Below are positions 1 through 64,000 of a stretch of DNA of 64,000 nucleotides, piece after piece. The position numbers were made by a program, and so were the translations under genes. Within the stretch, counting starts at the first letter, position 1, and every line of letters starts with the position of its first letter. This DNA comes from an uncultured Kiloniellales bacterium (lineage in GTDB: Bacteria; Actinomycetota; Acidimicrobiia; Spongiisociales; UBA5794), in NCBI GenBank assembly GCA_964196275.1, contig CAXMSN010000001.1:12769-76768 (forward strand), read 5' to 3'. The notes beneath the pieces were generated by a model. The model had not been told where the DNA came from. It worked only from the letters and a program-made list of their open reading frames with translations, and ran no database searches.

Positions 1-567
1 CGCCGTTGCAACCTCTCTGGGACTGCCGGCAAGATCATGATCGAGGACGAAGACGCTCTCGCCGTGCATGAACACGATTCGTCCGGCTGTGAACAGCAAC
101 GGGTACCGATGAATTCCAGTCTCATATCGGAGGTCGGTTCGTGCAACCATGCTGCCATCTGTGCGGAGAATCCACACTGTGGCACCTTGTTCTCCCCAAC
201 CGGTCGGTGTCGTGATGGCAATATCGCCTGTCAGGACTGCCGGTCCTTCAGATTCAGGACCCACGATCAACGCTGGATCGACACGGATCGTCGTGGCCGT
301 GGCAGGCACCACGACCGTCGACTTCGGAACCTCATCTGAGGATGTCTCTGGGGTCGTCGACGTTGTCGAAACTTCGGTCGTTGACGTGATTGTCTTCGGT
401 AGCGCAAGCCCGGCGGGTCGTGCATCTCCGGGCGACCCCAGGCTTGTCAGCAGCCACGCGACGGCGATCATGGCGGATGCGAGAGCCACGATCACCCAGA
501 TAGGCGTCGATCGTGGCTCGTTGCGACGGTTGGCTTCTTCCCCAACGATGCGAACAGGATCTTCCCT
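1..567 (-). CDS. Partial CDS running off the window start: membrane-anchored Ser/Thr-rich hypothetical protein
   Basis: Open minus-strand frame with no stop down to position 1. The in-frame stop is upstream at ~610 and the probable start is a GTG near 567. It encodes a hydrophobic anchor PIWVIVALASAMIAVAWLL followed by a Thr/Ser-rich linker. It is not in the ORF track because it is incomplete. The start is uncertain. Confidence 0.35.
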
Positions 568-713
568 CACCCAGACAACCCTACGCGAACCAGCACCGAT
601 CTTCAGGAGTCAGAGCTCACGGCCACGCGTGAGAATGCCCGTGGTCTGTGGTCTGTGGTCTGTGGTCCGTGGTCCGTGGTCCGTGGTCCGTGGTCCGGAG
701 CGAAGGCGAGCGA

Positions 714-926
714 TCAATATCCGTCGGAGCCGAAGCGGAGATTCTCCGCCTGTGCGTCCGTGCCTTCACCGATCAAGTCGAAGCGGACGCGCTGGCCTTG
801 GCGAAGGAAACGGAACATTGAGCCCTCAAGGCTCCCTGGTTTGAGGAGAACTTCGGAGCGGTCGTCATCGCGGACGATGATGCCCACTCCCGTTGCAGCG
901 TCGTAGACCTTGACGACGCCTTGCAT
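714..926 (-). CDS. Cold-shock-domain-like small protein (70 aa), degenerate RNP motifs
   Basis: C-terminal part of ORF 714..1103, taken from Met60 (MQGVVKVYDAATGVGIIVRDD...GQRVRFDLIGEGTDAQAENL). Its pattern matches the CspA fold (G.VK...G.G.I...G..L.EGQ.V.F....G..A.N). Its ATG overlaps the rpmB stop as TGATG. Confidence 0.45.
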   Translation of the reverse strand: MQGVVKVYDAATGVGIIVRDDDRSEVLLKPGSLEGSMFRFLRQGQRVRFDLIGEGTDAQAENLRFGSDGY

Positions 927-1114
927 CAGACCTTCTCGACCTTGCCGGCTTTGATGCAGGATGTGCATACGCGCGCCCTGCGTGAGTTGGATCCGTGCTT
1001 GACGCGGATCTTCTGGATGTTTGGACGCCAGGTCTTTGAAGAACGCTTGTGTGAGAAGCTGACCTGCTTGCCCGTCCACGGCTCCTTGCCGCAGACTTCG
1101 CACCTGTATGCCAT
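926..1114 (-). CDS. rpmB: 50S ribosomal protein L28
   Basis: Translation MAYRCEVCGKEPWTGKQVSFSHKRSSKTWRPNIQKIRVKHGSNSRRARVCTSCIKAGKVEKV is a typical actinobacterial L28, including the CxxC...CxxC zinc ribbon. It is divergent from recG, as in other actinobacteria. Confidence 0.7.
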   Translation of the reverse strand: MAYRCEVCGKEPWTGKQVSFSHKRSSKTWRPNIQKIRVKHGSNSRRARVCTSCIKAGKVEKV

Positions 1115-1220
1115 GTTGGGTAATCCTCCTGAGGCGACGATGAACGATAGCAGCGCGGTCCGCGTATTCGACCCTGCATCATGCTCGTAATAGGTCCGAA
1201 AACAGACCAACATCGGTCCT

Positions 1221-3443
1221 GTGAACGATGCCACACAGCCAAAGCCACGCTCGCTTGTCTATCTCGACGACGTCGATGTTGTCAATGTCAAGGGGATAGG
1301 TGCCGTGACCAGCCGCAAGCTTGCGGCCGTGGGTGTGGAGTCGGTAGCGGATCTCTTGCTCACGACGCCGCGTCGATACCTCGACCGCAGCCAACTTTTC
1401 GACATCGGTGCGGCCCCGTACGACGAAGAAGTCACGGTCGGTGGCGTCGTCGAGACGTTCAACAAGCGCCGCATTTCCCGTGGTCGCACGATGGTCGAGG
1501 CGCGGGTGTCCGACGGGACGAGTTCGGTGCGCGTCGTCTGGTTCAACCCATGGATCTCCATGACGGTGGGAGAAGAGGTTGCCCTGTCTGGCAAGATCGA
1601 GAACTTCAAGGGCTCGCGCCAGATGAAAGGCCCGGACGTCGACAGGCTGTCCGGTCCCGAGTCGCTCATCACCGGCCGTGTCGTTCCTGTCTACGGCGGA
1701 CTCGGCGGGTTGACGCCTTTCAAGATGAGGGAGTCCATGGCCAACGCTCTTCGCCGGTCACTTCCGATGGACGATCCGCTCAGCGAAGAGCAACGTGAAC
1801 CATTCCGACTCATGGACCGAACCAGTGCGTTCCAGAGCATCCACCTGCCGGACGAGTTCAGGGATGTATCGGCGGCGAAGCGCAGGCTGATCTTCGATGA
1901 GTTCCTGCGGATCCAGATGGCGTTCCTCGCACGGGCGCACGATGATTACGAGTCGAGCCGTGGCGTGGCGTTCGTTCCGGGGGAAGGGGAACTCTCGCTG
2001 AGATTCCGCGCACAGTTCCTCGCGGCGATCGGTGCGGAGGAACTCACATCCGCGCAGGAAGATGCGCTCGGCAAGATCAGGGACGGAATGGAGAACCAGA
2101 GTCCCATGCATGCACTGCTCCAGGGCGAGGTGGGTTCCGGGAAGACGATCGTCGCGTTGCTTGCGCTTCTCGGCGCGGTCGAGGATGGGCATCAAGGTGT
2201 CGTGATGGCGCCCACCGAGGTTCTCGCGACGCAGCACTACTTCGGCATCGAGCGACTGCTTGTTGACGCCGCTATGGCTCCGCAGATCGAGGATCGAGGT
2301 GCGGCAGGGACTGAGAACCTCTTCGGCGGAGACGATCCCGTCACCAGGCCGGTCCGCATCGGTCTGTTCACCGGATCGCGTGTAACGACCAACTTCGTGG
2401 CAGGGGATATCGGACGGAAGCAGGGTCTCGCATGGCTCGAAGACGGACTGATAGACATCGCCTTTGGAACCCAGGCACTCATTCAAGCCGATGTCTCATT
2501 CCAGTCCCTCGGCCTTGCAGTTGTCGATGAGCAGCACCGGTTCGGGGTCGAGCAGAGGGTCCAACTGCGGGCCGCACGCGATGACGGTGCTGTACCCGAC
2601 CTGCTTCTGATGACGGCGACGCCCATTCCCAGGACCTTCGCGATGGTGCTGTATGGCGATCTCGATCTGGTGACCATCACAGATCTCCCACCAGGACGCG
2701 TCGCTGTAGCCACCACGGCGGTGGCCGATACAGCCGACGCGCTCGAGGTGATCGATGAGACGATCGTGGCTCACGTGGGTCGAGGCCAGCAGGTGTTCGT
2801 GGTTTGCCCGCTCGTCAATGACTCAGACAAGATCGATGCGATCTCAGCCACATCGGAGTTCGCTCGCGTCTCGGCTTCCATACCGCAGGTCTCCGTCGGG
2901 TTGCTCCACGGCCAGGTCGGGTCCGACGACAAGGCCGCGATCATGGAGCAGTTCCGAGTTGGGGAGATAGACGTCCTCGTGGCCACGACCGTGATCGAGG
3001 TTGGCATCGACATTCCGAACGCAAGCTTGATCGTGGTCCGCAGCGCCGAGCGGTTCGGCCTCAGCCAACTCCACCAACTGAGGGGTCGGGTGGGTAGGGG
3101 CGAACACGCGAGCGAATGTCTTCTCGTTCATGATGCGAAGACGGCTGAGTCCGAGCAGCGGATCGAGGCGATGCTCGCATCTCATGACGGATACGTCCTC
3201 GCCGAGAAGGACCTTGAGATCCGGGGCCAGGGGACGGTGTTCGGGGGCTCCCAGTCCGGGAGTGCAGATCTCAGGCTTGCCCACATCGTCAGGGATGCAG
3301 ACCTCCTCGGAATCGCACGCGAGGTTGCCGAGGAAGCGATGAAGGTCGGCCGTGAGAGCGATCTCGTCCTTGCGGTCCTCGAGGAATCTGATCGGTTTCT
3401 CGGAACGCTCCCTGAGGCGATCGATGACGAGGTCGAAGTATGA
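1221..3443 (+). CDS. recG: ATP-dependent DNA helicase RecG
   Basis: 740 aa. Contains a Walker A motif (GEVGSGKT), a DEQH box (VVDEQHRFGVEQR) and the helicase C motifs. It starts at a GTG codon. Confidence 0.9.
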   Translation: MNDATQPKPRSLVYLDDVDVVNVKGIGAVTSRKLAAVGVESVADLLLTTPRRYLDRSQLFDIGAAPYDEEVTVGGVVETFNKRRISRGRTMVEARVSDGTSSVRVVWFNPWISMTVGEEVALSGKIENFKGSRQMKGPDVDRLSGPESLITGRVVPVYGGLGGLTPFKMRESMANALRRSLPMDDPLSEEQREPFRLMDRTSAFQSIHLPDEFRDVSAAKRRLIFDEFLRIQMAFLARAHDDYESSRGVAFVPGEGELSLRFRAQFLAAIGAEELTSAQEDALGKIRDGMENQSPMHALLQGEVGSGKTIVALLALLGAVEDGHQGVVMAPTEVLATQHYFGIERLLVDAAMAPQIEDRGAAGTENLFGGDDPVTRPVRIGLFTGSRVTTNFVAGDIGRKQGLAWLEDGLIDIAFGTQALIQADVSFQSLGLAVVDEQHRFGVEQRVQLRAARDDGAVPDLLLMTATPIPRTFAMVLYGDLDLVTITDLPPGRVAVATTAVADTADALEVIDETIVAHVGRGQQVFVVCPLVNDSDKIDAISATSEFARVSASIPQVSVGLLHGQVGSDDKAAIMEQFRVGEIDVLVATTVIEVGIDIPNASLIVVRSAERFGLSQLHQLRGRVGRGEHASECLLVHDAKTAESEQRIEAMLASHDGYVLAEKDLEIRGQGTVFGGSQSGSADLRLAHIVRDADLLGIAREVAEEAMKVGRESDLVLAVLEESDRFLGTLPEAIDDEVEV

Positions 3444-3976
3444 GGGTCATCGCCGGTGCGGCGAAAGGCACGAACCTGAAGGCTGCACGACACGGGACCC
3501 GTCCCATGACCGGCCGAGCACGGGAGTCCCTCTTCTCGATCATCGCAGCCCGCTTGCCGGCCGCCGAAGTACTCGATCTGTTCGCCGGGACCGGATCGCT
3601 CGGCCTCGAGTCTCTGAGCAGGGGAGCGGAACTTGCTGTTTTCGTAGAGTGGGACGACGAGGCGGCCATTCTTCTGAAGGACAACATCGAGTCGGTCGGC
3701 CTCGGAGGCTCGGTCATACAGAAGGACGTCGAGGTAGCGCTTGGATCGCTTCGCCGATTGTTCGATGTCGTCTTCGTGGACCCACCGTACGCTGACGACG
3801 ACGAATCGGTCGAGCGGACACTGGCGCGCCTGGAGCCACTGCTCGCGCCCGATGGCCTTGTCGTCGTCCACAGACAGGCGCGGAGTGCGTTCGGAGTCCC
3901 TGATTTCCTCACTTCAACTGATGAGCGGCGTTACGGTGATGCTGTGATAACGATGTTGGAGAGGACGGTCGCGTGA
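3440..3976 (+). CDS. rsmD: 16S rRNA (guanine966-N2)-methyltransferase RsmD
   Basis: Contains DLFAGTGSLGLE and VFVDPPYA motifs. Overlaps the recG stop as ATGA. Confidence 0.85.
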   Translation: MRVIAGAAKGTNLKAARHGTRPMTGRARESLFSIIAARLPAAEVLDLFAGTGSLGLESLSRGAELAVFVEWDDEAAILLKDNIESVGLGGSVIQKDVEVALGSLRRLFDVVFVDPPYADDDESVERTLARLEPLLAPDGLVVVHRQARSAFGVPDFLTSTDERRYGDAVITMLERTVA

Positions 3977-4449
3977 TCACCGCGCTTGTACCAGGAAGTT
4001 TCGATCCCCCGACCAAGGGACATCTCGACGTCGTCGAGCGGCTCGTGCCGCTTTTCGATCAGATCGTCGTGGGCGTCGTGCACAATCCGTCGAAGAGTCC
4101 ACTGTTCTCCGCCGAGGAGCGAGTATCGCTTCTCGAGGAGTGCACCGCCCAGTGGTCGAACGTCAGCGTTCATAGCTTCTCCGGTCTGTTGGTTGACTAC
4201 GCCATCGAGATCGGTGCGAGGACCGTCGTCAAAGGACTCAGGGCGGTAACAGACTTCGAATACGAGATCCAGATGTCCCAGATGAACAGGCACCTTTCGG
4301 GCGACGTTGTGTCCCTGTTCGTTGCTACGAAGCCCGAGTACGGTTATCTCTCGTCATCACTTGTCAAGGAAGTGGCGCGTCTCGGGGGCTCGGTCGAGGC
4401 CTTGGTTCCCGGGCCGGTGGCGACAGCATTGAAGGAGCGACTCGCATGA
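3973..4449 (+). CDS. coaD: Phosphopantetheine adenylyltransferase
   Basis: Translation begins MITALVPGSFDPPTKGHLDVVER, carrying the (T/H)xGH nucleotidyltransferase motif. GTGA overlap with rsmD. Confidence 0.9.
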   Translation: MITALVPGSFDPPTKGHLDVVERLVPLFDQIVVGVVHNPSKSPLFSAEERVSLLEECTAQWSNVSVHSFSGLLVDYAIEIGARTVVKGLRAVTDFEYEIQMSQMNRHLSGDVVSLFVATKPEYGYLSSSLVKEVARLGGSVEALVPGPVATALKERLA

Positions 4450-4967
4450 CCGACAACATCGAGAGTGCACATCCAGCCCCAATGGTTCCGGGAGCCATCG
4501 CAGATCTGCTCGAAGATCTCCTTAGCGAGATCCAGAGTGCGCGTGCGGTCCCACTTTCGAACAACGTCATGATCAACCAGGAGGAGATCCTCGATCGACT
4601 CCACCAGGCGATCGAGGACCTCCCAGAAGAACTGAGGGCCGCCCGGTGGATGGTCCGTGAACGCGAGGCGTATATCTCACGTACCAACGAGAAGGCACGC
4701 GATCTCCTGGTGAAGGCACGTGAAGAGTCGGAACAGCTTGTCTCGGAGAACTACGTCGTCCAGGAAGCCGTCGAAGAGGCGAACGCACTTGTACGAAACG
4801 CAGAGAGCGAGGGGCGACGGATCAGACTCGAAGCCGAGGATTTCGCCGAACGCCACCTGAGCGAAGCCGAATCCGTACTTGGCGAGCTCTACCGCTACAT
4901 CACCGAAGCCAGAGCAGAACTCCACAAGGCTCTTCCGCCAGCTGAACCACCACCGATCAGCGAGTAG
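4446..4967 (+). CDS. Hypothetical coiled-coil protein conserved downstream of coaD
   Basis: 173 aa, charged, with heptad-like E/R/A-rich sequence. It overlaps the coaD stop. No catalytic motif was recognised. Confidence 0.5.
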   Translation: MTDNIESAHPAPMVPGAIADLLEDLLSEIQSARAVPLSNNVMINQEEILDRLHQAIEDLPEELRAARWMVREREAYISRTNEKARDLLVKAREESEQLVSENYVVQEAVEEANALVRNAESEGRRIRLEAEDFAERHLSEAESVLGELYRYITEARAELHKALPPAEPPPISE

Positions 4968-5013
4968 TCCGACAGAGGACCAAGCCGTTCCGCGCCGTCC
5001 CTACCCTGAAGGC

Positions 5014-5517
5014 ATGCTCCGTTCCCCCTTCTTGCTCAATGTTGCTGATCTTCTCGGGATGAACGCTTCCGGTCGCGAGGTCACGATCGAGGCCCCTGTG
5101 GACTGGGGCCTCGAACTCATTGCGTTAACTCCAGATGAGCCGATAACGGCTGATCTGATGCTGCACCCGATCTCGAACGGCATCGCCGTGACGGGCCGGG
5201 TCAACTTCGTGACTGTCGACACCTGCCATCGATGCCTCGACACGACCCGTAGGGAACGTTCGGCGTCGATCGGTGCCCTGTTCGATGAGGCCGTCGACGA
5301 TGAGAGCTACCCGCTCGACGGGCAGGAGATCGATGTCGAACAGATGCTTCGCGATGAGGTGATTCTCTCCTTGCCGTTGACCACGACATGCGACGACGAA
5401 TGCTCATCAGTTGTAGAAGACGCTCCGATAGACTTGAATGAAGACTCCCCGGACGACGAGGGCGATGTTCGTTCGCCCTTTGCAGTCCTCAAGGATCTCC
5501 TCGAACCCGGGGAATAA
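5014..5517 (+). CDS. yceD: DUF177/YceD family protein (large-subunit rRNA accumulation protein)
   Basis: Contains the CHRCLD...CDDEC metal-binding pattern. It sits immediately upstream of rpmF, as in most bacteria. Internal ATG of ORF 4879..5517 chosen as start. Confidence 0.7.
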   Translation: MLRSPFLLNVADLLGMNASGREVTIEAPVDWGLELIALTPDEPITADLMLHPISNGIAVTGRVNFVTVDTCHRCLDTTRRERSASIGALFDEAVDDESYPLDGQEIDVEQMLRDEVILSLPLTTTCDDECSSVVEDAPIDLNEDSPDDEGDVRSPFAVLKDLLEPGE

Positions 5518-5534
5518 GTAAAAGGTTTACCAAC

Positions 5535-5708
5535 ATGGCAGTACCGAAGAAAAAGATGTCGCGGTCCCGCACTCGGCGTCGCAAGGCTCAATGGAAGGTC
5601 GCACGGCCAACCATCGCCCGTTGCCAGCAATGCAACTCACCTCACCGCCCCCACAGGGCCTGCGAAGTGTGCGGCACCTACAACGGGCGCGAAGTTACCC
5701 CTGTCTAG
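5535..5708 (+). CDS. rpmF: 50S ribosomal protein L32
   Basis: 57 aa: MAVPKKKMSRSRTRRRKAQWKVARPTIARCQQCNSPHRPHRACEVCGTYNGREVTPV. It is below the ORF-track length cutoff. It lies between yceD and plsX. Confidence 0.85.
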   Translation: MAVPKKKMSRSRTRRRKAQWKVARPTIARCQQCNSPHRPHRACEVCGTYNGREVTPV

Positions 5709-5717
5709 TAGCTGCAC

Positions 5718-6695
5718 ATGCCACTGATAGCCATCGACGCCATGGGGGGCGACAACGCTCCTCATGAAGTCGTCGAAGGTGCCGTGGCCGCCTCCGAAGG
5801 AGGTACCCGCATCGTCCTCGTTGGTGACGAGGCTGCGATTGAACCAGTTCTTGCCGGACGAGGGAATGACATCTCGATCCGCCATGCGACAGAAGTCATC
5901 GACATGGATGACGATCCTTCGCATGCGATCCGTGAGAAGAAGGACGCATCGATCGTCGTCGCGTCCCGCATGGTCTCCTCAGGTGAAGCCGATGCGCTGA
6001 TCTCGGCTGGTTCCACCGGTGCTGCGATGGCATGCGCCGCGTTCTTGATAGGTCGCCTCAAAGGCGTGTCCCGCCCAGCCATCGCAACGTTCTTTCCAAG
6101 CGGTCAGTGCGTTATGGACATGGGTGCGAACCTCGAGGTGAAACCGGAACATCTTCTCGAGTTCGCCGTCATGGGCTCAGCGTTGTCAGAGGTCTATCGC
6201 CACATCGACAACCCGAAGGTGGGCCTCTTGAACATCGGCGAGGAGTCGACCAAGGGCAGGGAGGTCGAAAGGGCTGCCTATGCGCTCCTCGATGCCAGCG
6301 CAGCGATCAACTTCATCGGGAACGTCGAAGGCCGCGACATCGCCGCACACACCGCCGATGTCATCGTCACAGACGGCTTCACCGGCAACGTTCTGCTGAA
6401 AACGAGCGAGGGCGCAGGGAAGGCGATTCAGCAGATGATCCTCGAGACGCTCTCACAACCCGCCTACCAGGACATGGTTCCCGGCCTCATGCCCGCCTTC
6501 ATGGAGTTGCGCGAGCGACTGAGTCCTGAGAGCGTCGGCGGTGCGCACCTCGTCGGCACGAAGGGTGTCGTGGTGATCGCACATGGTTCGTCATCGCGGG
6601 TCGCCATCACGAATGCGATCACGATCGCAGCCGACGGTGCGAGATCCGGCCTTGTGGAGAAGATCGCTGATGGCATCCAAAACGCCACTCACTGA
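5718..6695 (+). CDS. plsX: Phosphate acyltransferase PlsX
   Basis: Translation begins MPLIAIDAMGGDNAPHEVVEGA, which matches the PlsX family over its 325-aa length. Confidence 0.9.
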   Translation: MPLIAIDAMGGDNAPHEVVEGAVAASEGGTRIVLVGDEAAIEPVLAGRGNDISIRHATEVIDMDDDPSHAIREKKDASIVVASRMVSSGEADALISAGSTGAAMACAAFLIGRLKGVSRPAIATFFPSGQCVMDMGANLEVKPEHLLEFAVMGSALSEVYRHIDNPKVGLLNIGEESTKGREVERAAYALLDASAAINFIGNVEGRDIAAHTADVIVTDGFTGNVLLKTSEGAGKAIQQMILETLSQPAYQDMVPGLMPAFMELRERLSPESVGGAHLVGTKGVVVIAHGSSSRVAITNAITIAADGARSGLVEKIADGIQNATH

Positions 6696-7380
6696 CGGAC
6701 CGACCGATGGCTCGCTTGCGTCGATAGAGACTGCCCTCGGCCATTCCTTCAGCGAACCAGATCTCCTTCTCCATGCCGTCACGCACACGTCGTTCGCCGC
6801 GGAGAATCACGGCGCCACGTCATACGAGCGCCTCGAATTCCTTGGCGACGCCGTCCTGGAGTTGAGCACAACGGATGTGATCTTCTCGCTACTCGCGGAA
6901 GAGTCCGAGGGCCGCATGACGAAGGTCCGTGCATCGGTTGTCGACATTACGACGCTTGCCGAGGTCGCTCGCACGGTTGGACTCGCAGACGTTGTCCGCC
7001 TCGGCGTTGGGGAGGAGCGCAGTGGGGGAGCAGACAGAGATTCGATCCTCTCCGACACGATGGAGGCCGTTCTCGGAGCGATCTACGTTGACGGCGGGTT
7101 CGAAGCGGCACACGGTGTGGTCACATCTCTGTGGACAGAGATAATCGCCTCTCGTATCGCCGCACCGGTAGTAACCGACGGCAGGTCACGACTTCAGGAA
7201 CTCATTGCGCAACGTGGCGGGACCGTGAAGTTCGGGTTCGAACGGAGCGGACCTGATCATGCCGCGGTGTACGTTGCCACCGTCCTCGTCAACGGAGAGG
7301 CGGCTGGGACGGGAACAGGGAGTTCCAAGAAGTCGGCGGCGATCGCGGCATCGGACAGCGCTCTTCGGTCGGATGAGTAA
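6670..7380 (+). CDS. rnc: Ribonuclease III
   Basis: Contains the RNase III signature ERLEFLGDAVLEL and a C-terminal dsRBD. Start at an internal ATG that overlaps the plsX 3' end. Confidence 0.85.
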   Translation: MASKTPLTDGPTDGSLASIETALGHSFSEPDLLLHAVTHTSFAAENHGATSYERLEFLGDAVLELSTTDVIFSLLAEESEGRMTKVRASVVDITTLAEVARTVGLADVVRLGVGEERSGGADRDSILSDTMEAVLGAIYVDGGFEAAHGVVTSLWTEIIASRIAAPVVTDGRSRLQELIAQRGGTVKFGFERSGPDHAAVYVATVLVNGEAAGTGTGSSKKSAAIAASDSALRSDE

Positions 7381-7444
7381 GGCTACAGCCGAACAGCCAA
7401 GGTGAAGCACACGCATGTAATTCGCTCTGGTAGCCTGTGGCACC

Positions 7445-10400
7445 GTGAAACTCAAACATCTGACATTGCGAGGCTTCAAGTCGTTCGCAGATAGAACCCG
7501 ACTCGACTTCTCCACCGGCGTCAACGTTGTTGTCGGCCCCAACGGCTCGGGGAAATCCAACATCCTCGATGCCATCGCGTGGGTCATGGGCACGCAGGGA
7601 ACGAAGTCGTTGCGCACGGAGAAGATGGAAGACGTCGTCTTCGCCGGTACTGAGTCTCGCCCGCCCTTGCCTCGAGCTGAGGTGGCACTGTCGTTCGCCA
7701 ACGATGACCAGCTCATGCCACTCGGTCTCGCAGAGATCACGATCACCCGTCGTTTGTTCAGAGACGGCACGTCTGAGTACGAGCTCAACGGTGCGCCATG
7801 CCGACTGCTCGATATCCAAGAATTGCTCTCTGATGGCGGAATCGGAAGACAGCAGCACGTCTTGGTGAATCAGGGACAGGTCGGCGACATCCTCAATGCA
7901 CGCCCCGAGGATCACCGTGGCGTCATCGAGGAGGCGGCAGGTGTCACGAAGCATCGTTCGAGACGTGACAGGGCGATGCGAAGGCTCGAACGGACGGACC
8001 ACGACGTGGAGAGGCTCAACGACATTCTGGGCGAGAAGCGCAAGGCCATGCGTCCGCTCAAGAGGCAGGCGAATGCAGCTGGGCGGCACGATTCGGTCCG
8101 TGACGAGGCCCTTGCGATCAGGCTCTGGCTCGGCGGTGAGGATCTCCGGTCCATCAGGAACAGATTGAATGAAGCCGAAACCGAGCGGTCTGAAGGTGCG
8201 AACGTCCGCGACACGACCGACAAGGAGCTGACCGATCTGCTCGGCTCGCTTGAGGACCTGCGGAGTGCCGCTGGCGTGGTTGGCTCGCAGCTCAGCCGTG
8301 ACACTGCAGCCGCAGCAAGGCTCGAGACAGTGACTGAACGCCTTCGACGTATCTCCCTTGTGTCTCGTGAACGCAGAAGATCGATCGCATCGCGTGCCGA
8401 AGGTGCCGATGAACGGCGCGAGGACCTCGAGATCGAACAACGAGATCTCACCGACGTCGTGGCGAGCACCGAAGCGGCAGAGTCGGCGGCATCTGAGGAA
8501 GCTGACCGCACAGACGTGGCGCTCAAGGCACTTGAGGACGAGGAACGGTCGCTTTCCGAGCAGATCAAACTGCCGACAGAGGGCGTTGTGGCCAATCTGC
8601 GTGGCGACCTTCGCGCACTCGAGAACGCATCCCAGCGAGACGTCAGTGAGACTGAGCACATAAGGGCGCGCTTCGACGTCGTCGCTGCGCGCCGTACCGA
8701 GGAGAACGAAGAGACCGATCGCCTCAATTCCGAGATCGAAACTACAGACGCCGCTGTCACAGAACTGCAGGACGTTTACACCACGAGGAAACAGGCCAGG
8801 GAGAGCGCTCAGGTGGTCTGGGAGCGCGACGAGTCCGACGTGGCCGAAGCCAGGCTGAAGGCTGCCGGGGCGGAAGCGAGAGTGGAGGCTCTCGAGACGG
8901 CCGTTGCCGGGCTAATCGATGAGCGTGCGCGTGACCTCGCTTCGGGCGCCGATGGCGTCCTGGGTTCTCTTGTCGCACGACTCGACGTTCCTGTGGAGGT
9001 CGCAGACGCGGTTGACGCTGCGCTGGGGGAGTGGCGGGGCGCCTTCGTTGCCCAGGACCAGTCCGCCGTTCGTTCCGTTGTCGAGGTTCTCAAGGGTGCG
9101 GGTTCTGGCGGAGTGTCGGTCGTGAGTTCGAGTCCTGTCCCGGTTGATCAGACGAGGGCGATAGCGGCTCGGTTCGGCGTGGACGCGATGGTTGACGTGC
9201 TCGGTCCGAAGGCGGACGAATCAGTCGCTTCGATGTTCCTCGGTGACGTCGTGGTCGTGCAGGGTTGGATGGCGGGCTGGAGCCTGGTGTCCGAGGAGCC
9301 CTGGGTCAGAGCGGTGACGCCTGAAGGAGACCTGATCACGCAGCGGGGCATGTTCGTGGCCCAGCCGGATGGAGCAGGCCCTGCTGCGCTTGAGGCAGCT
9401 CGGGTTGGCCTTGAAGCTGCTCAGCATCAACTCACTGAGACCGAGACCGGGCTTCACAAGTCCCGGCTCGCATTCGACGGGACGAGAGAAGGCGAGCGCA
9501 GCGCCCTCGAATCGCTCGAAGCGCTGGAAGCGACCCTGGCAGGGCTCACGGAAGCGCTCGGACTCGTTGGACGAGCTCATGTCGCGTCACGCGACGAGGC
9601 AGCCCGCCTGAGCAACCGCCTGGAAGCACTCGAAGAAGCGAGAACCTCGCGTGACGAGAGGATCACTTCGCTGCGAGACCGAGTCGCCGAGTTCCAAGGA
9701 GAGGAAGCCGTCAGGCAGCAGGCGTGGGATGCCCTCAACGACCGCAGGGCGGAAGTCGCTCAACTCCGTGACGGCGCTCGTAAGCGGCGTGAGGCAGCCA
9801 CAGCGGAACTCGCTTCGATCGTTGAACGGAGGCGGATAAGTGAGCGGAGGCTTGCTGTGATCTCTTCGGAGGTCGCCCAACTGCAGTTCCTGCCTGGTCA
9901 GGACGAAGCGGTTGCCGCTCTTGAACAGATCGAGGCTCGCTCGGATCGTGTGACGCTCGTCGTCGCATCACACATCGAGGCTCTGCGCATACGGCAACGG
10001 GAGCTGAGGGAGAGCGTTGGAACTGCGAATTCCGAACTCACCGATGCAGAGGAACGTCGGGAGGTTCTCGATACGCAGCGTCGAACGTCGGCCGACGCCG
10101 TGAATGCCCTCGATATTGAGATCGCTGAACTTCGTGTGCGGGACGAGTCCGTAGCCGAAGGTTTGAGACGCGACGCCGACTCCGACGAAGCCACCGCGCT
10201 CGGTGCGGAGATGCCGGAACTGGCCTCGGGGATCAACATGAAAGAGCGTCTGGCATCCCTTGAGGCTGACCTCCGACGGATGGGACCCATCAATCCGCTC
10301 GCTGCATCTGAATACGCTGAACTGTCGGGAGAGGTCGACGAGTTGGAAGCGCAGCTCAACGACTTGAGCGACTCTCGTGCAGAGCTCAAGAAGGTCGTTG

Positions 10401-10885
10401 CAGCGCTTGATGAGCAGATGGTGACGTTGTTCGAGGAGGCGTTCGCCGAGATAGCAGGCTTCTATGAGGAGAACTTTGCGCTTGTGTTCCCTGGTGGGTC
10501 CGGAAGGTTACGAATGACAGAGTCAGACGACCCGCTCAATGCCGGTGTCCTCGTGGAGGCACAGCCGGCAGGAAAGAAGGTTGGGCGGCTTTCGCTCTTG
10601 TCGGGTGGCGAGCGTTCTCTTGCTGCACTTGCCTTCCTGTTCGCAGTGTTCCGGGCAAGACCGAGCCCGTTCTACGTGCTCGACGAGGTGGAGGCCGCGC
10701 TCGACGATGCCAACCTGCATCGATTCCTGAAACTCGTCGACACCCTGCGACGCGACGTGCAGCTGGTGATCATCACCCATCAGCAGCAGACCATGCACGC
10801 AGCAGACGTGCTGTACGGAGTAACGATGGAACCCGGGGCGTCGTCCCAGGTGATCTCCAAGCGTATGACTTCCGTTACCGTCTGA
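7445..10885 (+). CDS. smc: Chromosome partition protein Smc
   Basis: 1146 aa. N-terminal Walker A motif (GPNGSGKSNI), long coiled coils, a hinge, and a C-terminal signature LSGGERSLAALAFLFA plus Walker B motif (YVLDEVEAALD). Confidence 0.95.
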   Translation: MKLKHLTLRGFKSFADRTRLDFSTGVNVVVGPNGSGKSNILDAIAWVMGTQGTKSLRTEKMEDVVFAGTESRPPLPRAEVALSFANDDQLMPLGLAEITITRRLFRDGTSEYELNGAPCRLLDIQELLSDGGIGRQQHVLVNQGQVGDILNARPEDHRGVIEEAAGVTKHRSRRDRAMRRLERTDHDVERLNDILGEKRKAMRPLKRQANAAGRHDSVRDEALAIRLWLGGEDLRSIRNRLNEAETERSEGANVRDTTDKELTDLLGSLEDLRSAAGVVGSQLSRDTAAAARLETVTERLRRISLVSRERRRSIASRAEGADERREDLEIEQRDLTDVVASTEAAESAASEEADRTDVALKALEDEERSLSEQIKLPTEGVVANLRGDLRALENASQRDVSETEHIRARFDVVAARRTEENEETDRLNSEIETTDAAVTELQDVYTTRKQARESAQVVWERDESDVAEARLKAAGAEARVEALETAVAGLIDERARDLASGADGVLGSLVARLDVPVEVADAVDAALGEWRGAFVAQDQSAVRSVVEVLKGAGSGGVSVVSSSPVPVDQTRAIAARFGVDAMVDVLGPKADESVASMFLGDVVVVQGWMAGWSLVSEEPWVRAVTPEGDLITQRGMFVAQPDGAGPAALEAARVGLEAAQHQLTETETGLHKSRLAFDGTREGERSALESLEALEATLAGLTEALGLVGRAHVASRDEAARLSNRLEALEEARTSRDERITSLRDRVAEFQGEEAVRQQAWDALNDRRAEVAQLRDGARKRREAATAELASIVERRRISERRLAVISSEVAQLQFLPGQDEAVAALEQIEARSDRVTLVVASHIEALRIRQRELRESVGTANSELTDAEERREVLDTQRRTSADAVNALDIEIAELRVRDESVAEGLRRDADSDEATALGAEMPELASGINMKERLASLEADLRRMGPINPLAASEYAELSGEVDELEAQLNDLSDSRAELKKVVAALDEQMVTLFEEAFAEIAGFYEENFALVFPGGSGRLRMTESDDPLNAGVLVEAQPAGKKVGRLSLLSGGERSLAALAFLFAVFRARPSPFYVLDEVEAALDDANLHRFLKLVDTLRRDVQLVIITHQQQTMHAADVLYGVTMEPGASSQVISKRMTSVTV

Positions 10886-10971
10886 GCCTCTGAGCGAACG
10901 AGCCGTGTTGTGCAGGTGACCGATAGCGCGGTTACGCACGACACGGCGCCACTATCGACAAGGAAAGCTCT

Positions 10972-11982
10972 GTGGATCCGCTGATCATCCTCATCGCACT
11001 GGTCGTGATCATCGCCGCCGTAGCCGTGTTCTGGTTGGCGAGGTCGGGTTCTGACGATGAGCAGGTTGCAACATCCGAGACCAGAGCGAAGCAGGACAAG
11101 GGAGGGCTCCGGAGTCGGCTTGCAAAGACAAGATCGGTTCTTGGAGGGTCGATCACATCACTCTTCAGCTCGGCAGGCGCCGACGAAGCGGCGTGGGAAG
11201 ACCTCGAAGACGCCTTGATCCTCGCCGATGTCGGCCCTGACACAGCATCGACCGTGGTGCACGAAGTGCGTCGGCGTTCTCCTCAGAATTCCGACGAGGC
11301 AACGACGATACTGGCCGAGATCTTGTCCGGTCTCCTCGCCGGACGGGACCGGTCTCTCGACCTTTCTGCCACTCCTTCTGTTGTCGTGGTTGTCGGGGTC
11401 AACGGAACGGGGAAGACGACGTCGATCGCAAAGCTGGCAAACACGCTTGTCGCCGATGGTCGAACCGTTGTCCTGGGGGCGGGGGACACCTATCGGGCGG
11501 CGGCAGACCATCAGCTCCAAGAGTGGGGAACCAGGGTCGGCGTCGAGGTGATCACCGGTGAGGCTGGATCCGATCCGGCAAGCGTCGCGTTCGCCGCAGT
11601 CGACCACGCCAAGTCCAACGAGGTCGACGTGGTCATCGTGGACACCGCTGGCAGGTTGCACTCGCAGACGAACCTGATGGATGAGCTGACCAAGGTCACG
11701 AAAATCGTCGCACGCGAGGCGGGATCAGTATCTGAGGTCCTGCTCGTGCTCGATGGAACAACAGGACAGAACGGCATCGCACAAGCTCGGGCCTTTGCCG
11801 AAGCGGTCGGAGTCACCGGCATTGTCCTCACGAAGCTCGACGGTACCGCGAAGGGCGGTATCGCGATCGCAGTCGAGCGCGAGCTTGATATCCCCATCAA
11901 GTACATTGGGGTGGGCGAAGGCATGGACGACCTGATGCCGTTTGTGCCAGATGACTTTGTGGAGGCGCTGATCACATCATGA
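10972..11982 (+). CDS. ftsY: Signal recognition particle receptor FtsY
   Basis: N-terminal TM segment, then an SRP-GTPase NG domain with GVNGTGKTTS, DTAGR and TKLDG motifs. GTG start preceded by an AGGAAAG RBS. Confidence 0.9.
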   Translation: MDPLIILIALVVIIAAVAVFWLARSGSDDEQVATSETRAKQDKGGLRSRLAKTRSVLGGSITSLFSSAGADEAAWEDLEDALILADVGPDTASTVVHEVRRRSPQNSDEATTILAEILSGLLAGRDRSLDLSATPSVVVVVGVNGTGKTTSIAKLANTLVADGRTVVLGAGDTYRAAADHQLQEWGTRVGVEVITGEAGSDPASVAFAAVDHAKSNEVDVVIVDTAGRLHSQTNLMDELTKVTKIVAREAGSVSEVLLVLDGTTGQNGIAQARAFAEAVGVTGIVLTKLDGTAKGGIAIAVERELDIPIKYIGVGEGMDDLMPFVPDDFVEALITS

Positions 11983-12368
11983 CGCATGAAGAACTTCTCG
12001 AAGCCGCGGCTGAAGCTGCGACAAGATCGTATTCACCTTATTCGTCGTTCCGTGTTGGAGCGGCAGTACTCGCAGCCGACGGGACCGTGTACACCGGGGC
12101 GAACGTCGAGAACGCCGCATACGGTTCTGCCGTCTGTGCAGAGGCCTCCGCGATCAGCGCCGCCGTGAATGCCGGCGTACGCAAGATCGAAACGGTTGCT
12201 GCGGTCTGCCTTGATGGCGAATTCTGTAGCCCGTGTGGCAACTGCCGCCAGATCATGCAGGAATTCTTCGTGGAGACGGTGATCATGCACGGGCCGGATG
12301 GCACGCCCAATGCTCTGCCACTGTCGGAACTGCTGCCCCTGTCGTTCGGTCCCGAGGCCCTCGGCTAG
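11979..12368 (+). CDS. cdd: Cytidine deaminase
   Basis: Contains the zinc ligand motifs CAEASAI and SPCGNCRQ. ATGA overlap with ftsY. Confidence 0.85.
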   Translation: MTHEELLEAAAEAATRSYSPYSSFRVGAAVLAADGTVYTGANVENAAYGSAVCAEASAISAAVNAGVRKIETVAAVCLDGEFCSPCGNCRQIMQEFFVETVIMHGPDGTPNALPLSELLPLSFGPEALG

Positions 12369-12387
12369 ACGGCTCGAACGAAGCAGG

Positions 12388-12473
12388 TATTACGTACCAC
12401 GTAGTACGTACAACTCCGGCGTCGTACTACGTAATCCGTACGACGCCCCACAGCCGGCTATCTCCCCTGCTAC
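12388..12473 (+). repeat. Composite TACGTA-hairpin plus pyrimidine-rich TCTCCCCTGC element, copy 1
   Basis: AT-rich island ATTACGTACCACGTAGTACGTAC...CGTACTACGTAAT. A 10-bp inverted repeat (ACGTAGTACG/CGTACTACGT) forms the stem. It is followed by CCGTACGAC...TCTCCCCTGCTAC. It lies between convergent cdd and etfA. Related copies are at ~23556, ~40888 and ~50115. Confidence 0.6.
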
Positions 12474-13414
12474 GAGCGCGCTTTGAGCGCCTCGATCAGC
12501 TGGGGCACCACCTTGTGGACGTCGCCAACGACGCCTAGGTCAGCGAGACCGAAGATCGGAGCGTCCGGATCCTTGTTGATCGCGATGATGGTCGCGGAAC
12601 CCTTCATGCCGACCAGATGCTGCATGGCTCCCGAGATCCCACATGCGATGTATACAGATGGCTTGACGGTCTTGCCCGTCTGCCCGACCTGGTAGCTGTA
12701 GGGAACCCAGCCAGCGTCTACGACCGCCCTCGTGCCACCAACGGCTCCACCGAGGAGGCCAGCAAGTTCGTGCATCATGTCGAACTTGTCACCGCTCCCG
12801 AGCCCTCGCCCGCCAGACACGACGACGGCTGCAACCTCGAGGTTGGGGCCTTCTGACGCCTCGACATGACGTTCGGTCACCGTTGCCCCACCGGATCGAC
12901 CGGTATCAGGCATCTCCACGGTGTGCACGGTGGGAGTGACGCCGCCTGTCGGTTCCGCTGTGAAGGCCTTTGGCCGCGTGACGATGATCGCGGGACTCTT
13001 GGCTGTGAACTCGGTCGAGATTCCCAGCGTGCCACCAAGGATCTCTGAGAAGACCGTGATGGTGTCGGTTCCGTCGAAGTCGAGGGCATTGGAAATGACT
13101 GGTCTACCCATCCGCGCGGCGAGTCTGCCCGCGATGTCCCTGTCCATGTTCCCTGCACCGAACAACACGATGTCAGCTGACTCCACCAGCGTGGCCATGG
13201 CCGCTGACGCCGGCGCGGAGGCGAGCGTGTCTCCGGCATCGAAGTGGTAGACATCCGAGGCCCCGTGGTCGCCGAGCGCAGCGAAGCTGGCATCGGAGCC
13301 TGCGCCGAGATAGAACACGTGCACATCGCCGTGAGTCTGCGCCTTGCTGATGAGTTCAAGGGAACCTGTCGACGGTACGCCTTCGTCTTCTTCTGCGAAA
13401 ACCCAAATATTCAT
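12470..13414 (-). CDS. etfA: Electron transfer flavoprotein alpha subunit
   Basis: 314 aa. Carries the ETF-alpha FAD-binding C-terminal region ([13 protein letters not shown]...IIAINKD). Confidence 0.85.
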
Positions 13415-14170
13415 TCAGATCACCTTGGCCTGTTCGAGCGTCTCAACGATCTTGATATACGCGTCACCGTCGTCCTCGACGATCTCGCCTGCGGCTCGAG
13501 CCTCGACGGGTTCGACACTTCGGATCATCTGGCCCGTTTCTGACTCAATGCCGAGATCGGCGGCAGTGAGTGTGCTGACGGGCTTCGACTTCGCCTGCAT
13601 GATTCCCTTGAAGGTCGGGTATCTCGGCTCGACCCCCGCGGTAACCGTTACGAGCGCCGGTGCCGGCGCCGTCACGACATCGTATCCGCCGGCAGTCTGG
13701 CGCTCGATGGTGATGGCGCCATCGGCCGCCTCGACCTTCCGTGCGAACGAAAGGCACGGTACGTCGAGAAGTTCGGACATCATCTGTGGCATGACGCCGC
13801 TGTACCCGTCGGTCGACTCGGTGCCAGTGACAACAAGGTCGAACCCCTCCTGAGTCATAGCCGCAGAGAGCACGCGTGCAGTAGTGAGAGCGTCGGAACC
13901 CCTGAGGGCTTCGTCGTCGATCACGACTGCACGGTCCGCGCCCATAGCAAGAGCCGTGCGAAGACCCTGCTGTCCTCCTGTTGGTCCCATGCTGTAGACC
14001 GTGACGGTCCCCTCGGTCGCCTCGGCGAGTTGTAGCGCGATCTCGACGCCCGATTTGTCTGTGTCGTCGAGTACCTGGTCGTCCGGCCGGACGACCCAGT
14101 GGTTCTCATCATCGAGTTCGTACGGTGACGCTGGGTCAGGAATCTGCTTCACGCAGACCGCGATGTTCAT
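13415..14170 (-). CDS. etfB: Electron transfer flavoprotein beta subunit
   Basis: 251 aa. Begins MNIAVCVKQIPD with a typical ETF-beta N-terminus. Sits directly upstream of etfA on the same strand. Confidence 0.85.
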   Translation of the reverse strand: MNIAVCVKQIPDPASPYELDDENHWVVRPDDQVLDDTDKSGVEIALQLAEATEGTVTVYSMGPTGGQQGLRTALAMGADRAVVIDDEALRGSDALTTARVLSAAMTQEGFDLVVTGTESTDGYSGVMPQMMSELLDVPCLSFARKVEAADGAITIERQTAGGYDVVTAPAPALVTVTAGVEPRYPTFKGIMQAKSKPVSTLTAADLGIESETGQMIRSVEPVEARAAGEIVEDDGDAYIKIVETLEQAKVI

Positions 14171-14238
14171 GGCGTTCCGCTCCTTCTTGTGGCTGTTCGC
14201 ATGTTACGAACGGCTGCGCGCTTTAGGTAAACCCGCGT

Positions 14239-15069
14239 TCACACGCCCCCAACCAGCGTGGGGAGGAAACGATCAACCACATTCGTGAACGTCTGTCTGG
14301 CGATGCCAGCGGTTTCGGTGACCTCTTCGTGGGACAGCGGTGTGGGGGAGATGCCCGCCGCCAGGTTCGTCACAAGTGATATGCCGACGACCTCTGCACC
14401 CATGTGCCGTATCGCGATCGCTTCTGGTGCGGTCGACATCCCCACCAGGTCCGCGCCCATCCGCTTGGCCATCTGGACCTCGGCCGGTGTCTCGTAGGTT
14501 GGTCCGAGGAACCAGGCGTAGACGCCCTCATGTGGCGTGATGCCAGCTTCGGTGAAGGTTTCTGCGAGCGCTGCTCGCAACGTCGGGCTGTAGACATTCG
14601 TCATGTCTGGAAAGCGTGGTCCGAGCCTGTCGTCGTTGGGCCCGGTCAGCGGATTCCGTCCGGTCAGATTGAGGTGGTCCGAGATGATGACCAGATCTCC
14701 TGGGATCAGGTTCTCGTTCACGCCACCGGCGGCGTTCGTCAGCAGAACGCGAGTCGCGCCGGAAGCAACCGCCGTACGGACACCGAAGACGACGTCATCC
14801 ATCTCCCATCCCTCGTACGTGTGGACTCTCCCGGAGAAGAGCAGCACTCTTCCGTCGCCGACCGGGGCTGAGTACAGGCTGCCGGAGTGACCCGCAACTT
14901 GGGGTTGCGGGAAGCCGGGGATGTCCGCGTACGGGATCTCGATGGCGCCGTCGATGCTGGCCGCGTAACTGCCGAGCCCAGAGCCGAGCACGACAGCAGC
15001 CTCGTGCGACTCGTGGCCGGTACGTGCCTTGATGGCGGTCGCTGCTGCCATAAGCGTGTGGTAGTTCAT
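14239..15069 (-). CDS. punA: Purine nucleoside phosphorylase (PNP/MTAP family)
   Basis: Starts at the internal Met (MNYHTLMAAATAIKARTGHESHEAAVVLGSGLG), whose ATG overlaps the deoA stop as ATGA. Trimeric PNP family. Confidence 0.8.
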   Translation of the reverse strand: MNYHTLMAAATAIKARTGHESHEAAVVLGSGLGSYAASIDGAIEIPYADIPGFPQPQVAGHSGSLYSAPVGDGRVLLFSGRVHTYEGWEMDDVVFGVRTAVASGATRVLLTNAAGGVNENLIPGDLVIISDHLNLTGRNPLTGPNDDRLGPRFPDMTNVYSPTLRAALAETFTEAGITPHEGVYAWFLGPTYETPAEVQMAKRMGADLVGMSTAPEAIAIRHMGAEVVGISLVTNLAAGISPTPLSHEEVTETAGIARQTFTNVVDRFLPTLVGGV

Positions 15070-16373
15070 CTCACATCTCCCAGTATCAGACGGGGTGCGG
15101 CGATCGGGACATCCGACACTCCCCACGTGTGGTCGAGCACGCTCAGCGCGCTCTGGAGCCTCGATTCCTCGCGGTACCAGATCTCGGCGAGCGGTTGGCC
15201 CTCTTCGACCGTGTCACCGACCTTCGCCAGAACCATGATGCCAACAGCGGGATCAACGATGTCTTCCTTCTTCGCTCTTCCCGCGCCGAGCCGAACAGCG
15301 GCGATCCCAATGTCGTATGCGTTGCACCTCGACAGATGGCCTGGATTCCGGGCCTGGATCACGTGCACGTTGCCGACCGATGGAAGCTTCGATGGATCCT
15401 CGATCGCTGCCACGTCGCCTCCTTGACGCTCGACCAATTGCAGGAAGCTGTCGTAGGCATCACCGGATGTGATCGCACGTTCGATGTTCGCCTCGGCTGA
15501 GGAACGGTCCACTGCTCCGGCAAGAAGCAGCATCTCTGTGGCGAACAGCTTGGTGATCCGGACGATGTCATCCGGACCGCCGCCCTTGAGGACATCGATC
15601 GACTCTGCGATCTCGTTGGCATTGCCGACGGCGACTCCGAGCGGTTGGTCCATGTTCGTGAGGACCGCCGTGACGGGAGTGTCGTGAGCGGCTCCGATGG
15701 CGACCATCATGGATGCGAGCGTCGTGGCGTCCGGCAGGTTCTTCATGAACGCACCATTGCCGACCTTGACGTCCAGGAGGAGTCCGTCGAGATCCTCAGC
15801 GAGTTTCTTCGACATGATCGAAGATGAGATGAGGGGCACGGATGGAACGGTCCCTGTTGCATCGCGCAGGGCGTAGATTCGTCGGTCGGCGGGCACGAGT
15901 GTCTCGGTCTGCCCCGCCATCACGACTCCGACGTCGTTGAGTTGATCCTCGAAGTCGCTTGGTGCGATCTGGGTGGTGAAGCCCGGTATCGATTCGAGCT
16001 TGTCGAGTGTCCCGCCGGTGTGTCCCAGCCCACGTCCGGAGATCATCGGGACGGCAACACCGCATGCGGCCATGATGGGAACCAGAGGAATCGAGATCTT
16101 GTCTCCGACTCCGCCGGTCGAGTGCTTGTCGACCTTGGGCTTCTGCACACCCGAGAGATCGAGGACCTCGCCGGAATGAAGCATCGCCTCGGTCCAGGGA
16201 GCGAGTTCCTCAGGCGTCATGCCCTTGAAGATGATGGCCATCAGCAGGGCCGACAGTTGATAGTCAGGAATGCGGTCTGCTGTGAACTCACTGATGATCC
16301 ACCGCAGCGCGTCATCGTCGAGCGCCTCACCGTCGCGCTTGGCTCGAATCAGTTCGACCATGGAGAACGTCAT
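15066..16373 (-). CDS. deoA: Thymidine/pyrimidine-nucleoside phosphorylase
   Basis: 435 aa. N-terminus MTFSMVELIRAKRDG...LSALLMAI plus the phosphate-binding HSTGGVGDK motif of the thymidine phosphorylase family. Confidence 0.85.
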   Translation of the reverse strand: MTFSMVELIRAKRDGEALDDDALRWIISEFTADRIPDYQLSALLMAIIFKGMTPEELAPWTEAMLHSGEVLDLSGVQKPKVDKHSTGGVGDKISIPLVPIMAACGVAVPMISGRGLGHTGGTLDKLESIPGFTTQIAPSDFEDQLNDVGVVMAGQTETLVPADRRIYALRDATGTVPSVPLISSSIMSKKLAEDLDGLLLDVKVGNGAFMKNLPDATTLASMMVAIGAAHDTPVTAVLTNMDQPLGVAVGNANEIAESIDVLKGGGPDDIVRITKLFATEMLLLAGAVDRSSAEANIERAITSGDAYDSFLQLVERQGGDVAAIEDPSKLPSVGNVHVIQARNPGHLSRCNAYDIGIAAVRLGAGRAKKEDIVDPAVGIMVLAKVGDTVEEGQPLAEIWYREESRLQSALSVLDHTWGVSDVPIAAPRLILGDVR

Positions 16374-16660
16374 GACGATCCTTTCATCCGCACTCTGCCC
16401 TTGACAATGGACACACCCTCAGCGCGGAGACGCTGGGCGTGCTCTCTCTCGCTGCCAGGGACGAGTCGTCCCGATACAGCGATAACTCTCCACCACGGTA
16501 ATCCGGGTGTGGTGCGAAGGAGATTGCCAACCGCCCTGGCTGCTCCCGGATACCCAGCCTCAGCCGCGACCTCTCCGTAGGTGCTGATCTCGCCTGACGG
16601 CACCGCTTCGATCACCGAGATCACCGCCTCCGTGAAGGCATCGTCCGGCGGGGAGGTCAC
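16370..16660 (-). CDS. atl: Alkyltransferase-like protein (Atl), MGMT-family DNA-binding domain with active-site Cys replaced by Trp
   Basis: 96 aa. Contains an HTH (EISTYGEVAAEAGYP), an Asn hinge (RAVGNLL) and PWWRV in place of the PCHRV active site. ATGA overlaps on both sides place it inside the upp-deoA-punA operon. Confidence 0.7.
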   Translation of the reverse strand: MTSPPDDAFTEAVISVIEAVPSGEISTYGEVAAEAGYPGAARAVGNLLRTTPGLPWWRVIAVSGRLVPGSEREHAQRLRAEGVSIVKGRVRMKGSS

Positions 16661-17274
16661 AGTGTCCCGAACAGCCTGTCGCCCATGTCACCAAGACCAG
16701 GGACTATGTAATAGTCGTCGTTGAGTTCGCGATCGTGCGCCGCTGCAACGATGTGTACGTCGGGATGATCCTCGTCCATCCGCCGTACGCCCTCAGGTGC
16801 GGTGACGACGCACAGAGCCGTGATATCGGTTGCTCCCGAGGACTTGACCTTGTCCGCAGCCCAGCTCAGCGAGCCACCTGTCGCAAGCATTGGCTCGCAT
16901 ATCAGGACCGACGCGTCCGTCAGGTTCGGGAGCTTGGAGTAGTACTCAAGAGGAAGGGCCGTGGCTTCGTCACGTTGGACGCCTGCGAACCCAACCTTGA
17001 CACCAGGGATCATCTCGAGAACCGCCGACAACATGCCAAGCCCCGCACGCAGTACGGGAACGGCGACGATGTTCTCTACGGCGTATCCCGTTGTGATTTC
17101 CATGGGCGTCTCAACGTCGAATTGGGTCAGGGGCACCCGCTTCGTTGCTTCGAGTACGAGCGAATACGTAAGCCCCTTGGCAGCTTCCCTGAAGGTCGGC
17201 GGAGAGGTGTCCTTGTCCCGGAGGACGGTCAGATAGTGGCGTGCGAGTGGGTGATCGATAACAGTGAGGTTCAT
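16657..17274 (-). CDS. upp: Uracil phosphoribosyltransferase
   Basis: Starts at the internal Met MNLTVIDHPLARHYLTVLRDKDT. UPRT family. Contains the PRPP-binding motif VLICEPMLATGGS. Confidence 0.85.
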   Translation of the reverse strand: MNLTVIDHPLARHYLTVLRDKDTSPPTFREAAKGLTYSLVLEATKRVPLTQFDVETPMEITTGYAVENIVAVPVLRAGLGMLSAVLEMIPGVKVGFAGVQRDEATALPLEYYSKLPNLTDASVLICEPMLATGGSLSWAADKVKSSGATDITALCVVTAPEGVRRMDEDHPDVHIVAAAHDRELNDDYYIVPGLGDMGDRLFGTL

Positions 17275-17326
17275 GGGTCGGCAGCTTAGCGCTGCCTCCA
17301 GACTCGCTCGGCTCCGCCTTCGCTGA

Positions 17327-17433
17327 CAGACCGCAGACCACAGGCGGCAGTCCCGCTCGCCGCACTCGCTGACAGGTCGGAAGCGGAGTTCTTGGTTGGC
17401 TGTTGTCTGTCGCCTGTGTTCTTCTGTCCGCCG
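17327..17433 (+). repeat. Heptad-type repeat motifs upstream of ffh (AGACCGC-AGACCAC and CTGTTGTCTGT-containing block)
   Basis: AGACCGCAGACCACAGG lies at 17327-17343 and TTGGTTGGCTGTTGTCTGTCGCCTGTGTTCTTCTGTCCGCCG at 17392-17433. They resemble the arrays at 641-696 and 20161-20194. They lie in the 174-nt upp/ffh divergent intergenic region, 15-55 nt before the ffh ATG. Confidence 0.4.
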
Positions 17434-17447
17434 TACACTCCGGATCC

Positions 17448-18791
17448 ATGTTCGATGCACTCTCATCCCGGCTCAATGGCGTATTTGGCGGCCTTCGTAG
17501 CAAGGGCAGGCTCAGCGAAGACGACGTGAACGCTACGCTGCGCGAGGTGCGATTGGCGCTCCTCGAGGCCGACGTGAACCTGAACGTCACGAAGGCGTTC
17601 ATCGAGAGGGTTCGGGTTCGGGCGATAGGCTCGGAGGTAACGAAGAGCCTCACGCCCGGCCAGCAGGTCATCAAGATCGTGCACGAGGAACTCGTGGTCA
17701 CGCTCGGAGATGCAGCGGCACCTTTGGTAAGACCGGCAGCCCCGCCGCTTGTCATCCTCATGGTGGGGCTTCAGGGGTCAGGTAAGACCACCACCGCGGC
17801 GAAGCTCGCACAGCACCTCAAGAGCAAGGGAAAGCGTCCCATGCTTATCGCTGCCGACCTTCAGCGCCCTGCTGCCATCGACCAACTCGAACAGCTGGGA
17901 CGGCAGATCGGTGTGCCCGTGTACGCCGAACGGGGCGGAAAGGCACCGAAGGTCGTCAAGGCTGGGATGAAAGCTGCGAGAGAAGAGAGTGCGAACGCGA
18001 TCATCGTGGACACCGCTGGCCGTCTCCAGATCGATACCGATCTCATGAAGGAGCTCGCGGCGATCGAGAAGGTTGCCGATCCCGATGAGACGCTGCTTGT
18101 CGTGGACGCTATGACCGGGCAGGAAGCGGTCAACGTTGCGCTGGGTTTTAAGAAGCACACGGATATCTCCGGTCTCGTGCTCACGAAGATCGACGGCGAT
18201 GCTCGTGGTGGCGCTGCAATCTCCGTCCGAGAGGTGACGGGCGTCCCGGTCAAATTCGTCGGAACGGGAGAATCCATCGACGGGCTGGATGTCTTTCATC
18301 CCGACCGTATGGCATCTCGAATCCTCGGGATGGGCGACGTGCTCACTCTCATCGAGAAGGCAGAGGCCAACTACGACGAGGAAGAGGCGGAACTGGCCGC
18401 AAAGAAGATGTTGGACGCGACGTTCGACCTCGAAGACTTCCTCGAGCAGTTCCAACAGATCAAGAGGATGGGGCCTTTGCAGCAACTCGTCGGTATGCTC
18501 CCGGGTGCAGGTTCGGCTTTAGGCGACATCCAGGTGGACGAGAAACAACTCGGCCGCGTGGAGGCGATTATCCGTTCGATGACTCCTCGGGAACGTCGAA
18601 ACCCCAAGATGATCACCGGTAGTCGTAAGCGTCGTATCGCTGCCGGGTCGGGAACCCGGCCGCAGGACGTCAATGGCGTTCTCAAACAGTTCTCGCAAGC
18701 GCAAAAGATGATGAAGGCAATGGCCGGTGGCAAGAGTCCCATCCCTGGGCTCCAGATGCCGGGCATGCCACGCACGACGAAGAAGAGGTAA
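17448..18791 (+). CDS. ffh: Signal recognition particle protein Ffh
   Basis: Starts MFDALSSRLNGVFGGL. NG domain with GLQGSGKTTT, DTAGR and TKIDGD motifs. Met-rich M domain at the C-terminus. Confidence 0.9.
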   Translation: MFDALSSRLNGVFGGLRSKGRLSEDDVNATLREVRLALLEADVNLNVTKAFIERVRVRAIGSEVTKSLTPGQQVIKIVHEELVVTLGDAAAPLVRPAAPPLVILMVGLQGSGKTTTAAKLAQHLKSKGKRPMLIAADLQRPAAIDQLEQLGRQIGVPVYAERGGKAPKVVKAGMKAAREESANAIIVDTAGRLQIDTDLMKELAAIEKVADPDETLLVVDAMTGQEAVNVALGFKKHTDISGLVLTKIDGDARGGAAISVREVTGVPVKFVGTGESIDGLDVFHPDRMASRILGMGDVLTLIEKAEANYDEEEAELAAKKMLDATFDLEDFLEQFQQIKRMGPLQQLVGMLPGAGSALGDIQVDEKQLGRVEAIIRSMTPRERRNPKMITGSRKRRIAAGSGTRPQDVNGVLKQFSQAQKMMKAMAGGKSPIPGLQMPGMPRTTKKR

Positions 18792-18798
18792 ACCAGAG

Positions 18799-19272
18799 AT
18801 GGCAACCAAAATCCGCCTGACGCGGCTTGGTAAGAAGAAACAGCCGACGTACCGCGTCGTCGTGATGGACTCCCGCAAGCCCCGTGATGGAAAATACATC
18901 GAGCAACTCGGGATCTACGATCCCCGCCAGCAGCCGTCGCTCATCAAGATCGACAACGAGCGGGCGCTCCATTGGCTTCGCACCGGTGCACAGCCGACAG
19001 AGCGGGCGCAGAAGCTCCTCGAGATTTCAGGAGCCTGGACCCAGTTCAAGGTGGCTAAGGGCGACATCCATACCGTGGCGGACACTCCTGCTGTGGTTGA
19101 GGAAGTTGTAGCTGAGGCGGTCGCTGTTGAGGCCGTTGCGGTTGAAGCAGACGACGGAGCAGAGGATGTCGGAAGTCCGAAGTCCGAGGTCCGAGCAGAA
19201 GAAGAGACAGAAGTAGCAGAAGCAGATCAGCAAGAAGAAGTAACCGCTGACGAGAGTTCGGAAGAAGCATGA
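18799..19272 (+). CDS. rpsP: 30S ribosomal protein S16 with acidic C-terminal extension
   Basis: Starts MATKIRLTRLGKKKQPTYRVVVMDSR. The C-terminal ~60 aa are E/A/V-rich (AVAVEAVAVEADDGAEDV...EETEVAEADQQEE). Confidence 0.9.
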   Translation: MATKIRLTRLGKKKQPTYRVVVMDSRKPRDGKYIEQLGIYDPRQQPSLIKIDNERALHWLRTGAQPTERAQKLLEISGAWTQFKVAKGDIHTVADTPAVVEEVVAEAVAVEAVAVEADDGAEDVGSPKSEVRAEEETEVAEADQQEEVTADESSEEA

Positions 19273-19520
19273 GCCAGGGCGAGATTGTCGAAAAGGTCGT
19301 TACGTACGTTGTATCCGAGATCGTTGACAACCCCGATGACATCGAGGTTGCGATCGTCCCCGATGGCTCCGATGCCGTTGTCGCAGAGGTGCGCACAGCA
19401 AAGAGCGACATGGGTCGTGTGATCGGAAAGCGTGGCCGTGTAGCCCGCGCCATCCGCAACGTTGCAGGTCAGGCCGGAGAAGAAGAGGGCCTCGGCGTCG
19501 ACGTCGACTTCCTCGACTGA
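19269..19520 (+). CDS. KH-domain RNA-binding protein (YlqC/Rv2908c-like)
   Basis: 83 aa with the KH GxxG loop (VIGKRGRVARAIRNV). Sits between rpsP and rimM, as in other actinobacteria. Confidence 0.75.
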   Translation: MSQGEIVEKVVTYVVSEIVDNPDDIEVAIVPDGSDAVVAEVRTAKSDMGRVIGKRGRVARAIRNVAGQAGEEEGLGVDVDFLD

Positions 19521-19521
19521 C

Positions 19522-20085
19522 GTGGCCGAAGGCCATACAGATCGCATCCCCGTCGGATACGTGCGAAGACCGCACGGCATTCGTGGGGATGTTGTCGTTC
19601 GCGGCCTCGTAGACGACGCCGAAGCCAAGTTCGCAGTAGGAGCATCGTTCCTTTCGAACGAAGACCCGCCCGCTGATCTGACGATCGCGATGGTTGCTCC
19701 CTTGAAGGGCGACTACAGGATCCACTTCGAGGAGGTCTCCGACAGAAATCGCTCGGAGGGTCTCCAAGGCGTGCAGATCACAGTTCCGTCCGGCGAACGC
19801 AGGCAACTCGAAGACGACGGGTGGTGGCCCGAGGACCTGATCGGGTGCCAGGTACTCGACGCCGAAGGCAGCGAGATCGCCGTGGTTCGCGAGGTCATCA
19901 TCGGGAGCGCCCAAGATCGCCTGGCGGTAGAGGCGAAGGATGGCTCCACGGCCGAGATCCCATTCGTCGATGCACTCGTCCTCAAGGTCGACATCGCCAA
20001 CGATGAGATCATCGTCGATCTCCCGGACGGCCTGTTCGAGTCGACGGACCACGGACCACGGACCACGGACGGCAGAAGTTCTTAG
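19522..20085 (+). CDS. rimM: Ribosome maturation factor RimM
   Basis: GTG start immediately after the KH-gene stop. Contains the RimM GIRGDVVV motif and a PRC barrel. Its C-terminal residues DHGPRTTDG are encoded by a GGACCAC heptad repeat. Confidence 0.8.
   Translation: MAEGHTDRIPVGYVRRPHGIRGDVVVRGLVDDAEAKFAVGASFLSNEDPPADLTIAMVAPLKGDYRIHFEEVSDRNRSEGLQGVQITVPSGERRQLEDDGWWPEDLIGCQVLDAEGSEIAVVREVIIGSAQDRLAVEAKDGSTAEIPFVDALVLKVDIANDEIIVDLPDGLFESTDHGPRTTDGRSS
20046..20070 (+). repeat. (GGACCAC)x3.5 tandem heptamer inside the rimM 3' coding end
   Basis: A perfect GGACCACGGACCACGGACCACGGAC run. It is the reverse complement of the GTGGTCC unit in the 641-696 array. Confidence 0.8.
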
Positions 20086-20160
20086 ATCTGGCGACAGGCG
20101 GGCGTCGTGGCAGCGATCGCGACGACGTTCAAATCGAGGAAGCGACATTTCGTCCTTTTC

Positions 20161-20194
20161 TGGTCTGTTGTCTGTGGTCTGTTGTCTGTGGTCC
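20161..20194 (+). repeat. (TGGTCTGTTGTCTG)x2 + TGGTCC tandem repeat upstream of icmF
   Basis: Two perfect 14-mers followed by TGGTCC. It ends 25 nt before the icmF ATG. GTGGTC-family motif. Confidence 0.8.
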
Positions 20195-20218
20195 TCCGCC
20201 GTGACCTAATCTCGCCTT

Positions 20219-23200
20219 ATGGCCGACCAACCGACTGTCCGCATCGTTACCGCTACGTCGTTGTTCGACGGGCACGATGCGGCGATCAACATCATGCGCC
20301 GGATCCTTCAGTCGTCAGGTGCTGAGGTCATCCATCTCGGCCACGACCGCTCCGCCGCGACGATCGCCGAAGCTGCGATCGAAGAGGATGCTCACGCCGT
20401 TGCGGTGACCTCGTATCAGGGTGGGCACATCGAGTTCTATCGATATCTCCGCTCTCTGCTCGATGATTCCGGTGGCTCCGACATCCAGATCTTCGGAGGC
20501 GGAGGTGGAACCATTCTCCCTGCAGAAGGCAAGGAACTCCTTGATGAGGGCACCGTCCGAATCTACTCCCCGGATGATGGCCGAAGGATGGGTCTCGAAG
20601 GCATGGTCGATCACCTCATCGCTGCCGCCAGATCCGAGAAGCCGGGTTTTGAAGGGGTATTTGACGGCGTGATGAACGGCGACAGCGCCGCGATCGCCCG
20701 AGCGATCACGCTAGCCGAGAGTGCCGCCGCTTCGAATGCCGAACTCCTCGATGCGATCCGTGATGCCGGAGCGGATACGAACGTCCCTGTGGTCGGATTC
20801 ACAGGCACCGGAGGTGCGGGCAAGTCCTCGATCCTCGACGAACTCGTGCTTCGATTTCGTGCCGATCTCCCTGATCACAGGATCGCCGTCATCTCGGTCG
20901 ATCCCTCCCGGCGTCGAACGGGAGGTGCGCTGCTTGGCGACCGCATCCGGATGAACTCAGTCGTCGGAGATCACTGCTTCATGCGTTCCCTGGCCACGCG
21001 GCAAGCGAACCTGTCGATGTCGCCCCACGTCGCAGACTCGGTGTCCATCGTGAAGGCAGCCGGGTTCGATCTGGTGCTCCTCGAGACATCAGGCATCGGG
21101 CAATCCGATACCCAGATCGTGGATGCTTCTGATGTGTCCGTGTACGTGATGACGCCCGAATACGGCGCTGCGACACAACTCGAGAAGATCGACATGCTCG
21201 ATTTCGCAGATCTGGTCGTCATCAACAAGTCCGACAGGCCTGGCGCCGACGACGCCCTTCGCGATGTTCGCAAGCAGGTCAAGCGGAATCGCAAGATGTT
21301 CGAAGCTTCAGACGAAGAGATCCCCGTTCTCGCAACGGTGGCATCGCGCTTCAACGACGCTGGTACACAAGCCATGTACGAAGCAGTGATGAGTCTCGTT
21401 ACAGACGCGTTCCCTGACGCTCTCGGGCCCATTCGGCACCGATCGGGGACACCGAACACCACGCCACTCATCCCCAGATCACGGGTGCGATATCTGTCAG
21501 AGATCTCCGATGCGGTTCGTGCGTACAACGCAGAGACAGATCGCTTTGTCGATGTTGCCCAAGACCTTCAAGCCATTGACAGGTTGGTCGCGATATCACC
21601 TGAGGCCCATACAGCAGCGGAAGGATCCGTAGAAGAGCTTCCCGAAGATGTAGGTTCGCAACTCGCAGCGTGGGACGCCACCGCCGACGAATACGCCGCA
21701 GATTCGGTGTCGTATGTCGTGAGGGGCAAGACGCTCGACGTTGACAACGCCGTCGAGAGCCTCTCGGGTACGACGTTCCCGAAGGTGATCCACCCAAGGC
21801 TGAGCGGCTGGGGAGACCGTCTGAGGTGGCTGCGCCAGGAGAATCTGCCCGGACGGTTCCCGTTCACTGCGGGAGTGTTTCCGTTCAAACGGGAGCGGGA
21901 AGACCCAACGAGGATGTTCGCCGGGGAGGGCGGCCCCGAGCAGACCAACCGACGATTCCACTACCTCGCGTCCGGCATGCCAGCCATCCGGCTCTCGACC
22001 GCGTTCGACTCTGTGACTTTGTACGGGAACGACCCCGATCCACGGCCAGACATCTACGGCAAGGTCGGGAACTCGGGTGTCTCGGTGTCGACACTCGATG
22101 ACGCCAAGAAGCTGTACTCAGGCTTCGACCTTCGCGATCCCACGACATCTGTATCGATGACGATCAACGGGCCTGCTCCGATGATGCTTGCCTTCTTCCT
22201 GAACACGGCTGTCGATCAGGCGTGCGAGAGGTACATCATCGAAAGTGGGCTTGGCGAACAGGCAGGTGTCACCGTCTCCGAGATCTTCGCCGAGCGCGGC
22301 GTGGAACAGCCCAGGTACCACGGCGCACTTCCCCCGGGACACGACGGGTCTGGTCTCATGTTGCTCGGCATCTCCGGCGAGGACGTTCTCGATGCTGAGG
22401 TGTACGAGAAGATCAAGATCGAGACGCTCGCCGCCGTGCGAGGCACCATACAGGCCGACATCCTCAAAGAGGATCAGGCTCAGAACACATGCATCTTCTC
22501 CACGGAATTCGCCCTTTCGATGCAGGGCGACATGCAGCAGTATTTCATCGACAATGACATCAGGAACTTCTACTCCGTCTCGATATCTGGCTACCACATG
22601 GCGGAAGCCGGAGCCAACCCGATCACGCAGTTGGCCTTCACGCTTGCGAATGGCTTCACCTTCGTCGAGTACTACAGAGCAAGGGGCATGGCCGTTGACG
22701 ACTTCGCACCGAACCTGAGCTTCTTCTTCTCGAATGGCATCGACCCCGAGTACGCCGTCATCGGGAGGGTTGCGAGGCGAATCTGGGCCAAAGCGATGGA
22801 CAACCTGTACGGAGCCTCGGAGCGGAGCCAGAAGCTCAAGTACCACATCCAAACATCAGGTCGGTCGCTCCATGCACAGGAGATCGGTTTCAATGACATT
22901 CGAACGACGTTGCAAGCCCTGTATGCGATCTACGACAACACGAACTCGCTCCACACGAACGCGTACGACGAAGCGATCACGACTCCGACAGAGGACTCCG
23001 TGCGTCGAGCACTTGCTATCCAGCTGATCATCAACAAGGAGCTCGGCCTTGCCAAGAACGAGAACCCCTTGCAAGGCTCGTTCATCATCGAAGAACTGAC
23101 AGATCTCGTTGAGGAAGCGGTTCTTGTCGAATTCGACCGGCTCACCGACCGAGGCGGAGTCCTCGGTGCGATGGAGTCGATGTACCAGCGATCGAAGATC

Positions 23201-23539
23201 CAGGAGGAGTCGATGCGGTACGAGCATCTCAAGAACAACGGAGAACTTCCCATCGTCGGTGTCAACACGTTCCTTTCTACCGATGGCTCACCCTTCGTCA
23301 TTCCAGAAGAAGTGATCAGATCCGACAGCGCAGCCAAGGACCAGCTGATCGCCGACACGGCGACACTGAAGGATTCGATGGCCAAACAAGCGGAGGCCTC
23401 GGTTCGTGAGGTCCAGGCGGCGGCTCTGGCCGGCGAGAACGTATTCGCCGCCCTCATGGAAGCGGCAAAGGTCTGTTCCCTCGGAGCCATGACCCACGCC
23501 CTTCACGCCGTAGGCGGTCAGTACCGCCGGAACATGTAA
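20219..23539 (+). CDS. icmF: Fused isobutyryl-CoA mutase IcmF (B12-binding domain + MeaB-like G-protein + mutase substrate domain)
   Basis: 1106 aa. N-terminal B12 domain ([12 protein letters not shown]), central P-loop GTPase ([12 protein letters not shown], MeaB/ArgK-like), C-terminal methylmalonyl-CoA-mutase-like TIM barrel. The domain order is diagnostic of IcmF. Confidence 0.85.
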
Positions 23540-23555
23540 TCGCTCGGCTACGCCT

Positions 23556-23708
23556 CGCTCCGGACCATGGACTACGAGGCTTCCCCGTATTACGTATGAC
23601 GTATGACGTACTCCGGAGCGGCCTCGACGTTGTTCTGCTGATTGATCGATCAGAGCCGAGCGGCTTGGTAGAGAGCTACGGGCATTTCCGTGGTCCGTAG
23701 TCCTCTGC
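23556..23708 (+). repeat. Composite TACGTA-hairpin plus GTCCGTAGTCCTCTGC element, copy 2
   Basis: Inverted repeat CGCTCCGG (23556-63) / CCGGAGCG (23613-20) enclosing GGACCATGGACTAC and GTATTACGTATGACGTATGACGTAC. It is followed at 23688-23708 by CCGTGGTCCGTAGTCCTCTGC. It lies between convergent icmF and the Rieske-TPP gene. Confidence 0.55.
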
Positions 23709-25639
23709 TAGTACTGAAGCTTGCTTGAGCGGATGTCCAGGACGCCTGGGCCCTTGGTGGCGAAGAGTTCGGTCATTCCTTCGTCAAGATCTGCGGGCGT
23801 TTCGACGCGTCGGCCGTACATGTCGAGGGAGGTCGCCATGTTGGCCCACGATGGGTTTTTGAGCTTCGTTGCCCATACGTGCGTGTTTGCGAGTTGCTGT
23901 TCTGCGGTGATCTTTCCAAGCTCGTCGTTGGAGAGGACGAGCATCTTCACGTTGAGGTCGTGGAGAGCAACGGTCGCGAGTTCCAGTGCGTACTGGCCGA
24001 ATCCGCCGTCGCCTGCGATGCCCACGATGGTCTTCTCCGGATACGCGGCCGCAGCACCGATCGCGGCCGGCAATGCGTATCCGATCGAACCAAGCCATCC
24101 CGACATCGCGACCCGTTGCCCGTTCGCCTGGAAGTACCGGCCAAAGGAGTAGGTCGAATTGCCAACGTCGAGTGCGACGATCGCGTCGTGGGGAATGTGT
24201 CGTTCAAGAGCCGTGAAGATCGCTGCACTCGTCAGCCGTCCGTCACGATCGAGTCCCAATCTGGATCGCTTCCTCTCGTTCCACCAGGCCTTTCGCGTTT
24301 CCAACCACTCCCGGAGTTCCGGACGATCCTTCGCTGCCGTTACGGTTGTCAGCGCTGTTGCGGTCTCCCCAGCGTCAGCCAGAGCGAACACCTCCACGTT
24401 CGCACCGTTGCGACGAGACGCAAGCGGGTCGGTATCGATCCGAACGACGCGGCGTTTCGGTGTGATCCCCGTGTGGGGAGCCATGCCTCCGCCGAACACG
24501 ACGATCAGATCCGACCGCGTCTGCATCGCGGCGGAAACGGGTGTGCCCGACCTGCCGAGAACGCCTGTCGACAGCGCCGACGTCTCGTCGACGCAACCCT
24601 TCGCCGGGAAGGTCGTCGCAACGGCGGCGTCAACGTGTTCCGCCAGGTCGAGGATGGCGCTGGCGTGCGGTCCGCCGCCCCTGCCGATCACGAACAGCGG
24701 CGTTTCAGCCTCGTCGATCATCCTGGCGATCTCGACGACATCCTGGGGCGTGGGGGAGAGGTGGTTTTCGAGCGGGCGGATGGGGACGTGTACATCGTCA
24801 GTGGCTGGCAATGTCTGGACGTCGTCGGGAATCACAAGATGGGAGATGTCATGCTGCGTTGTTGCATACGTAAGCATGTCGGCTGCCACATCGGGGCCGT
24901 CGCTCGCAGACATTCGCTTTGACCATCCGGCGACAGGCCCCATAGCGCTTACAAGCGGAACTTCCTGGAACGCCCTGGTTCCGAGCAGTTTCGTCGGAAT
25001 CTGGCCCGTGATAGCGAGCAGCGGCGTGTTCGAGAGTTTCGCGTCCCACATTCCGGTGTACAGGTTCGTCGCACCCGGACCCGCGATAGCGAAACAGACA
25101 GCGGGCTTCCCTGTCAGCTTTCCGAACGACGATGCAGCGAACGCTGCCGCACCTTCGTGTCGCACGCCGATGAATCGAAGGTCGCCACGTTTCTCTGCCG
25201 CTCGGAAGGCATCGGCGAGGCCGAGATTCGAGTGTCCGACTATGCCGAAGACCGCTGTGATCCCACCCTCGACGAGTTCGTCCACGACCTGTGTCATGAG
25301 CGTTGTGTCATGGATGACTGGTTCCTCGACTCCAATGTGGATTCCGTCGTCGCGCTCCTCGACGGGAAAGCATTCAACACGGTCATCGAACGGGCCGGGT
25401 GTCTCGCCCGTCTTCGGGTCGTATTCCCAGCCATGCCATGGACAGACGAGCCACTGACCCTCAATGAGACCTTCCCCGAGCGGCCCCCCCTGGTGTGGGC
25501 AGCGGTTGGAGACGGCTCCCCAGCCGTCCTCGGTCCGCGACAGCGCGAGCGTGAAGTGGCCTGCTTGAACCACCGTGACGGTTCCCACGGCGATCTCATC
25601 TGCGTCGGCAACCCGGAACCAAGTAAGCGAATCGGTCAT
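23708..25639 (-). CDS. Rieske [2Fe-2S] domain fused to a thiamine-pyrophosphate/FAD-type (acetolactate synthase/pyruvate oxidase-like) enzyme
   Basis: N-terminal Rieske ligand motifs CPHQGGPL and CPWHGWEY. These are followed by TPP_enzyme N/M/C architecture: catalytic Glu in RHEGAAAFAA, and GDGGFGQY...LSNDELGKI matching the TPP/Mg motif. ATG 25639 preferred over the in-frame GTG 25657, which lies inside a repeat. Confidence 0.8.
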   Translation of the reverse strand: MTDSLTWFRVADADEIAVGTVTVVQAGHFTLALSRTEDGWGAVSNRCPHQGGPLGEGLIEGQWLVCPWHGWEYDPKTGETPGPFDDRVECFPVEERDDGIHIGVEEPVIHDTTLMTQVVDELVEGGITAVFGIVGHSNLGLADAFRAAEKRGDLRFIGVRHEGAAAFAASSFGKLTGKPAVCFAIAGPGATNLYTGMWDAKLSNTPLLAITGQIPTKLLGTRAFQEVPLVSAMGPVAGWSKRMSASDGPDVAADMLTYATTQHDISHLVIPDDVQTLPATDDVHVPIRPLENHLSPTPQDVVEIARMIDEAETPLFVIGRGGGPHASAILDLAEHVDAAVATTFPAKGCVDETSALSTGVLGRSGTPVSAAMQTRSDLIVVFGGGMAPHTGITPKRRVVRIDTDPLASRRNGANVEVFALADAGETATALTTVTAAKDRPELREWLETRKAWWNERKRSRLGLDRDGRLTSAAIFTALERHIPHDAIVALDVGNSTYSFGRYFQANGQRVAMSGWLGSIGYALPAAIGAAAAYPEKTIVGIAGDGGFGQYALELATVALHDLNVKMLVLSNDELGKITAEQQLANTHVWATKLKNPSWANMATSLDMYGRRVETPADLDEGMTELFATKGPGVLDIRSSKLQY

Positions 25640-25650
25640 GGATGCAGAGT

Positions 25651-25692
25651 AGACCACGGACCACGGACTACAGACTTCGGACTACGGAACCT
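25651..25692 (+). repeat. Degenerate heptad array AGACCAC-GGACCAC-GGACTAC-AGACTTC-GGACTAC-GGAACCT
   Basis: Six 7-nt units lying 12 nt upstream of the Rieske-TPP ATG. It reads GTGGTCC on the gene's sense strand. It lies between the lipoprotein gene and the Rieske-TPP gene. Confidence 0.7.
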
Positions 25693-26545
25693 CGATTACC
25701 ACGATCGTGCCTACTTCGGGGTCGATGGCGACGTCCCCTGAGCCGACGAAGATCTCGACCGTGCCCGACGGCCCGTCTGGGATCGAGACGACGAAGGCCT
25801 GCCACGCATCTGTCCATCCTGGCAGCGAGTGCGAGATGTCCGTGACGACCTCGCCGTCTGACACGAGTTGTACCTTGGTGGATGGCTCGCTCGGTGCTGC
25901 GTATCCCTCGACGGTGAAGGGGTAGATCGTCGGACCTGCCGGAGGGGTCACCACGATGGCGGTTCTGGACGTTCCCGCTCCAATCGGGTGGGCATCCGAC
26001 TCCGATGCGATCACGTCGATGACGAGCGTCGACGGGGAGGCAGTCACGAAGGCGCGTGCGGCGATAGCCAGACCATGCCGTCCGTGGATATCGATCGACA
26101 TCGCGTCGTCATCACCTCGTACGACGAACGCTCTTTCAACGAGGTTCCCATCGGCGAGCATGTCGGCGACTGCAGTGTCCGTGAGTTCGGCTGGAAGGGC
26201 AATACGAACCACCGATGCAAAGCTGAGAACCGAGACGCCGGTTGGTCCGAGCGTCTTGGCTGGTGCTCCTGATGTTGACGCGAACGCGATGGTTATCCGC
26301 TCGCACGAAGCAGACCCGTCCCACCGGATGCTCGAGAGCGTCGTGGCATCGCCAACGTCCTCGCCAAGGGCAGCGACGAGTCCGTCCTCACCGAATTTCA
26401 GATCGCCGCTCTTGCAGATCTCGTCGGACGGCTGGGTCGTCGTTGTCGTCACGACCACTGACGTGGTCGTCACCGATGGCGATGGCTCCCCGGGCGAGCA
26501 GGAAGACACCGCAAGGGCGATCAATGCAAGAGTCCACCAGCGCAT
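25682..26545 (-). CDS. Hypothetical secreted lipoprotein
   Basis: Signal peptide plus lipobox (MRWWTLALIALAVSSCS), then a Thr-rich linker (VTTTSVVVTTTTTQ). No recognisable catalytic motif. Sits upstream of the Rieske-TPP gene on the same strand. Confidence 0.6.
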   Translation of the reverse strand: MRWWTLALIALAVSSCSPGEPSPSVTTTSVVVTTTTTQPSDEICKSGDLKFGEDGLVAALGEDVGDATTLSSIRWDGSASCERITIAFASTSGAPAKTLGPTGVSVLSFASVVRIALPAELTDTAVADMLADGNLVERAFVVRGDDDAMSIDIHGRHGLAIAARAFVTASPSTLVIDVIASESDAHPIGAGTSRTAIVVTPPAGPTIYPFTVEGYAAPSEPSTKVQLVSDGEVVTDISHSLPGWTDAWQAFVVSIPDGPSGTVEIFVGSGDVAIDPEVGTIVVIEVP

Positions 26546-26614
26546 GGCTCGCAGGCTACCGCCCGAAGGTTCACACACGAGGAAGCACCGGAGGACGGAC
26601 GTTTTGAGCACGAC

Positions 26615-28045
26615 TTGACAAATGGTCGGGAATTCCCGACAATACCGCCGATGGATGATCTCACCACGTCAGAAGACGAACTCACGACGCCTGGAGAAGA
26701 GTCAGCACCGGCTGATCCGCCACGGTTCGGGCGTACCTTCCTGATCGTGTGGTTCGGACAGGTGATATCGCTCGTAGGCAGCGGACTCACGTGGTTCGGG
26801 CTGAGCATCTGGGTCTTTCTTGAGACGGGATCCGTCACGTCCCTGGCGATGGTGCTCCTTGCATCGAACCTGCCCCGGATCCTTCTGTCTCCGGTCGCCG
26901 GTGCCCTCGTCGACCGGTGGGACCGCCGTTGGGCGATGATCCTGTCCGACGCAGGATCGGGAGTCGGCACGATCATCATCTTCGTGCTGTTCCTCAACGA
27001 TGCGGCGAGCATCACTGCGCTGATCGTCGTGGGCGCCTTCTCCTCAGTGTTCCAGGCGTTCCAATGGCCGGCGTATCAAGCATCGATCTCGCTTCTCGTC
27101 CCGAAGGAGAGTTACCAGCGTGCATCTGGCATGGTGCAGATGGCTGAGGCGATCTCGCAACTCATCGCCCCGTTACTGGCTGCGGTTGCCATCGTCGGGC
27201 TTGGCGTGACGGGACTCGTTCTCATCGATGTGGTCACGTTCACGTTTGCAATCGTGACGTTGCTCGTCGTCCGATTTCCTCGGCCACCGAAGAGTGAGGT
27301 AGGTGAGGAGTCGAAGGGCTCCTTGTGGCAGGAGACGCTGTTCGGTTTCAAGTACATCTTCGCCCGTCATGGTTTGTTCGCTCTTCTCATGTTCTTCGCA
27401 GCGGTGAACTTTGCGTTCGGCTTCCTCGGCCCGATGCTGATCGCTTTCATGCTCAGCGTCGGCAGTGAGACGACGCTTGGCCTGACTGTCACCATCGGAA
27501 GCACGGGCATGCTCGTGGGTTCGATCGTCGCAGCGACCTGGGCGGAGGCAGAACACAAGGTCAAAGGGATCCTTCTTGCCTCGATGGTGCTGGGCACCGT
27601 GATGATCACGATGGGTTGGACAACTTCGCTGGTCATCATCGTTGCATCGATGTGGATTGGGATGTTCTCCGTTCCGATCCTTGGTGCGATGAGCCAGGCG
27701 ATATGGATGGTGAAGGTGGAGCCTGACGTGCAAGGGCGCGTGTTCGCGGTGCGGGGAATGCTCGCTCAGTTGACGTCGCCGCTGGCGCTCTTGGTCGCTG
27801 GACCGCTTGCCGACCGGGTGTTCGTTCCGCTGATGACGGAGTCGTCGGGTCTCGGTGACTTCCTTCAGTCACTCATGGGGAGCGGAACTGCCAGTGGATA
27901 CGGACTGTTCTTCGTGGCGATCGGCGTGTTCGTGATCGCCTCAGCTTTCGTCGCGTGGTCGTACGAACCGTTACGCAATCTTGAGACGGATGTTCCCGAC
28001 GCCGTAGGTCTTCCGTCCGTCGAGACTGCCGCCGACGGCGTCTGA
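26615..28045 (+). CDS. MFS transporter
   Basis: 476 aa with about 12-14 predicted TM helices (LIVWFGQVISLVGSGL...). The alternative start at Met13 (26651) is plausible. Sits directly upstream of cofG. Confidence 0.8.
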   Translation: MTNGREFPTIPPMDDLTTSEDELTTPGEESAPADPPRFGRTFLIVWFGQVISLVGSGLTWFGLSIWVFLETGSVTSLAMVLLASNLPRILLSPVAGALVDRWDRRWAMILSDAGSGVGTIIIFVLFLNDAASITALIVVGAFSSVFQAFQWPAYQASISLLVPKESYQRASGMVQMAEAISQLIAPLLAAVAIVGLGVTGLVLIDVVTFTFAIVTLLVVRFPRPPKSEVGEESKGSLWQETLFGFKYIFARHGLFALLMFFAAVNFAFGFLGPMLIAFMLSVGSETTLGLTVTIGSTGMLVGSIVAATWAEAEHKVKGILLASMVLGTVMITMGWTTSLVIIVASMWIGMFSVPILGAMSQAIWMVKVEPDVQGRVFAVRGMLAQLTSPLALLVAGPLADRVFVPLMTESSGLGDFLQSLMGSGTASGYGLFFVAIGVFVIASAFVAWSYEPLRNLETDVPDAVGLPSVETAADGV

Positions 28046-28075
28046 GAGTCCGCCGAGGCGTGATACCTTCTCTCC

Positions 28076-29212
28076 GTGCTCGGTACGCCTGACCCAGATC
28101 TTGCGCTTCGGTTCCTCGATTCTTCTGTCGACGGTTCCGAACTGCTTTCAACGGCATCCTCGCTGAGGAATGACGGTCACGGCACGACGATCACGTACTC
28201 GAAGAAGGTGTTCGTGCCCATCACGACGATGTGCAGGGACACGTGCACCTACTGCACCTTCGTGAAGCCTCCCGGAAACGGTGGCGAATATCTTGAGCCC
28301 GAGGACGTGCTGGCGATAGTGACGGCCGGGGACGAACTCGGCTGCACAGAAGCGCTGTTGACCCTTGGCGACCGACCCGAGGACAAGTGGCCGCAGGCGC
28401 GTCAGTTCCTCTCTGACCATGGGGCTGCTTCGACGCTCGACTACGTGGTGATGATGTCGGAGTTGATACGGGCCGAGACCGGGCTCTTCCCTCACGCCAA
28501 TCCGGGGATCATGGACCGCGAGGCGGTCGCATCGCTGCGCAAGACCAACGTGTCAATGGGCCTCATGCTTGAGAACATCTCGCACCGGCTTACCGAGCCG
28601 GGAATGCCCCATCACAACTGTCCCGACAAGATCCCCGCAGTTCGGGTCGAGACGATCCGGGAAGCCGGTCGCCAGAACGTTCCGTTCACAACCGGCATCC
28701 TTGTCGGTATCGGAGAGACCGCCGAAGAGATCGTCGAAAGCCTGTTCGCGCTGAGGGACCTTCAGACGGAGTTCGGGCATCTTCAGGAGTTCATCATCCA
28801 GAACTTCAGGGCGAAAGCCGACACCCGGATGCGCAACGCACCGGAGCCATCCATACCGTTCTTCGTCCGTGTCGTTGCGCTCGCACGATGGATACTCGGA
28901 GCCGAGGCGAACCTGCAGGTGCCCCCGAACCTGACGGACGACTTCGGTGTCTATCTCGATGCGGGAATCAATGACTGGGGCGGTGTGAGCCCCTTGACGA
29001 TTGACTGGGTCAACCCAGAGGCACCATGGCCGCAGCTCGAAAGACTCGATGCGGTGACGAGCGCCCATGGGTTCTCATTGCGACCCCGCCTCCCCGTCTA
29101 CCCCGAGTACCTCACGGCGCAGTGGATCGATGCCGACCTGTTCGGAGCGGCGTCGGCCGCTGCTACTGAGGACGGCTACGCTGCGACCTCCGAATCTGAG
29201 AAGGCCAGATGA
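28076..29212 (+). CDS. cofG: 7,8-didemethyl-8-hydroxy-5-deazariboflavin (FO) synthase subunit CofG (radical SAM)
   Basis: Radical-SAM CxxxCxxC motif (CRDTCTYCTF) and CofG-like length. ATGA overlap with cofH. Confidence 0.8.
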   Translation: MLGTPDPDLALRFLDSSVDGSELLSTASSLRNDGHGTTITYSKKVFVPITTMCRDTCTYCTFVKPPGNGGEYLEPEDVLAIVTAGDELGCTEALLTLGDRPEDKWPQARQFLSDHGAASTLDYVVMMSELIRAETGLFPHANPGIMDREAVASLRKTNVSMGLMLENISHRLTEPGMPHHNCPDKIPAVRVETIREAGRQNVPFTTGILVGIGETAEEIVESLFALRDLQTEFGHLQEFIIQNFRAKADTRMRNAPEPSIPFFVRVVALARWILGAEANLQVPPNLTDDFGVYLDAGINDWGGVSPLTIDWVNPEAPWPQLERLDAVTSAHGFSLRPRLPVYPEYLTAQWIDADLFGAASAAATEDGYAATSESEKAR

Positions 29213-31080
29213 ACGAGATCACGTTCCTCCAACTACGACCAGTCGATGCGGTCAACGAGATCTGGGCTTCGACGCGCCGCAGAGAAGGAACCCTTGTCGC
29301 TGAGGTGGAGAGACCGACATCTGAGGATGTTCTCAGCGCCCAGAAGGGCGGTCTCATCGTGGCGAGCGGGACAGCGGCCGCTGATGCCCCGGCCTACGTC
29401 GTGATCCCCGCTGAAGCATCGTTGCTCGCCAAGCGGAATCTCGCCGGATGGAGGGTCACGGTGCTCGACGAGGGCTCCCGCATGGATGTGCTCGACGCCC
29501 TTGCCTTCACGCGAGCGGCGTACCTGAGGACGAACCGAAGCTCGGTCCTTCAGGCCGCTGGGATGGTCGGCATTCCCGGAGGAAAAGCCGTCGTGTCTGT
29601 GTTCGTGGATGACGTAGACGACGCCGTCACCGCTGTCTCGCACGGTGCAGGTGACCTTCTGCTCAGAGATTGGGACACGGAGCGGATCGGCGAGCTGAGA
29701 GAGGCGATCGCCGAGTTCAGACTGGTAGAGCGCACCGCGTTTCCCTCCACCGTTACGTATGACGAAGCCGCAGCGGAAATGGAGAAGGGTGCATTCAGCG
29801 CTTACCTGAATCAGATCGATGGATCCGGGCGGGCACGTCCCAGAGTCGACTGGGCGCCAGGCAAGGACCTGGATACACCCGACCCAGAGTTCCGGCTTTC
29901 GTCCGCATGGAAGGACTCGTCATGGGCCGATGGCAGGCGTGCTCACTTCGAAGACGCAACGTCCGACGTAGCCGGAATACTCGCCCGTGCCCTTGCGGGA
30001 ACCGCACCGACGAAGGATGAGGTCGAGGCGCTCTTCCGAGCACACGGCACCGACGTTGAGGCGATCGCCGACGTCGCAGACACGCTCAGAGAGCAGATCG
30101 TCGGGGACGATGTCACCTTCGTCGTGAACAGGAACATCAACTACACGAACCAGTGCTACTTCAAGTGTGGATTCTGTGCGTTCTCCAAGGGGCCCCGATC
30201 GCTGGATCTGAGGGGCGAGCCGTATCTCATGTCGATCGAAGAAGTGGTCGAGAGGTCGGTCGAGGCTTGGGGGACCGGGGCCACAGAGGTGTGCCTCCAG
30301 GGAGGCATCCATCCCGAGTTCACAGGCCACTTCTATGTCGACCTGGTAACCGCGATCAAAGCCGAACTTCCTGACATCCACATCCATGGCTACACGCCCC
30401 TCGAGATCTGGCAAGGCGCCGAAACCGCCGGTGTCAGCGTGAGGGAGCTCTTGGTCGAGTTGCAGCAGGCGGGTCTCGGGACACTCCCGGGTACGGCAGC
30501 TGAGATTCTCGACGACGATGTCCGGCTGACGCTGTGCCCGGACAAGATCCGCACGAGCCAATGGGCCGAGGTCATGCTCACCGCTCATGACATAGGGCTA
30601 CGCACCACTTCGACGATCATGTTCGGGCACGTCGACGGCCCACGGTCGTGGGCGAGCCACATCGAGGTCCTGAGGCGTATCCAGCGCAAAACCGGGGGCT
30701 TCACAGAGTTCGTCCCCCTCCCTTTCGTCCACATGGGCTCACCGATCTGGCTGAGGGGTCAGTCTCGGCCCGGCCCCACATGGGATGAGGTCATCCTGAT
30801 GCACGCGGTGTCGCGCATCGCCTTCATCGGTCTGATCGACAACATTCAGGCATCGTGGGTCAAGTTGGGCCTCGATGGTGCCGGAGCGCTTCTGCGGTCC
30901 GGGTGCAACGACGTCGGTGGAACCCTGATGGATGAGTCGATATCGAGAGCTGCAGGTGCGTCCCACGGAACGCAAGTAACCGCCGCCGACTTCCGTGATC
31001 TGATCTTCGACCTCGATCGCAACCCGGTCAGACGGAACACCACATACGAGCCCATCGAATCCGGTCTCACCATCCAGTAG
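29209..31080 (+). CDS. cofH: FO synthase subunit CofH (radical SAM) with ~230-aa N-terminal domain of unknown function
   Basis: 623 aa. Residues ~240-623 are CofH-like (NINYTNQCYFKCGFCAFSKG radical-SAM motif). Residues 1-230 have no recognisable motif; they include the stretch GGLIVASGTAAADAPAYVVIPAEASLL. Confidence 0.75.
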   Translation: MNEITFLQLRPVDAVNEIWASTRRREGTLVAEVERPTSEDVLSAQKGGLIVASGTAAADAPAYVVIPAEASLLAKRNLAGWRVTVLDEGSRMDVLDALAFTRAAYLRTNRSSVLQAAGMVGIPGGKAVVSVFVDDVDDAVTAVSHGAGDLLLRDWDTERIGELREAIAEFRLVERTAFPSTVTYDEAAAEMEKGAFSAYLNQIDGSGRARPRVDWAPGKDLDTPDPEFRLSSAWKDSSWADGRRAHFEDATSDVAGILARALAGTAPTKDEVEALFRAHGTDVEAIADVADTLREQIVGDDVTFVVNRNINYTNQCYFKCGFCAFSKGPRSLDLRGEPYLMSIEEVVERSVEAWGTGATEVCLQGGIHPEFTGHFYVDLVTAIKAELPDIHIHGYTPLEIWQGAETAGVSVRELLVELQQAGLGTLPGTAAEILDDDVRLTLCPDKIRTSQWAEVMLTAHDIGLRTTSTIMFGHVDGPRSWASHIEVLRRIQRKTGGFTEFVPLPFVHMGSPIWLRGQSRPGPTWDEVILMHAVSRIAFIGLIDNIQASWVKLGLDGAGALLRSGCNDVGGTLMDESISRAAGASHGTQVTAADFRDLIFDLDRNPVRRNTTYEPIESGLTIQ

Positions 31081-31154
31081 TCGGTGCGCGAGATCGCGTG
31101 CACCAACCCCTCGGAACCCGTGAACGTCGGTGCGAATGCCGGTAGCCTTGTCGC

Positions 31155-31748
31155 ATGGCGACCAGACAGACGTCGGATGATGTGCGCGATGCGATGTTCG
31201 ATGCTGCGCGGGACCTGATCGCGCAGATCGGTTACAGCGAAATGTCTCACGCCGATATCACCGCCGCCGTCGGCATGGGGCGCACGACCTTCTATGAACA
31301 TTTCGCCTCCAAGGAGGATCTCCTGGTGGCGATGGTCAATCGAGATCTCCCCGAGGTGACGGTCGAGATCGTCGAGGCGGTCCCAGCCGATCTGCCACCG
31401 GACGAACGCCTCGCTCAGCTTGCCATGCGGATGGTTCAGTTCGTTGGCACGGACCACATGGGTCTCATCCTGCACACGGAGGTACCGCGCCTCTCCCCGG
31501 AGGCGCAGAAGGCGATCTCGGAGGCCCATGAGGGCCTTGCATCAGAATTCGCGAACGTCTACCGGGCGGGCGTCGTGTCTGGCGTGTTCAGGCGATATCC
31601 ACCACGCCTTGCCGGCCGGATGATCGAGCAGATGATCATGACCGGGGGCCAGGTCGTGATGGACTCCGATGACCCTGTCGGTCAGGTCGATTCGATCGCC
31701 CAAGACACAGCCTCGCTCCTCGTGGCGGCTTTCAGGGCTGGCGCCTGA
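31155..31748 (+). CDS. TetR-family transcriptional regulator
   Basis: N-terminal HTH (ITAAVGMGRTTFYEHFASKEDLL). 197 aa. Ends 21 nt upstream of trmD. Confidence 0.8.
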   Translation: MATRQTSDDVRDAMFDAARDLIAQIGYSEMSHADITAAVGMGRTTFYEHFASKEDLLVAMVNRDLPEVTVEIVEAVPADLPPDERLAQLAMRMVQFVGTDHMGLILHTEVPRLSPEAQKAISEAHEGLASEFANVYRAGVVSGVFRRYPPRLAGRMIEQMIMTGGQVVMDSDDPVGQVDSIAQDTASLLVAAFRAGA

Positions 31749-31769
31749 CACCCGAGATGAAGACCTGAG

Positions 31770-32438
31770 ATGAAGTTCCACGTCGTCACACTGTTCGAGG
31801 AGTTCTTCGGGTCGCCTCTTGCCACGTCTCTGGTCGGCAAAGCGATCGAAGAGGGTCTCATCGAGATCGAGTTCCACGACCCACGCGACCATGGCAAAGG
31901 TGTGCACCGTCAGGTCGATGATGCACCGTTCGGTGGGGGCGCTGGGATGGTGATGACGGTCGAGCCACTGGCGAAAATGCTGGAGCCTCTTGCAGATACA
32001 CACAGGGTTCTGCTGACACCGGCTGGAGCGCCGCTGACGCAGTCTCACCTCGATCGATTCGCCGAGATCGAGGAACTCACTCTTGTCTGCGGCCGGTACG
32101 AGGGCATCGATGAGCGAGTGGTCGAGCACTTCATCGATGAGGAGGTGTCGCTCGGAGACTTCGTCCTCCTTGGGGGAGAGGCCGCGGCAGCCGTGATCAT
32201 CGAGGGCACCGGAAGGCTGCTACCAGGCGTCATAGGAAATCCTGCATCATCCGAGTCCGAGTCCTTCCGAGGAGATGGTCTCCTTGAGGAACCCCAGTAC
32301 ACGAGACCCGCTGACTTTCGAGGATGGAAGGTTCCCGAGGTCCTACTCAGTGGGGATCACGGGAAGATCGCAGAGTGGCGAAGGCAACAGCGGGCGCACC
32401 GTACGGCGGAGCGGCGACCGGATCTCCTCGACGAGTAG
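31770..32438 (+). CDS. trmD: tRNA (guanine37-N1)-methyltransferase
   Basis: Begins MKFHVVTLFEEFFGS...GKAIEEGL. SPOUT-family TrmD. Sits upstream of rplS. Confidence 0.9.
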   Translation: MKFHVVTLFEEFFGSPLATSLVGKAIEEGLIEIEFHDPRDHGKGVHRQVDDAPFGGGAGMVMTVEPLAKMLEPLADTHRVLLTPAGAPLTQSHLDRFAEIEELTLVCGRYEGIDERVVEHFIDEEVSLGDFVLLGGEAAAAVIIEGTGRLLPGVIGNPASSESESFRGDGLLEEPQYTRPADFRGWKVPEVLLSGDHGKIAEWRRQQRAHRTAERRPDLLDE

Positions 32439-32504
32439 GGCTGATACGGTCGGCGTGCGTATAGAATCCCGTCCCTACCTCACCCTTTCATTTCGGAGGA
32501 CCCC

Positions 32505-32852
32505 GTGAATACGATCGAGCAGATCGAGAATGCGCAACTGCGCGATGACATCCCGGACTTCGGTCCTGGTGACACCGTCGTTGTGAACGTGCGAGTCATT
32601 GAAGCCGGCCGCGAGCGCGTCCAGGCTTTCGAAGGTGTCGTGATCGCCAGGAGCGGCGGTTCGGGCGCCCGAGCGACCTTCACGGTGCGCAAGATCAGCT
32701 TCGGAGTCGGCGTCGAGCGCATCTTTCCCCTTCACGCTCCCATCGTTCAATCGATCGAAGTTACGAGGCGGGGCGACGTGCGTAGAGCCAAGCTCTACTA
32801 CCTGCGTGACCGCATCGGCAAGGCGACCCGTATCAAGGAAAAGCGCGACTAG
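32505..32852 (+). CDS. rplS: 50S ribosomal protein L19
   Basis: 115 aa beginning MNTIEQIE and ending [19 protein letters not shown]. Typical L19. Confidence 0.9.
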
Positions 32853-32883
32853 TCGTCGATGCGCATCGTCAGACTCGTGACAC

Positions 32884-32913
32884 CGGCCTGTGCGAACGGG
32901 CCGGTTTGTCGTT
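32884..32913 (+). terminator. Putative intrinsic terminator/attenuator after rplS
   Basis: CCGGCCT-GTGCGAAC-GGGCCGG hairpin followed by TTTGTCGTT. Moderate stem, U-tract interrupted. Confidence 0.35.
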
Positions 32914-32914
32914 G

Positions 32915-33580
32915 ATGGACCTCGCAACGCTCCACGAAGAGGTTGAGATGCTTGCCTTTCGTGAACGGGTCTTCGCCGATCTGTCCGAGAGGAATGGCCC
33001 GCCGCCCCTATGGATGCGCCAGCCGACGTTCGAGACAGTCACGAGGCTCATCCTGGAGCAGCAGGTCTCCCTGGCGTCGGCCAACGCCGCGTATCGTCGC
33101 CTCGACGACCGTCTCGGAACCGTCGAACCAGCGGGATTCCTGTCTTTGACCGATAGTGAACTCAAATCGGTCGGGTTCTCGCGTCAGAAGACAAGCTACG
33201 TGCGAGGCGTCGCAGACCTTATATGTACGGGTGGTCTCGACCTCGCAGCGATAGCAGAGCTTGAAGATGACGATGCGGAATCGCAGTTGTTGCGGATTCG
33301 CGGAATCGGTAAGTGGACCGCGGCGTGTTTCCTTCTCTTTGCCAAAGGGTCGCCAGACATCTGGCCATCCGGCGACCGCGCTCTCTACGTGTCTATGGCA
33401 TCAGTATTCAACCTCGGTGCGGTACCGGACAAGGAGACCGCCGACGGAATGGCTCAATCGTGGGCCCCGCACCGCTCGACTGCGGCCCGAATGCTGTGGT
33501 ACGACTACCTCGGCGGGAGGGAATACGTTCCTTCAGACACCTCTGGATTTGCCGAAGGCACCGGTATGGTTCCTACGTGA
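32915..33580 (+). CDS. HhH-GPD family DNA glycosylase (AlkA/3-methyladenine glycosylase II-like)
   Basis: HhH-GPD features: LRIRGIGKWTAACFLLF helix-hairpin-helix and a catalytic Asp region. Internal ATG chosen as start. The track ORF begins at a TTG at 32906. Confidence 0.65.
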   Translation: MDLATLHEEVEMLAFRERVFADLSERNGPPPLWMRQPTFETVTRLILEQQVSLASANAAYRRLDDRLGTVEPAGFLSLTDSELKSVGFSRQKTSYVRGVADLICTGGLDLAAIAELEDDDAESQLLRIRGIGKWTAACFLLFAKGSPDIWPSGDRALYVSMASVFNLGAVPDKETADGMAQSWAPHRSTAARMLWYDYLGGREYVPSDTSGFAEGTGMVPT

Positions 33581-33606
33581 CTGATGACTCAAAGGATGAC
33601 GCGGCG

Positions 33607-34365
33607 ATGCCTCCAGAGGCGGCGGACTGGTATCTCACCGTCTATCAGACCGATGGAGAGAGTGCCACGGATGACGACGCCGACATCGTCGGATCTGGTG
33701 ATGAATCCGAGCCTACTGATGAGGCAGATGCGCAGACCGAGGCCGAAGAGAAGAAGCGTTCCATGCCTTTCTGGATGGAACTTCCGATCCTCATCGGTGT
33801 CGCTCTCATCGTCGCCGTCATCATCAAGACGTTTCTCTTCCAGGCATTCTTCATCCCCTCAGGCTCGATGAAGGAGACGCTGCAGATCGACGACCGTGTC
33901 CTCGTGAGCAAGGTCTCGTATACCTTCGGCGAGCTGGCGTATGGCGACGTGATCGTGTTCGACGATCCACGCGGTGGATTCGAGTCAGCCACCGACGGCG
34001 TGGGAGAGCGCGCCATCAGGAACCTTCTGGAGTCGATTGGCCTGGCGACACCTGAGTCAGAGTTCATCAAGCGTGTGGTCGCCCTACCGGGCGACACGGT
34101 TGAGTTGGTGATGAACCAACTCCTCATCAACGGCGTGCCGGTCGACGAGCCGTACCTGGCCGCCGATGCTGTTCCTCCGTCCACGTGCGCCTCGGGAGGC
34201 CATGACTACGGACCTCAGCTCATTCCAGAGGGTCACGTGATGGTCATGGGGGACAACAGATGTCACTCAAGCGACGGCCGGAGGTTCGGCCCGGTACCCG
34301 AAAATGCGATTGTCGGCAAGGCATTCATCATCATTTGGCCGCCGGGTCGCTGGTCCGGCTTGTAA
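33607..34365 (+). CDS. lepB: Signal peptidase I
   Basis: TM anchor (LPILIGVALIVAVIIKTF) plus the catalytic Ser box (IPSGSMKETL) and the Lys box (RVVALPGD). Acidic N-terminal tail. Alternative GTG start at 33577. Confidence 0.8.
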   Translation: MPPEAADWYLTVYQTDGESATDDDADIVGSGDESEPTDEADAQTEAEEKKRSMPFWMELPILIGVALIVAVIIKTFLFQAFFIPSGSMKETLQIDDRVLVSKVSYTFGELAYGDVIVFDDPRGGFESATDGVGERAIRNLLESIGLATPESEFIKRVVALPGDTVELVMNQLLINGVPVDEPYLAADAVPPSTCASGGHDYGPQLIPEGHVMVMGDNRCHSSDGRRFGPVPENAIVGKAFIIIWPPGRWSGL

Positions 34366-34394
34366 GTCAATACTTGTGTCTAGATTGTTGAACC

Positions 34395-34691
34395 ATGAGT
34401 GACGAAGATCTTGAGCGGTACGAATCCGACGTCGAACTGAAGATCTACCGCGAGTACCGCGACGTGCTCTCGATGTTCAAGTACGTCGTCGAGACCGAGC
34501 GCCGGTTCTATCTCGCCAACAATGTTGATGTCCAGACGAAGCAGTCAGGTGAGGCGACCTACTTCGAGATCAATCTCGAAGACGCCTGGGTGTGGGACAT
34601 GTACCGGCCTGCGCGTTTCGTTCGGTCGGTGAGGGTCATGACCTTCCGCGACGTCAATATCGAAGAGATCGACAAGAGCCCAACCTCCTAG
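34395..34691 (+). CDS. DUF2469-family conserved actinobacterial protein
   Basis: 98 aa (MSDEDLERYESDVELKIYREYRDVLSMFKYVVETERRFYLANNVD). Occupies the Rv2901c-equivalent position downstream of lepB. Confidence 0.7.
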   Translation: MSDEDLERYESDVELKIYREYRDVLSMFKYVVETERRFYLANNVDVQTKQSGEATYFEINLEDAWVWDMYRPARFVRSVRVMTFRDVNIEEIDKSPTS

Positions 34692-34723
34692 TCGTCGCAG
34701 CGCCTCTCAGATACTGTCGAACT

Positions 34724-35062
34724 GTGTCTCGACGTCCAACTCGCTCAGAAGTCGGAAGACTTGGCGAACAGATCGCCGCAACGTTCCTTGTGGGCCGCGG
34801 GTACCGCATCGAGGCGACGAACGTTGCAAGCAGTGGCGGAGAGATCGACATCATCGCATTTGGTGAGGATGGGCGTATCGCCCTTGAGGTCAAGACAACG
34901 ACCGACGGTGTTGACCCGACGGAAGCCATAGATCACAGGAAACTCGAAGCGCTTGAGAGGGCGATAGCGGGCCTCCCGGTGGCGGTTCAGAGACTCGATG
35001 TGATCGCGGTCAGGATCTCCGCGAGGGGAGCGGGGGTACGTTGGCTACGAGACGTCAGCTGA
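34724..35062 (+). CDS. yraN: YraN/UPF0102 family endonuclease
   Basis: Contains LGEQIAATFLVGRGYRIEATN...GEIDIIAFGEDGRIALEVK, matching the YraN restriction-endonuclease-like fold. GTG start at 34724 is assumed. Confidence 0.7.
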   Translation: MSRRPTRSEVGRLGEQIAATFLVGRGYRIEATNVASSGGEIDIIAFGEDGRIALEVKTTTDGVDPTEAIDHRKLEALERAIAGLPVAVQRLDVIAVRISARGAGVRWLRDVS

Positions 35063-35299
35063 TCGGTGGTAGCCGAGACGCCTGCGCTCCTTGAACCAGC
35101 ACCCACGGTGCCAATGTCGACGTAGGTCCGGTGCGTCCTGAGGAACCACAACGATGTGACCAACTCCGGGGTCGATGATCGATTCACATCCTGGACAGAT
35201 GTACGACTTGCGCGCTTGATACGGCTGGATCGGATGAACCATCTCATCCTCGTTCCCCGACAGTGGGGGCATCGCGTACGCATTCGAATCGTTGCTCAT
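35045..35299 (-). CDS. Small hypothetical zinc-ribbon protein (84 aa)
   Basis: C-terminal part of ORF 35045..35521, taken from the internal Met (MSNDSNAY...ICPGCESIIDPGVGHIVVV...HWHRGCW). Has a CPGC...H.HRGC metal-binding pattern. Divergent from the crotonase gene. Confidence 0.4.
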   Translation of the reverse strand: MSNDSNAYAMPPLSGNEDEMVHPIQPYQARKSYICPGCESIIDPGVGHIVVVPQDAPDLRRHWHRGCWFKERRRLGYHRSADVS

Positions 35300-35373
35300 G
35301 CCGCGATGGTACGGCTCCAGACGCGAAATTTCGGTGTTCAGGATGCCGTGGCAGACACCGGTAGTGTGGAGCC

Positions 35374-36153
35374 GTGATCGAATTCGTTTCCACCGAAGAT
35401 CGTGGTGCGGTCCGATGGTTGACGATGTCGAACCCGGGCCGCATGAACGCGGTGCCACAGGATGGCTGGACGCAGCTTGCGGACGCCTTTTCGGCGTTCC
35501 AATCGTCGGACGCAAGAGCACTCGTGATCACCGGAGCCGATGGAGACTTCTGCTCGGGCGCCGACATGAACAAGGAAGCCGTATCGGTTCCGAGTGCTGC
35601 CGACAATGCCGCCCGCATGCGGGTCACCAACTCTGCGGCGATCGGACTTCATCGGCTGACGAAACCGACGATCGCCGCTGTCGACGGTGTCGCGGTCGGG
35701 GCGGGCATGAACCTTGCCATCGGTTGTGACATCGTCATCGCTTCAGAATCCGCTCGCTTTGCGGAGATCTTCGTGAAGCGGGGCCTCACCATCGATTTCG
35801 GCGGAACCTGGCTGTTACCAAGACTCGTCGGACTGGCTCGTGCCAGAGAGCTGGCCTTGACCGGGAGAGTGATCGACGCTGACGAGGCGCTGACGATAGG
35901 TCTTGTGACATCAGTCGTCCCGGCGAATGAGCTCAGTCGAACCGCCTCTGATGTGGCGGATCAGTTGGCTGCAGGTCCACCGTTGGCACAATCGATGGTC
36001 AAGCGAGGTCTTGACCGGTCATCGACGTTCACGTTCGAACAGGCGCTTTCGTTCGAGGAGCAGGCACAGGCGATACTGCTCGCTTCAGAAGATCTTGCCG
36101 AGGGCGCCGAGGCCTTCGTCGAGAAGCGGCCGCCCCAGTTCAGAGGTCGATAG
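35374..36153 (+). CDS. Enoyl-CoA hydratase/isomerase (crotonase) family protein
   Basis: 259 aa with crotonase-fold motifs (ITGADGDFCSGADM, VDGVAVGAGMNLA). Confidence 0.8.
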   Translation: MIEFVSTEDRGAVRWLTMSNPGRMNAVPQDGWTQLADAFSAFQSSDARALVITGADGDFCSGADMNKEAVSVPSAADNAARMRVTNSAAIGLHRLTKPTIAAVDGVAVGAGMNLAIGCDIVIASESARFAEIFVKRGLTIDFGGTWLLPRLVGLARARELALTGRVIDADEALTIGLVTSVVPANELSRTASDVADQLAAGPPLAQSMVKRGLDRSSTFTFEQALSFEEQAQAILLASEDLAEGAEAFVEKRPPQFRGR

Positions 36154-36409
36154 CGGTGGCCGGTTCTTCACCGTCGCCACTCTCCGCCTGATCAGCCCGT
36201 GATTTCTCGCCGGTCTTCTCCTCGGTGACATGTTCGATCGAAGGCTGATAGATCTCCTCGACGAGACCAAGGGACGATGGACGAGGCCGGTCCTTGGTCC
36301 GGTAGTACACCCATCCACGACGCTCCATCCATGAGAGTACGAGGTGCACGGTCAAGGCAGCGCATGTCAGCGCGATCAGTACGGCGATGATGGCGAGGAT
36401 TTGATTCAC
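36140..36409 (-). CDS. Hypothetical small membrane protein
   Basis: 89 aa. N-terminal TM helix (ILAIIAVLIALTCAALTVHLVLSW), then a charged tail. Convergent with, and overlapping, the crotonase gene's 3' end. Confidence 0.35.
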   Translation of the reverse strand: MNQILAIIAVLIALTCAALTVHLVLSWMERRGWVYYRTKDRPRPSSLGLVEEIYQPSIEHVTEEKTGEKSRADQAESGDGEEPATAIDL

Positions 36410-36556
36410 AGGTTCAGATTCTCACAGAAATATTGACTTGTGCCGATCACAGCGCTTGCGATGGCTGAACCGCGCAACGTCCAGAGTGCTGCTCATCACG
36501 CGGCGTAGTCCGCAGCCCGATCGTGACCTGTCATAGTGGTGGTATACGTTCGGGGT

Positions 36557-38023
36557 ATGTCCAGATTCGCAACATCCTGTGCCCTTGTTGGCGTTTCGCC
36601 TCGGCTTGTTCGGGTCGAAACCACTCTGGGCGGTGGACGTGGCCAGTTCATCATCGTCGGGCTTCCGGACGCCTCGGTGCGCGAGTCTCGCGAGCGTGTG
36701 CGCTCGGCGATCAAGGCATCCGGATATAGATTCCCTCCGGGCAGAGTGGTGGTGAACCTCTCGCCTGCCGATCTACCGAAGGTTGGGTCCTCGTTCGATC
36801 TTGCCATCGCACTCAGCATCGTTGAGGCATCCGAGAAGATCGGTCTTGCATTCGAAGACTTCATCGCGATGGGTGAACTGTCGCTCCACGGCCAGGTGAA
36901 GGTGTCCCGAGGCGCGGTTGCAGCGGCGGCATCCGCTGCGGAAGGAGCGGCGATGGCGCTCGTCTCGTCCGATACGGTGATGCTGCCCGTGTTCGCCGAT
37001 CATGCGCGCGGCGTAAAGACGTTGAGACACGCAGTTGATGTGATCCTCGGGATCGGTTCGTCGGACGATCTGCGACCAGTCACACCGAGTCCAGCGATAC
37101 ACCCTGACCTCTCCGTTGTCCGTGGCCAGTCGGTCGCCCGGCGAGCTCTGGAGATCGCTGCGGCCGGGGGGCATCACCTCCTCATGGTCGGGCCGCCAGG
37201 GGCAGGGAAGTCACTTCTCGCATCCTGTCTGCCAGGGATCCTTCCCAGCCTGACCGAAGACGCCCAGCGTGAAGTCGGGTTGGTGTCTGCCGCGGGTGGT
37301 TCTGATCGCGATGTTGACGTGGCCATGCCGTTTCGCGCGCCCCACCACTCGATCACTATGGCAGCGCTCGTCGGAGGAGGATCGGGGATTCCGACACCAG
37401 GGGAGATCAGCAGAGCACACAGGGGCGTTCTCTTCCTCGACGAACTCGGAGAGTTTCCTCCAGCGGTCCTCGAGTCGTTGAGGCAGCCGATGGAGACCGG
37501 TTCCGTTCTGGTGTCACGCCAAGCAGGCTCGGTGAGGTTCCCTTCTGACGTCCAGGTTATCGCAGCTTCGAACCCGTGTCCGTGCGGATATCTCGGCGAC
37601 AGGCTGAAGGGATGCGAGTGCTCCGAGCCACGGCGTGATCGGTATCGGGCAAGGCTTTCCGGGCCGCTCCTCGACAGGTTCGATCTCAGGCTCACCGTGC
37701 ACCGGTTGAGGCCTCTTGACATCATCGGCCCGATTGGGGAGTCGTCCGAGACGGTTCGTGGCAGGGTGGAGACGGCACGGGATCTTCAATCTGCGCGAGC
37801 TGTTCTGAATCGGTCGCTTTCCGCCGAACAGCTCGTTCCGCTCGAGGAGCCATCCGCCTTGGGTTCCCTGATGATGTCCGAGCCGGCGGCTGAAGGGCTC
37901 ACAGCCCGCGGGTGGCATCGCATCCGCAGGGTCGCTCGAACGATCGCCGATCTTGATGGGAGAGACCTGACGACCGACATCCATTTCAAGGAAGCGTTCT
38001 CGTTTCGCGGGGAGACGTCGTGA
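36557..38023 (+). CDS. comM: YifB/ComM family Mg-chelatase-like AAA+ ATPase
   Basis: Lon-protease-like N-terminal domain, Walker A motif (GPPGAGKS), Walker B motif (LFLDELGEF) and a C-terminal ChlI-like domain. GTGA-type overlap with dprA. Confidence 0.85.
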   Translation: MSRFATSCALVGVSPRLVRVETTLGGGRGQFIIVGLPDASVRESRERVRSAIKASGYRFPPGRVVVNLSPADLPKVGSSFDLAIALSIVEASEKIGLAFEDFIAMGELSLHGQVKVSRGAVAAAASAAEGAAMALVSSDTVMLPVFADHARGVKTLRHAVDVILGIGSSDDLRPVTPSPAIHPDLSVVRGQSVARRALEIAAAGGHHLLMVGPPGAGKSLLASCLPGILPSLTEDAQREVGLVSAAGGSDRDVDVAMPFRAPHHSITMAALVGGGSGIPTPGEISRAHRGVLFLDELGEFPPAVLESLRQPMETGSVLVSRQAGSVRFPSDVQVIAASNPCPCGYLGDRLKGCECSEPRRDRYRARLSGPLLDRFDLRLTVHRLRPLDIIGPIGESSETVRGRVETARDLQSARAVLNRSLSAEQLVPLEEPSALGSLMMSEPAAEGLTARGWHRIRRVARTIADLDGRDLTTDIHFKEAFSFRGETS

Positions 38024-38877
38024 GCGACGGCGCACTCAGGCTCGCCTTCGGAGGACTCTCACCGAAGGCCGTAGACAAACACGTCGACCGACACGGCTCC
38101 ATCGACGCAGCGGTTGCAGCCATCACTCGGGGGCGAACGAAACTGAGCACGACGGTGTGCGATGAGGTACGCGTAAGCGGCCAGATTCGGACCGAAGAAC
38201 TTGCCGAGATCGGCGCAACATTCATCGAACCCTCTGACGCCGGATTTCCTGAGCGGCTCGGCGCATACTCCGACGCCCCGCGCTGGCTGTTCGCAATGGG
38301 AACGCCTCCGGATGGTCCGTCGATCGGCATTGTCGGTTCGCGAGCGTGCACGTCGTACGGTGCAGAACTTGCCGAGAAGTACGGTCGAGCGGCAGCGCAG
38401 TCCGGCTGGATAGTGGTGAGCGGTCTCGCGAGAGGCGTTGACGCTGCAGCTCATAAGGGAGCGCTCGACGTAGGAGGGTTCTGCACAGCGGTCTTCGGGT
38501 CGGGTATCGACGTCGTCTATCCGAGATCGAACAGCGGACTCCACCGGCGACTGCTCGAGGGGTCAGGTTGTGTGTTGTCCGAGTTCCCTCCAGGGACGAG
38601 GCCCGATGCGTGGCGGTTCCCGACGCGGAACCGAGTGATCGCAGGGTTGTCCGACGTGGTCCTCGTCGTTGAGGCCTCAAAACGAGGTGGCGCACTGATC
38701 ACAGCGCGCATCGCCCTCGACTATGGCGTGCCTGTGTATGCCGTGCCTGGCGACATCGACAGACCCACGTCCGCGGGGACCAACCGGCTCATCAGGGATG
38801 GCGCTTTCCCCATCTTCGGCCCGGACGATCTCAGCACCGTGCTGTCCTTGGTGACGCCGCTGATCCGGCCGAGGTGA
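38020..38877 (+). CDS. dprA: DNA processing protein DprA
   Basis: Rossmann-like DprA core (IGIVGSRACTSYG...VVSGLARGVDAAAH). Confidence 0.85.
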   Translation: MSDGALRLAFGGLSPKAVDKHVDRHGSIDAAVAAITRGRTKLSTTVCDEVRVSGQIRTEELAEIGATFIEPSDAGFPERLGAYSDAPRWLFAMGTPPDGPSIGIVGSRACTSYGAELAEKYGRAAAQSGWIVVSGLARGVDAAAHKGALDVGGFCTAVFGSGIDVVYPRSNSGLHRRLLEGSGCVLSEFPPGTRPDAWRFPTRNRVIAGLSDVVLVVEASKRGGALITARIALDYGVPVYAVPGDIDRPTSAGTNRLIRDGAFPIFGPDDLSTVLSLVTPLIRPR

Positions 38878-38945
38878 GTGGAACGAAACTGACGGTCCCG
38901 AACGTCAGAGATGTATCAAGAGCAATCACGCGTGAGGAACACCTG

Positions 38946-39179
38946 ATGATCACCATGTATGGCGCCGACTGGTGCGGCGACTGCCGAAGGGCGAAACGCT
39001 ATCTGGACCGCAACGCGGTTCCCTACGAATACATCGATGTCGCTGCGGATCCAACCGAGATCGAAACCGTCATCCGATACAACGGTGGCAGGCGAACCAT
39101 TCCGGTCGTGGTGTTCCCAGACGGCACGCATCTCACCGAACCGACCGATGCCGATCTCTCAGCGAAGCTTGCAAGCTGA
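38946..39179 (+). CDS. Mycoredoxin/glutaredoxin-like protein (CGDC active site)
   Basis: MITMYGADWCGDCRRAKRYL...RTIPVVVFPDGTHLTEP resembles mycoredoxin-1 (CGYC...VPTVKFADGSTLTNP). 77 aa. Confidence 0.65.
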   Translation: MITMYGADWCGDCRRAKRYLDRNAVPYEYIDVAADPTEIETVIRYNGGRRTIPVVVFPDGTHLTEPTDADLSAKLAS

Positions 39180-39223
39180 CAACAAACATTGACTATGCGT
39201 GGTCGTGCCGCCACCATGTGGGC

Positions 39224-40102
39224 ATGGGTGCCACCAACATCTCTACATCGATCGACGCATATCTGCAGCGGTGTGCGATCGAACGCGGTCTTTCAACGAA
39301 TACGCTCGTTGCGTATGAGAGGGACTTGACAGCCTTCAACGAGTTCTGCGCCCGGTATGGCGTGTCAGGCCTCGACGACATTGACCGAAGGCTCGTGAGA
39401 CGCTTCATCGCGAACCTCTCCACTCGCGGCTACGCATCTCGCTCAGTAGCTCGCAAGGCATCATCGGTACGAGGCTTCCTTGCGGACGCTGCGAATCACG
39501 ATCTCATCGCTGCCAATCCAGCCGAAGGCGTTCCGCAGCCAAAGACGCCGGGCACGTTACCGAAGGCGATACCGGCCGGTTCACTCGGCGCGCTGATCGA
39601 TGCCGTCGACGGTGATGAACCGGTCGATGTACGCGACCGGGCGATCCTCGAAATGCTGTACGGAACCGGCGTCAGGGTGTCCGAACTCGCTGCCCTGCGC
39701 GTCGCAGATGTGACCGCGGGTGCGTTCTTGGTGGTCACAGGGAAGGGCAACAAACAGCGTTCGATCCCCATAAGCAATACGGTGACCGATGCTGTGGAGT
39801 CGTATCTGGGCTCGCCGCGCGAGCGGTTGCTCGATGGCCGGATGAGTCCGATGCTGTGGATCGGCGTTCGTGGTGGCGATCTCTCGTCCCGCGGTATCCG
39901 CCGTGTTGTACATCACCGCGTCGGATCATTCCCTCACGCGCTTCGTCATTCGTTCGCTACGCATCTCCTCGAAAATGGGGCAGATCTGCGGTCTGTGCAG
40001 GATCTTCTGGGACACTCCGAACTCGCAACGACGCAGATATACACTGCGGTCACCCGAAAGCACCTAACAGACACCTACGAGAGAAGCCACCCGCGTGCCT
40101 GA
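39224..40102 (+). CDS. xerC: Tyrosine recombinase XerC
   Basis: N-terminal SAM-like domain (IDAYLQRCAIERGLSTNTLVAYERDL). C-terminal catalytic region with the R...HxxR...Y residues (LRHSFATHLLENGADLRSVQDLLGHSELATTQIYT). Confidence 0.85.
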   Translation: MGATNISTSIDAYLQRCAIERGLSTNTLVAYERDLTAFNEFCARYGVSGLDDIDRRLVRRFIANLSTRGYASRSVARKASSVRGFLADAANHDLIAANPAEGVPQPKTPGTLPKAIPAGSLGALIDAVDGDEPVDVRDRAILEMLYGTGVRVSELAALRVADVTAGAFLVVTGKGNKQRSIPISNTVTDAVESYLGSPRERLLDGRMSPMLWIGVRGGDLSSRGIRRVVHHRVGSFPHALRHSFATHLLENGADLRSVQDLLGHSELATTQIYTAVTRKHLTDTYERSHPRA

Positions 40103-40868
40103 CCCCCAGGAACAGGAACTGAAAGACCTCTGGACCGAGTTCAAGTCATCTGGTGATGAGCGCGCTCGCGAGGGGCTCATCCTTCACTACTCGCCGCTCG
40201 TCAAGTTCGTAGCCGGAAGGGTCGGTGCGGGGCTTCCGAAGAACGTCGACCATTCCGATCTCGTGTCGTACGGCACGTTCGGTCTCATCGACGCTGTCGA
40301 TAAGTTCGAGCCTGAACGTGGTTTCAAGTTCGAGACCTATGCCGTCAACCGAATCAAAGGTGCCATCCTCGACGAACTGCGTGCGCTCGACTGGGTGCCC
40401 CGATCGGTTCGCTCAAGGGCAAGAGAGATCCAGCGAACCATGGCGGAACTGAACCACACGCTCCAGCGGACGCCGACCGAAGAGGAAGTCGCGGAGTCGA
40501 TGGAAGTGCCACTCGACACGCTGCGGGGCCACCTCGGCGAGATCGCCAATCTCGGTTTCGTCGCGCTCGATGAACTGCTGAACCCATCAGAGAACGCGTC
40601 GGGCTCGATGACCGATGTCCTTCCGGACTCCGGCGCCATAGACCCGTCGGGAAGTTTCGAGAAGGAGGAGACCAGATACATGCTGGCCGACTCCATCAAC
40701 AGGCTTCCAGACCGCGAGCGTCTCGTCCTCACGTTGTACTACTACGAGGGCCTCACGCTCGCAGAGATCGGCGGCGTCCTCAACGTCACCGAGTCACGCA
40801 TCTGTCAGATCCATACCAAAGCAGTGATGAGCCTCCGCAACCGCTTCATAGAACCAGCGTTCAAATAG
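40095..40868 (+). CDS. whiG: Group-3 sigma-70 factor, WhiG/FliA/SigD type
   Basis: Region 2 (FETYAVNRIKGAILDELR), region 3 and region 4 HTH (LTLAEIGGVLNVTESRICQIHTKAV). Start overlaps the xerC stop by 8 nt. Confidence 0.75.
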   Translation: MPDPQEQELKDLWTEFKSSGDERAREGLILHYSPLVKFVAGRVGAGLPKNVDHSDLVSYGTFGLIDAVDKFEPERGFKFETYAVNRIKGAILDELRALDWVPRSVRSRAREIQRTMAELNHTLQRTPTEEEVAESMEVPLDTLRGHLGEIANLGFVALDELLNPSENASGSMTDVLPDSGAIDPSGSFEKEETRYMLADSINRLPDRERLVLTLYYYEGLTLAEIGGVLNVTESRICQIHTKAVMSLRNRFIEPAFK

Positions 40869-40887
40869 TCGCTCGCTTTGCTCGCCC

Positions 40888-40943
40888 CAGTAGTACGTAT
40901 TAGGTACTACGTAGTCCCGTATCCGTTATCTCCTCTGCCCGCC
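40888..40943 (+). repeat. Composite TACGTA-hairpin plus TCTCCTCTGCC element, copy 3
   Basis: CAGTAGTACGTATTAGGTACTACGTAGTCCCGTATCCGTTATCTCCTCTGCCCGCC. It begins 20 nt after the sigma-factor stop, in the rpsB leader region. Confidence 0.55.
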
Positions 40944-41062
40944 ATATCCTCTCAGCATCAAACACGATCATCGCAATCCCCGTGTGGTGCGGTCTCCGCT
41001 TGGAGAACGTTCGGGGGCTCGAAGGGTGGTCGGAAGCACAACCCGAACAAGGAGAAAACACT

Positions 41063-41797
41063 ATGGCTGTCATTGCCATGCGCGAGCTGCTTGAAGCTGG
41101 CGTCCACTTTGGTCATCAGACCTCCCGGTGGAATCCCAAGATGCGTCCGTTTATTTTCTCGGAACGCAACGGGATCCACATCCTCGACCTCCGGCAGACC
41201 CTCGAGGCTGCGGAGCAGGCATACGTGATCGCCCGTGACATCACGATCAAGGGCGGCACCGTACTCTTCGTTGGAACGAAGAAGCAGGGTCAGGCTGCGA
41301 TCGAAGAAGCTGCGAAGCGCGCTGACATGCCGTACGTCAACCACCGTTGGCTCGGCGGAATGCTCACCAACTTCCAGACGATCCACAAGCGGATTCTCTA
41401 CATGCGTGAGCTTGAGCAGATGGAATCCTCAGGCGAGATGGAGGGCCTCCCGAAGAAGGAGCGCATTCGTCTCCGCAGAGAGCTCGTGAAGCTCCAGGCG
41501 ATTCTCGGCGGTGTCCGTGATCTCCTGCGTCCCCCGGACGCCGTGTTCATCATCGACATCAACCAGGAGCACATCGCGGTTGCCGAAGCCAAGCGTCTCG
41601 GTATCCCGCTTATCGCCCTCGTTGACACGAACTGTGACCCCGACCCGGTAGACCTCGTCATTCCTGGAAACGACGACGCCATCCGCGCCGCACATCTGAT
41701 CGCCGGCGTCGTAGCCGACGGATGCATCGCTGGTGCGGAGATCGCGAACGCCAAGCGCAAGGACGCACCGCAGGTTGACACAGAAGTGAAGGAGTAG
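41063..41797 (+). CDS. rpsB: 30S ribosomal protein S2
   Basis: Starts [39 protein letters not shown]-type RBS upstream. Confidence 0.9.
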
Positions 41798-41799
41798 CG

Positions 41800-42414
41800 A
41801 TGGCGGACTTCACGGCGAAGGACGTCCAAGCGCTTCGTCAAGCCACCGGCGCAGGCATGATGGATGCCAAGAAGGCGCTGACCGAGACCGCTGGCGACAT
41901 GGAGAAGGCAGCTGACTACCTCCGTGAAACCGGAGTTGCGTCGGCCGCGAAGCGGTCAGGTCGCGATCAGTCCGAAGGCGTCGTCGGCGTGTACATGCAC
42001 AGCCAGGCGGGAAGGCCTGTCATCGGTGTCCTCATCGGCCTCGTCTCGGAGACGGACTTCGTCGCAAAGAACGAGGAGTTCATCGCAGCGGCGAACGACA
42101 TCGCTATGCACGCGGCCGCTTCGAGGCCCCAGTGGTTGACGCGGGAAGAGGTTCCTGAGGATGCGTTGGAGAAGGAGAAGGAGCTGATCGCAGCTCAGGC
42201 TCGAAACGAAGGCAAACCAGATCAGATCGTCGAGAAGATCGTCGATGGCCGGATCGGATCCTTCTACAAGGAGAACGTCCTCCTCGATCAGGTCTTCGTG
42301 CGGTCAGATAAGTTCGAAGGAACGGTCGGGGACATGGTCCAACAACTCGCCTCCCGCATGGGCGAGAACATCTCGGTCGCTTCCATGGCTAGGGTCGCTG
42401 TCGGAGAGGGCTGA
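41800..42414 (+). CDS. tsf: Elongation factor Ts
   Basis: Starts [27 protein letters not shown]. Sits 3 nt after rpsB. Confidence 0.9.
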
Positions 42415-42418
42415 TCGA

Positions 42419-43141
42419 ATGACGAGGCGTCGTGTCGTACTGAAACTGTCCGGAGAAGCGTTTGCGGATGCTGAGATCGGATATGGAATCGATCCGACCA
42501 CCGTCGATGAGATCGCGACAGAGATCGCTGACATCTCTGCCCAAGGGCACGAGATAGCCATCGTGGTCGGTGGTGGCAACATATTCAGAGGCCTCTCTGC
42601 CGCAGCCAACAACATGGATCGTGCGAACGCCGATTACATGGGCATGCTTGCAACAGTGATCAACGCCCTTGCGATAAGGGATGCCCTCGAACGGGCTGGT
42701 GCTGAATGCCGAGTCCAGACCGCCATCAACATCCAACAGGTCGCTGAGCCATACATACGACTGAGAGCGATTCGTCACCTGGAGAAGGGTCGGATCGTCG
42801 TCTTCGCTGGTGGCACGGGTAACCCGTTCTTCACGACGGACACGACAGCCGCCTTGCGAGCTGCCGAGATCGGTGCCGATGCTGTGCTCAAGGCAACGAA
42901 GGTCGACGGGATCTACACGTCGGACCCCATGATCGATCCTTCCGCCAAGAAGTTCGACGAACTGGACTACATGCGCGCTATCTCTGACAAGCTCGGAGTC
43001 ATGGATGCCACAGCAATTACGATGTGTATGGAGAATGATCTACCGATACGGGTGTTCAACATGACAGTTCCAGGCAACATCACCAAGGCGGTCCGAGGCG
43101 AAGAGGTCGGAACGCTGGTCACAGCAGGGAGTTCCCGATGA
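42419..43141 (+). CDS. pyrH: Uridylate kinase
   Basis: Starts [17 protein letters not shown]...[11 protein letters not shown]. Confidence 0.9.
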
Positions 43142-43683
43142 TCAACGCTGATCTCGCCGACGCGAACACGAAGATGGACCAAGCCGTTGAGCACACGATT
43201 CATGAGTTCTCCGGAGTGCGTACCGGACGTGCGAACTCGGGTCTTCTCAGCCGCGTCATGGTCGACTACTACGGCACGAAGACGCCTCTTCAGCAGCTCG
43301 CCTCGTTCACGGTCCCCGAGGCGCGGATGCTGATCGTCCAGCCCTACGACAAGGGAGCGATTGCAGCCATCGAACGTGGCATCCAGGAAGCAGACCTCGG
43401 CTTGAATCCGTCGAATGACGGGAACATCATCAGGCTTGCGTTCCCACAGCTCACTGAGGAGCGTCGTCGCGAACTGATCAAAGTTGTCCGAGGCTTGGCC
43501 GAGGAAGGCCGGGTAGCGATCCGAAATGTTCGACGCCACTCAAAGGATGCAATCGAGGCGGAGGATGTGTCCGAGGACGACGTTCGGCGGGCGGAGAAGG
43601 AACTCCAGGAACTCACCGACAAGCACACCGCCAGCATCGATGACGCCCTTCACCGCAAGGAAGAAGAGTTGCTAGAGGTCTGA
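43138..43683 (+). CDS. frr: Ribosome recycling factor
   Basis: 181 aa beginning [23 protein letters not shown] overlap with pyrH. Confidence 0.9.
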
Positions 43684-43764
43684 TGGCGGATGTGCCGTCG
43701 AGCGAACCGAGCAACGGTGCGTGGTTACGCACTCTGATCCCTGATTCCGGTACCGTGGAGCGAT

Positions 43765-45678
43765 ATGCCAGATGATCCCCGCAACGACACCGAGTCCGGT
43801 GGCTTCGACGATTGGTTGTCCGAAGCGCCTGGCAAGGTCACCGACCCGTATGCCGAATCTGAGCTTGACGGACAAGATTCCGAAAATGACGAGTCTCAGT
43901 CGTCTGTCGACGATCCCGTCCTCGAGGAAGAAGCCGGGGACGACACCGAGCCGGAGTCTTCGGTCGACGATCCAGACCTCGATGAGGAGGCCAGTGACGA
44001 TGCCGAGTCGGAACACCCCGTCGCTGACGATGATGAGACGGCCGAGGCTGTACCCGACGCCGAGCCCCCGACACCTGTGGGTCCAGAAGTCGATCTGAAC
44101 AGCGACAGCGACGAGGACGATGACACGGACGAGGACCCCGTCACCAGTGTCGACGATGAGCGATCGGAGGAACAGGACGATACCGACGACACCGGAGAGA
44201 TCCCCATAGTCGAATCCGTCGAAAACGAACCAGCCGATCTCGCTCCAGAAGAGTTCCACGCCGAACCACTGGTCGAGTTCGAAGCCTTCGACGGCGGAGA
44301 CGAAGCGGACACGGGCGAACTCGAGATCGTCGCCCCCGCGCCCTTCGGTGAGATCGATTCTGGTCAGCAAGAGGCGACCCTCGTGTACGACGGGGCAGTC
44401 GAGTCGGATTCGTCCGTGCTTCCGGATGAATCTTCGGACGAGGACGAGTTGCAAGAGGATGACACATCCGAAGTGCCGATCGTTGCATGGTTCCCCGAAT
44501 CGACCGATGAGGACGTCTCGCAAAGTGACGACTTCGATCCGCTTGAGGACACCGGAGAAGCAGTCTTCGTTTCCGGTGAAGGCGCAAGTATCGCCGCAGC
44601 TGCTGCTGGATTCGGTGATCTTTGGGACGATGACTCAGTCGACGACTCATCCACCAACGACTCTCCGCAGGATGACGACGTCGAGGAGTTCACGCTCGGA
44701 GAAGGCGATCTGTTGCTAGGAGCAACTCAGGAGCACGTCGATCTTGCCGCCGCGATCGCCGCCGCTGAGAACGAGGACACCGAGCAGGTGGCGCTCGTCG
44801 CCGAGATTCCCGGGCTCGAAACGTCGGTTGTGGGCTTCGAAGATGTGGTTGAGGCTGAGGGCCACCGCCGCGTCAGGGCGAGAGCGTCGGGAGACCTCAT
44901 CGCTCGCGTCATCACCGGCATCGTTCTCGTCCTTGCGCTCGGGGCATCTCTCATCTGGCGCCCCGCTCTTGTCGTATTCGCCATAGCGGTGTTCGTTTTG
45001 GGAGCCGGCGAGTTCTACACGGCGCTCGTGCGCACAGACCGAAAGCCGATCGCCCTGTTCGGCTTCATCGGAATCATCGGTGCGAGCGTCGGCGCCTTCT
45101 TCTGGAGTGCAGTCGCGATTCCCATGGCCTTCGTGCTGGCAACCATCCTGTTGCTGCTCTTCTACGCTGTGGTACCTGGCAAGTCGGACCCGATGGGCAA
45201 TCTCGCTCTGACCACAACTGTCATGGTGTGGGCAGGTCTTGGCTCGTTTGCGATGCTCATCGCTCGCTCGGATGACTATCAGGTGCTCATCCTTGGGGTG
45301 GTTGTCGCCGTCGCGGCCGCTGACATAGCGGCGTTCTTTGTGGGTCGATCACTTGGACGCACACACTTCGCCCCATGGGTCTCGCCGAAGAAGACGGTTG
45401 AGGGACTGGTAGCGGGCATCGTGGTTGCCTTGGGCGTCGGAGCGATGCTTCACTTCTTCCCTCCCTTCGAACTCACCTCTGGCCTCGCCATAGGCGCAGC
45501 TGCAGCGTTTCTGACACCGGTCGGTGACCTCGCCATGTCCGCTGCCAAGCGATCCTTGGGCCTCAAGGACATGGGCTCAGTCCTTCCTGGCCACGGCGGA
45601 TTCCTCGATCGTATCGATGGCCTTCTTTTCGTCATTCCCGTCGCGTGGGCAGTGTTCATCTGGGCTGGCCTCCTCTGA
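43765..45678 (+). CDS. cdsA: Phosphatidate cytidylyltransferase CdsA with ~350-aa acidic low-complexity N-terminal extension
   Basis: The C-terminal ~280 aa are a polytopic CdsA core (CTP-transferase signature region SAAKRSLGLKDMGSVLPGHGGFLDRIDG). Residues 1-~350 are D/E-rich (~40% acidic) with internal repeats: SVDDPVLEEEAGDDTEPE / SVDDPDLDEEASDDAESE. Confidence 0.8.
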   Translation: MPDDPRNDTESGGFDDWLSEAPGKVTDPYAESELDGQDSENDESQSSVDDPVLEEEAGDDTEPESSVDDPDLDEEASDDAESEHPVADDDETAEAVPDAEPPTPVGPEVDLNSDSDEDDDTDEDPVTSVDDERSEEQDDTDDTGEIPIVESVENEPADLAPEEFHAEPLVEFEAFDGGDEADTGELEIVAPAPFGEIDSGQQEATLVYDGAVESDSSVLPDESSDEDELQEDDTSEVPIVAWFPESTDEDVSQSDDFDPLEDTGEAVFVSGEGASIAAAAAGFGDLWDDDSVDDSSTNDSPQDDDVEEFTLGEGDLLLGATQEHVDLAAAIAAAENEDTEQVALVAEIPGLETSVVGFEDVVEAEGHRRVRARASGDLIARVITGIVLVLALGASLIWRPALVVFAIAVFVLGAGEFYTALVRTDRKPIALFGFIGIIGASVGAFFWSAVAIPMAFVLATILLLLFYAVVPGKSDPMGNLALTTTVMVWAGLGSFAMLIARSDDYQVLILGVVVAVAAADIAAFFVGRSLGRTHFAPWVSPKKTVEGLVAGIVVALGVGAMLHFFPPFELTSGLAIGAAAAFLTPVGDLAMSAAKRSLGLKDMGSVLPGHGGFLDRIDGLLFVIPVAWAVFIWAGLL

Positions 45679-46817
45679 GACCCCTGGTCATCCTCGGTGC
45701 GACCGGTTCCATCGGGCGCCAGACAGTCGAAGTAGCAGACCGCATCGGTGCGCCCATCGTGGCGCTCGCTGCGAGGACACCTTCCAAACGCCTACTCGAA
45801 CTTGGGATTCAGTATCCCGACGCCGTCGTTTGTGTGGTTGAGCCTGGCGAAAGTGCGGATGTCTTCCGCGAAGCTCTTGGAGACAGAGCCCACTTCGGCA
45901 AGGGCGCCATGACTGAAGTGGCGGCCATGTCCGGGGCCACGGTCGTCAATGGTGTCGTTGGAGCTGCAGGTCTGGAAGCATCTCTGTCTGCGCTCTACGC
46001 AGGGAACCGCCTTGCGCTTGCCAACAAGGAGAGTCTCGTGGCGGGTGGAAGCCTCATGCGAGCGGCTCTCGAGAGCGGGGACGGGGAGCTGATCCCTGTC
46101 GACTCCGAACATTCGGCGATCTGGCAATGCATCGCAGGGGAGAACGTTGACAGCGTTCACCGGCTCATCTTGACGGCGTCAGGAGGCCCATTCAAGGGGT
46201 ACAGCCCTCAGGATCTTGAATCCGTGACGGTCGAGCAGGCCCTTGCGCATCCGACGTGGGTGATGGGCCCTCGGATCACCACGGACTCTGCGACCCTGAT
46301 GAACAAGGCGTTCGAGGTGATCGAAGCCCACTATCTGTTCGACATGCCGTACGACAATATCGATGTTGTGGTCCACCCGCAGAGCATCGTTCACTCGCTG
46401 GTCGAGTTCAGCGATGGGGTCGTGAAAGCCGAGCTGGGACACCCTGACATGCGAAAGCCGATCCAGATCGCCATGACACATCCCGACCGTGCCGCTGTCG
46501 AACATGAACCGTTCGATCTTGTCGGAGTCGATCTCACGTTCGAACGGCCAGATGTCGATTCGTTCCCGTGTCTGACACTTGGCTACGAGGCTGGGCGGGC
46601 GGGCGGTACGGCAACTGCGGTCCTGAACGCAGCTGACGAGATCGCGGTCGCGGCGTTCCTTGACGGACGTGTTCCGTTCACGGCGATCGCCCAGGTCGTG
46701 GAGTCGGTTCTCGCAGCCCATGACGTCCGCGAGCCGGAGGGCGTCGAAGATGTCGTCGATGCAGACGGATGGGCACGGCGCATGGCTCAGCAACTGTGCG
46801 AGACCACCGCCGGTTGA
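45645..46817 (+). CDS. dxr: 1-deoxy-D-xylulose 5-phosphate reductoisomerase
   Basis: LVILGATGSIGRQT NADPH-binding motif. GTG start overlaps the cdsA 3' end. Confidence 0.85.
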   Translation: MGSVHLGWPPLRPLVILGATGSIGRQTVEVADRIGAPIVALAARTPSKRLLELGIQYPDAVVCVVEPGESADVFREALGDRAHFGKGAMTEVAAMSGATVVNGVVGAAGLEASLSALYAGNRLALANKESLVAGGSLMRAALESGDGELIPVDSEHSAIWQCIAGENVDSVHRLILTASGGPFKGYSPQDLESVTVEQALAHPTWVMGPRITTDSATLMNKAFEVIEAHYLFDMPYDNIDVVVHPQSIVHSLVEFSDGVVKAELGHPDMRKPIQIAMTHPDRAAVEHEPFDLVGVDLTFERPDVDSFPCLTLGYEAGRAGGTATAVLNAADEIAVAAFLDGRVPFTAIAQVVESVLAAHDVREPEGVEDVVDADGWARRMAQQLCETTAG

Positions 46818-46870
46818 GCGATATCGGCGGTACCGTTTACCGACACTGTTGACTGAGACGGAGGCACCCG

Positions 46871-48031
46871 ATGGGGCCGTTCATAATGATCGCGGGCATC
46901 ATCCTCATGATCGTGATCCATGAGGGCGGGCACTTCGTCGCCGCGAAGTACTTCGGTATGAAGGCCACCGAGGCGTTCTTCGGGTTTGGCCCGCGCCTGT
47001 GGTCGACCCAGCGAGGTGAGACAGAGTACGGAATCAAGGCGATTCCCTTCGGCGGATATGTCCGCATCATCGGGATGAACCCCTTCGAAGAGGTTGCCCC
47101 AGAAGAAGAGGGTCGTACGTATCGCGTTGCCGCGTTCTGGAAGAAATCCGTCGTGGTCCTCGCTGGGATCGCGAGCCATTTCGTTGTTGCGTTCACGATC
47201 CTGTTCCTGGTCGGTCTGATCTATGGAACGGTCGCTCGCGATGCCGACGATCTCGTACTGCTTACCACGACCATCGGAGACGTCTCGGAGACGGTTCTGG
47301 ACGGCTCCGAGACGTCACCCGCAGCGATGGCTGGCGTCGATGTCGACGATGTGATCGTGGCGACCGACGGGGTTCCTGTGGCGACATGGGACGACTTCGC
47401 TGACTTCACAGCTTCGCGGCCAGGCGAGGCGGTGGTGATCGGTGTCGAACGCGATGGCGAGCGGTTGGACCTCAGCACCACCTTGGCAATGGTGGAGCGA
47501 CCGAAAAGGGACGATCAGCGAAATATCATCCTTGACGCTGACAATGAACCCGTCCTTGAGACGGTCGGCTTCTTCGGTGTGACGCCGCTTGCGGATCGCG
47601 AATACCACGGACCGATTGGGATGATCGGCGTGGCCGTCGGGCAGATGGGCGAAGCGATTGTCCAGAGCGTCAACGGGCTTTGGCAGATGGTTGTCGGGTT
47701 CCCCAAGCTCCTGATGGCGACGTTCGGTGGGGATGACGAGATCCTGGAAACGGTCCGGCCCGTGTCTCCCATCGGTCTTGTGAAACTCGCGGGTCCTGTC
47801 GAGAGCACCCTCATATTGCTTGCCCTTGTGAACATCTTCGTCGGGGTCCTGAACTTCGTCCCGCTGTATCCCCTCGACGGTGGACACTTCGCTGTTGCGC
47901 TCTACGAGAAGATCACGGGTCGCGTCCCGGCTGTGGAGAAGATGATGCCCGTGGCAGCTGCCGTCTTCATCTTCCTCGTGAGTCTGGGCCTCATGGGCCT
48001 GTACTTCGACACGTTCGGACAAGTGGGCTGA
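46871..48031 (+). CDS. rseP: RseP/Rip1 family site-2 zinc metalloprotease (M50)
   Basis: HExxH in the first TM helix (IVIHEGGHFVAAKY), a PDZ domain and a C-terminal LDGG motif. Confidence 0.85.
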   Translation: MGPFIMIAGIILMIVIHEGGHFVAAKYFGMKATEAFFGFGPRLWSTQRGETEYGIKAIPFGGYVRIIGMNPFEEVAPEEEGRTYRVAAFWKKSVVVLAGIASHFVVAFTILFLVGLIYGTVARDADDLVLLTTTIGDVSETVLDGSETSPAAMAGVDVDDVIVATDGVPVATWDDFADFTASRPGEAVVIGVERDGERLDLSTTLAMVERPKRDDQRNIILDADNEPVLETVGFFGVTPLADREYHGPIGMIGVAVGQMGEAIVQSVNGLWQMVVGFPKLLMATFGGDDEILETVRPVSPIGLVKLAGPVESTLILLALVNIFVGVLNFVPLYPLDGGHFAVALYEKITGRVPAVEKMMPVAAAVFIFLVSLGLMGLYFDTFGQVG

Positions 48032-48076
48032 CCACCTCCCGTTGACACGGGTGACAGCTCACTACGCTTCCAGAAG

Positions 48077-49288
48077 ATGACTTATCCACGACGAATCACA
48101 CGTTCGCTCCATGTTGGCGACGTCGAAGTCGGCGGAGGCTCGCCTGTGAGCGTCCAGTCGATGACGACGACCAAGACGGCGGACGTCGATGCAACCCTCG
48201 CTCAGATCTACGCCCTCGCGGGTGCGGGTGCCGACATCGTCAGAGTGACTTGCAATACCGTCGAGGCCGCTCAGGGCATCGCCGAGATGATGCCTCGCTC
48301 CCCGGTGCCCATCGTCGCCGACATCCACTTCCAGTACCGGCTTGCGCTTGCAGCCATCGAGGCCGGCGTCTCGGCGCTGCGCCTGAACCCTGGGAACATA
48401 AGGAACGAAGACCACATCAAGACCGTCGCGCGCGCTGCGCTCGATGCTGGGATTCCCATCCGCATCGGAGTGAACGCCGGGTCACTCGACAAGGACCTGT
48501 TGGCCAAGCATGGCGGACCCGTGCCCGAGGCGCTCGTCGAATCCGCGTTGCTGGAGATCAAGTACCTCAACGATGTCGATTTCCACGACATCAAGATCTC
48601 CGTCAAGCATTCGAACGTACCGCTCATGATCGAGTCGTATCGGCTTCTCGCCGACACGGTCGACTACCCGCTGCATCTCGGCGTGACCGAGGCGGGCCCG
48701 CCTCCGGGTGGATTGATCAAGTCGGTCGCTGGCATCGCGACGTTGCTCAGCGAGGGGATAGGCGACACGATCCGGTTCTCCCTGACCGCGGATTCGGTGG
48801 AGGAGGCGAAGGCGGGGAGGTCTCTCCTCGAGTATCTGGGACTCCGTGAGCGCTCTTCGCTCGACCTCATAGCCTGCCCGTCCTGCGGTCGTGCCGAGGT
48901 CGATGTCATCAAGGTGGCATCGGAGGCGAACGAACGCCTCGAAGCGATGAAACTCCCCATCCAGGTAGCGGTCATGGGTTGTGTCGTCAACGGGCCAGGC
49001 GAAGCCCGCGAGGCCGACATCGGCTTGGCAGCCGGCAGAGGGAAAGGCCACTTGTTCATCAAGGGCGAAGTAGTCAGGGTCGTGCCTGAGGCGATGATGG
49101 TGGATGCCTTGGTGGAGGAAGCAGGTCTGCTTGCCGAGCAGGGCGTCGAGGCCCGCATTGCGGCTGCCGATGTCACCGCAGCCGACCTCGCTCAGGAGAC
49201 ACGGCTGGAGTTACTGACCTCCCAGGGCGACATCAACCACGCCGCCGAACGCCGAGCCGCCGTGAAAGAAGTAGCGAGCGACTCGTAA
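48077..49288 (+). CDS. ispG: 4-hydroxy-3-methylbut-2-en-1-yl diphosphate synthase
   Basis: Starts MTYPRRITRSLHVGDVEVGGGSPVSVQSMTTT. [4Fe-4S] cysteines (CPSCGR...GCVVNGPGE). Confidence 0.9.
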   Translation: MTYPRRITRSLHVGDVEVGGGSPVSVQSMTTTKTADVDATLAQIYALAGAGADIVRVTCNTVEAAQGIAEMMPRSPVPIVADIHFQYRLALAAIEAGVSALRLNPGNIRNEDHIKTVARAALDAGIPIRIGVNAGSLDKDLLAKHGGPVPEALVESALLEIKYLNDVDFHDIKISVKHSNVPLMIESYRLLADTVDYPLHLGVTEAGPPPGGLIKSVAGIATLLSEGIGDTIRFSLTADSVEEAKAGRSLLEYLGLRERSSLDLIACPSCGRAEVDVIKVASEANERLEAMKLPIQVAVMGCVVNGPGEAREADIGLAAGRGKGHLFIKGEVVRVVPEAMMVDALVEEAGLLAEQGVEARIAAADVTAADLAQETRLELLTSQGDINHAAERRAAVKEVASDS

Positions 49289-49303
49289 CCGAGCAATGGG
49301 TAG

Positions 49304-50110
49304 GTGTCGGCTATGGGCCGAGGAGTTGGACAAACGGATCATGAGGGCAGACCCGTCGACTTCGGACGGACAGCCTCTGACTACGAGCAGTATCGCCCAG
49401 GCTTCCCAGACCAATTCTTCGATCGCCTTGAGAGCCGCGGCTGGATTGTCGCTGGGCAGCACGGCTTGGATCTTGGAACCGGTACAGGGACGGTCGCAAT
49501 AGGCCTGTCGGCTCGCGGGCTTGACATGACCGGTCTTGACATAGCGCCTGAGCTCCTCGACGCGGCACGACAGACCGCAGTGGACCGTGGCCTCTCGCCC
49601 CGATTTTTCGTCGGGAAGGCTGAGGCGACGGGTCAGACCGATGCGTCGTACGCTCTTGTGACTGCCGGCCAAAGCTGGTGGTGGTTCGACTCGGACGCCA
49701 CCATCCGCGAAGTGCACCGCATCCTCAGATCAGGCGGGCGTCTCGCGATCTGTGCCTTCAGTTATCTGCCGTTAGGTGGCACTGCCGCCGGTCGTACCGA
49801 GGATCTCATCCTTGAGCACAACCCTGGATGGACCAAAGCCGGCTGGCGAGGTGTACATCCTGAGCAGGTGCGAGCACTCGACGAGGGTGGCTTCACCGGG
49901 GTGGAAAGTTTCAGCTACACGGTCGATGTGCCCTTCACCCACGAGGCCTGGCGTGGCCGCATGCGAACATGCAACGGAGTCGGAGCGTCACTCGACGAGG
50001 GGGAAGTGGATCGATTCGACGGGGCTCTCGCCACGATGCTCGCCAACGAGTTCCCTGGCGACCTCACCGTCCCTCACCGCATCTTCGCCGCCAGCGGCAT
50101 CAAGCCTTGA
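49304..50110 (+). CDS. Class I SAM-dependent methyltransferase
   Basis: Motif I (LDLGTGTGTVAIGL) plus post-I acidic and motif II features. Substrate unknown. Confidence 0.65.
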   Translation: MSAMGRGVGQTDHEGRPVDFGRTASDYEQYRPGFPDQFFDRLESRGWIVAGQHGLDLGTGTGTVAIGLSARGLDMTGLDIAPELLDAARQTAVDRGLSPRFFVGKAEATGQTDASYALVTAGQSWWWFDSDATIREVHRILRSGGRLAICAFSYLPLGGTAAGRTEDLILEHNPGWTKAGWRGVHPEQVRALDEGGFTGVESFSYTVDVPFTHEAWRGRMRTCNGVGASLDEGEVDRFDGALATMLANEFPGDLTVPHRIFAASGIKP

Positions 50111-50114
50111 AGCC

Positions 50115-50170
50115 GCAGTACGTACCACGTAACACGTACTGCGTGATCCGGTAGTCCGTGGTCCTCTGCC
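50115..50170 (+). repeat. Composite TACGTA-hairpin plus GTAGTCCGTGGTCCTCTGCC element, copy 4
   Basis: Perfect 9-bp stem GCAGTACGT / ACGTACTGC around the loop ACCACGTAAC (50115-50142). It is followed by GTGATCCGGTAGTCCGTGGTCCTCTGCC. It lies in the MTase-proS intergenic region; CCACGGACC recurs at ~50192. Confidence 0.6.
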
Positions 50171-50210
50171 GAGCGCTATCCTCGCTCGAAGCCACGGACC
50201 CAGGAGACGC

Positions 50211-51914
50211 ATGCGCTGGTCGCAAGCTTTCATACCCACTCTGCGCGACGACCCTGCTGATGCAGAGGCGGTGAGTCACCGGTTGCTCGTACGGGCCGGG
50301 TACATACGGCAACTGATGGCCGGCGTGTACTCGATGCTTCCGCTCGGCCAGAGGGTCCGCACGAAAGTCATGAACATCATCCGCGAGGAGATCGATGCGA
50401 TCGGTGGTCAGGAGTTCCTCCTCCCGCAGATGCATCCCCGTGAGATCTGGGACCGCACAGGTCGCTCGGAGACGATGGCAGACATCATGATGTCCTTTCA
50501 GGACAACAAGGGTGCAGACATCATCCTCGGTCCCACGCATGAGGAGATCTTTGCGACCGTTTCGACCGAGTTGACCTCCTACAAGCAACTTCCGCAGCTG
50601 TGGTATCACATCCAGACCAAGTTCAGAGACGAGGCTCGGCCGAAGTCCGGCCTCCTACGTGTCCGAGAGTTCACGATGAAGGACTCGTATTCGTTCGACA
50701 TCGACGAGGCGGGTCTCGACCTCCAGTTCGATCGGCACTACGACGCCTACGTACGGATCTTCGAACGCCTTGGAATGAGCGTTGTCTCGGTCCGTGCTTC
50801 GTCTGGAGCCATGGGTGGCAAGGAATCTGTGGAGTTCATGGTCCGCAGCGACGTCGGTGAGGATGAGGTCGCACACTGCGCTGAGTGCGGCTACGCAGCC
50901 AACGTGGAGACCGCATCATCGGTGGTAGCACCGGTCGAAGATCCAGACGGTGAATTCGAACTCGAGCGGTTCGACACTCCCGCCGTCCGCACCATCGCCG
51001 ATCTCGAGGTCTTCGAAGGTGGTGCCTCGGCTGATCGACAAGTGAAGACGCTGGTATATGTGCTCGACGGCGACCTCGCGTTGGTACTCCTCAGAGGTGA
51101 CCACGTGCTCCAGGAGCAGAAGCTCAAGGACGAGGTGCGTGCGATAGTGGCGAGGCCTGCTCAGGCGGACGAGATCGTGAAACTTCTTGGTGCGGATGCC
51201 GGAAGCCTCGGAGCGGTCGGTGTCACGGACGTGCCGATATACGCAGATGCGGCACTCAAGGGCAGAACCTCGATGACGACGGGGGCGAACACCAACGACG
51301 TCCATGTTCGTGGCGTCGATGTGGAGCGGGACATCGGCGTGACTCAATGGGTCGACGTTCGTAGGGTGTTCGATGGTGAGCCATGCGTCGAGTGTGGCGC
51401 ACCGGTCAGCGTGTTTCCGGCCATCGAAGCTGGTCACATCTTCAAACTGGGGACTTTCTATGCCGAACCGCTCGGCGTGAAGGTGCTCGACAAGGATGGG
51501 AAGATGGTCCCCGTGGTGATGGGCTCGTATGGAATCGGAGTCGAACGTAACATGGCGGCCTCAGTCGAGGCGAACCACGACGACAAAGGGATTGTCTGGC
51601 CGATCGAGATAGCACCGTTCCACGTAGTGATCACGACAGTCCGACCCGACGACGAGGAAACCGAGCGTGTCAGCACCGAGATCTACGACGCGCTCGTTGC
51701 CGACGGTGTGGAGGTTCTCCTCGATGATCGTCACGAGCGCCCTGGGGTGAAGTTCAACGATGCCGAGTTGATAGGTGTTCCCGTTCGGATCACGGTCGGA
51801 CCGAGGGGCATCCAATCCGGGATCGCTGAAATCACTGAGCGTTCGACCGGAGTAAGCAGCGAGGTTGCTCTCGCTGATGTTGTCGCCGCCGTCAAGGACC
51901 TGCTCGCCGCGTAG
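50211..51914 (+). CDS. proS: Proline--tRNA ligase
   Basis: 567 aa, class II aaRS with an editing insertion. N-terminus MRWSQAFIPTLRDDPADAEAVSHRLLVRAGYIRQ. Confidence 0.9.
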   Translation: MRWSQAFIPTLRDDPADAEAVSHRLLVRAGYIRQLMAGVYSMLPLGQRVRTKVMNIIREEIDAIGGQEFLLPQMHPREIWDRTGRSETMADIMMSFQDNKGADIILGPTHEEIFATVSTELTSYKQLPQLWYHIQTKFRDEARPKSGLLRVREFTMKDSYSFDIDEAGLDLQFDRHYDAYVRIFERLGMSVVSVRASSGAMGGKESVEFMVRSDVGEDEVAHCAECGYAANVETASSVVAPVEDPDGEFELERFDTPAVRTIADLEVFEGGASADRQVKTLVYVLDGDLALVLLRGDHVLQEQKLKDEVRAIVARPAQADEIVKLLGADAGSLGAVGVTDVPIYADAALKGRTSMTTGANTNDVHVRGVDVERDIGVTQWVDVRRVFDGEPCVECGAPVSVFPAIEAGHIFKLGTFYAEPLGVKVLDKDGKMVPVVMGSYGIGVERNMAASVEANHDDKGIVWPIEIAPFHVVITTVRPDDEETERVSTEIYDALVADGVEVLLDDRHERPGVKFNDAELIGVPVRITVGPRGIQSGIAEITERSTGVSSEVALADVVAAVKDLLAA

Positions 51915-51988
51915 ACGCGTCGCGGTCACGAGGTTCGGCACCGCCGCCATCCTGATATACTGGCTTGACGAACCGAGATCTCTGCTGG

Positions 51989-52015
51989 GGTGGGCCGTGG
52001 CCCACCTTTTTGTTT
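51989..52015 (+). terminator. Rho-independent terminator downstream of proS
   Basis: GGTGGGCC-GT-GGCCCACC GC-rich hairpin followed by TTTTTGTTT. Confidence 0.65.
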
Positions 52016-52051
52016 GAGCAGAGTTCTCTTTGCTGTGTGTAAGGAGACATT

Positions 52052-52531
52052 GTGACAGGCGTCGCAGAGAGACTGTGGGGGACGATCGAACCCTACGTCG
52101 CGGCCGAAGGCGTGGAACTCGACGACCTCGAGGTACTCGGCGGCGGTCAGATCGTACGCGTCACACTCGATGCGAGCGAGCCTGTCGGAGTCGACATGAT
52201 CGCGGAACTCTCACGGGGAATCGGACGGCTGCTTGATGCCGATGATCCCATCAAGAGCGCATACACACTTGAGGTTTCGTCGCCTGGCCTTGAGCGGAAG
52301 CTCACTCGCCAGAGGCATTACGAGAAGTCGATCGGCCGAGAGATCAAGGTCAAAACCTTCGCCCCGGTTTCTGGCGAGAAGAGCCACAGCGGAGCCTTAC
52401 TTTCGGTGGACGACGCGGGGTTCGTAATCGATGTCGACGGTGAGAACCGAGAATTTACATATGGTGACGTCTCCTCGACACGGACTGTGTTCGTGTGGGA
52501 GAAGACGGCGCCCAAAGGGAAAGACGCGTAG
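52052..52531 (+). CDS. rimP: Ribosome maturation factor RimP
   Basis: GTG start with an AAGGAG RBS. 159 aa. Sits directly upstream of nusA. Confidence 0.8.
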   Translation: MTGVAERLWGTIEPYVAAEGVELDDLEVLGGGQIVRVTLDASEPVGVDMIAELSRGIGRLLDADDPIKSAYTLEVSSPGLERKLTRQRHYEKSIGREIKVKTFAPVSGEKSHSGALLSVDDAGFVIDVDGENREFTYGDVSSTRTVFVWEKTAPKGKDA

Positions 52532-52539
52532 GAGACACC

Positions 52540-53928
52540 ATGGACTACAACCTGATGGATGCACTGGAGCTTCTCGAGAGGGAGAAAGGTGTCCCACGAG
52601 ACACGATTCTCGAGGCGCTTGCTAACGCGCTCGTGTCAGCCTACAAGCGGACCCCAGGAGCAGCCGAAGAGGCTCGCGTAACGATCGACGCCGATTCCGG
52701 CGAGATCATCGTTTACGGCCAAGAGCTCGACGAGGACGGAAACGTCATTGAAGAGTGGGAGGACACACCGGGCGACTTCGGCCGGATCGCAGCGCAGACA
52801 GCCAAGCAGGTCATCCTCCAGCGGTTGCGCGATGCAAAGCGCTCCCAGGTGTTCGAGATCTACGAAGGCCGAGAAGGAGATCTCATCACCGGGATCGTTC
52901 AGCAGTCCGACCACCGGTTTGCGATCCTGGACCTTGGTGATGCTGAGGCAATGCTCCCCGGCTCAGAGAAGATTCCATATGAGCGGCTTGAGCGCGGCAA
53001 CCGAGTCAAGGCACTCATTCTTGAGGTCCGCGGTGAAGGCAAAGGTGCGCCAATCGTCGTGTCCAGGAGCCATCCCGAGTTCATTCGAGCGCTGTTCGCC
53101 CTTGAAGTGCCCGAACTCGTTGACGGTGACATTGAGATCAAAGTCATCGCACGCGAAGCCGGCCATCGGACCAAGATCGCGGTGGTCTCGCACGACCCGA
53201 ACGTTGACCCCGTAGGCGCGTGTGTCGGAGCCAGAGGTTCCCGCGTACGGCAAGTCGTGAACGAATTGAAGGGCGAGAAGGTCGACATCGTCGAGTGGGA
53301 TGACAATCCGAACTCGTTCATCGCCGAAGCGCTGAGTCCTGCGCGAGTGCTTGAGGTCAGAATCGACGAAGAAGAGCAGACCGCCATCGTGATCGTGCCG
53401 GACCATCAACTCTCACTCGCCATCGGCAAGGAGGGCCAGAATGCCCGTCTTGCAGCCAGGCTGAGTGGCTACCGCATCGACATTCGCTCCGAATCCCAGG
53501 ACCTCGGCCTCGATGTGCAAGAGGATGAGGAGGCCGAGTTCGAGACAGTTGCTGAAGGCGACGGTGCAGGAACGATGACACCAGCGGTCGAGGCTGACGA
53601 GACCGACGAGGCCGCCGCTGACGACGAGCCTGACGACGAGCCTGACGGCGACGCCGCACAGACTGACGCCACTGCTGACGATGAAGCTGAGGGCGATGCG
53701 ACTGATGACGAGGCCGAAGGCGACTCCGCTGACGAAACCGATGCGGTGGACGAGGAAGAGTCCGGCCAGGCAGATGCGGCTGATGAGGCTTCCGAAGTCG
53801 AAGATGCTGCGGAGCCTGCCGCTGAAGAAGATTCCGAAGAGGAAGCGCCGGCTGAACCGGTCGCTGACGATGGTGTCGATGCCGGGGAGGACGAACCCTC
53901 CGGTAACGACGATTCCGAGAACAAGTAG
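52540..53928 (+). CDS. nusA: Transcription termination/antitermination factor NusA with acidic C-terminal tail
   Basis: Starts MDYNLMDALELLEREKGV, with S1 and tandem KH domains. The C-terminal ~130 aa are D/E/A-rich (DDEPDDEPDGDAAQTDATADDEAEGD...). Confidence 0.9.
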   Translation: MDYNLMDALELLEREKGVPRDTILEALANALVSAYKRTPGAAEEARVTIDADSGEIIVYGQELDEDGNVIEEWEDTPGDFGRIAAQTAKQVILQRLRDAKRSQVFEIYEGREGDLITGIVQQSDHRFAILDLGDAEAMLPGSEKIPYERLERGNRVKALILEVRGEGKGAPIVVSRSHPEFIRALFALEVPELVDGDIEIKVIAREAGHRTKIAVVSHDPNVDPVGACVGARGSRVRQVVNELKGEKVDIVEWDDNPNSFIAEALSPARVLEVRIDEEEQTAIVIVPDHQLSLAIGKEGQNARLAARLSGYRIDIRSESQDLGLDVQEDEEAEFETVAEGDGAGTMTPAVEADETDEAAADDEPDDEPDGDAAQTDATADDEAEGDATDDEAEGDSADETDAVDEEESGQADAADEASEVEDAAEPAAEEDSEEEAPAEPVADDGVDAGEDEPSGNDDSENK

Positions 53929-53954
53929 AGATCTGAAAAGCGCATTGCGCGGAG

Positions 53955-56048
53955 GTGAGCGTGCCCAAAGTACGCGTATACGAGCTTGCACGTGAGCTCG
54001 GCGAAGAATCGAAGGATGTGCTTGCGCGCGCCCAGGAGCTCGGCGTAGAAGTCAAGACAGCATCCTCAGGCCTTGACGAGGACGCTGCTGCTCTCGTGAA
54101 GATGTCCTATGACGACACGGAGAAATCGGCGAAACAGCCGGCGTCAGATGACGCAGTCGAACCTGTCTCCGAGTCCGAAGCACAAGAGCCGGACGCGCCA
54201 GCATCGGAGTCGGACGCGCAACCGTCCGATGACGAGGATCAGGATGTTGAAGGCGCCGACGAGGTCGACGACGACGAGGAGAAGGTCCTTCTCGTCGAGC
54301 CGGGGATCACCGTCCACGACCTCGCACGGTTGGTCAAGATCCGCACAGCTGACATAGTCAAGACGCTCATGTTCATGGGAGAGATGGTGCCTGGCGGGGG
54401 AGAGATCCCCGTTGCAGCCCTTGGACCGCTCGGCAAGGAACTCGGTTGGGAGATCCTGGTGGCCGAGACCGATGAGGACGAGGAGCCGCAGGGCAGACAA
54501 CGCCATCTGATCGAGTTCGAAGACGCTCCCGACAGCCTCGTCGGGAGACCACCGATCGTGACGGTGATGGGCCACGTCGACCACGGAAAGACACAACTTC
54601 TCGACACGATCCGCGAAGCCAATGTGATCGAGGGTGAAGCAGGTCGCATCACCCAGCACATCGGTGCCTACCAGGTAGACCACAACGGCTCGCCGATCAC
54701 GTTCATCGACACGCCAGGTCACGAGGCGTTCACTGCGCTCAGGGCCCGCGGCGCAGAGGTCACTGATATCGCCATCATCGTGGTTGCCGCGGATGACTCT
54801 GTGATGCCACAAACAGCGGAAGCCATCAGCCACGCACAGGCTGCCGAGGTCCCGATCATCGTTGCGATCAACAAGATGGATCTTGAGGCTGCTGACCCGT
54901 TTGCTGTCAGAGCTGCGCTGACAAAGCACGAGATCGTCGTCGAAGACCTCGGCGGGGAGGTGCCAGCCATAGAGATCTCTGCGCTGGTGGGAACGGGCGT
55001 CGAAGATCTTCTCGAGATGGTCTCGCTCGTGTCCGAGGTTGAAGAGCTCACGGCGAACCCGAAGGCTCCGGCTATCGGAACGGTGATCGAGGCCCAGATC
55101 GAGGTCGGAAGAGGACCGATCGCCACCGTCATCGTCCAGCGCGGGACGTTGAAGCGAGGCGACGCACTGGTTGCTGGCCCTGTGTCGGGAAGGGTTCGTG
55201 CAATGTTCAACGACAAAGGCGAGCAGGTCAATGAGGCAGGACCGTCGACGCCCGTTGTTGTCTCAGGCTGGGACGAAGTTCCAACCGCCGGGGACATGTT
55301 CGAGGTGGCAAAGAACGAGCGAACGGCTCGCAAACTAGCTCAAGTCAAGGTCGACGAACTGCGAGCGAATGAACTCGTCGTCCCGTCGGCCATCGACAGG
55401 CTCGGCCAACTCATCGAGCAGATAAGGACCGAGGACTTCTCCGAACTGCGGATCATCGTCAAGACCGATACGCACGGTTCACTCGAAGCGATCAAGGAGT
55501 CTGTTCCGAAGATCGAGCGTGACGATGGATACGTCAGCATCGTGCACGCAGCGGTTGGGGGTATCACGGCCAATGATGTCGCCCTCGCCGAGGCATCGGG
55601 AGCGCTCATATATGGTTTCAACGCTCGTCCAGACGCTCCAGCACGTGCAGCAGCGAAGAAGACCGGGACAGACATCCGCACCTTCTCCATCATTTACGAG
55701 CTGCTCGATGACATCGAGCTCCTGCTCGTCGGCGAGCTGCACCCTGAGGTCGTTGAGAACTTCCTCGGCGTAGCCGAGGTGCGCCAGGTGTTCCGAGCAC
55801 CACGGCTTGGCATGGTCGCTGGATCGTATGTCACGGAGGGTTCCATCGAAAGGAACGCGAAAGTCCGCTTGGTTCGAGATGGCGTTGTCGTCTACGACGG
55901 AACGATCGTCTCGTTGCGACGGTTCAAGGACGATGTGCAGACGGTCGCCACCGGCTACGAGTGCGGTATCGGCCTTGCGAAGTTCCGAGACATCAAAGAG
56001 GGCGACACCATCGAGTCCTACCAGGTCCGTGAGATCGCTCGTACATAG
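53955..56048 (+). CDS. infB: Translation initiation factor IF-2
   Basis: GTG start. Acidic N-terminal region, then a G domain (GHVDHGKTQLLD, DTPGHEAF, NKMD). Confidence 0.9.
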   Translation: MSVPKVRVYELARELGEESKDVLARAQELGVEVKTASSGLDEDAAALVKMSYDDTEKSAKQPASDDAVEPVSESEAQEPDAPASESDAQPSDDEDQDVEGADEVDDDEEKVLLVEPGITVHDLARLVKIRTADIVKTLMFMGEMVPGGGEIPVAALGPLGKELGWEILVAETDEDEEPQGRQRHLIEFEDAPDSLVGRPPIVTVMGHVDHGKTQLLDTIREANVIEGEAGRITQHIGAYQVDHNGSPITFIDTPGHEAFTALRARGAEVTDIAIIVVAADDSVMPQTAEAISHAQAAEVPIIVAINKMDLEAADPFAVRAALTKHEIVVEDLGGEVPAIEISALVGTGVEDLLEMVSLVSEVEELTANPKAPAIGTVIEAQIEVGRGPIATVIVQRGTLKRGDALVAGPVSGRVRAMFNDKGEQVNEAGPSTPVVVSGWDEVPTAGDMFEVAKNERTARKLAQVKVDELRANELVVPSAIDRLGQLIEQIRTEDFSELRIIVKTDTHGSLEAIKESVPKIERDDGYVSIVHAAVGGITANDVALAEASGALIYGFNARPDAPARAAAKKTGTDIRTFSIIYELLDDIELLLVGELHPEVVENFLGVAEVRQVFRAPRLGMVAGSYVTEGSIERNAKVRLVRDGVVVYDGTIVSLRRFKDDVQTVATGYECGIGLAKFRDIKEGDTIESYQVREIART

Positions 56049-56071
56049 AGCCACTGTGTGAAAGGCGTCGC

Positions 56072-56464
56072 ATGGCACGTCAGAAGAGCCCCCGGATGCG
56101 GAAGGTCAACGAGCTCGTACGCGAGATCGTTGCGGAAGCCGTTCAGGACCTCAAGGATCCCCGGATAGGGTTCCTCACGATCACCGGAGCGGAGACGAGC
56201 CCCGACCTTCGATCAGCGGTCGTCTATTACTCGGTCATGGGGACCGAAGAGGAGAAGAGCGGTACCGGAGATGCCCTGCGCTCCTCAGCGTCGAGGATCC
56301 AGAGAGAGATCGGAGCGCAGTCGACGCTCCGGTACACACCGAAGCTCGAGTTCAGAGTGGACCCTTCCATCGAGGAGGGAATCAGAATCTCGAAGCTCGT
56401 CGCCGGACTGGATACCGGTGAGGGCACACAGACCGGTGAGGGCACACAGGACGATGACCGATAA
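56072..56464 (+). CDS. rbfA: Ribosome-binding factor A
   Basis: Starts MARQKSPRMRKVNELVREIVAEAV. Confidence 0.9.
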   Translation: MARQKSPRMRKVNELVREIVAEAVQDLKDPRIGFLTITGAETSPDLRSAVVYYSVMGTEEEKSGTGDALRSSASRIQREIGAQSTLRYTPKLEFRVDPSIEEGIRISKLVAGLDTGEGTQTGEGTQDDDR

Positions 56465-57413
56465 ACGCGTGATCACCCCGGTGGTCGATGCGATCCGGGC
56501 GGCCGAAAGCATCGGCGTTGTCGGTCATGTGGGCCCTGACGGTGACGCGCTCGGCTCGATGATCGCTCTCGCGCTGGCTGCCACCGAGAACGGCAAGACG
56601 GGAGTCGCTTCCTTCGCCGAGCCGTTCGTGGTGCCTGCCGAGATGTCATACCTGGACACGTCCGTTCTTGTTGTCCCGTCAGTGTTTCCCACCAACCTTG
56701 ACCTTGCGGTAGCGGTGGACACATCGGTCCGCCATCGCGTCGGCTCGCTGGCGGGTGCGATGGAGCAGGCTTCGATACTGGCCGTGATCGACCATCACAT
56801 CTCCGATGGCTCATGGGGGGATGTCACCGCCATCGATCCGAAGGCTGCGGCGACGACCGAACTCGTCTATCAGATCATCAAGGAACTCGGGTGGCCGATC
56901 TCGGAACCGGTTGCGACAGCCCTCTATACCGGTCTTGTCACCGACACTGGTCGGTTCCAGTACTCGTCGACATCCCCGAGTACACATCGAATCGCCGCCG
57001 ATCTGCTCTCGTGTGGCGTGGAACCTGATGTCATCGGCCAGCAACTGTTCGAAGAGGCTCCGTTCGGTTACTACGCCGTCGCTGCGGCGGTTCTTGCCCG
57101 TTCCGTAATGGACGTTGATCACGAATTCGTCTGGTCGATGCTGACGATGGCGGATCTCGATGATGCCGGTGTGGCCTATCACGAGGTCGACGGCTTGATC
57201 GATCTCGTGCGGATGGCGAGAGGCACCGAGGTGGCATGCCTCCTGAAGGAGGCGAAGCCCGGCGTGATCAAGGGTAGCTTGCGTTCCCGGGGGCTGATCG
57301 ACGTGTCGGCGATCGCCGGGACATTCGGCGGTGGCGGACACCACAACGCCTCGGGGTTCACATCCACCGATCCGCCTGAGGACATCGTCGAGCAGATCGT
57401 TTCGCACCTGTAA
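56454..57413 (+). CDS. nrnA: DHH-family bifunctional oligoribonuclease/pAp phosphatase NrnA
   Basis: Starts at the internal Met MTDKRVITPVVDAI. Contains DHH motifs (VGHVGPDGDALGS, VIDHH) and GGGH in the DHHA1 domain. Confidence 0.8.
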   Translation: MTDKRVITPVVDAIRAAESIGVVGHVGPDGDALGSMIALALAATENGKTGVASFAEPFVVPAEMSYLDTSVLVVPSVFPTNLDLAVAVDTSVRHRVGSLAGAMEQASILAVIDHHISDGSWGDVTAIDPKAAATTELVYQIIKELGWPISEPVATALYTGLVTDTGRFQYSSTSPSTHRIAADLLSCGVEPDVIGQQLFEEAPFGYYAVAAAVLARSVMDVDHEFVWSMLTMADLDDAGVAYHEVDGLIDLVRMARGTEVACLLKEAKPGVIKGSLRSRGLIDVSAIAGTFGGGGHHNASGFTSTDPPEDIVEQIVSHL

Positions 57414-57423
57414 TGGTTGCCTG

Positions 57424-58311
57424 ATGTCAGCCGGATTCATCCTCATAGACAAGGAACCTGGCTGGACCTCGCACGACGTAGTGGCGAAGGTGCGAGGATC
57501 CGTCGATGGGAAGGTCGGGCACGCTGGAACGCTCGACCCCATGGCCACCGGACTGCTGGTCCTCGCCGTCGGCGGTGCCACACGACTCTTACGATTCGTT
57601 CAGACCTCGCGTAAGGAGTACGTCGCTACCGCGATGTTCGGCGTCGCTACGGATTCGCTTGATGCGGATGGAGCGGTTCTGTCGAGGGACCCGATGCCGG
57701 TGACCCAAGATCAGGTGGAAGACGTTCTCGACCGTTTCCGCGGCGACATCGTGCAGATTCCACCGATGGTTTCGGCCCGTAAGGTTGAGGGCAGACGGCT
57801 CTATGAGTTAGCGCGCGAAGGCCAGGTCGTCGAACGTGAAGCGCGACCCGTGGCGATCGACGAGCTAGAGATCATCGACTTCGCACCATCTGACTACCCG
57901 GAAGTGACGTTCAGGGTCGTGTGTTCGACGGGGACCTACGTCCGGACGCTTGGCGATGACATCGCACGGGCTCTCGGCGGGAGGGCTCATCTCATTGCGC
58001 TCAGACGGACTCGGAATGGATCAATGGATGTTGCTGACGCGGTCTCCGTGGCTGCGGTCGCAGAGGCTGTTGACCAGGGCCGCGTTGACGAACTGATCAT
58101 CGAAGCATCGATCGCCCTCGGTGGCCTCGACCTCATGTCCGTGGACGCACCCACGGCGTTTCGGGTTCACAATGGTCGGCCCGTGGCCATTGAACCGTCG
58201 ATCGATGTTGACGACGGCGCGTACGTCCGAGTCGTTGATGATGCCGGATCACTCATTGCGGTGTACCGTCGCTTCGGTGAACAGCTTCTACCAGAGGTCG
58301 TACTTGCGTGA
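57424..58311 (+). CDS. truB: tRNA pseudouridine(55) synthase
   Basis: Starts MSAGFILIDKEPGWTSHDVV, with the catalytic Asp in GHAGTLDPMATG. Confidence 0.9.
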   Translation: MSAGFILIDKEPGWTSHDVVAKVRGSVDGKVGHAGTLDPMATGLLVLAVGGATRLLRFVQTSRKEYVATAMFGVATDSLDADGAVLSRDPMPVTQDQVEDVLDRFRGDIVQIPPMVSARKVEGRRLYELAREGQVVEREARPVAIDELEIIDFAPSDYPEVTFRVVCSTGTYVRTLGDDIARALGGRAHLIALRRTRNGSMDVADAVSVAAVAEAVDQGRVDELIIEASIALGGLDLMSVDAPTAFRVHNGRPVAIEPSIDVDDGAYVRVVDDAGSLIAVYRRFGEQLLPEVVLA

Positions 58312-59228
58312 AGATCTTTAGGAACGCGCCCGAGACGTGGAATGAAGAAGGCGCCCGGCATGCAGTGGCGGTCGGAGTCTTCGACGGCGTTCATCGCGGA
58401 CATGCGTCGGTGTTCCAAGCTCTGCGCGATGCCGCTGGAGACGTTCCGGTCTGTGCGTTGACGTTCGGCGTGCATCCCGACGGCATCGTGAGCCCGGACA
58501 CATCGCCGCTCCTGCTCGCAACGCTTGAGCGGAGGTTGGAGCTGCTCGAAGCGGCGGGACTCGACTCTGCCGCCGTGATCGAGTTCGATCAGGATGTTCG
58601 TCATCTGACACCGGACCAGTTTATCGACACCTACCTCGTCTCTGCACTGAGAGCGACCACCGTATCTGTCGGCACGGGATTTCGCTTCGGGTTCGGCGCC
58701 GAGGGAACGGTCGACACCTTGCGACTCGCCGGAAAGACGAGCGGGTTCGAAGTTGTCGAGACGCCGATCGTTGAGCTTCACGGCACCGAAGTGAGGTCAT
58801 CATCTATCCGGGCTGCGATCGCGACCGGCGCGGTCGAACTCGCTGCTCGCATGCTTGGTCGTCCGTTCGAGATCGAGGGACTTGTCGTTGAGGGCGATCA
58901 ACGTGGGAGGACGATCGGTTTCCCAACTGCCAACATCACGATGCCGATCGGCCTTGTGAGACCAGCCGGGGGCGTGTATGCGGTTCGCTGCGGTGTCGAT
59001 GGCGTTGCCATGGCCGGTGTCAGCAACGTAGGAACCCGTCCGACGTTCGGGGGAGGGCCGGAAACGATCGAGGTGCACATCCTCGACGAGACGATCGATC
59101 TGTACGGCAAGACGGTCCTTGTGGAATTCATAGACAGGATTCGCAACGAACAGCGCTTCGCTTCGGTTGATGCTCTGGTTTCGCAGATTGAAGCCGACGT
59201 GGACGTGGCACGGGCGATTCTCGCCTAA
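58308..59228 (+). CDS. ribF: Bifunctional riboflavin kinase/FMN adenylyltransferase
   Basis: GTG start overlapping the truB stop. GVFDGVHRGH nucleotidyltransferase motif plus a C-terminal riboflavin-kinase domain. Confidence 0.9.
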   Translation: MKIFRNAPETWNEEGARHAVAVGVFDGVHRGHASVFQALRDAAGDVPVCALTFGVHPDGIVSPDTSPLLLATLERRLELLEAAGLDSAAVIEFDQDVRHLTPDQFIDTYLVSALRATTVSVGTGFRFGFGAEGTVDTLRLAGKTSGFEVVETPIVELHGTEVRSSSIRAAIATGAVELAARMLGRPFEIEGLVVEGDQRGRTIGFPTANITMPIGLVRPAGGVYAVRCGVDGVAMAGVSNVGTRPTFGGGPETIEVHILDETIDLYGKTVLVEFIDRIRNEQRFASVDALVSQIEADVDVARAILA

Positions 59229-59310
59229 GTTCCGATGCCGTGGGGGTTGAAGTTGGCGGCGATGGCACGCATGCTGGACGGACACCTGCGCTTCCCGTGA
59301 GAGGAAGCAC

Positions 59311-60309
59311 ATGTTCGTTGCGATCGCAACAGCGGTTCTGCTCGCAATTCCCGTCTTCGAGTCTGATCCAGTATCGCCTGCCGGTGGTCTTGGACTCTCG
59401 CCGAATCCGATCGTTCGCAGCATTGGAGCGGCATCGCCGCCGTCCCGTTCTGCGTTGCCCGTCTCGCTTCCGTTCGCAGGGGTAGCGGTCACCGCTGCTG
59501 GTGCGGCGGCTATCTACCGGCGAAGACGCAACGACTCTCCATTGCTCGTGGTCGTGCATGGGCACGGCGGCGATGCGGAGAACTTCGATCGCCTGATCGA
59601 CATGATGGACATCGATGGAGCAAGGGTCGTCGCGTTCGATTACAGCTGGGCCGACGGCGGGACGGACTCAACGTCGTCGTCTCGATCCGTGCCGACAGCC
59701 GCAGCGGCTATCGCGCTGGATGCGTTCATGCGCCAACTGGCTGTGACGAACTCGAATATGTACTCCCTGCACCACTCCAAGGGCGGAGCAGTCGGCGTTT
59801 CGATGATCGCATCGCTCGACGACGGTTCACGGCCACCGATCGACGGGTACCAGGGGGCAGCACTTCTGGACCCAGCAATCGCTTCTGGGTTCCTAGGAGA
59901 GCTTCAATCCTCGGGCCAGGGACACGGTTGGCTTCCTGACGATGGCGGCTTCGATCCGATCCACTGCGATGACACGGGATGCACCGATGTACGCCATCAC
60001 CTCGGCGAAGCATCCGGTGTCGAGGTGATCGCCGTCCGGAACCGGGATGCCCTTGTGACGAACTTCACCGATCGACCTGACGGTCTTCGGGTCTTCGACC
60101 TGCACGATGGGCTTCCCAGTGCACTCGCGTACGGCGGATTCCTCCTCCCTCGAATCATCCAGGCCCACAACTCCGTGCTGAACCACAAGGATGTCGCCAA
60201 CTGTGTGAAAGCAGAGGTCAGCCTCCCTGGCTCATGCGAATGGGGTGTCGAACCGCGGCGCCAACGATTCAGAGGCGGAGGATCGCGTCGCATGAATCTT
60301 GTTCTGTAG
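59311..60309 (+). CDS. Secreted alpha/beta-hydrolase, lipase class 2-like
   Basis: Signal peptide (MFVAIATAVLLAIPVFE), an oxyanion region (VVVHGHGGD) and a nucleophile elbow (LHHSKGGAV, resembling AHSMGG). Confidence 0.6.
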   Translation: MFVAIATAVLLAIPVFESDPVSPAGGLGLSPNPIVRSIGAASPPSRSALPVSLPFAGVAVTAAGAAAIYRRRRNDSPLLVVVHGHGGDAENFDRLIDMMDIDGARVVAFDYSWADGGTDSTSSSRSVPTAAAAIALDAFMRQLAVTNSNMYSLHHSKGGAVGVSMIASLDDGSRPPIDGYQGAALLDPAIASGFLGELQSSGQGHGWLPDDGGFDPIHCDDTGCTDVRHHLGEASGVEVIAVRNRDALVTNFTDRPDGLRVFDLHDGLPSALAYGGFLLPRIIQAHNSVLNHKDVANCVKAEVSLPGSCEWGVEPRRQRFRGGGSRRMNLVL

Positions 60310-60353
60310 GGAAGGCAGATCCCTGGCACGTGAGAGCCGGACACGACGTCGCT

Positions 60354-60863
60354 ATGTTGGAGTCACCAACACAGACGGAGAGATCGATGGGTGAAGAGGG
60401 ACGATCAGAGAGCCACCGGCAGTTCTCGGCTGAGTGCTTCAACAGCGTCTGGGATCTACTCGATCGGTCCGAGCGAACCGAGGACGAAACGGAACTGATG
60501 ATCGATACGGCTCACGCCTCCCGATATCACTGGCGGATGCGCGACGACGTAGAACCACGGAACATGGCCATATCGAGTTGGCAACTCTCTCGCGTGTACG
60601 CGGCCGCGGGTCACCCCGATCCGGCCCTGCGGTACGCGGAGGAGTCTCTCGACCTTTGCAAGTCGAATGGCCTGTCACCCTTCCTCACCGGCTACGCCTT
60701 GGAGGCGCTCACGCGAGCAGCGCTTCTCGGCGGTGATTCCAAGGCAGCCGGTCTGACGCGTGCGGCGGCGACGGAGGCCGCCATGAAGGTAGAGGACGAC
60801 GAAGAGCGGGTGATGCTTCTCAAAGATATCGATGACGCGATGGGGCACGGGGGAGAGCGATGA
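60354..60863 (+). CDS. Hypothetical protein translationally coupled to AhcY-like gene
   Basis: Internal ATG of ORF 60234..60863. No recognisable motifs. ATGA overlap with the downstream gene. Confidence 0.4.
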   Translation: MLESPTQTERSMGEEGRSESHRQFSAECFNSVWDLLDRSERTEDETELMIDTAHASRYHWRMRDDVEPRNMAISSWQLSRVYAAAGHPDPALRYAEESLDLCKSNGLSPFLTGYALEALTRAALLGGDSKAAGLTRAAATEAAMKVEDDEERVMLLKDIDDAMGHGGER

Positions 60864-62080
60864 CGTCGGGCGGACGTACCGACGATGATGCAGAGCAACG
60901 GGTCCTCTGGACGGCGTCGAACATGCCCCTGCTACGAACGATCGGTGAGGAATTCGACCGCACGCTGCCGTTCGCCGGTCTTCGGATTGGGGTCTCGCTG
61001 CATCTCGAAGCGAAGACGGCGGTCCTCCTGGAAACGCTTCAGCGGGGCGGGGCCGACGTCGTGGCCAGCGGAAACTACGGAACCACGCAAGACGACATTG
61101 TCGAGTATCTTCTCCGCCGAGGGATCGACGCGCGAGGGTCGCGCTCCGACGATCTCGACACGCACATGGAAGCCGTGTCATCTGTCGTCGATGCCGATCC
61201 AGATATCCTGCTCGACAACGGCGCCGATCTAATGAGCCTCGTTGTTGACAGGGGCCTTGACGTCGTCGGAGGCACCGAAGAAACCACATCCGGACACATG
61301 AGGCTGGTTGGTGAGTTCAAGGATCGGATCGGGTTTCCCGTCATCGTGATCAATGACACTCCGCTCAAGGCGATAGCGGAAAATCAGCATGCGGTCGGGC
61401 AATCGGTGTACGAGTCGTTCTGTCGATTGACCAACCTCATGCCGCAGGGGAAGCGGTTCCTTGTCGTCGGCTACGGATGGTGCGGTCGTGGTGTTGCTCA
61501 CTATGCACGTTCGAACGGCGCACACGTAAGCGTCGCCGAAGTGGACGAGATCAAGAGACTTGAGGCGGCACTCGATGGCTTCCGGGTCGGGTCGGTCCTT
61601 GAACTCATCGAGGATGCCGATGTGGTGATCACCGTCACAGGATCCGAGAAGGTCGTCGGGTCTGAGGCCCTTGCTGTCGCTCCGAGCGGTGTGCTCTTGG
61701 CCAATGCCGGTCACTTCCCGACAGAGATCGATGTCGCACATCTCATGTCGCTGACGAAGGAAGAGATCGGTCTCGGAGAGTCGATCACACGCCATGTTCT
61801 CAACGACGGCCGGACGATCGATCTGGTGACGGGTGGCCGCATGATGAATCTTGCAGGTCCGTACCCCAAAGGAAACTCGATCGAGTCGATGGATCTCGGC
61901 TTCGCTCTCCAGGCGAGATCCCTTGAGAGGGTGGCGCTCCACCACGCCGATCTTCCATCGGGAGCACAGTCCGTGCCTGATGACATCAACCGCAGCCTCG
62001 CTACAGCGTTCGTCGACGCAATGCAGGACTGGAGAGGCGCACGCGCAGCTTTCGTGGAGCGAGACACCAACGGCCTCTAA
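60860..62080 (+). CDS. Short (406 aa) adenosylhomocysteinase-family protein, divergent
   Basis: Aligns with AhcY motifs: LHLEAKTAVLLETL vs LHMTIQTAVLIETL, EETTSG vs EETTTG, NAD-binding GYGWCGRG vs GYGDVGKG, NAGHFPTEID vs NIGHFDVEID. It lacks the ~40-aa insertion of bacterial long-form AhcY. Confidence 0.65.
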   Translation: MTSGGRTDDDAEQRVLWTASNMPLLRTIGEEFDRTLPFAGLRIGVSLHLEAKTAVLLETLQRGGADVVASGNYGTTQDDIVEYLLRRGIDARGSRSDDLDTHMEAVSSVVDADPDILLDNGADLMSLVVDRGLDVVGGTEETTSGHMRLVGEFKDRIGFPVIVINDTPLKAIAENQHAVGQSVYESFCRLTNLMPQGKRFLVVGYGWCGRGVAHYARSNGAHVSVAEVDEIKRLEAALDGFRVGSVLELIEDADVVITVTGSEKVVGSEALAVAPSGVLLANAGHFPTEIDVAHLMSLTKEEIGLGESITRHVLNDGRTIDLVTGGRMMNLAGPYPKGNSIESMDLGFALQARSLERVALHHADLPSGAQSVPDDINRSLATAFVDAMQDWRGARAAFVERDTNGL

Positions 62081-62364
62081 GGCGCCGGCTTGTCCTGGTG
62101 GAGGTCGGCGTATGAGATGTGGCTGATCGTGACGTCGTGCGGCTTCTTGTTCGGTATGAAGCGTGGTCCGCTCAGGAGCTTGTAGGTCCGGATCTGCACA
62201 ACAGCGGGTGCGGAGTCGTCTTCGGGTAGCGCCATTATCTCGGCGTACTCGATGATCCGGCCGTCGTGCATATGGACGCTGGTGAGCCACCCGTTGGCCA
62301 TCGCCATCGAGAGTTCAGCTTTGACTGTTTCGATGCTCATGGAACGACGATAGGTTGGTGACAT
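62077..62364 (-). CDS. Hypothetical small protein
   Basis: 95-aa ORF, convergent with the AhcY-like gene and divergent from ridA. No recognisable motifs. May be spurious. Confidence 0.3.
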   Translation of the reverse strand: MSPTYRRSMSIETVKAELSMAMANGWLTSVHMHDGRIIEYAEIMALPEDDSAPAVVQIRTYKLLSGPRFIPNKKPHDVTISHISYADLHQDKPAP

Positions 62365-62743
62365 GGCGGAACGTCACCACGGTGTATCACCGTACGAGAA
62401 TCGATATGGGTTCGCTCGTGGTGTGCGGGTGGGCAGCAGGATCCTCGTCGCTGGCACGGCGCCTGTTCCCGAGCCTGACGATGAACTCGCATCCGGGCCG
62501 TACGCACAGATGTTGCGGTGTGGTGAGATAGCGCTCGAGTCCGTCGTCGCTCTCGGAGGCTCCGTGGACGACGTCGTGAGGACCCGCATGTTCATCACCG
62601 ATGCGGCGGATTCCGATGAGGTCGGCCGAGCCCACAAGGAGTTGTTCGGAGCGTCAGAGCCTGCAGCGACGATGGTCGTCGTGGCTGCACTGCTCGATCC
62701 CGCGTGGCTTGTCGAGATCGAGGTCGAAGCGGTGCTGCGGTAG
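62363..62743 (+). CDS. ridA: RidA/YjgF/L-PSP family enamine/imine deaminase
   Basis: 126 aa with an end typical of the RidA family (TRMFITDAADSDEVGRAHKELFG...PAATMVVVAAL). Confidence 0.75.
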   Translation: MAERHHGVSPYENRYGFARGVRVGSRILVAGTAPVPEPDDELASGPYAQMLRCGEIALESVVALGGSVDDVVRTRMFITDAADSDEVGRAHKELFGASEPAATMVVVAALLDPAWLVEIEVEAVLR

Positions 62744-62861
62744 GAGCAACGCTTTCTCAGGCCGGAAATATGTTCGGTTGGGGAGGGCGCATTGAGCTAG
62801 CGCGCTGTTACTCTCCCGGTGGGCAATCGGCCGACCACTTACACGCGTAGGAAAGTACCTC

Positions 62862-63119
62862 GTGGAAGACACTCAGACAGTTGTAGATGATTACGGCACG
62901 CATGCCACCGACACGGGTTCGCCCGAGGTTCAGGTAGCGCTGCTGACTCAACGTATCAACCACCTCACCGAGCACCTGAAGACCCATAAAAAGGATCATC
63001 ACGGCCGGCGGGGTTTGCTCATGATGGTCGGTAAGAGGCGGCGACTGCTCCGGTACCTCCAAGAACAAGATGTGGAGCGTTACCGGGCCCTGATTGCAAA
63101 ATTGGGACTGCGTCGCTAG
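62862..63119 (+). CDS. rpsO: 30S ribosomal protein S15
   Basis: GTG start with an [47 protein letters not shown] matches S15. Confidence 0.9.
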
Positions 63120-63199
63120 CGAACCTGACACGAAGGTGGCATCTGCCGCCCTCAGTCATATTCGCTTCGATGCACCGTCGGAGGACGTACCCCAGTTGA

Positions 63200-63241
63200 C
63201 AGTGGTGGCCATTCGAACCACTTCTCGAATGCTCACCACTG
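63200..63241 (+). promoter_or_regulatory. Two-tier hairpin in rpsO-pnp intergenic leader
   Basis: Outer 8-bp stem CAGTGGTG/CACCACTG enclosing an inner ATTCGA/TCGAAT stem. Its position mirrors the RNase III-processed pnp leader hairpin of other bacteria. Confidence 0.4.
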
Positions 63242-63278
63242 CCAATTGGACGTTCCTCCCTAATCAAAGGAGAGACGC

Positions 63279-64000
63279 GTGGCAGAGACCACCGTTCGCG
63301 GGCGCGTAGGCGAAGTAGAAATTTCGTTCACCGCAGGTAAGCTCGCACAACTCGCAGATGGATCCGCAGTGGTCCGTATCGGCGATACAGAGGTCCTCGT
63401 GACCGCAACCGGAAGCCGACGTTTGAGAGACAACGTCGACTTCTTCCCCCTGACCGTTGACGTTGAAGAGCGCACGTACGCCGTGGGACGCATCCCCGGC
63501 TCGTTCTTCCGCCGTGAAGGCAGGGCAACCGAGAAGGCGACGCTCACTGCTCGCTTGATCGATAGGCCGCTCAGGCCGAACTTCAAGGACGGCTACCGCC
63601 ACGACACTCATGTCGTTGCGACGATCCTTGCTGCAGACCTTGAGAACCCACATGACATCATGGCGCTCAACGGCGCATCGGCTGCCCTTTCGGTCAGCCC
63701 GATCCCGTTCGAGGGTCCGATCGGCGCAATCCGACTCGCACTCATCGATGGTGAATGGGTGGCGTTCCCGACGTACGAGCAAGGCGAAGAAGCCGTGTTC
63801 GAGATCATCGTTGCCGGAAAGCGAAATGCCGAAGGCAATATCGATATCGCTATGGTCGAAGCTGGTGCGTCTGAGGACGGCTACCGGATGGTCCAGAACG
63901 GCGCACAGCGTTCAGACGAAGCAACCGTGGCCGCAGGCCTTGAGGCTTCGAAGGAGTACATCTCGACGTTGATCGACCTTCAGCTCGAACTGGCTGAGAA
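63279..64000 (+). CDS. pnp: Polyribonucleotide nucleotidyltransferase (PNPase), 5' partial, runs off window end
   Basis: GTG start with an AAAGGAGAG RBS. Translation VAETTVRGRVGEVEISFTAGKLAQLADGSAVV...FFPLTVDVEERTYAVGRIPGSFFRREGR matches the PNPase N-terminal RNase PH domain. Not in the track because no stop lies within the window. Confidence 0.85.
   Translation, partial: MAETTVRGRVGEVEISFTAGKLAQLADGSAVVRIGDTEVLVTATGSRRLRDNVDFFPLTVDVEERTYAVGRIPGSFFRREGRATEKATLTARLIDRPLRPNFKDGYRHDTHVVATILAADLENPHDIMALNGASAALSVSPIPFEGPIGAIRLALIDGEWVAFPTYEQGEEAVFEIIVAGKRNAEGNIDIAMVEAGASEDGYRMVQNGAQRSDEATVAAGLEASKEYISTLIDLQLELAE

Follow-up and report, generated by a model that had tools for sequence, protein, structure and literature searches.

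The RskTPP gene lies on the minus strand of the 64-kb stretch of DNA analyzed here (the window) and encodes a Rieske [2Fe-2S] domain fused to a ThDP enzyme; features of the locus are collected in Table 1. The open reading frame spans 23708 to 25657, with its stop codon at 23708-23710, and its product has 649 aa if translation starts at a GTG codon and 643 aa if it starts at the ATG at 25639. The ATG is favored as the start, given that homologues are also 643 aa long and begin at ATG. Pfam placed four domains, Rieske followed by TPP_enzyme N, M, and C, within a single uninterrupted chain, and an AF2 model of the protein gave a pLDDT of 90.2 and a pTM of 0.87, with a pLDDT of ~90 for the Rieske domain. 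Both the Pfam scan and the structure prediction therefore bear out the first-pass annotation, which had described a Rieske domain and a TPP/FAD-type enzyme in one 643-aa ORF. Whether two genes had been joined by a sequencing frameshift, or by chimeric assembly, was also considered. We found no point in favor of such an artefact, and the probability that it explains the fusion is practically nil. An independent assembly encodes an identical protein and matches the window at 99.7% identity over 9.9 kb; the best 80 genome loci align from within the first 7 residues to at least residue 635; and the linker that joins Rieske domain and ThDP core is conserved (V104 is invariant, conservation of E106 and H110 is 90% or higher, and the block has a pLDDT of 82-94). 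Because the same fusion is conserved across phyla, a frameshift-joined gene pair is ruled out. In NCBI, protein P0001 is 100% identical to RskTPP, and more than 100 full-length homologues were among the matches listed.

Table 1. Features of the RskTPP locus. Positions are those of the window; A1 is an alignment of 51 sequences, reaching down to 45% identity.
Feature	Position	Strand	Basis
RskTPP gene, complete, 643 aa	23708..25639	-	ORF list, Pfam, identical NCBI protein P0001
N-terminal Rieske [2Fe-2S] domain, aa 6-102	25334..25624	-	Pfam Rieske and Rieske_2, PDB relatives
Rieske ligand box 1, C47-P-H49 (CPHQGG)	25493..25501	-	translation; invariant in A1
Rieske ligand box 2, C66-P-W-H69 (CPWHGW)	25433..25444	-	translation; invariant in A1
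Linker between Rieske domain and ThDP core, aa 103-112	25304..25333	-	in frame, continuous translation
TPP_enzyme_N (Pyr) domain, aa 113-227	24959..25303	-	Pfam E 1.7e-31
Catalytic H161-E162	25154-25159	-	invariant in A1
TPP_enzyme_M central domain, aa 303-430	24350..24733	-	Pfam E 5e-19
TPP_enzyme_C (PP) domain, aa 491-636	23732..24169	-	Pfam E 9e-28
GDG-x25-N Mg/diphosphate motif	23927-24013	-	invariant in A1
Lipoprotein gene, 287 aa, lipobox VSSC	25682..26545	-	translation; 42 nt upstream of RskTPP
Five GNNGTCY heptamers	25651..25685	-	TRF, custom scan
CGTATGA repeat, 3.6 copies	23586-23610		TRF; unit differs from upstream array

The Rieske domain was matched by PF00355 at aa 6-81 (E 7.7e-17; 61.4 bits, cutoff 20.3) and by Rieske_2 at aa 6-102. 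The two ligand boxes, C-x-H and C-x-x-H, were confirmed from the DNA at the N-terminus, where they had been reported, and are invariant in A1; all four ligands (C47, H49, C66, and H69) are present, with a 16-residue spacer between the boxes. The best relatives in the PDB were the T4moC, CarAc, NDO, and BphF ferredoxins (E 2e-9 to 7e-6). RskTPP has none of the disulfide cysteines found in high-potential (bc1-type) Rieske proteins, and its box 1 contains no second Cys. Judged by its sequence, the domain is of the soluble, ferredoxin (mobile-carrier) type, and, because its best PDB relatives are Rieske ferredoxins and the disulfide cysteines are missing, it is predicted to be of low potential.

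The remainder of the protein is a complete three-domain TPP enzyme, as had been proposed: PF02776, PF00205, and PF02775 were matched well above cutoffs in the order Pyr-central-PP, and the chain ends ~7 residues past the TPP_enzyme_C domain. The catalytic Glu (E162, in an HE pair that aligned with that of E. coli PoxB) and the GDG...N motif (GDGGF...LSN; G543-D544-G545 and N571) were found as described earlier and, like the four Rieske ligands, are invariant in A1. The central FAD-type domain also exists as TPP_enzyme_M, with 24 invariant residues that include G319, G321, T342-T343, K347-G348, L361-GRSGT366, D377, G383, H389-T390, and D402. These motifs are presumably comparable to the FAD contacts of AHAS and POX. 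The domain thus appears, from its sequence, to be a nucleotide/FAD-type domain as in POX and AHAS, and it would bind FAD. Among NCBIfam models, the best match was pyruvate oxidase PRK08611 (310 bits, cutoff 742), followed by pyruvate dehydrogenase PRK06546 (263 bits, cutoff 893) and then AHAS; PRK09124 (240 bits, cutoff 792) and TIGR02720 (233 bits, cutoff 638) likewise scored below their equivalog cutoffs. Foldseek retrieved AHAS, L. plantarum POX, E. coli PoxB, and C. glutamicum PQO, with TM scores of ~0.72-0.74 (query) and 0.80-0.89 (target). By NCBIfam and Foldseek together, the RskTPP core groups with the FAD-containing clades (POX, PoxB, and AHAS).

Each of these families nonetheless differs from RskTPP. 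PoxB/PQO (EC 1.2.5.1; PDB 3EY9/3EYA, 9EV3-6) has the three-domain ThDP fold in common with RskTPP, its HE and GDG...N motifs can be aligned with those of RskTPP, and Glu469 of PoxB is retained as E580; oxidative decarboxylation is probably also common to both. However, identity is ~24%, scores were 240-263 bits against NCBIfam cutoffs of 792-893, and RskTPP lacks the C-terminal amphipathic tail that serves for membrane binding and autoinhibition in PoxB/PQO; it also has an extra N-terminal Rieske domain. The end of RskTPP aligned near PoxB residue ~531; E. coli PoxB has 43 more residues, and PoxB-like representatives have 29-48. PoxB Phe465 corresponds to Lys, Glu, or Met in the Rieske-ThDP family. 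Lys576, which replaces it in RskTPP, is invariant in A1 but was dropped as a family hallmark, E or M being found in other 50%-identity representatives. The pyruvate oxidase of L. plantarum and Aerococcus (EC 1.2.3.3; PDB 1POX, 4FEE, 1V5E) gave the best NCBIfam match and also matched in fold, whereas the score was well under the cutoff of 742 and the RskTPP C-terminus is shorter; the E-Q pair after the NN motif of RskTPP probably corresponds to the F479/E483 region of LpPOX. For the AHAS large subunit, the PDB sequence score was comparable (1e-51), 6LPI was the top Foldseek match, and the LGMHGT loop resembles LGRSGT of RskTPP (G-x-x-G-T). In contrast, RskTPP scored 255 bits against the TIGR00118 cutoff of 538, and AHAS signatures are replaced (GRSG for GMHG, GMAPH for RFDDR, and E-Q for W-Q); a gene for an AHAS small regulatory subunit was not found near RskTPP.

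At least 80 species-level genomes, drawn from ~10 phyla and including cultured Flavobacteriia, encode the same architecture at 42-94% identity; across phyla, identities are 42-48%. The genome search returned 595 stretches, and full length was confirmed for the best 80; the 595 are not equivalent to 595 fusion genes, because the pattern HQGGPLG[DE]G also matches the FRD-Rieske proteins described below. The Rieske-ThDP architecture is therefore not rare but widespread in bacteria. RskTPP homologues bear the generic database name "thiamine pyrophosphate-binding protein". A PDB search returned no chain spanning both the Rieske and ThDP parts, and literature searches revealed no published study of the fusion family. 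With no NCBIfam equivalog, PDB structure, or paper found for the family, the earlier remark that the arrangement is not recognizable among characterized enzymes holds; RskTPP is an uncharacterized variant within a known ThDP enzyme type.

The genes around RskTPP were examined in the light of a suggestion that icmF, the lipoprotein gene, and the heptad repeats form with it a module that converts 2-oxoacids into acyl-CoAs and then rearranges them. Several of the components are real. The convergent icmF scored 1620 bits against the NCBIfam IcmF equivalog cutoff of 1500, and the lipoprotein gene does lie upstream, 42 nt from the RskTPP ATG; the two are probably co-transcribed. The lipoprotein had no Pfam or NCBIfam match, and phmmer and jackhmmer traced homologues to the closest Acidimicrobiia alone (L001 and L008), with an annotated 288-aa gene lacking Pfam matches at the same position in L002. 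Given this confinement, the lipoprotein was rejected as a family-wide partner of RskTPP. The GNNGTCY array overlaps the final codons of the lipoprotein gene, where it begins, and takes up most of the 42-nt spacer. Its copy number varies, with 5 units in the window and 8 in the sister assembly L001, which otherwise matches the window at 99.7% identity over 9,930 bp with a single 21-nt gap. Repeats do bracket the gene, as had been noted, but the bracketing is unspecific: four more arrays of the GNNGTCY type lie elsewhere in the window (641-696, 19172-19192, 20046-20073, and 20167-20194), so that they are not particular to RskTPP. Inverted repeats flanking the gene were short and imperfect, and a promoter/terminator scan around it revealed nothing beyond shuffle expectation. 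The module itself is not borne out. It is true that IcmF is genuine and adjacent and that the synteny is repeated in the close relatives L002 and L008. However, this synteny is limited to one Acidimicrobiia sublineage, within a conserved ffh-rpsP-rimM...trmD-rplS core block, and 1-3 genes intervene in L008 and L002; icmF, being convergent, is not co-transcribed with RskTPP; and neither icmF nor the lipoprotein gene was found in any of ~70 loci from other lineages. With heptamer arrays at five window sites in all, the suggestion is very improbable. Gene context also gave inconsistent clues to the substrate: leuA/aconitase-like genes in L005, icmF in the window, and a periplasmic binding protein gene beside the rubredoxin form of the enzyme.

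That rubredoxin form came to light among the nearest sequence relatives. When full-length relatives lacking a Rieske domain were ranked by score, five of the top eight had an N-terminal rubredoxin (P0128, P0129, P0132, P0141, and P0142), and another near relative, P0124, has an N-terminal Fer4_19, two CDGSH domains, and a Rieske domain. P0128 and P0129 share up to 40% core identity with RskTPP, along with the GRSG, H[ST], and KI..EQ signatures; an NJ tree put both within the Rieske clade and placed another clade of rubredoxin forms elsewhere. All these proteins thus bear a one-electron carrier at the same N-terminal position, but the carrier domain differs. As far as we found, these relatives are likewise absent from the literature, so that they bear on the design of the fusion and not on its chemistry, and a Peripla_BP_6 gene alone was consistently adjacent to a rubredoxin-fused one. 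The soluble ferredoxin type of the Rieske domain, the exchange of non-homologous carriers, and the Rieske-fused neighbor proteins encoded in other genomes lend support to the earlier idea that the Rieske domain is a built-in one-electron relay. Fe-S domains often act as sensors, and RskTPP has no redox partners in this window, both of which would suit a sensory, regulatory, or structural domain whose cluster state (O2, NO, redox, or iron) switches an ALS/POX-like enzyme without carrying catalytic electrons. On the other hand, the nearest relatives have rubredoxin in the same slot, Fer4_19 and CDGSH are stacked on Rieske in P0124, and two more Rieske-fused enzymes lie nearby in other genomes, of which FRD-Rieske has the same HQGGPLGEG box. 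Because carrier domains are swapped and stacked at one N-terminal slot, a carrier role fits better than a specific sensor, and we consider a switch unlikely.

Accounting for these observations, we lean, if only slightly, toward RskTPP being a cytoplasmic pyruvate-oxidase-like ThDP enzyme in which the N-terminal Rieske ferredoxin domain serves as a built-in one-electron relay. According to this proposal, ThDP, activated by Glu162, would decarboxylate a small 2-oxoacid (pyruvate being the default guess); the two electrons of the hydroxyalkyl-ThDP enamine would pass to a flavin in the central domain; and the Rieske cluster would hand them on singly to a protein acceptor, in contrast to pyruvate oxidase, which uses O2, and PoxB, which passes them directly to membrane quinone. 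O2 is unlikely to be the intended acceptor, since a dedicated Fe-S carrier is fused to the enzyme. FRD-Rieske (MsrQ-like) and the RskGltS reductase, encoded next door in many other genomes but nowhere within this 64-kb window, are candidate acceptors. We infer FAD occupancy, substrate, product, direction of electron flow, and identity of the acceptor; the direction, out via Rieske, is assumed by analogy with POX and PoxB. The scheme follows the logic of multicomponent oxygenases, whose Rieske ferredoxins (T4moC, CarAc, BphF, and the NDO ferredoxin) are of the same domain subtype and, with FAD reductases, form a chain from flavin to Rieske to protein acceptor. Unlike those ferredoxins, the RskTPP carrier is covalently fused, and the reductant would be a 2-oxoacid via ThDP instead of NAD(P)H; no oxygenase partner of RskTPP was seen.

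Homology by itself does not establish that the reaction is oxidative, because the FAD held by AHAS-type enzymes takes no part in redox chemistry. The Rieske domain might instead be an electron input, through which a partner feeds the flavin/ThDP site for a reductive reaction or keeps the flavin reduced for a non-oxidative carboligase or lyase. Such a role would suit Rieske ferredoxins, the type indicated by the PDB relatives, which stand mid-chain and can run both ways; the neighboring RskGltS and FRD-Rieske could donate instead of accept, and AHAS and Gcl relatives hold FAD without net redox. We nevertheless think it rather unlikely, in that POX and PoxB, the nearest named families, are oxidative, and a carrier at about -150 mV, the typical potential of a ferredoxin-type Rieske, could not drive 2-oxoacid synthesis; moreover, we know of no reductive ThDP/FAD reaction for the POX/AHAS-type fold. 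The proposed output of single electrons also resembles that of PFOR, in which ThDP-dependent oxidative decarboxylation is coupled through built-in Fe-S relays to protein carriers. PFOR differs in its unrelated architecture, [4Fe-4S] clusters, lack of flavin, CoA dependence, and typical oxygen sensitivity, and RskTPP does not belong to that family. A flavin-independent chemistry of the PFOR kind is conceivable even so: the central domain would hold ADP or nothing, and the Rieske cluster would oxidize the hydroxyethyl-ThDP enamine directly via a ThDP radical, possibly giving acyl-CoA. ThDP-to-FeS transfer works in PFOR, and oxalyl-CoA decarboxylase and HACL, whose central domain serves ADP or CoA, were among the matches. 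Against this, POX, PoxB, and AHAS, which score best among the relatives, contain FAD, the 24 invariant central-domain residues lie in motifs resembling AHAS/POX nucleotide loops, and to our knowledge no Rieske cluster oxidizes ThDP intermediates. The flavin-free route is accordingly judged improbable, and we retain the flavin-to-Rieske relay as the preferred reading.

In other genomes, RskTPP often lies close to two further Rieske-fused redox proteins: RskGltS, a Rieske-FMN/3Fe-4S glutamate-synthase-like protein, and FRD-Rieske, a di-haem membrane protein that resembles MsrQ and has a Rieske tail. Among 52 well-flanked RskTPP loci, RskGltS was found in 24, FRD-Rieske in 11, and either in 27, mostly on the same strand. 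Cofactor motifs are conserved in both partners, and the C-terminal Rieske box of FRD-Rieske, HQGGPLGEG, is of the same type as in RskTPP; this Rieske domain is probably located in the cytoplasm. Other phyla have a conserved cluster of three Rieske fusions comprising RskGltS, c2, RskTPP, FRD-Rieske, and c4; profile searches of c2 and c4 against PDB and Pfam yielded only a weak DUF5996 match in 2 of 17 c2 members. In the reciprocal direction, RskTPP was the commonest neighbor of RskGltS (19 of 80 RskGltS loci) but occurred in just 4 of 18 well-flanked ones, which weakens the case for an obligate RskTPP-RskGltS operon; the linkage is facultative. In the 64-kb window, family HMMs and tblastn with RskGltS detected no RskGltS, FRD-Rieske, c2, c4, c8, c10, or DUF2721-like gene, and no partner Rieske fusion lies within ~10 kb of RskTPP. 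The frequent co-location elsewhere points to an unstudied electron-transfer system. A tentative and, in our judgment, rather doubtful extension would make RskTPP the entry dehydrogenase of a multi-phylum system of Rieske-bearing proteins, consisting of a ThDP/flavin 2-oxoacid dehydrogenase, an FMN/3Fe-4S glutamate-synthase-like reductase, and an MsrQ-like di-haem membrane protein followed by a membrane-anchored Cys/His protein. Electrons from 2-oxoacids would then travel by Rieske-to-Rieske transfer, without NAD(P)H or quinone, either to a reductase in the cytoplasm or across the membrane, and relatives fused to rubredoxin or CDGSH would have solved the same task in parallel.

Known acceptors for 2-oxoacid oxidation are NAD+ (dehydrogenase complexes), O2 (pyruvate oxidase), quinone (PoxB and PQO), and ferredoxin via oxygen-sensitive [4Fe-4S] clusters (PFOR). 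If the relay reading is true, POX-type enzymes that bring along a Rieske, rubredoxin, or CDGSH carrier of their own would represent a further mode, in which single electrons from 2-oxoacids go straight to protein acceptors, a supply that could plausibly run with oxygen present. The idea is directly testable, given that the family is highly conserved and found in cultured marine Flavobacteriia. For ThDP enzymology, RskTPP would then be a natural case of a hard-wired flavin-to-acceptor step; for annotation, the label now carried by its homologues conceals a distinct, definable family.

The gene for RskTPP, the 643-aa Rieske-ThDP fusion enzyme, was assigned the start ATG at 25639, as in the 643-aa homologues. 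All four Pfam domains were found in one chain, and the Rieske boxes CPH (C47, H49) and CPWH (C66, H69), together with the ThDP motifs (catalytic H161-E162; GDGGF...LSN, G543-N571), were read in translation from the DNA, which bears out the first-pass annotation of a Rieske domain fused in-frame to a TPP-type core. Alignment of 51 sequences showed no variation at the four Rieske ligands, HE162, GDG, N571 or linker residues such as V104. The AlphaFold2 model of RskTPP had a pLDDT of 90.2 (about 90 in the Rieske part) and a pTM of 0.87, and no local G+C anomaly was seen at the locus.

Coordinates of RskTPP, its domains and other features of the window
Feature	Position	Strand	Remark
RskTPP ORF	23708..25657	-	single, uninterrupted
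Rieske	aa 6-81		Pfam E 7.7e-17; Rieske_2 match reaches aa 102
TPP_enzyme_N	aa 113-227		Pfam, same chain as Rieske
TPP_enzyme_M	aa 303-430		Pfam, same chain as Rieske
TPP_enzyme_C	aa 491-636		Pfam, same chain as Rieske
Lipoprotein gene	25682-26545	-	287 aa predicted; 42 nt upstream of RskTPP, same strand
cofG	28076-29212	+	4-nt overlap with cofH
cofH	29209-31080	+	623-aa product
GNNGTCY array	641-696	+
GNNGTCY array	19172-19192	+
GNNGTCY array	20046-20073	-
GNNGTCY array	20167-20194	+
GNNGTCY array	25651-25685	-	before RskTPP

A frameshift-joined gene pair, which that annotation had raised as a possible source of error, can be set aside: an identical protein was found on a second NCBI assembly (99.7% identical across 9.9 kb), linker residues such as V104 are invariant, and full-length relatives occur across phyla. 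The matches listed included more than 100 full-length relatives, each with these four Pfam domains; those in Acidimicrobiia and other Actinomycetota MAGs were 70-94% identical, and those at 45-49% identity were mostly from Chloroflexota. A genome scan with one genome per GTDB species gave 595 candidates, an overcount because one search pattern also picks up a different protein family through its Rieske box, and the best 80 were taken. In all of these best 80 loci the match to RskTPP begins by residue 7 and extends to at least residue 635, at 42-48% identity save one relative at 72%, and they come from Bacteroidota, Planctomycetota, Chloroflexota, Acidobacteriota, Gemmatimonadota, Myxococcota, Nitrospirales, Alpha- and Gammaproteobacteria, and Actinomycetota. 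Cultured Bacteroidota with the gene include Aquimarina, Flagellimonas, Ulvibacterium, Pseudotenacibaculum and Aureivirga. Given that the same fusion recurs in the second assembly and in all of the best 80 of 595 loci, there is next to no chance that it is an artefact, and the domain fusion in RskTPP is genuine, conserved and widespread. Clustering at 50% identity collapsed the family to three or four full-length representatives, which makes it one tight orthologous group. A full-length gene, 45% identical, also lies on a contig binned as Candidatus Heimdallarchaeota (L010:554-2494), where it could reflect horizontal transfer or bin contamination.

The closest solved relatives of the Rieske domain are soluble oxygenase ferredoxins (T4moC, CarAc, and the naphthalene and biphenyl dioxygenase ferredoxins), and the RskTPP sequence lacks the two additional cysteines found in high-potential bc1-type Rieske proteins; we infer a low-potential, carrier-type cluster. 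The models that the ThDP core matched best were PRK08611 (pyruvate oxidase; 310 bits), PRK06546 (pyruvate dehydrogenase) and those for AHAS. Searched by sequence and by fold, the PDB gave AHAS, L. plantarum POX, E. coli PoxB and C. glutamicum PQO as roughly level matches (approximately 24-26% identity; TM 0.72-0.74 to the query), and no solved chain covering the Rieske part was found in these searches. In alignment to E. coli PoxB, RskTPP ends at about PoxB residue 531, so that the 40-residue membrane-binding tail of PoxB is missing. RskTPP thus carries the defining features of both the POX/AHAS-type ThDP superfamily and the Rieske domain family, and it falls outside the pyruvate oxidase, PoxB/PQO and AHAS equivalogs, with scores far under every NCBIfam equivalog cutoff and with the PoxB tail and AHAS signatures missing.

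The central domain has 24 invariant residues in the 51-sequence alignment, with the loops G-x-G, TT..KG, LGRSGT, FG....HT and ID.D, which we take to be the nucleotide/flavin contacts of AHAS and POX structures; because of this match, the domain likely binds FAD. That the ThDP intermediate is instead oxidised directly, without flavin and in the manner of PFOR, appears quite improbable. Functionally, RskTPP would resemble a PoxB in which the quinone step is swapped for the transfer from reductase to Rieske ferredoxin known from oxygenase electron chains. In logic, not ancestry, it would resemble PFOR. A literature search for Rieske- or rubredoxin-fused ThDP enzymes found no paper, and no characterisation of the RskTPP fusion was found in the literature searched.

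The best new argument for a relay role of the fused Rieske domain came from the nearest relatives. Of the eight full-length relatives that scored highest among those without a Rieske domain, five (P0128, P0129, P0132, P0141 and P0142) carry an N-terminal rubredoxin in the same position, and P0210 is a further POX-like representative in this rubredoxin-fused set. P0128 and P0129 show up to 40% identity in the core and carry the same signatures as RskTPP (GRSG, H[ST] and KI..EQ). Within the RskTPP family itself, the 873-aa protein P0124 places Fer4_19, two CDGSH domains and Rieske before the core. In an approximate neighbor-joining tree of the core, built without bootstrap, P0128 and P0129 fell within the Rieske clade, and a second rubredoxin-fused clade adjoined the POX/PoxB group. 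Because unrelated one-electron carriers have been recruited repeatedly to the N-terminal slot, that slot would serve one-electron transfer; a sensor, regulatory or structural role for the Rieske domain is accordingly given a low probability. No published description of rubredoxin-fused or Fer4_19/CDGSH/Rieske-fused POX-like enzymes was found. A Peripla_BP_6 gene comes after the gene for the P0128-type rubredoxin-fused enzyme (L088:1911-3722).

In the window, the RskTPP gene is embedded in a core block that is conserved (ffh, rpsP, rimM ... trmD, rplS); the opposite strand carries an MFS transporter, split cofG/cofH and a TetR regulator. The first-pass annotation had suggested that it could form a 2-oxoacid to acyl-CoA module with a convergent icmF and an upstream lipoprotein gene. 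Both neighbours are as described, and icmF is genuine (equivalog score 1620 bits). However, among the loci compared they recur only in close Acidimicrobiia relatives, and one to three genes lie between RskTPP and icmF in two loci (L008 and L002), which leaves the metabolic module with icmF unsupported and very unlikely. The lipoprotein, with a Thr/Val-rich linker after its lipobox, could be assigned to no family in Pfam, NCBIfam or beyond; its conservation is limited to close Acidimicrobiia relatives, where its gene always stands immediately upstream of RskTPP. The cofG and cofH genes encode a split FO synthase (F420 biosynthesis), and the CofH model covers just aa 268-616 of the cofH product, so that about 250 aa at its N-terminus are unassigned.

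GNNGTCY heptamers (e.g. GTGGTCC, GTAGTCC, GAAGTCT) form tandem arrays of 3-8 units at five sites in the 64 kb, compared with none in shuffled sequence; any such array was found at just 2 of 90 loci from other organisms (1.57 Mb). The arrays at 20167 and 25651 lie just upstream of the next gene's start, in the same orientation. The latter has 5 units here versus 8 in the 99.7%-identical assembly and is therefore a variable-number repeat.

When the neighbours of 76 RskTPP loci were clustered and annotated, a recurrent same-strand set emerged, comprising RskGltS, c2 (weakly DUF5996-like), a small DUF2721-like membrane protein, RskTPP, the small proteins c8 and c10 (N-terminal hydrophobic stretch in examples read), FRD-Rieske, c4 and an NhaP-type antiporter; none of these partner families lies within the 64-kb window. 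RskGltS, a glutamate-synthase-like protein, combines Rieske with a PF01645 FMN domain and a conserved 3Fe-4S motif (C-x5-C-x4-CP). FRD-Rieske has an MsrQ/Ferric_reduct-like membrane domain with conserved histidines and a C-terminal Rieske with the same HQGGPLGEG box as RskTPP; its charge distribution, in a rough analysis, suggests that this tail is cytoplasmic. An FRD superfamily survey named a Rieske-containing FRD architecture, solely as architecture. In c4, C168, H181, C184 and C188 are invariant, and a hydrophobic N-terminal stretch is a probable membrane anchor. Cofactor motifs of the partner proteins are conserved.

Among the 52 loci in which RskTPP is flanked on both sides by 5 kb or more, RskGltS was nearby in 24, FRD-Rieske in 11, one or both of these in 27, and at least one of RskGltS, c2, FRD-Rieske and c4 in 33. 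Reciprocally, RskTPP was the commonest conserved neighbour of RskGltS in metagenome contigs, present at 19 of 80 RskGltS loci (4 of the 18 well-flanked ones). The linkage is real but facultative. Three Rieske-fused proteins are encoded together in Pseudotenacibaculum haliotis (L011:7084-14386), for example, and in similar clusters from several phyla (L028, L052, L065, L071, L083, L084 and others). Conservation of RskGltS is unusually high, with all aligned members but one sharing 60-69% identity between phyla, and RskGltS often has no ThDP enzyme nearby (metagenome loci L091-L170). At a single locus (L005:3393-9989), the Rieske-ThDP gene directly follows a Nitro_FeMo-Co family protein and 2-oxoacid chain-elongation genes (homocitrate/isopropylmalate-synthase-like, aconitase large and small subunits, isopropylmalate-dehydrogenase-like), which may point to a non-pyruvate 2-oxoacid substrate.

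The first-pass proposal of a built-in relay thus gains comparative support from carrier swapping, carrier type and the Rieske-fused neighbours. With confidence slightly better than even, we favour a mechanism in which a small 2-oxoacid, by default pyruvate, would be decarboxylated on ThDP, the motifs for which are present; by homology, the enamine would then reduce flavin in the central domain. Electrons would exit one by one through the Rieske cluster to a protein acceptor, as the carrier type, carrier swapping, missing PoxB tail and Rieske-fused neighbours suggest. Ferredoxin-type Rieske clusters have potentials of about -150 mV, at which the flavin-to-Rieske step would be feasible. The reverse role, in which the Rieske domain serves as electron input, seems unlikely. 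Where the operon exists, plausible acceptors for the outgoing electrons are the di-haem FRD-Rieske, towards periplasm or quinone, and the RskGltS reductase. The broader reading, a Rieske-tagged electron-transfer system, is put forward only tentatively; if true, it would be of considerably greater interest than the fusion enzyme alone.

Follow-up and report, generated by a model that had tools for sequence, protein, structure and literature searches.

A conserved N-terminal domain of predicted TIM-barrel fold in the CofH subunit of an acidimicrobial FO synthase

The cofG-cofH locus and the CofH core

The window, i.e., the whole stretch of DNA analyzed in this study, comprises 64,000 nt of the forward strand of contig CAXMSN010000001.1 (positions 12,769 to 76,768; assembly GCA_964196275.1). 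Almost every ORF in the window could be annotated, and these ORFs form a housekeeping block (recG...ffh-rimM-icmF...trmD-rplS-lepB...rpsB-tsf-frr-dxr-ispG-proS-nusA-infB-ribF-pnp), which is conserved and in which the cofG-cofH pair is placed between rimM and trmD. The cofG gene (28076..29212, + strand) encodes a 378-residue FO synthase radical-SAM subunit with the CX3CX2C motif CRDTCTYC, which scores 441.5 bits against TIGR03550 (cut-off, 213). It is followed by cofH (29209..31080, + strand), which encodes 623 residues, and the two genes share an ATGA start/stop overlap (29209..29212, + strand) that can be read directly from the sequence. An earlier sequence-only reading of this DNA had described separate cofG and cofH genes with this overlap, and the ORF coordinates agree. 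Overlaps of 1, 4, 7, or 10 bp are typical of related loci, and cofG is a separate gene directly upstream of the long cofH in all 80 loci where this position is visible. Judging from the overlap, the two genes are translationally coupled.

FO synthase catalyzes the step that commits a cell's precursors to the deazaflavins FO and F420; these compounds serve photolyases, antibiotic biosynthesis, prodrug activation, and methanogenesis. The CofH family is that of the 5-amino-6-(D-ribitylamino)uracil--L-tyrosine 4-hydroxyphenyl transferase, which moves the 4-hydroxybenzyl group from tyrosine to the diaminouracil; to our knowledge, the cooperation of the two radical-SAM halves is known only from product analysis.

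The radical-SAM core of CofH with its CofH_C region (residues 268 to 617) occupies, together with the stop codon, 30010..31080 (+ strand) and is recognized by TIGR03551 (residues 268 to 616, 494.2 bits versus an NCBIfam cut-off of 374.1), PF04055, and PF19288 (53 bits versus a cut-off of 27); both CofG and CofH exceed their equivalog-domain cut-offs. The CX3CX2C motif of CofH, CYFKCGFC (C316-YFK-C320-GF-C323, residues 316 to 323, nt 30154-30177), is invariant in the alignment. The core starts at approximately residues 252 to 268, and the match to the FbiC model NF006687 begins at residue 252. The preceding pre-core segment (residues 229 to 267; 29893..30009, + strand) is common to the interdomain region of fused FbiC, as indicated by BLASTP and NF006687; i.e., residues 229 to 613 align with residues 413 to 800 of Rhodococcus FbiC at 54% identity, and R229-x-S231-x2-W234 corresponds to RRSTVW of FbiC. 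Because the FbiC alignment begins at residue 229, residues 1 to 228 appear as an insertion at the CofG/CofH junction. On these sequence grounds, the locus encodes the CofG and CofH subunits of an ordinary acidimicrobial FO synthase with a new accessory domain.

The N-terminal domain: predicted fold, distribution, and constraint

As the sequence-only reading had remarked, CofH is over-long at 623 residues, since stand-alone CofH proteins have approximately 360 to 390. Residues 1 to 205 (29209..29823, + strand) are predicted by AF2 to form an accessory domain with a minimal (βα)8 TIM-barrel fold. The AF2 model of the isolated domain is compact, with eight βα units, one extra strand, and pLDDT values mostly above 90. 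Foldseek matched it with a probability of 1.0 to many TIM barrels at modest TM scores (0.45 to 0.55), and the matches are generic or de novo idealized TIM barrels only. The adjacent segment (residues 206 to 228; 29824..29892, + strand) carries the clade-specific conserved motif DGSG-RPR-x2-WAPGKD-x3-P, in which R210, P211, W215, P217, G218, and P224 are invariant among 71 sequences; it is absent from Rhodococcus FbiC in the BLASTP comparison. The model of the isolated domain leaves this segment disordered, whereas the AlphaFold model of full-length CofH (pTM = 0.84) shows it ordered (pLDDT of 71 to 88); for residues 206 to 250 the pLDDT rises from approximately 40 in the former to 71 to 92 in the latter. 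In these models, residues 1 to 205 are a predicted TIM barrel that packs against the CofH core.

Residues 1 to 244 gave no Pfam match and only noise in NCBIfam, the barrel gave no consistent Pfam match across 69 members at E ≤ 10, and its profile matched nothing significantly among PDB sequences (best E = 0.2). The earlier view that this region is an unexplained extra domain was borne out; it is none of CofC, CofD, and CofE, to which it could not be assigned at that time, and no known domain commonly fused to CofH was found in Pfam, NCBIfam, or PDB sequences. The lack of a radical-SAM motif noted for residues 1 to 230 also stands: Cys is absent from residues 1 to 300 of the window CofH, and hhalign gave a probability of 0.2 to 0.3% for the barrel against radical-SAM cores versus 97% for a CofG-versus-CofH control, by which a diverged or degenerate copy of the radical-SAM core was rejected. 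An internal half-barrel duplication gave no hhalign signal. The best PDB match of the barrel profile, 1o4u, is the barrel of a type II quinolinate phosphoribosyltransferase (QPRTase), and with 14 bits and E = 0.2 over 86 columns it is not significant. Kinship with QPRTase, which was suspected from the motif VSVFVDDV..A..GA.DLLLRDW, has this match only and is kept as a lead; QPRTase is absent from the top 50 Foldseek matches of the barrel.

No fewer than 295 GTDB species representatives, the majority of them Acidimicrobiia, carry the barrel, and a profile search of 1.84 billion proteins returned 126 representatives, among which those long enough to judge run into CofH or follow CofG. No stand-alone barrel was identified among the matches examined, most of which are fragments; as far as sequence searches detect, the barrel has no homolog except the copies at the N-terminus of CofH. 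The dN/dS ratio is 0.07 to 0.13 for the barrel and 0.05 to 0.06 for the CofH core, and the barrel domain is under purifying selection.

The sequence-only reading had considered that the N-terminal region might be a mis-called, frameshifted upstream ORF. Such an annotation or assembly artifact, or a decaying remnant without function, is consistent with the split ORF in 5 of 83 related loci and with the frameshifts in some database entries; however, the split cases come from assemblies with clearly frameshifted translations. The barrel and CofH form one intact ORF in the other 78 loci, 69 intact full-length orthologs of 617 to 647 residues were found in other genomes, and over 120 database clusters share 70% identity or more with the window CofH along its full length. 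The GC3 of 0.74 across the cofH ORF, the dN/dS ratio of about 0.1, and the confident fold prediction also oppose an artifact, whose probability we consider negligible. Two apparent CofG-barrel-CofH single-chain fusions (P0135 and P0145) were rejected because they proved to be frameshifted translations, rich in Arg, Pro, and Ala, of error-prone assemblies with a high GC content, and no CofG-CofH fusion was found in 80 GTDB loci. The N-terminal domain is real, conserved, and selectively constrained, and a "CofH" of 620 residues is normal in these lineages and not an annotation error.

The MFS and TetR neighbors and the F420 pathway

An MFS transporter gene of the DHA3/Mef/EntS-like exporter type (26615..28045, + strand; PF07690, E = 3.5e-33; TIGR00900, 196 bits, below the cut-off) ends 30 bp upstream of cofG in the same orientation, and a TetR-family regulator gene (31155..31748, + strand; PF00440 and PF17932) follows 74 bp downstream of cofH, both as described in the earlier reading. 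The true start of the MFS gene is probably the ATG at 26651; the promoter/terminator scan found one promoter-like sequence upstream of it (TTGACA-17-GACAAT, 26615-26643), which does not exceed chance expectation. The MFS gene is probably co-transcribed with cofG, so that a functional link is possible. In 26 of 84 loci, the gene immediately preceding cofG is an ortholog of this MFS gene (42 to 66% identity), and where present it is always co-oriented, at a distance of 40 to 182 bp (439 bp in one case). It takes this position in 19 of the 34 loci that keep the rimM...trmD synteny versus 1 of 30 loci elsewhere, and the 15 syntenic loci that lack it include close relatives (UBA5794); because of this distribution, it is regarded as a variable member of the syntenic block and not as a partner of cofGH. 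The TetR gene precedes trmD by 13 to 40 bp in each of 19 loci, at 44 to 5350 bp from cofH, and is linked to trmD, not to cofH. Both genes are members of a local synteny block and probably not dedicated parts of the FO synthase.

These results bear on the proposal of the sequence-only reading that MFS-cofG-cofH-TetR is a self-contained unit for FO production and export, whose host would synthesize FO without going on to F420, e.g., to supply a deazaflavin photolyase or as a public good. The exporter-type family of the MFS protein, its gene position, and the recurrence of its orthologs upstream of cofG favor this proposal, as does the absence of cofC, cofD, and cofE from the window, which was correctly noted at that time: none was matched among the ORFs scanned (almost all those called), and tblastn of the window with real CofC, CofD, CofE, and FbiB sequences returned nothing. 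F420 genes adjoining the locus, which had been envisaged just outside the window, were likewise not found within ±10 kb in 87 related loci. Such an absence from a 64-kb window says little, because fbiC of Mycobacterium tuberculosis, for example, is unlinked from fbiA/B/D. Transporters also flank deazaflavin clusters elsewhere, i.e., a DMT transporter in Miltoncostaea oceani and an ABC transporter in P. rhizoxinica (PMC8498797). On the other hand, the MFS gene is missing from 15 of 34 syntenic and 29 of 30 non-syntenic loci, and the TetR gene tracks trmD. The same form of CofH is found beside cofE-cofC-cofD in the complete F420 cluster of the cultured M. oceani, a gene for a Ddn-family deazaflavin-dependent (F420H2-dependent) reductase lies near cofG in one relative (L004), and a full F420 pathway has been reported for Acidimicrobiia (PMC7771536). 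Neither a photolyase nor an F420-dependent enzyme was found among the window ORFs scanned (almost all those called), and the Rfam scan of the window found no flavin riboswitch or other RNA. An FO-only production and export unit is improbable in view of these points, and the locus would most likely feed a normal F420 pathway, putatively encoded elsewhere in the genome.

In another relative (L002), the LLM (luciferase-like) gene adjoining cofH scores under all F420-specific cut-offs. A small nitroreductase gene near cofG in UBA5794 provides no evidence for a homolog of the FbiB C-terminal domain or FbiE (27 bits versus a cut-off of 250). A homology search with the CofD of M. oceani, aimed at the large Acidimicrobiia contigs, returned only close relatives of the plasmid type; neither this search nor tblastn revealed cofC, cofD, or cofE in an Acidimicrobiia genome with the long CofH, which weighs against the F420 reading.

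Possible roles of the barrel and comparison with known systems

The predicted order of modules in CofH is the TIM barrel (residues 1 to 205), the DGSG-RPR-WAPGKD segment (residues 206 to 228), the FbiC-type pre-core, and the radical-SAM core, so that the barrel module would sit exactly at the CofG-to-CofH join of fused FbiC. The explanation that we consider best overall, and somewhat probable, is an FO synthase with a clade-specific barrel module at the FbiC junction position, with neighbors that are not dedicated to it and with an adaptor role proposed for the module. The barrel may be a non-radical-SAM adaptor that organizes a non-covalent CofG:CofH complex in place of the covalent link in FbiC; it would dock CofG and/or shape the route of the CofH product to CofG. 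We advance this role tentatively, at a likelihood somewhat short of even. According to the summary of Philmus et al. 2015 contained in PMC8498797, the domains of FbiC act independently and the intermediate diffuses, and a docking function is thus not obviously needed. If the barrel does serve as a docking module, the complex would be channeled, in contrast to the free diffusion reported for FbiC.

The invariant polar residues T84, R107, S130, D149, and E174/R175 lie on five consecutive strands of the barrel, β4 to β8, which is the usual location of a TIM-barrel active site, and W155 and R164 are near them. Such an arrangement is more usual in barrels that bind ligands or catalyze reactions than in pure scaffolds. 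The barrel could accordingly be a small-molecule-binding or catalytic domain acting in cis on the FO synthase reaction, which might make or supply one of the substrates (tyrosine, or 5-amino-6-ribitylamino-uracil formed from its 5'-phosphate), handle a by-product (2-iminoacetate or 5'-deoxyadenosine), or sense FO or F420 for feedback control. The strong purifying selection, the nonsignificant match to 1o4u as the best among PDB sequences, and several pyruvate- or PEP-using barrels among the Foldseek matches point in the same direction. Nevertheless, neither Pfam (69 members scanned) nor NCBIfam nor the PDB sequence profile revealed significant similarity to an enzyme family, the barrel has only very short loops, and de novo idealized barrels are among its best structural matches. 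Moreover, R10, R110, and R153, which are invariant in Acidimicrobiia, are lost in M. oceani and P0042, and the matches examined, mostly fragments, gave no stand-alone copy of the kind that an independent enzyme might have. The known metal-dependent barrel chemistries (amidohydrolase and PHP) are unlikely because the barrel has no Cys and no conserved His. We regard a ligand-binding or catalytic function as possible, though less likely than not. That the barrel is an unrecognized component of FO synthase, i.e., either a new ligand-binding or catalytic TIM-barrel family adding a step or a docking module channeling between CofG and CofH, we regard as possible rather than probable.

The long CofH is carried by hundreds of species in Acidimicrobiia and by at least one in Thermoleophilia, and its barrel is an unannotated family and a candidate addition to domain databases. 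A conserved extra domain located exactly at the CofG/CofH junction provides a natural handle on how the two halves cooperate, and this question is experimentally tractable because the cultured M. oceani carries the same form of CofH.

Compared with the stand-alone CofH of archaea and cyanobacteria, the window CofH has the same CX3CX2C core and CofH_C, with scores above the cut-off, and a separate CofG upstream, whereas it adds approximately 228 N-terminal residues (the TIM barrel and the WAPGKD segment) and the FbiC-type pre-core segment. ThiH-ThiG and HydG offer a parallel in concept only: a tyrosine-cleaving radical-SAM barrel cooperates with another domain or protein, which takes care of a fragment of the reaction, and ThiG too has a TIM-barrel fold. 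Neither ThiG nor the C-terminal domain of HydG showed sequence similarity or specific structural similarity to the CofH barrel. The PDB sequences searched yielded no CofG, CofH, or FbiC structure, and no solved structure spans the barrel and the core. The closest solved structure is the aminofutalosine synthase MqnE (6xi9/6xig), which shares the radical-SAM TIM-barrel core with the full-length CofH model (target-normalized TM = 0.80, approximately 29% identity) but lacks the N-terminal barrel and catalyzes a different reaction, in menaquinone biosynthesis.

The fused CofG-CofH protein FbiC of Actinobacteria has a domain order identical to the cofG-cofH gene order, and its model NF006687 gave the lowest E-value among the models tried for each subunit of the window; the 54% identity of the core to Rhodococcus FbiC includes the RxSxxW interdomain segment. 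The window differs in having two polypeptides, which score 538.7 and 484.8 bits separately against the NF006687 cut-off of 1018, and in the approximately 228 residues inserted at the junction, where the linker of FbiC has only about 40 to 60 residues. In M. oceani (NZ_CP064358.1), cofGH is plasmid-borne and forms one cluster with cofE-cofC-cofD and a DMT transporter gene, without the MFS and TetR neighbors of the window, and its barrel lacks several of the residues that never vary in Acidimicrobiia. On the other hand, its CofH (WP_217925219.1, 616 residues) has the barrel, the motif, and the CofH core in the same arrangement as in the window, follows a separate cofG with a 4-bp overlap, and is 59% identical overall to the window CofH, with an hhalign probability of 100% for the barrel.

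The cofG-cofH locus and the N-terminal extension of CofH

The cofG gene (28076..29212, plus strand; 378 aa) scores 441.5 bits against NCBIfam TIGR03550 (cut-off, 213) and shares an ATGA with cofH (29209..31080, plus strand; 623 aa), in which TGA is the stop codon of cofG and ATG is the start codon of cofH. The CofH assignment rests on TIGR03551 (NCBIfam; 494.2 bits, cut-off 374), which spans residues 268-616 only, and the match to the fused-FbiC model NF006687 begins at residue 252. Pfam places Radical_SAM at residues 310-483 and CofH_C at residues 497-617, with no match within residues 1-244. The CX3CX2C motif occupies residues 316-323, and cysteine is absent from residues 1-300. The pair is flanked by an MFS gene of the DHA3/Mef/EntS-like exporter type, whose end lies 30 bp short of cofG, and by a TetR gene beginning 74 bp beyond cofH. 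The sequence-only reading described these ORFs, the ATGA overlap, and the MFS and TetR neighbors accurately, since the rechecked ORF calls, the NCBIfam and Pfam assignments, and the neighboring genes all agree. The TTG assigned mechanically as the start of the MFS ORF (26615-26651 region) coincides with a promoter-like TTGACA-17-GACAAT; the true start is probably the ATG at 26651 (MDDLTT...), in which case the MFS gene and the Gmad2-like gene on the opposite strand would diverge from a short common intergenic region.

The N-terminal extension, which comprises a predicted barrel (residues 1-205) and a following segment, is real on five grounds: a homologue search, a profile search, a GTDB scan, single-ORF loci, and intact orthologues. 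The 32 proteins retrieved with residues 1-250 as the query all derive from Acidimicrobiia or Actinomycetota metagenomes, and every sufficiently long one runs on into the CofH radical-SAM motif. When 1.84 billion representatives were searched exhaustively with a profile, only 126 members emerged, mostly fragments, among which no stand-alone barrel was demonstrated; those of judgeable length continue into CofH or follow CofG. Among GTDB species representatives, the domain is encoded in at least 295 genomes, the best 80 of which are almost all Acidimicrobiia MAGs. When the ORF structure was counted in those best 80 loci and four metagenome contigs, the barrel and CofH were found in one ORF in 78 of 83 loci, and the five split-ORF exceptions are assemblies with visibly frameshifted translations. 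Wherever cofG is visible (80 loci), it lies directly upstream as a separate gene, mostly overlapping by 1, 4, 7, or 10 bp, and a cofG-cofH fusion was never seen in these loci. Intact orthologues (n = 69) are 617 to 647 aa long (median, 622), and more than 120 database clusters, which NCBI and JGI already name CofH or FO synthase, reach 70% identity or more along the entire length. Sequence identity to the window protein averages 54% in the barrel, 52% in residues 206-250, and 75% in the core, and the Nei-Gojobori dN/dS for close pairs is 0.07 to 0.13 in the barrel and 0.05 to 0.06 in the core. The single ORFs, the intact orthologues, and the constraint on the barrel confirm that the extra region is genuine and is not a frameshifted upstream ORF.

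Predicted fold of the N-terminal domain

The AlphaFold2 model of the isolated domain (20-sequence alignment) has a pLDDT of mostly >90 for residues 1-200 and contains eight β/α units with one extra strand, which supports a minimal TIM barrel of approximately 200 residues. Foldseek against the PDB returned generic barrels only (TM = 0.45 to 0.55, 10 to 18% identity), including archaeal triosephosphate isomerase, IGPS, HisA, and several de novo designed TIM barrels; these matches back the predicted fold and single out no specific family. Residues 213-250 are disordered in the isolated-domain model. In the full-length model (64-sequence alignment; pTM = 0.84), residues 206-250 have a pLDDT of 71 to 92, and from this rise the segment is predicted to pack against the core of CofH, with the barrel in a defined position relative to that core. 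The core model matches MqnE (TM = 0.80, normalized to the target); the structure comparison found no solved structure spanning both barrel and core, and the PDB sequence set contains no CofH or FbiC structure.

The sequence-only reading had left the N-terminal domain unexplained, and the databases bear this out: the domain is absent from Pfam and NCBIfam, with the carrier proteins already public under the name CofH, and 69 barrels compared with Pfam at E ≤ 10 gave no consistent family. Full-text searching of the literature yielded no description of the barrel domain. The best PDB sequence match of the barrel profile is the type II quinolinate phosphoribosyltransferase barrel 1o4u (E = 0.2, 14 bits, not significant), which agrees with a motif resemblance noted beforehand. 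A relationship to the radical-SAM core was rejected (hhalign probability, <1% versus the CofG and CofH cores; control, 97%), and hhalign gave no signal of half-barrel symmetry.

Genomic context and the F420 pathway

Genes in the 64-kb window were called by GC3, and nearly all were then annotated. The window is a housekeeping block containing recG, rsmD, coaD, plsX, smc, ftsY, cdd, etfBA, deoA, ffh, rimM, and icmF; a Rieske-TPP fusion enzyme, a Gmad2-like secreted protein, MFS, cofG, cofH, and TetR; trmD, rplS, an HhH-GPD glycosylase, lepB, DUF2469, yraN, and an enoyl-CoA hydratase; yifB, xerC, and a whiG-type sigma factor; rpsB, tsf, frr, a cdsA fusion, dxr, rseP, ispG, proS, rimP, nusA, and infB; and nrnA, ribF, an ahcY-like gene, a RidA-family gene, and pnp. 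No Rfam family reaches the gathering threshold anywhere in the 64 kb, nor is there an rRNA or a riboswitch, and therefore there is no FMN riboswitch.

The 649-aa protein at 23708-25657 (minus strand) carries a Rieske [2Fe-2S] domain (residues 12-87) N-terminal to a TPP-dependent pyruvate-oxidase/acetolactate-synthase-like enzyme; this fusion is kept in eight related loci (69 to 75% identity), and the pairing is unusual, with no obvious known function. At 25682-26611 (minus strand), a 309-aa probable secreted protein lacks a Pfam match; it is syntenic upstream of cofG in 29 loci, and a precomputed, weak match to Gmad2 exists for its homologue in one related locus (L003). The WhiG/FliA-type sigma factor (40095-40868, plus strand) adjoins xerC and scores 341 bits against NF004935, just below the cut-off of 343. 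The tsf ORF (41800-42414, plus strand) is just 204 aa and matches positions 1-93 of 293 in the EF-Ts model, so that it represents a short form of EF-Ts or else a frameshift; pyrH, which should come after tsf, was not called by the simple gene finder. In the 637-aa protein at 43765-45675 (plus strand), CdsA (PF01148) accounts for the C-terminal ~250 aa only, and the N-terminal ~380 aa have no Pfam match. A 332-aa protein (59311-60309, plus strand) has no Pfam match and only a faint α/β-hydrolase similarity.

The cofGH pair occurs inside the rimM...trmD housekeeping block in about half of the loci, the window included, and elsewhere in the others, where it is typically preceded by genes for a flavin reductase and an SDR and followed by one for an Lhr helicase. 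In two non-syntenic loci (L002 and L004) and approximately 25 of L035-L084, all from other genomes, the flavin reductase (PF01613, HpaC/StyB-like) and SDR genes are directly upstream and co-oriented with cofG, with the Lhr helicase gene on the downstream side and a Usp gene farther upstream. Electrons for the radical-SAM clusters could come from the flavin reductase.

The MFS-cofG-cofH-TetR arrangement had been read as a possible unit for FO production and export in place of an F420 pathway, and cofC, cofD, and cofE were said to be missing from the window. The latter holds: neither these genes nor an F420-dependent enzyme or photolyase was matched among the scanned window ORFs, and authentic CofC, CofD, CofE, and FbiB sequences taken from annotated plasmids gave no tblastn match in the window or in any of 87 related loci. 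The export unit itself is unlikely, because the distribution of the MFS and TetR genes, the use of F420 in relatives, and the unlinked pathway genes together argue against it. Where present directly upstream of cofG, the orthologous MFS gene is always co-oriented and 40 to 182 bp away (439 bp in one case). Of the 34 syntenic loci with upstream sequence of sufficient length, 19 have it, as does 1 of the 30 non-syntenic loci, and it is missing in close relatives, e.g., UBA5794. TetR keeps with trmD, 13 to 40 bp upstream of it in 19 of 19 loci, whereas its spacing from cofH spans 44 to 5350 bp; in some genomes, genes for an ECF sigma factor and an iron-siderophore-type ABC transporter lie in between. 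Pathway genes can be unlinked, as fbiC is from fbiA/B/D in Mycobacterium tuberculosis. In locus L004, a Ddn-family deazaflavin-dependent nitroreductase (TIGR00026, 95.9 bits; cut-off, 46) is encoded approximately 2.5 kb from cofG, and an F420 pathway with F420-dependent oxidoreductases is reported in "Ca. Actinomarinales," which also belong to the Acidimicrobiia (PMC7771536).

A PLSDB plasmid protein search identified a cultured carrier, the Thermoleophilia isolate Miltoncostaea oceani SCSIO 61214 (plasmid NZ_CP064358.1). Its cofG (406 aa) overlaps a 616-aa cofH by 4 bp; the CofH is 59% identical to the window protein, and its N terminus matches the barrel profile with an hhalign probability of 100% (E = 6e-49). 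Immediately downstream on the opposite strand are genes for an FAD-dependent oxidoreductase, cofE, cofC, cofD, and a DMT transporter. With cofE, cofC, and cofD beside it, the barrel-CofH form thus operates within a complete F420 pathway. All of these cof genes and the DMT transporter gene are carried by the 46.6-kb plasmid. CofD relatives at least 78% identical form more than 120 clusters, many on ~42- to 48-kb metagenome contigs binned to different phyla, which suggests a widespread plasmid-like F420 element.

The barrel in comparison with FbiC

In BLASTP, residues 229-613 of the window CofH align with residues 413-800 of the 823-aa Rhodococcus FbiC (54% identity), and RRSTVW in the interdomain region of FbiC corresponds to R229-x-S231-x2-W234. 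Because the alignment starts at residue 229, the clade-specific addition is residues 1 to ~228; by this alignment, the barrel and the DGSG-RPR-x2-WAPGKD segment appear to be inserted exactly at the CofG-CofH joint of FbiC. An alignment of 71 sequences, the divergent M. oceani protein and a divergent database protein (P0042) among them, has 24 invariant positions: T84, R107, P123, S130, G146, A147, D149, W155, L163, R164, E174, and R175 in the barrel and R210, P211, W215, P217, G218, P224, R229, S231, W234, D236, W239, and L258 in the segments after it. R10, R110, and R153 are invariant within Acidimicrobiia and not universal. Invariant polar residues form a ring across strands β4-β8, and this would fit the main rival view of the role of the domain, namely, that the barrel binds a ligand or is catalytic, which we consider somewhat unlikely.

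The protein pair is thus an FO synthase whose CofH has a conserved, constrained, barrel-shaped accessory domain at the CofG/CofH junction. The cultured carrier adds to the interest of this domain, as does the fact that no FO synthase structure is known. As to its role, we tentatively favor an adaptor because of its position at that junction, the strict translational coupling of cofG and cofH, the short-looped, idealized barrel, the failure to find a stand-alone copy among the matches examined, and the ordering of the postbarrel segment in the full-length context only. On the other hand, other split CofG/CofH systems manage without such a domain, and the domains of FbiC are reported to act independently with a diffusing intermediate (Philmus 2015, as summarized in PMC8498797). 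As an adaptor, the barrel would organize a non-covalent CofG:CofH complex in place of the covalent link found in FbiC.
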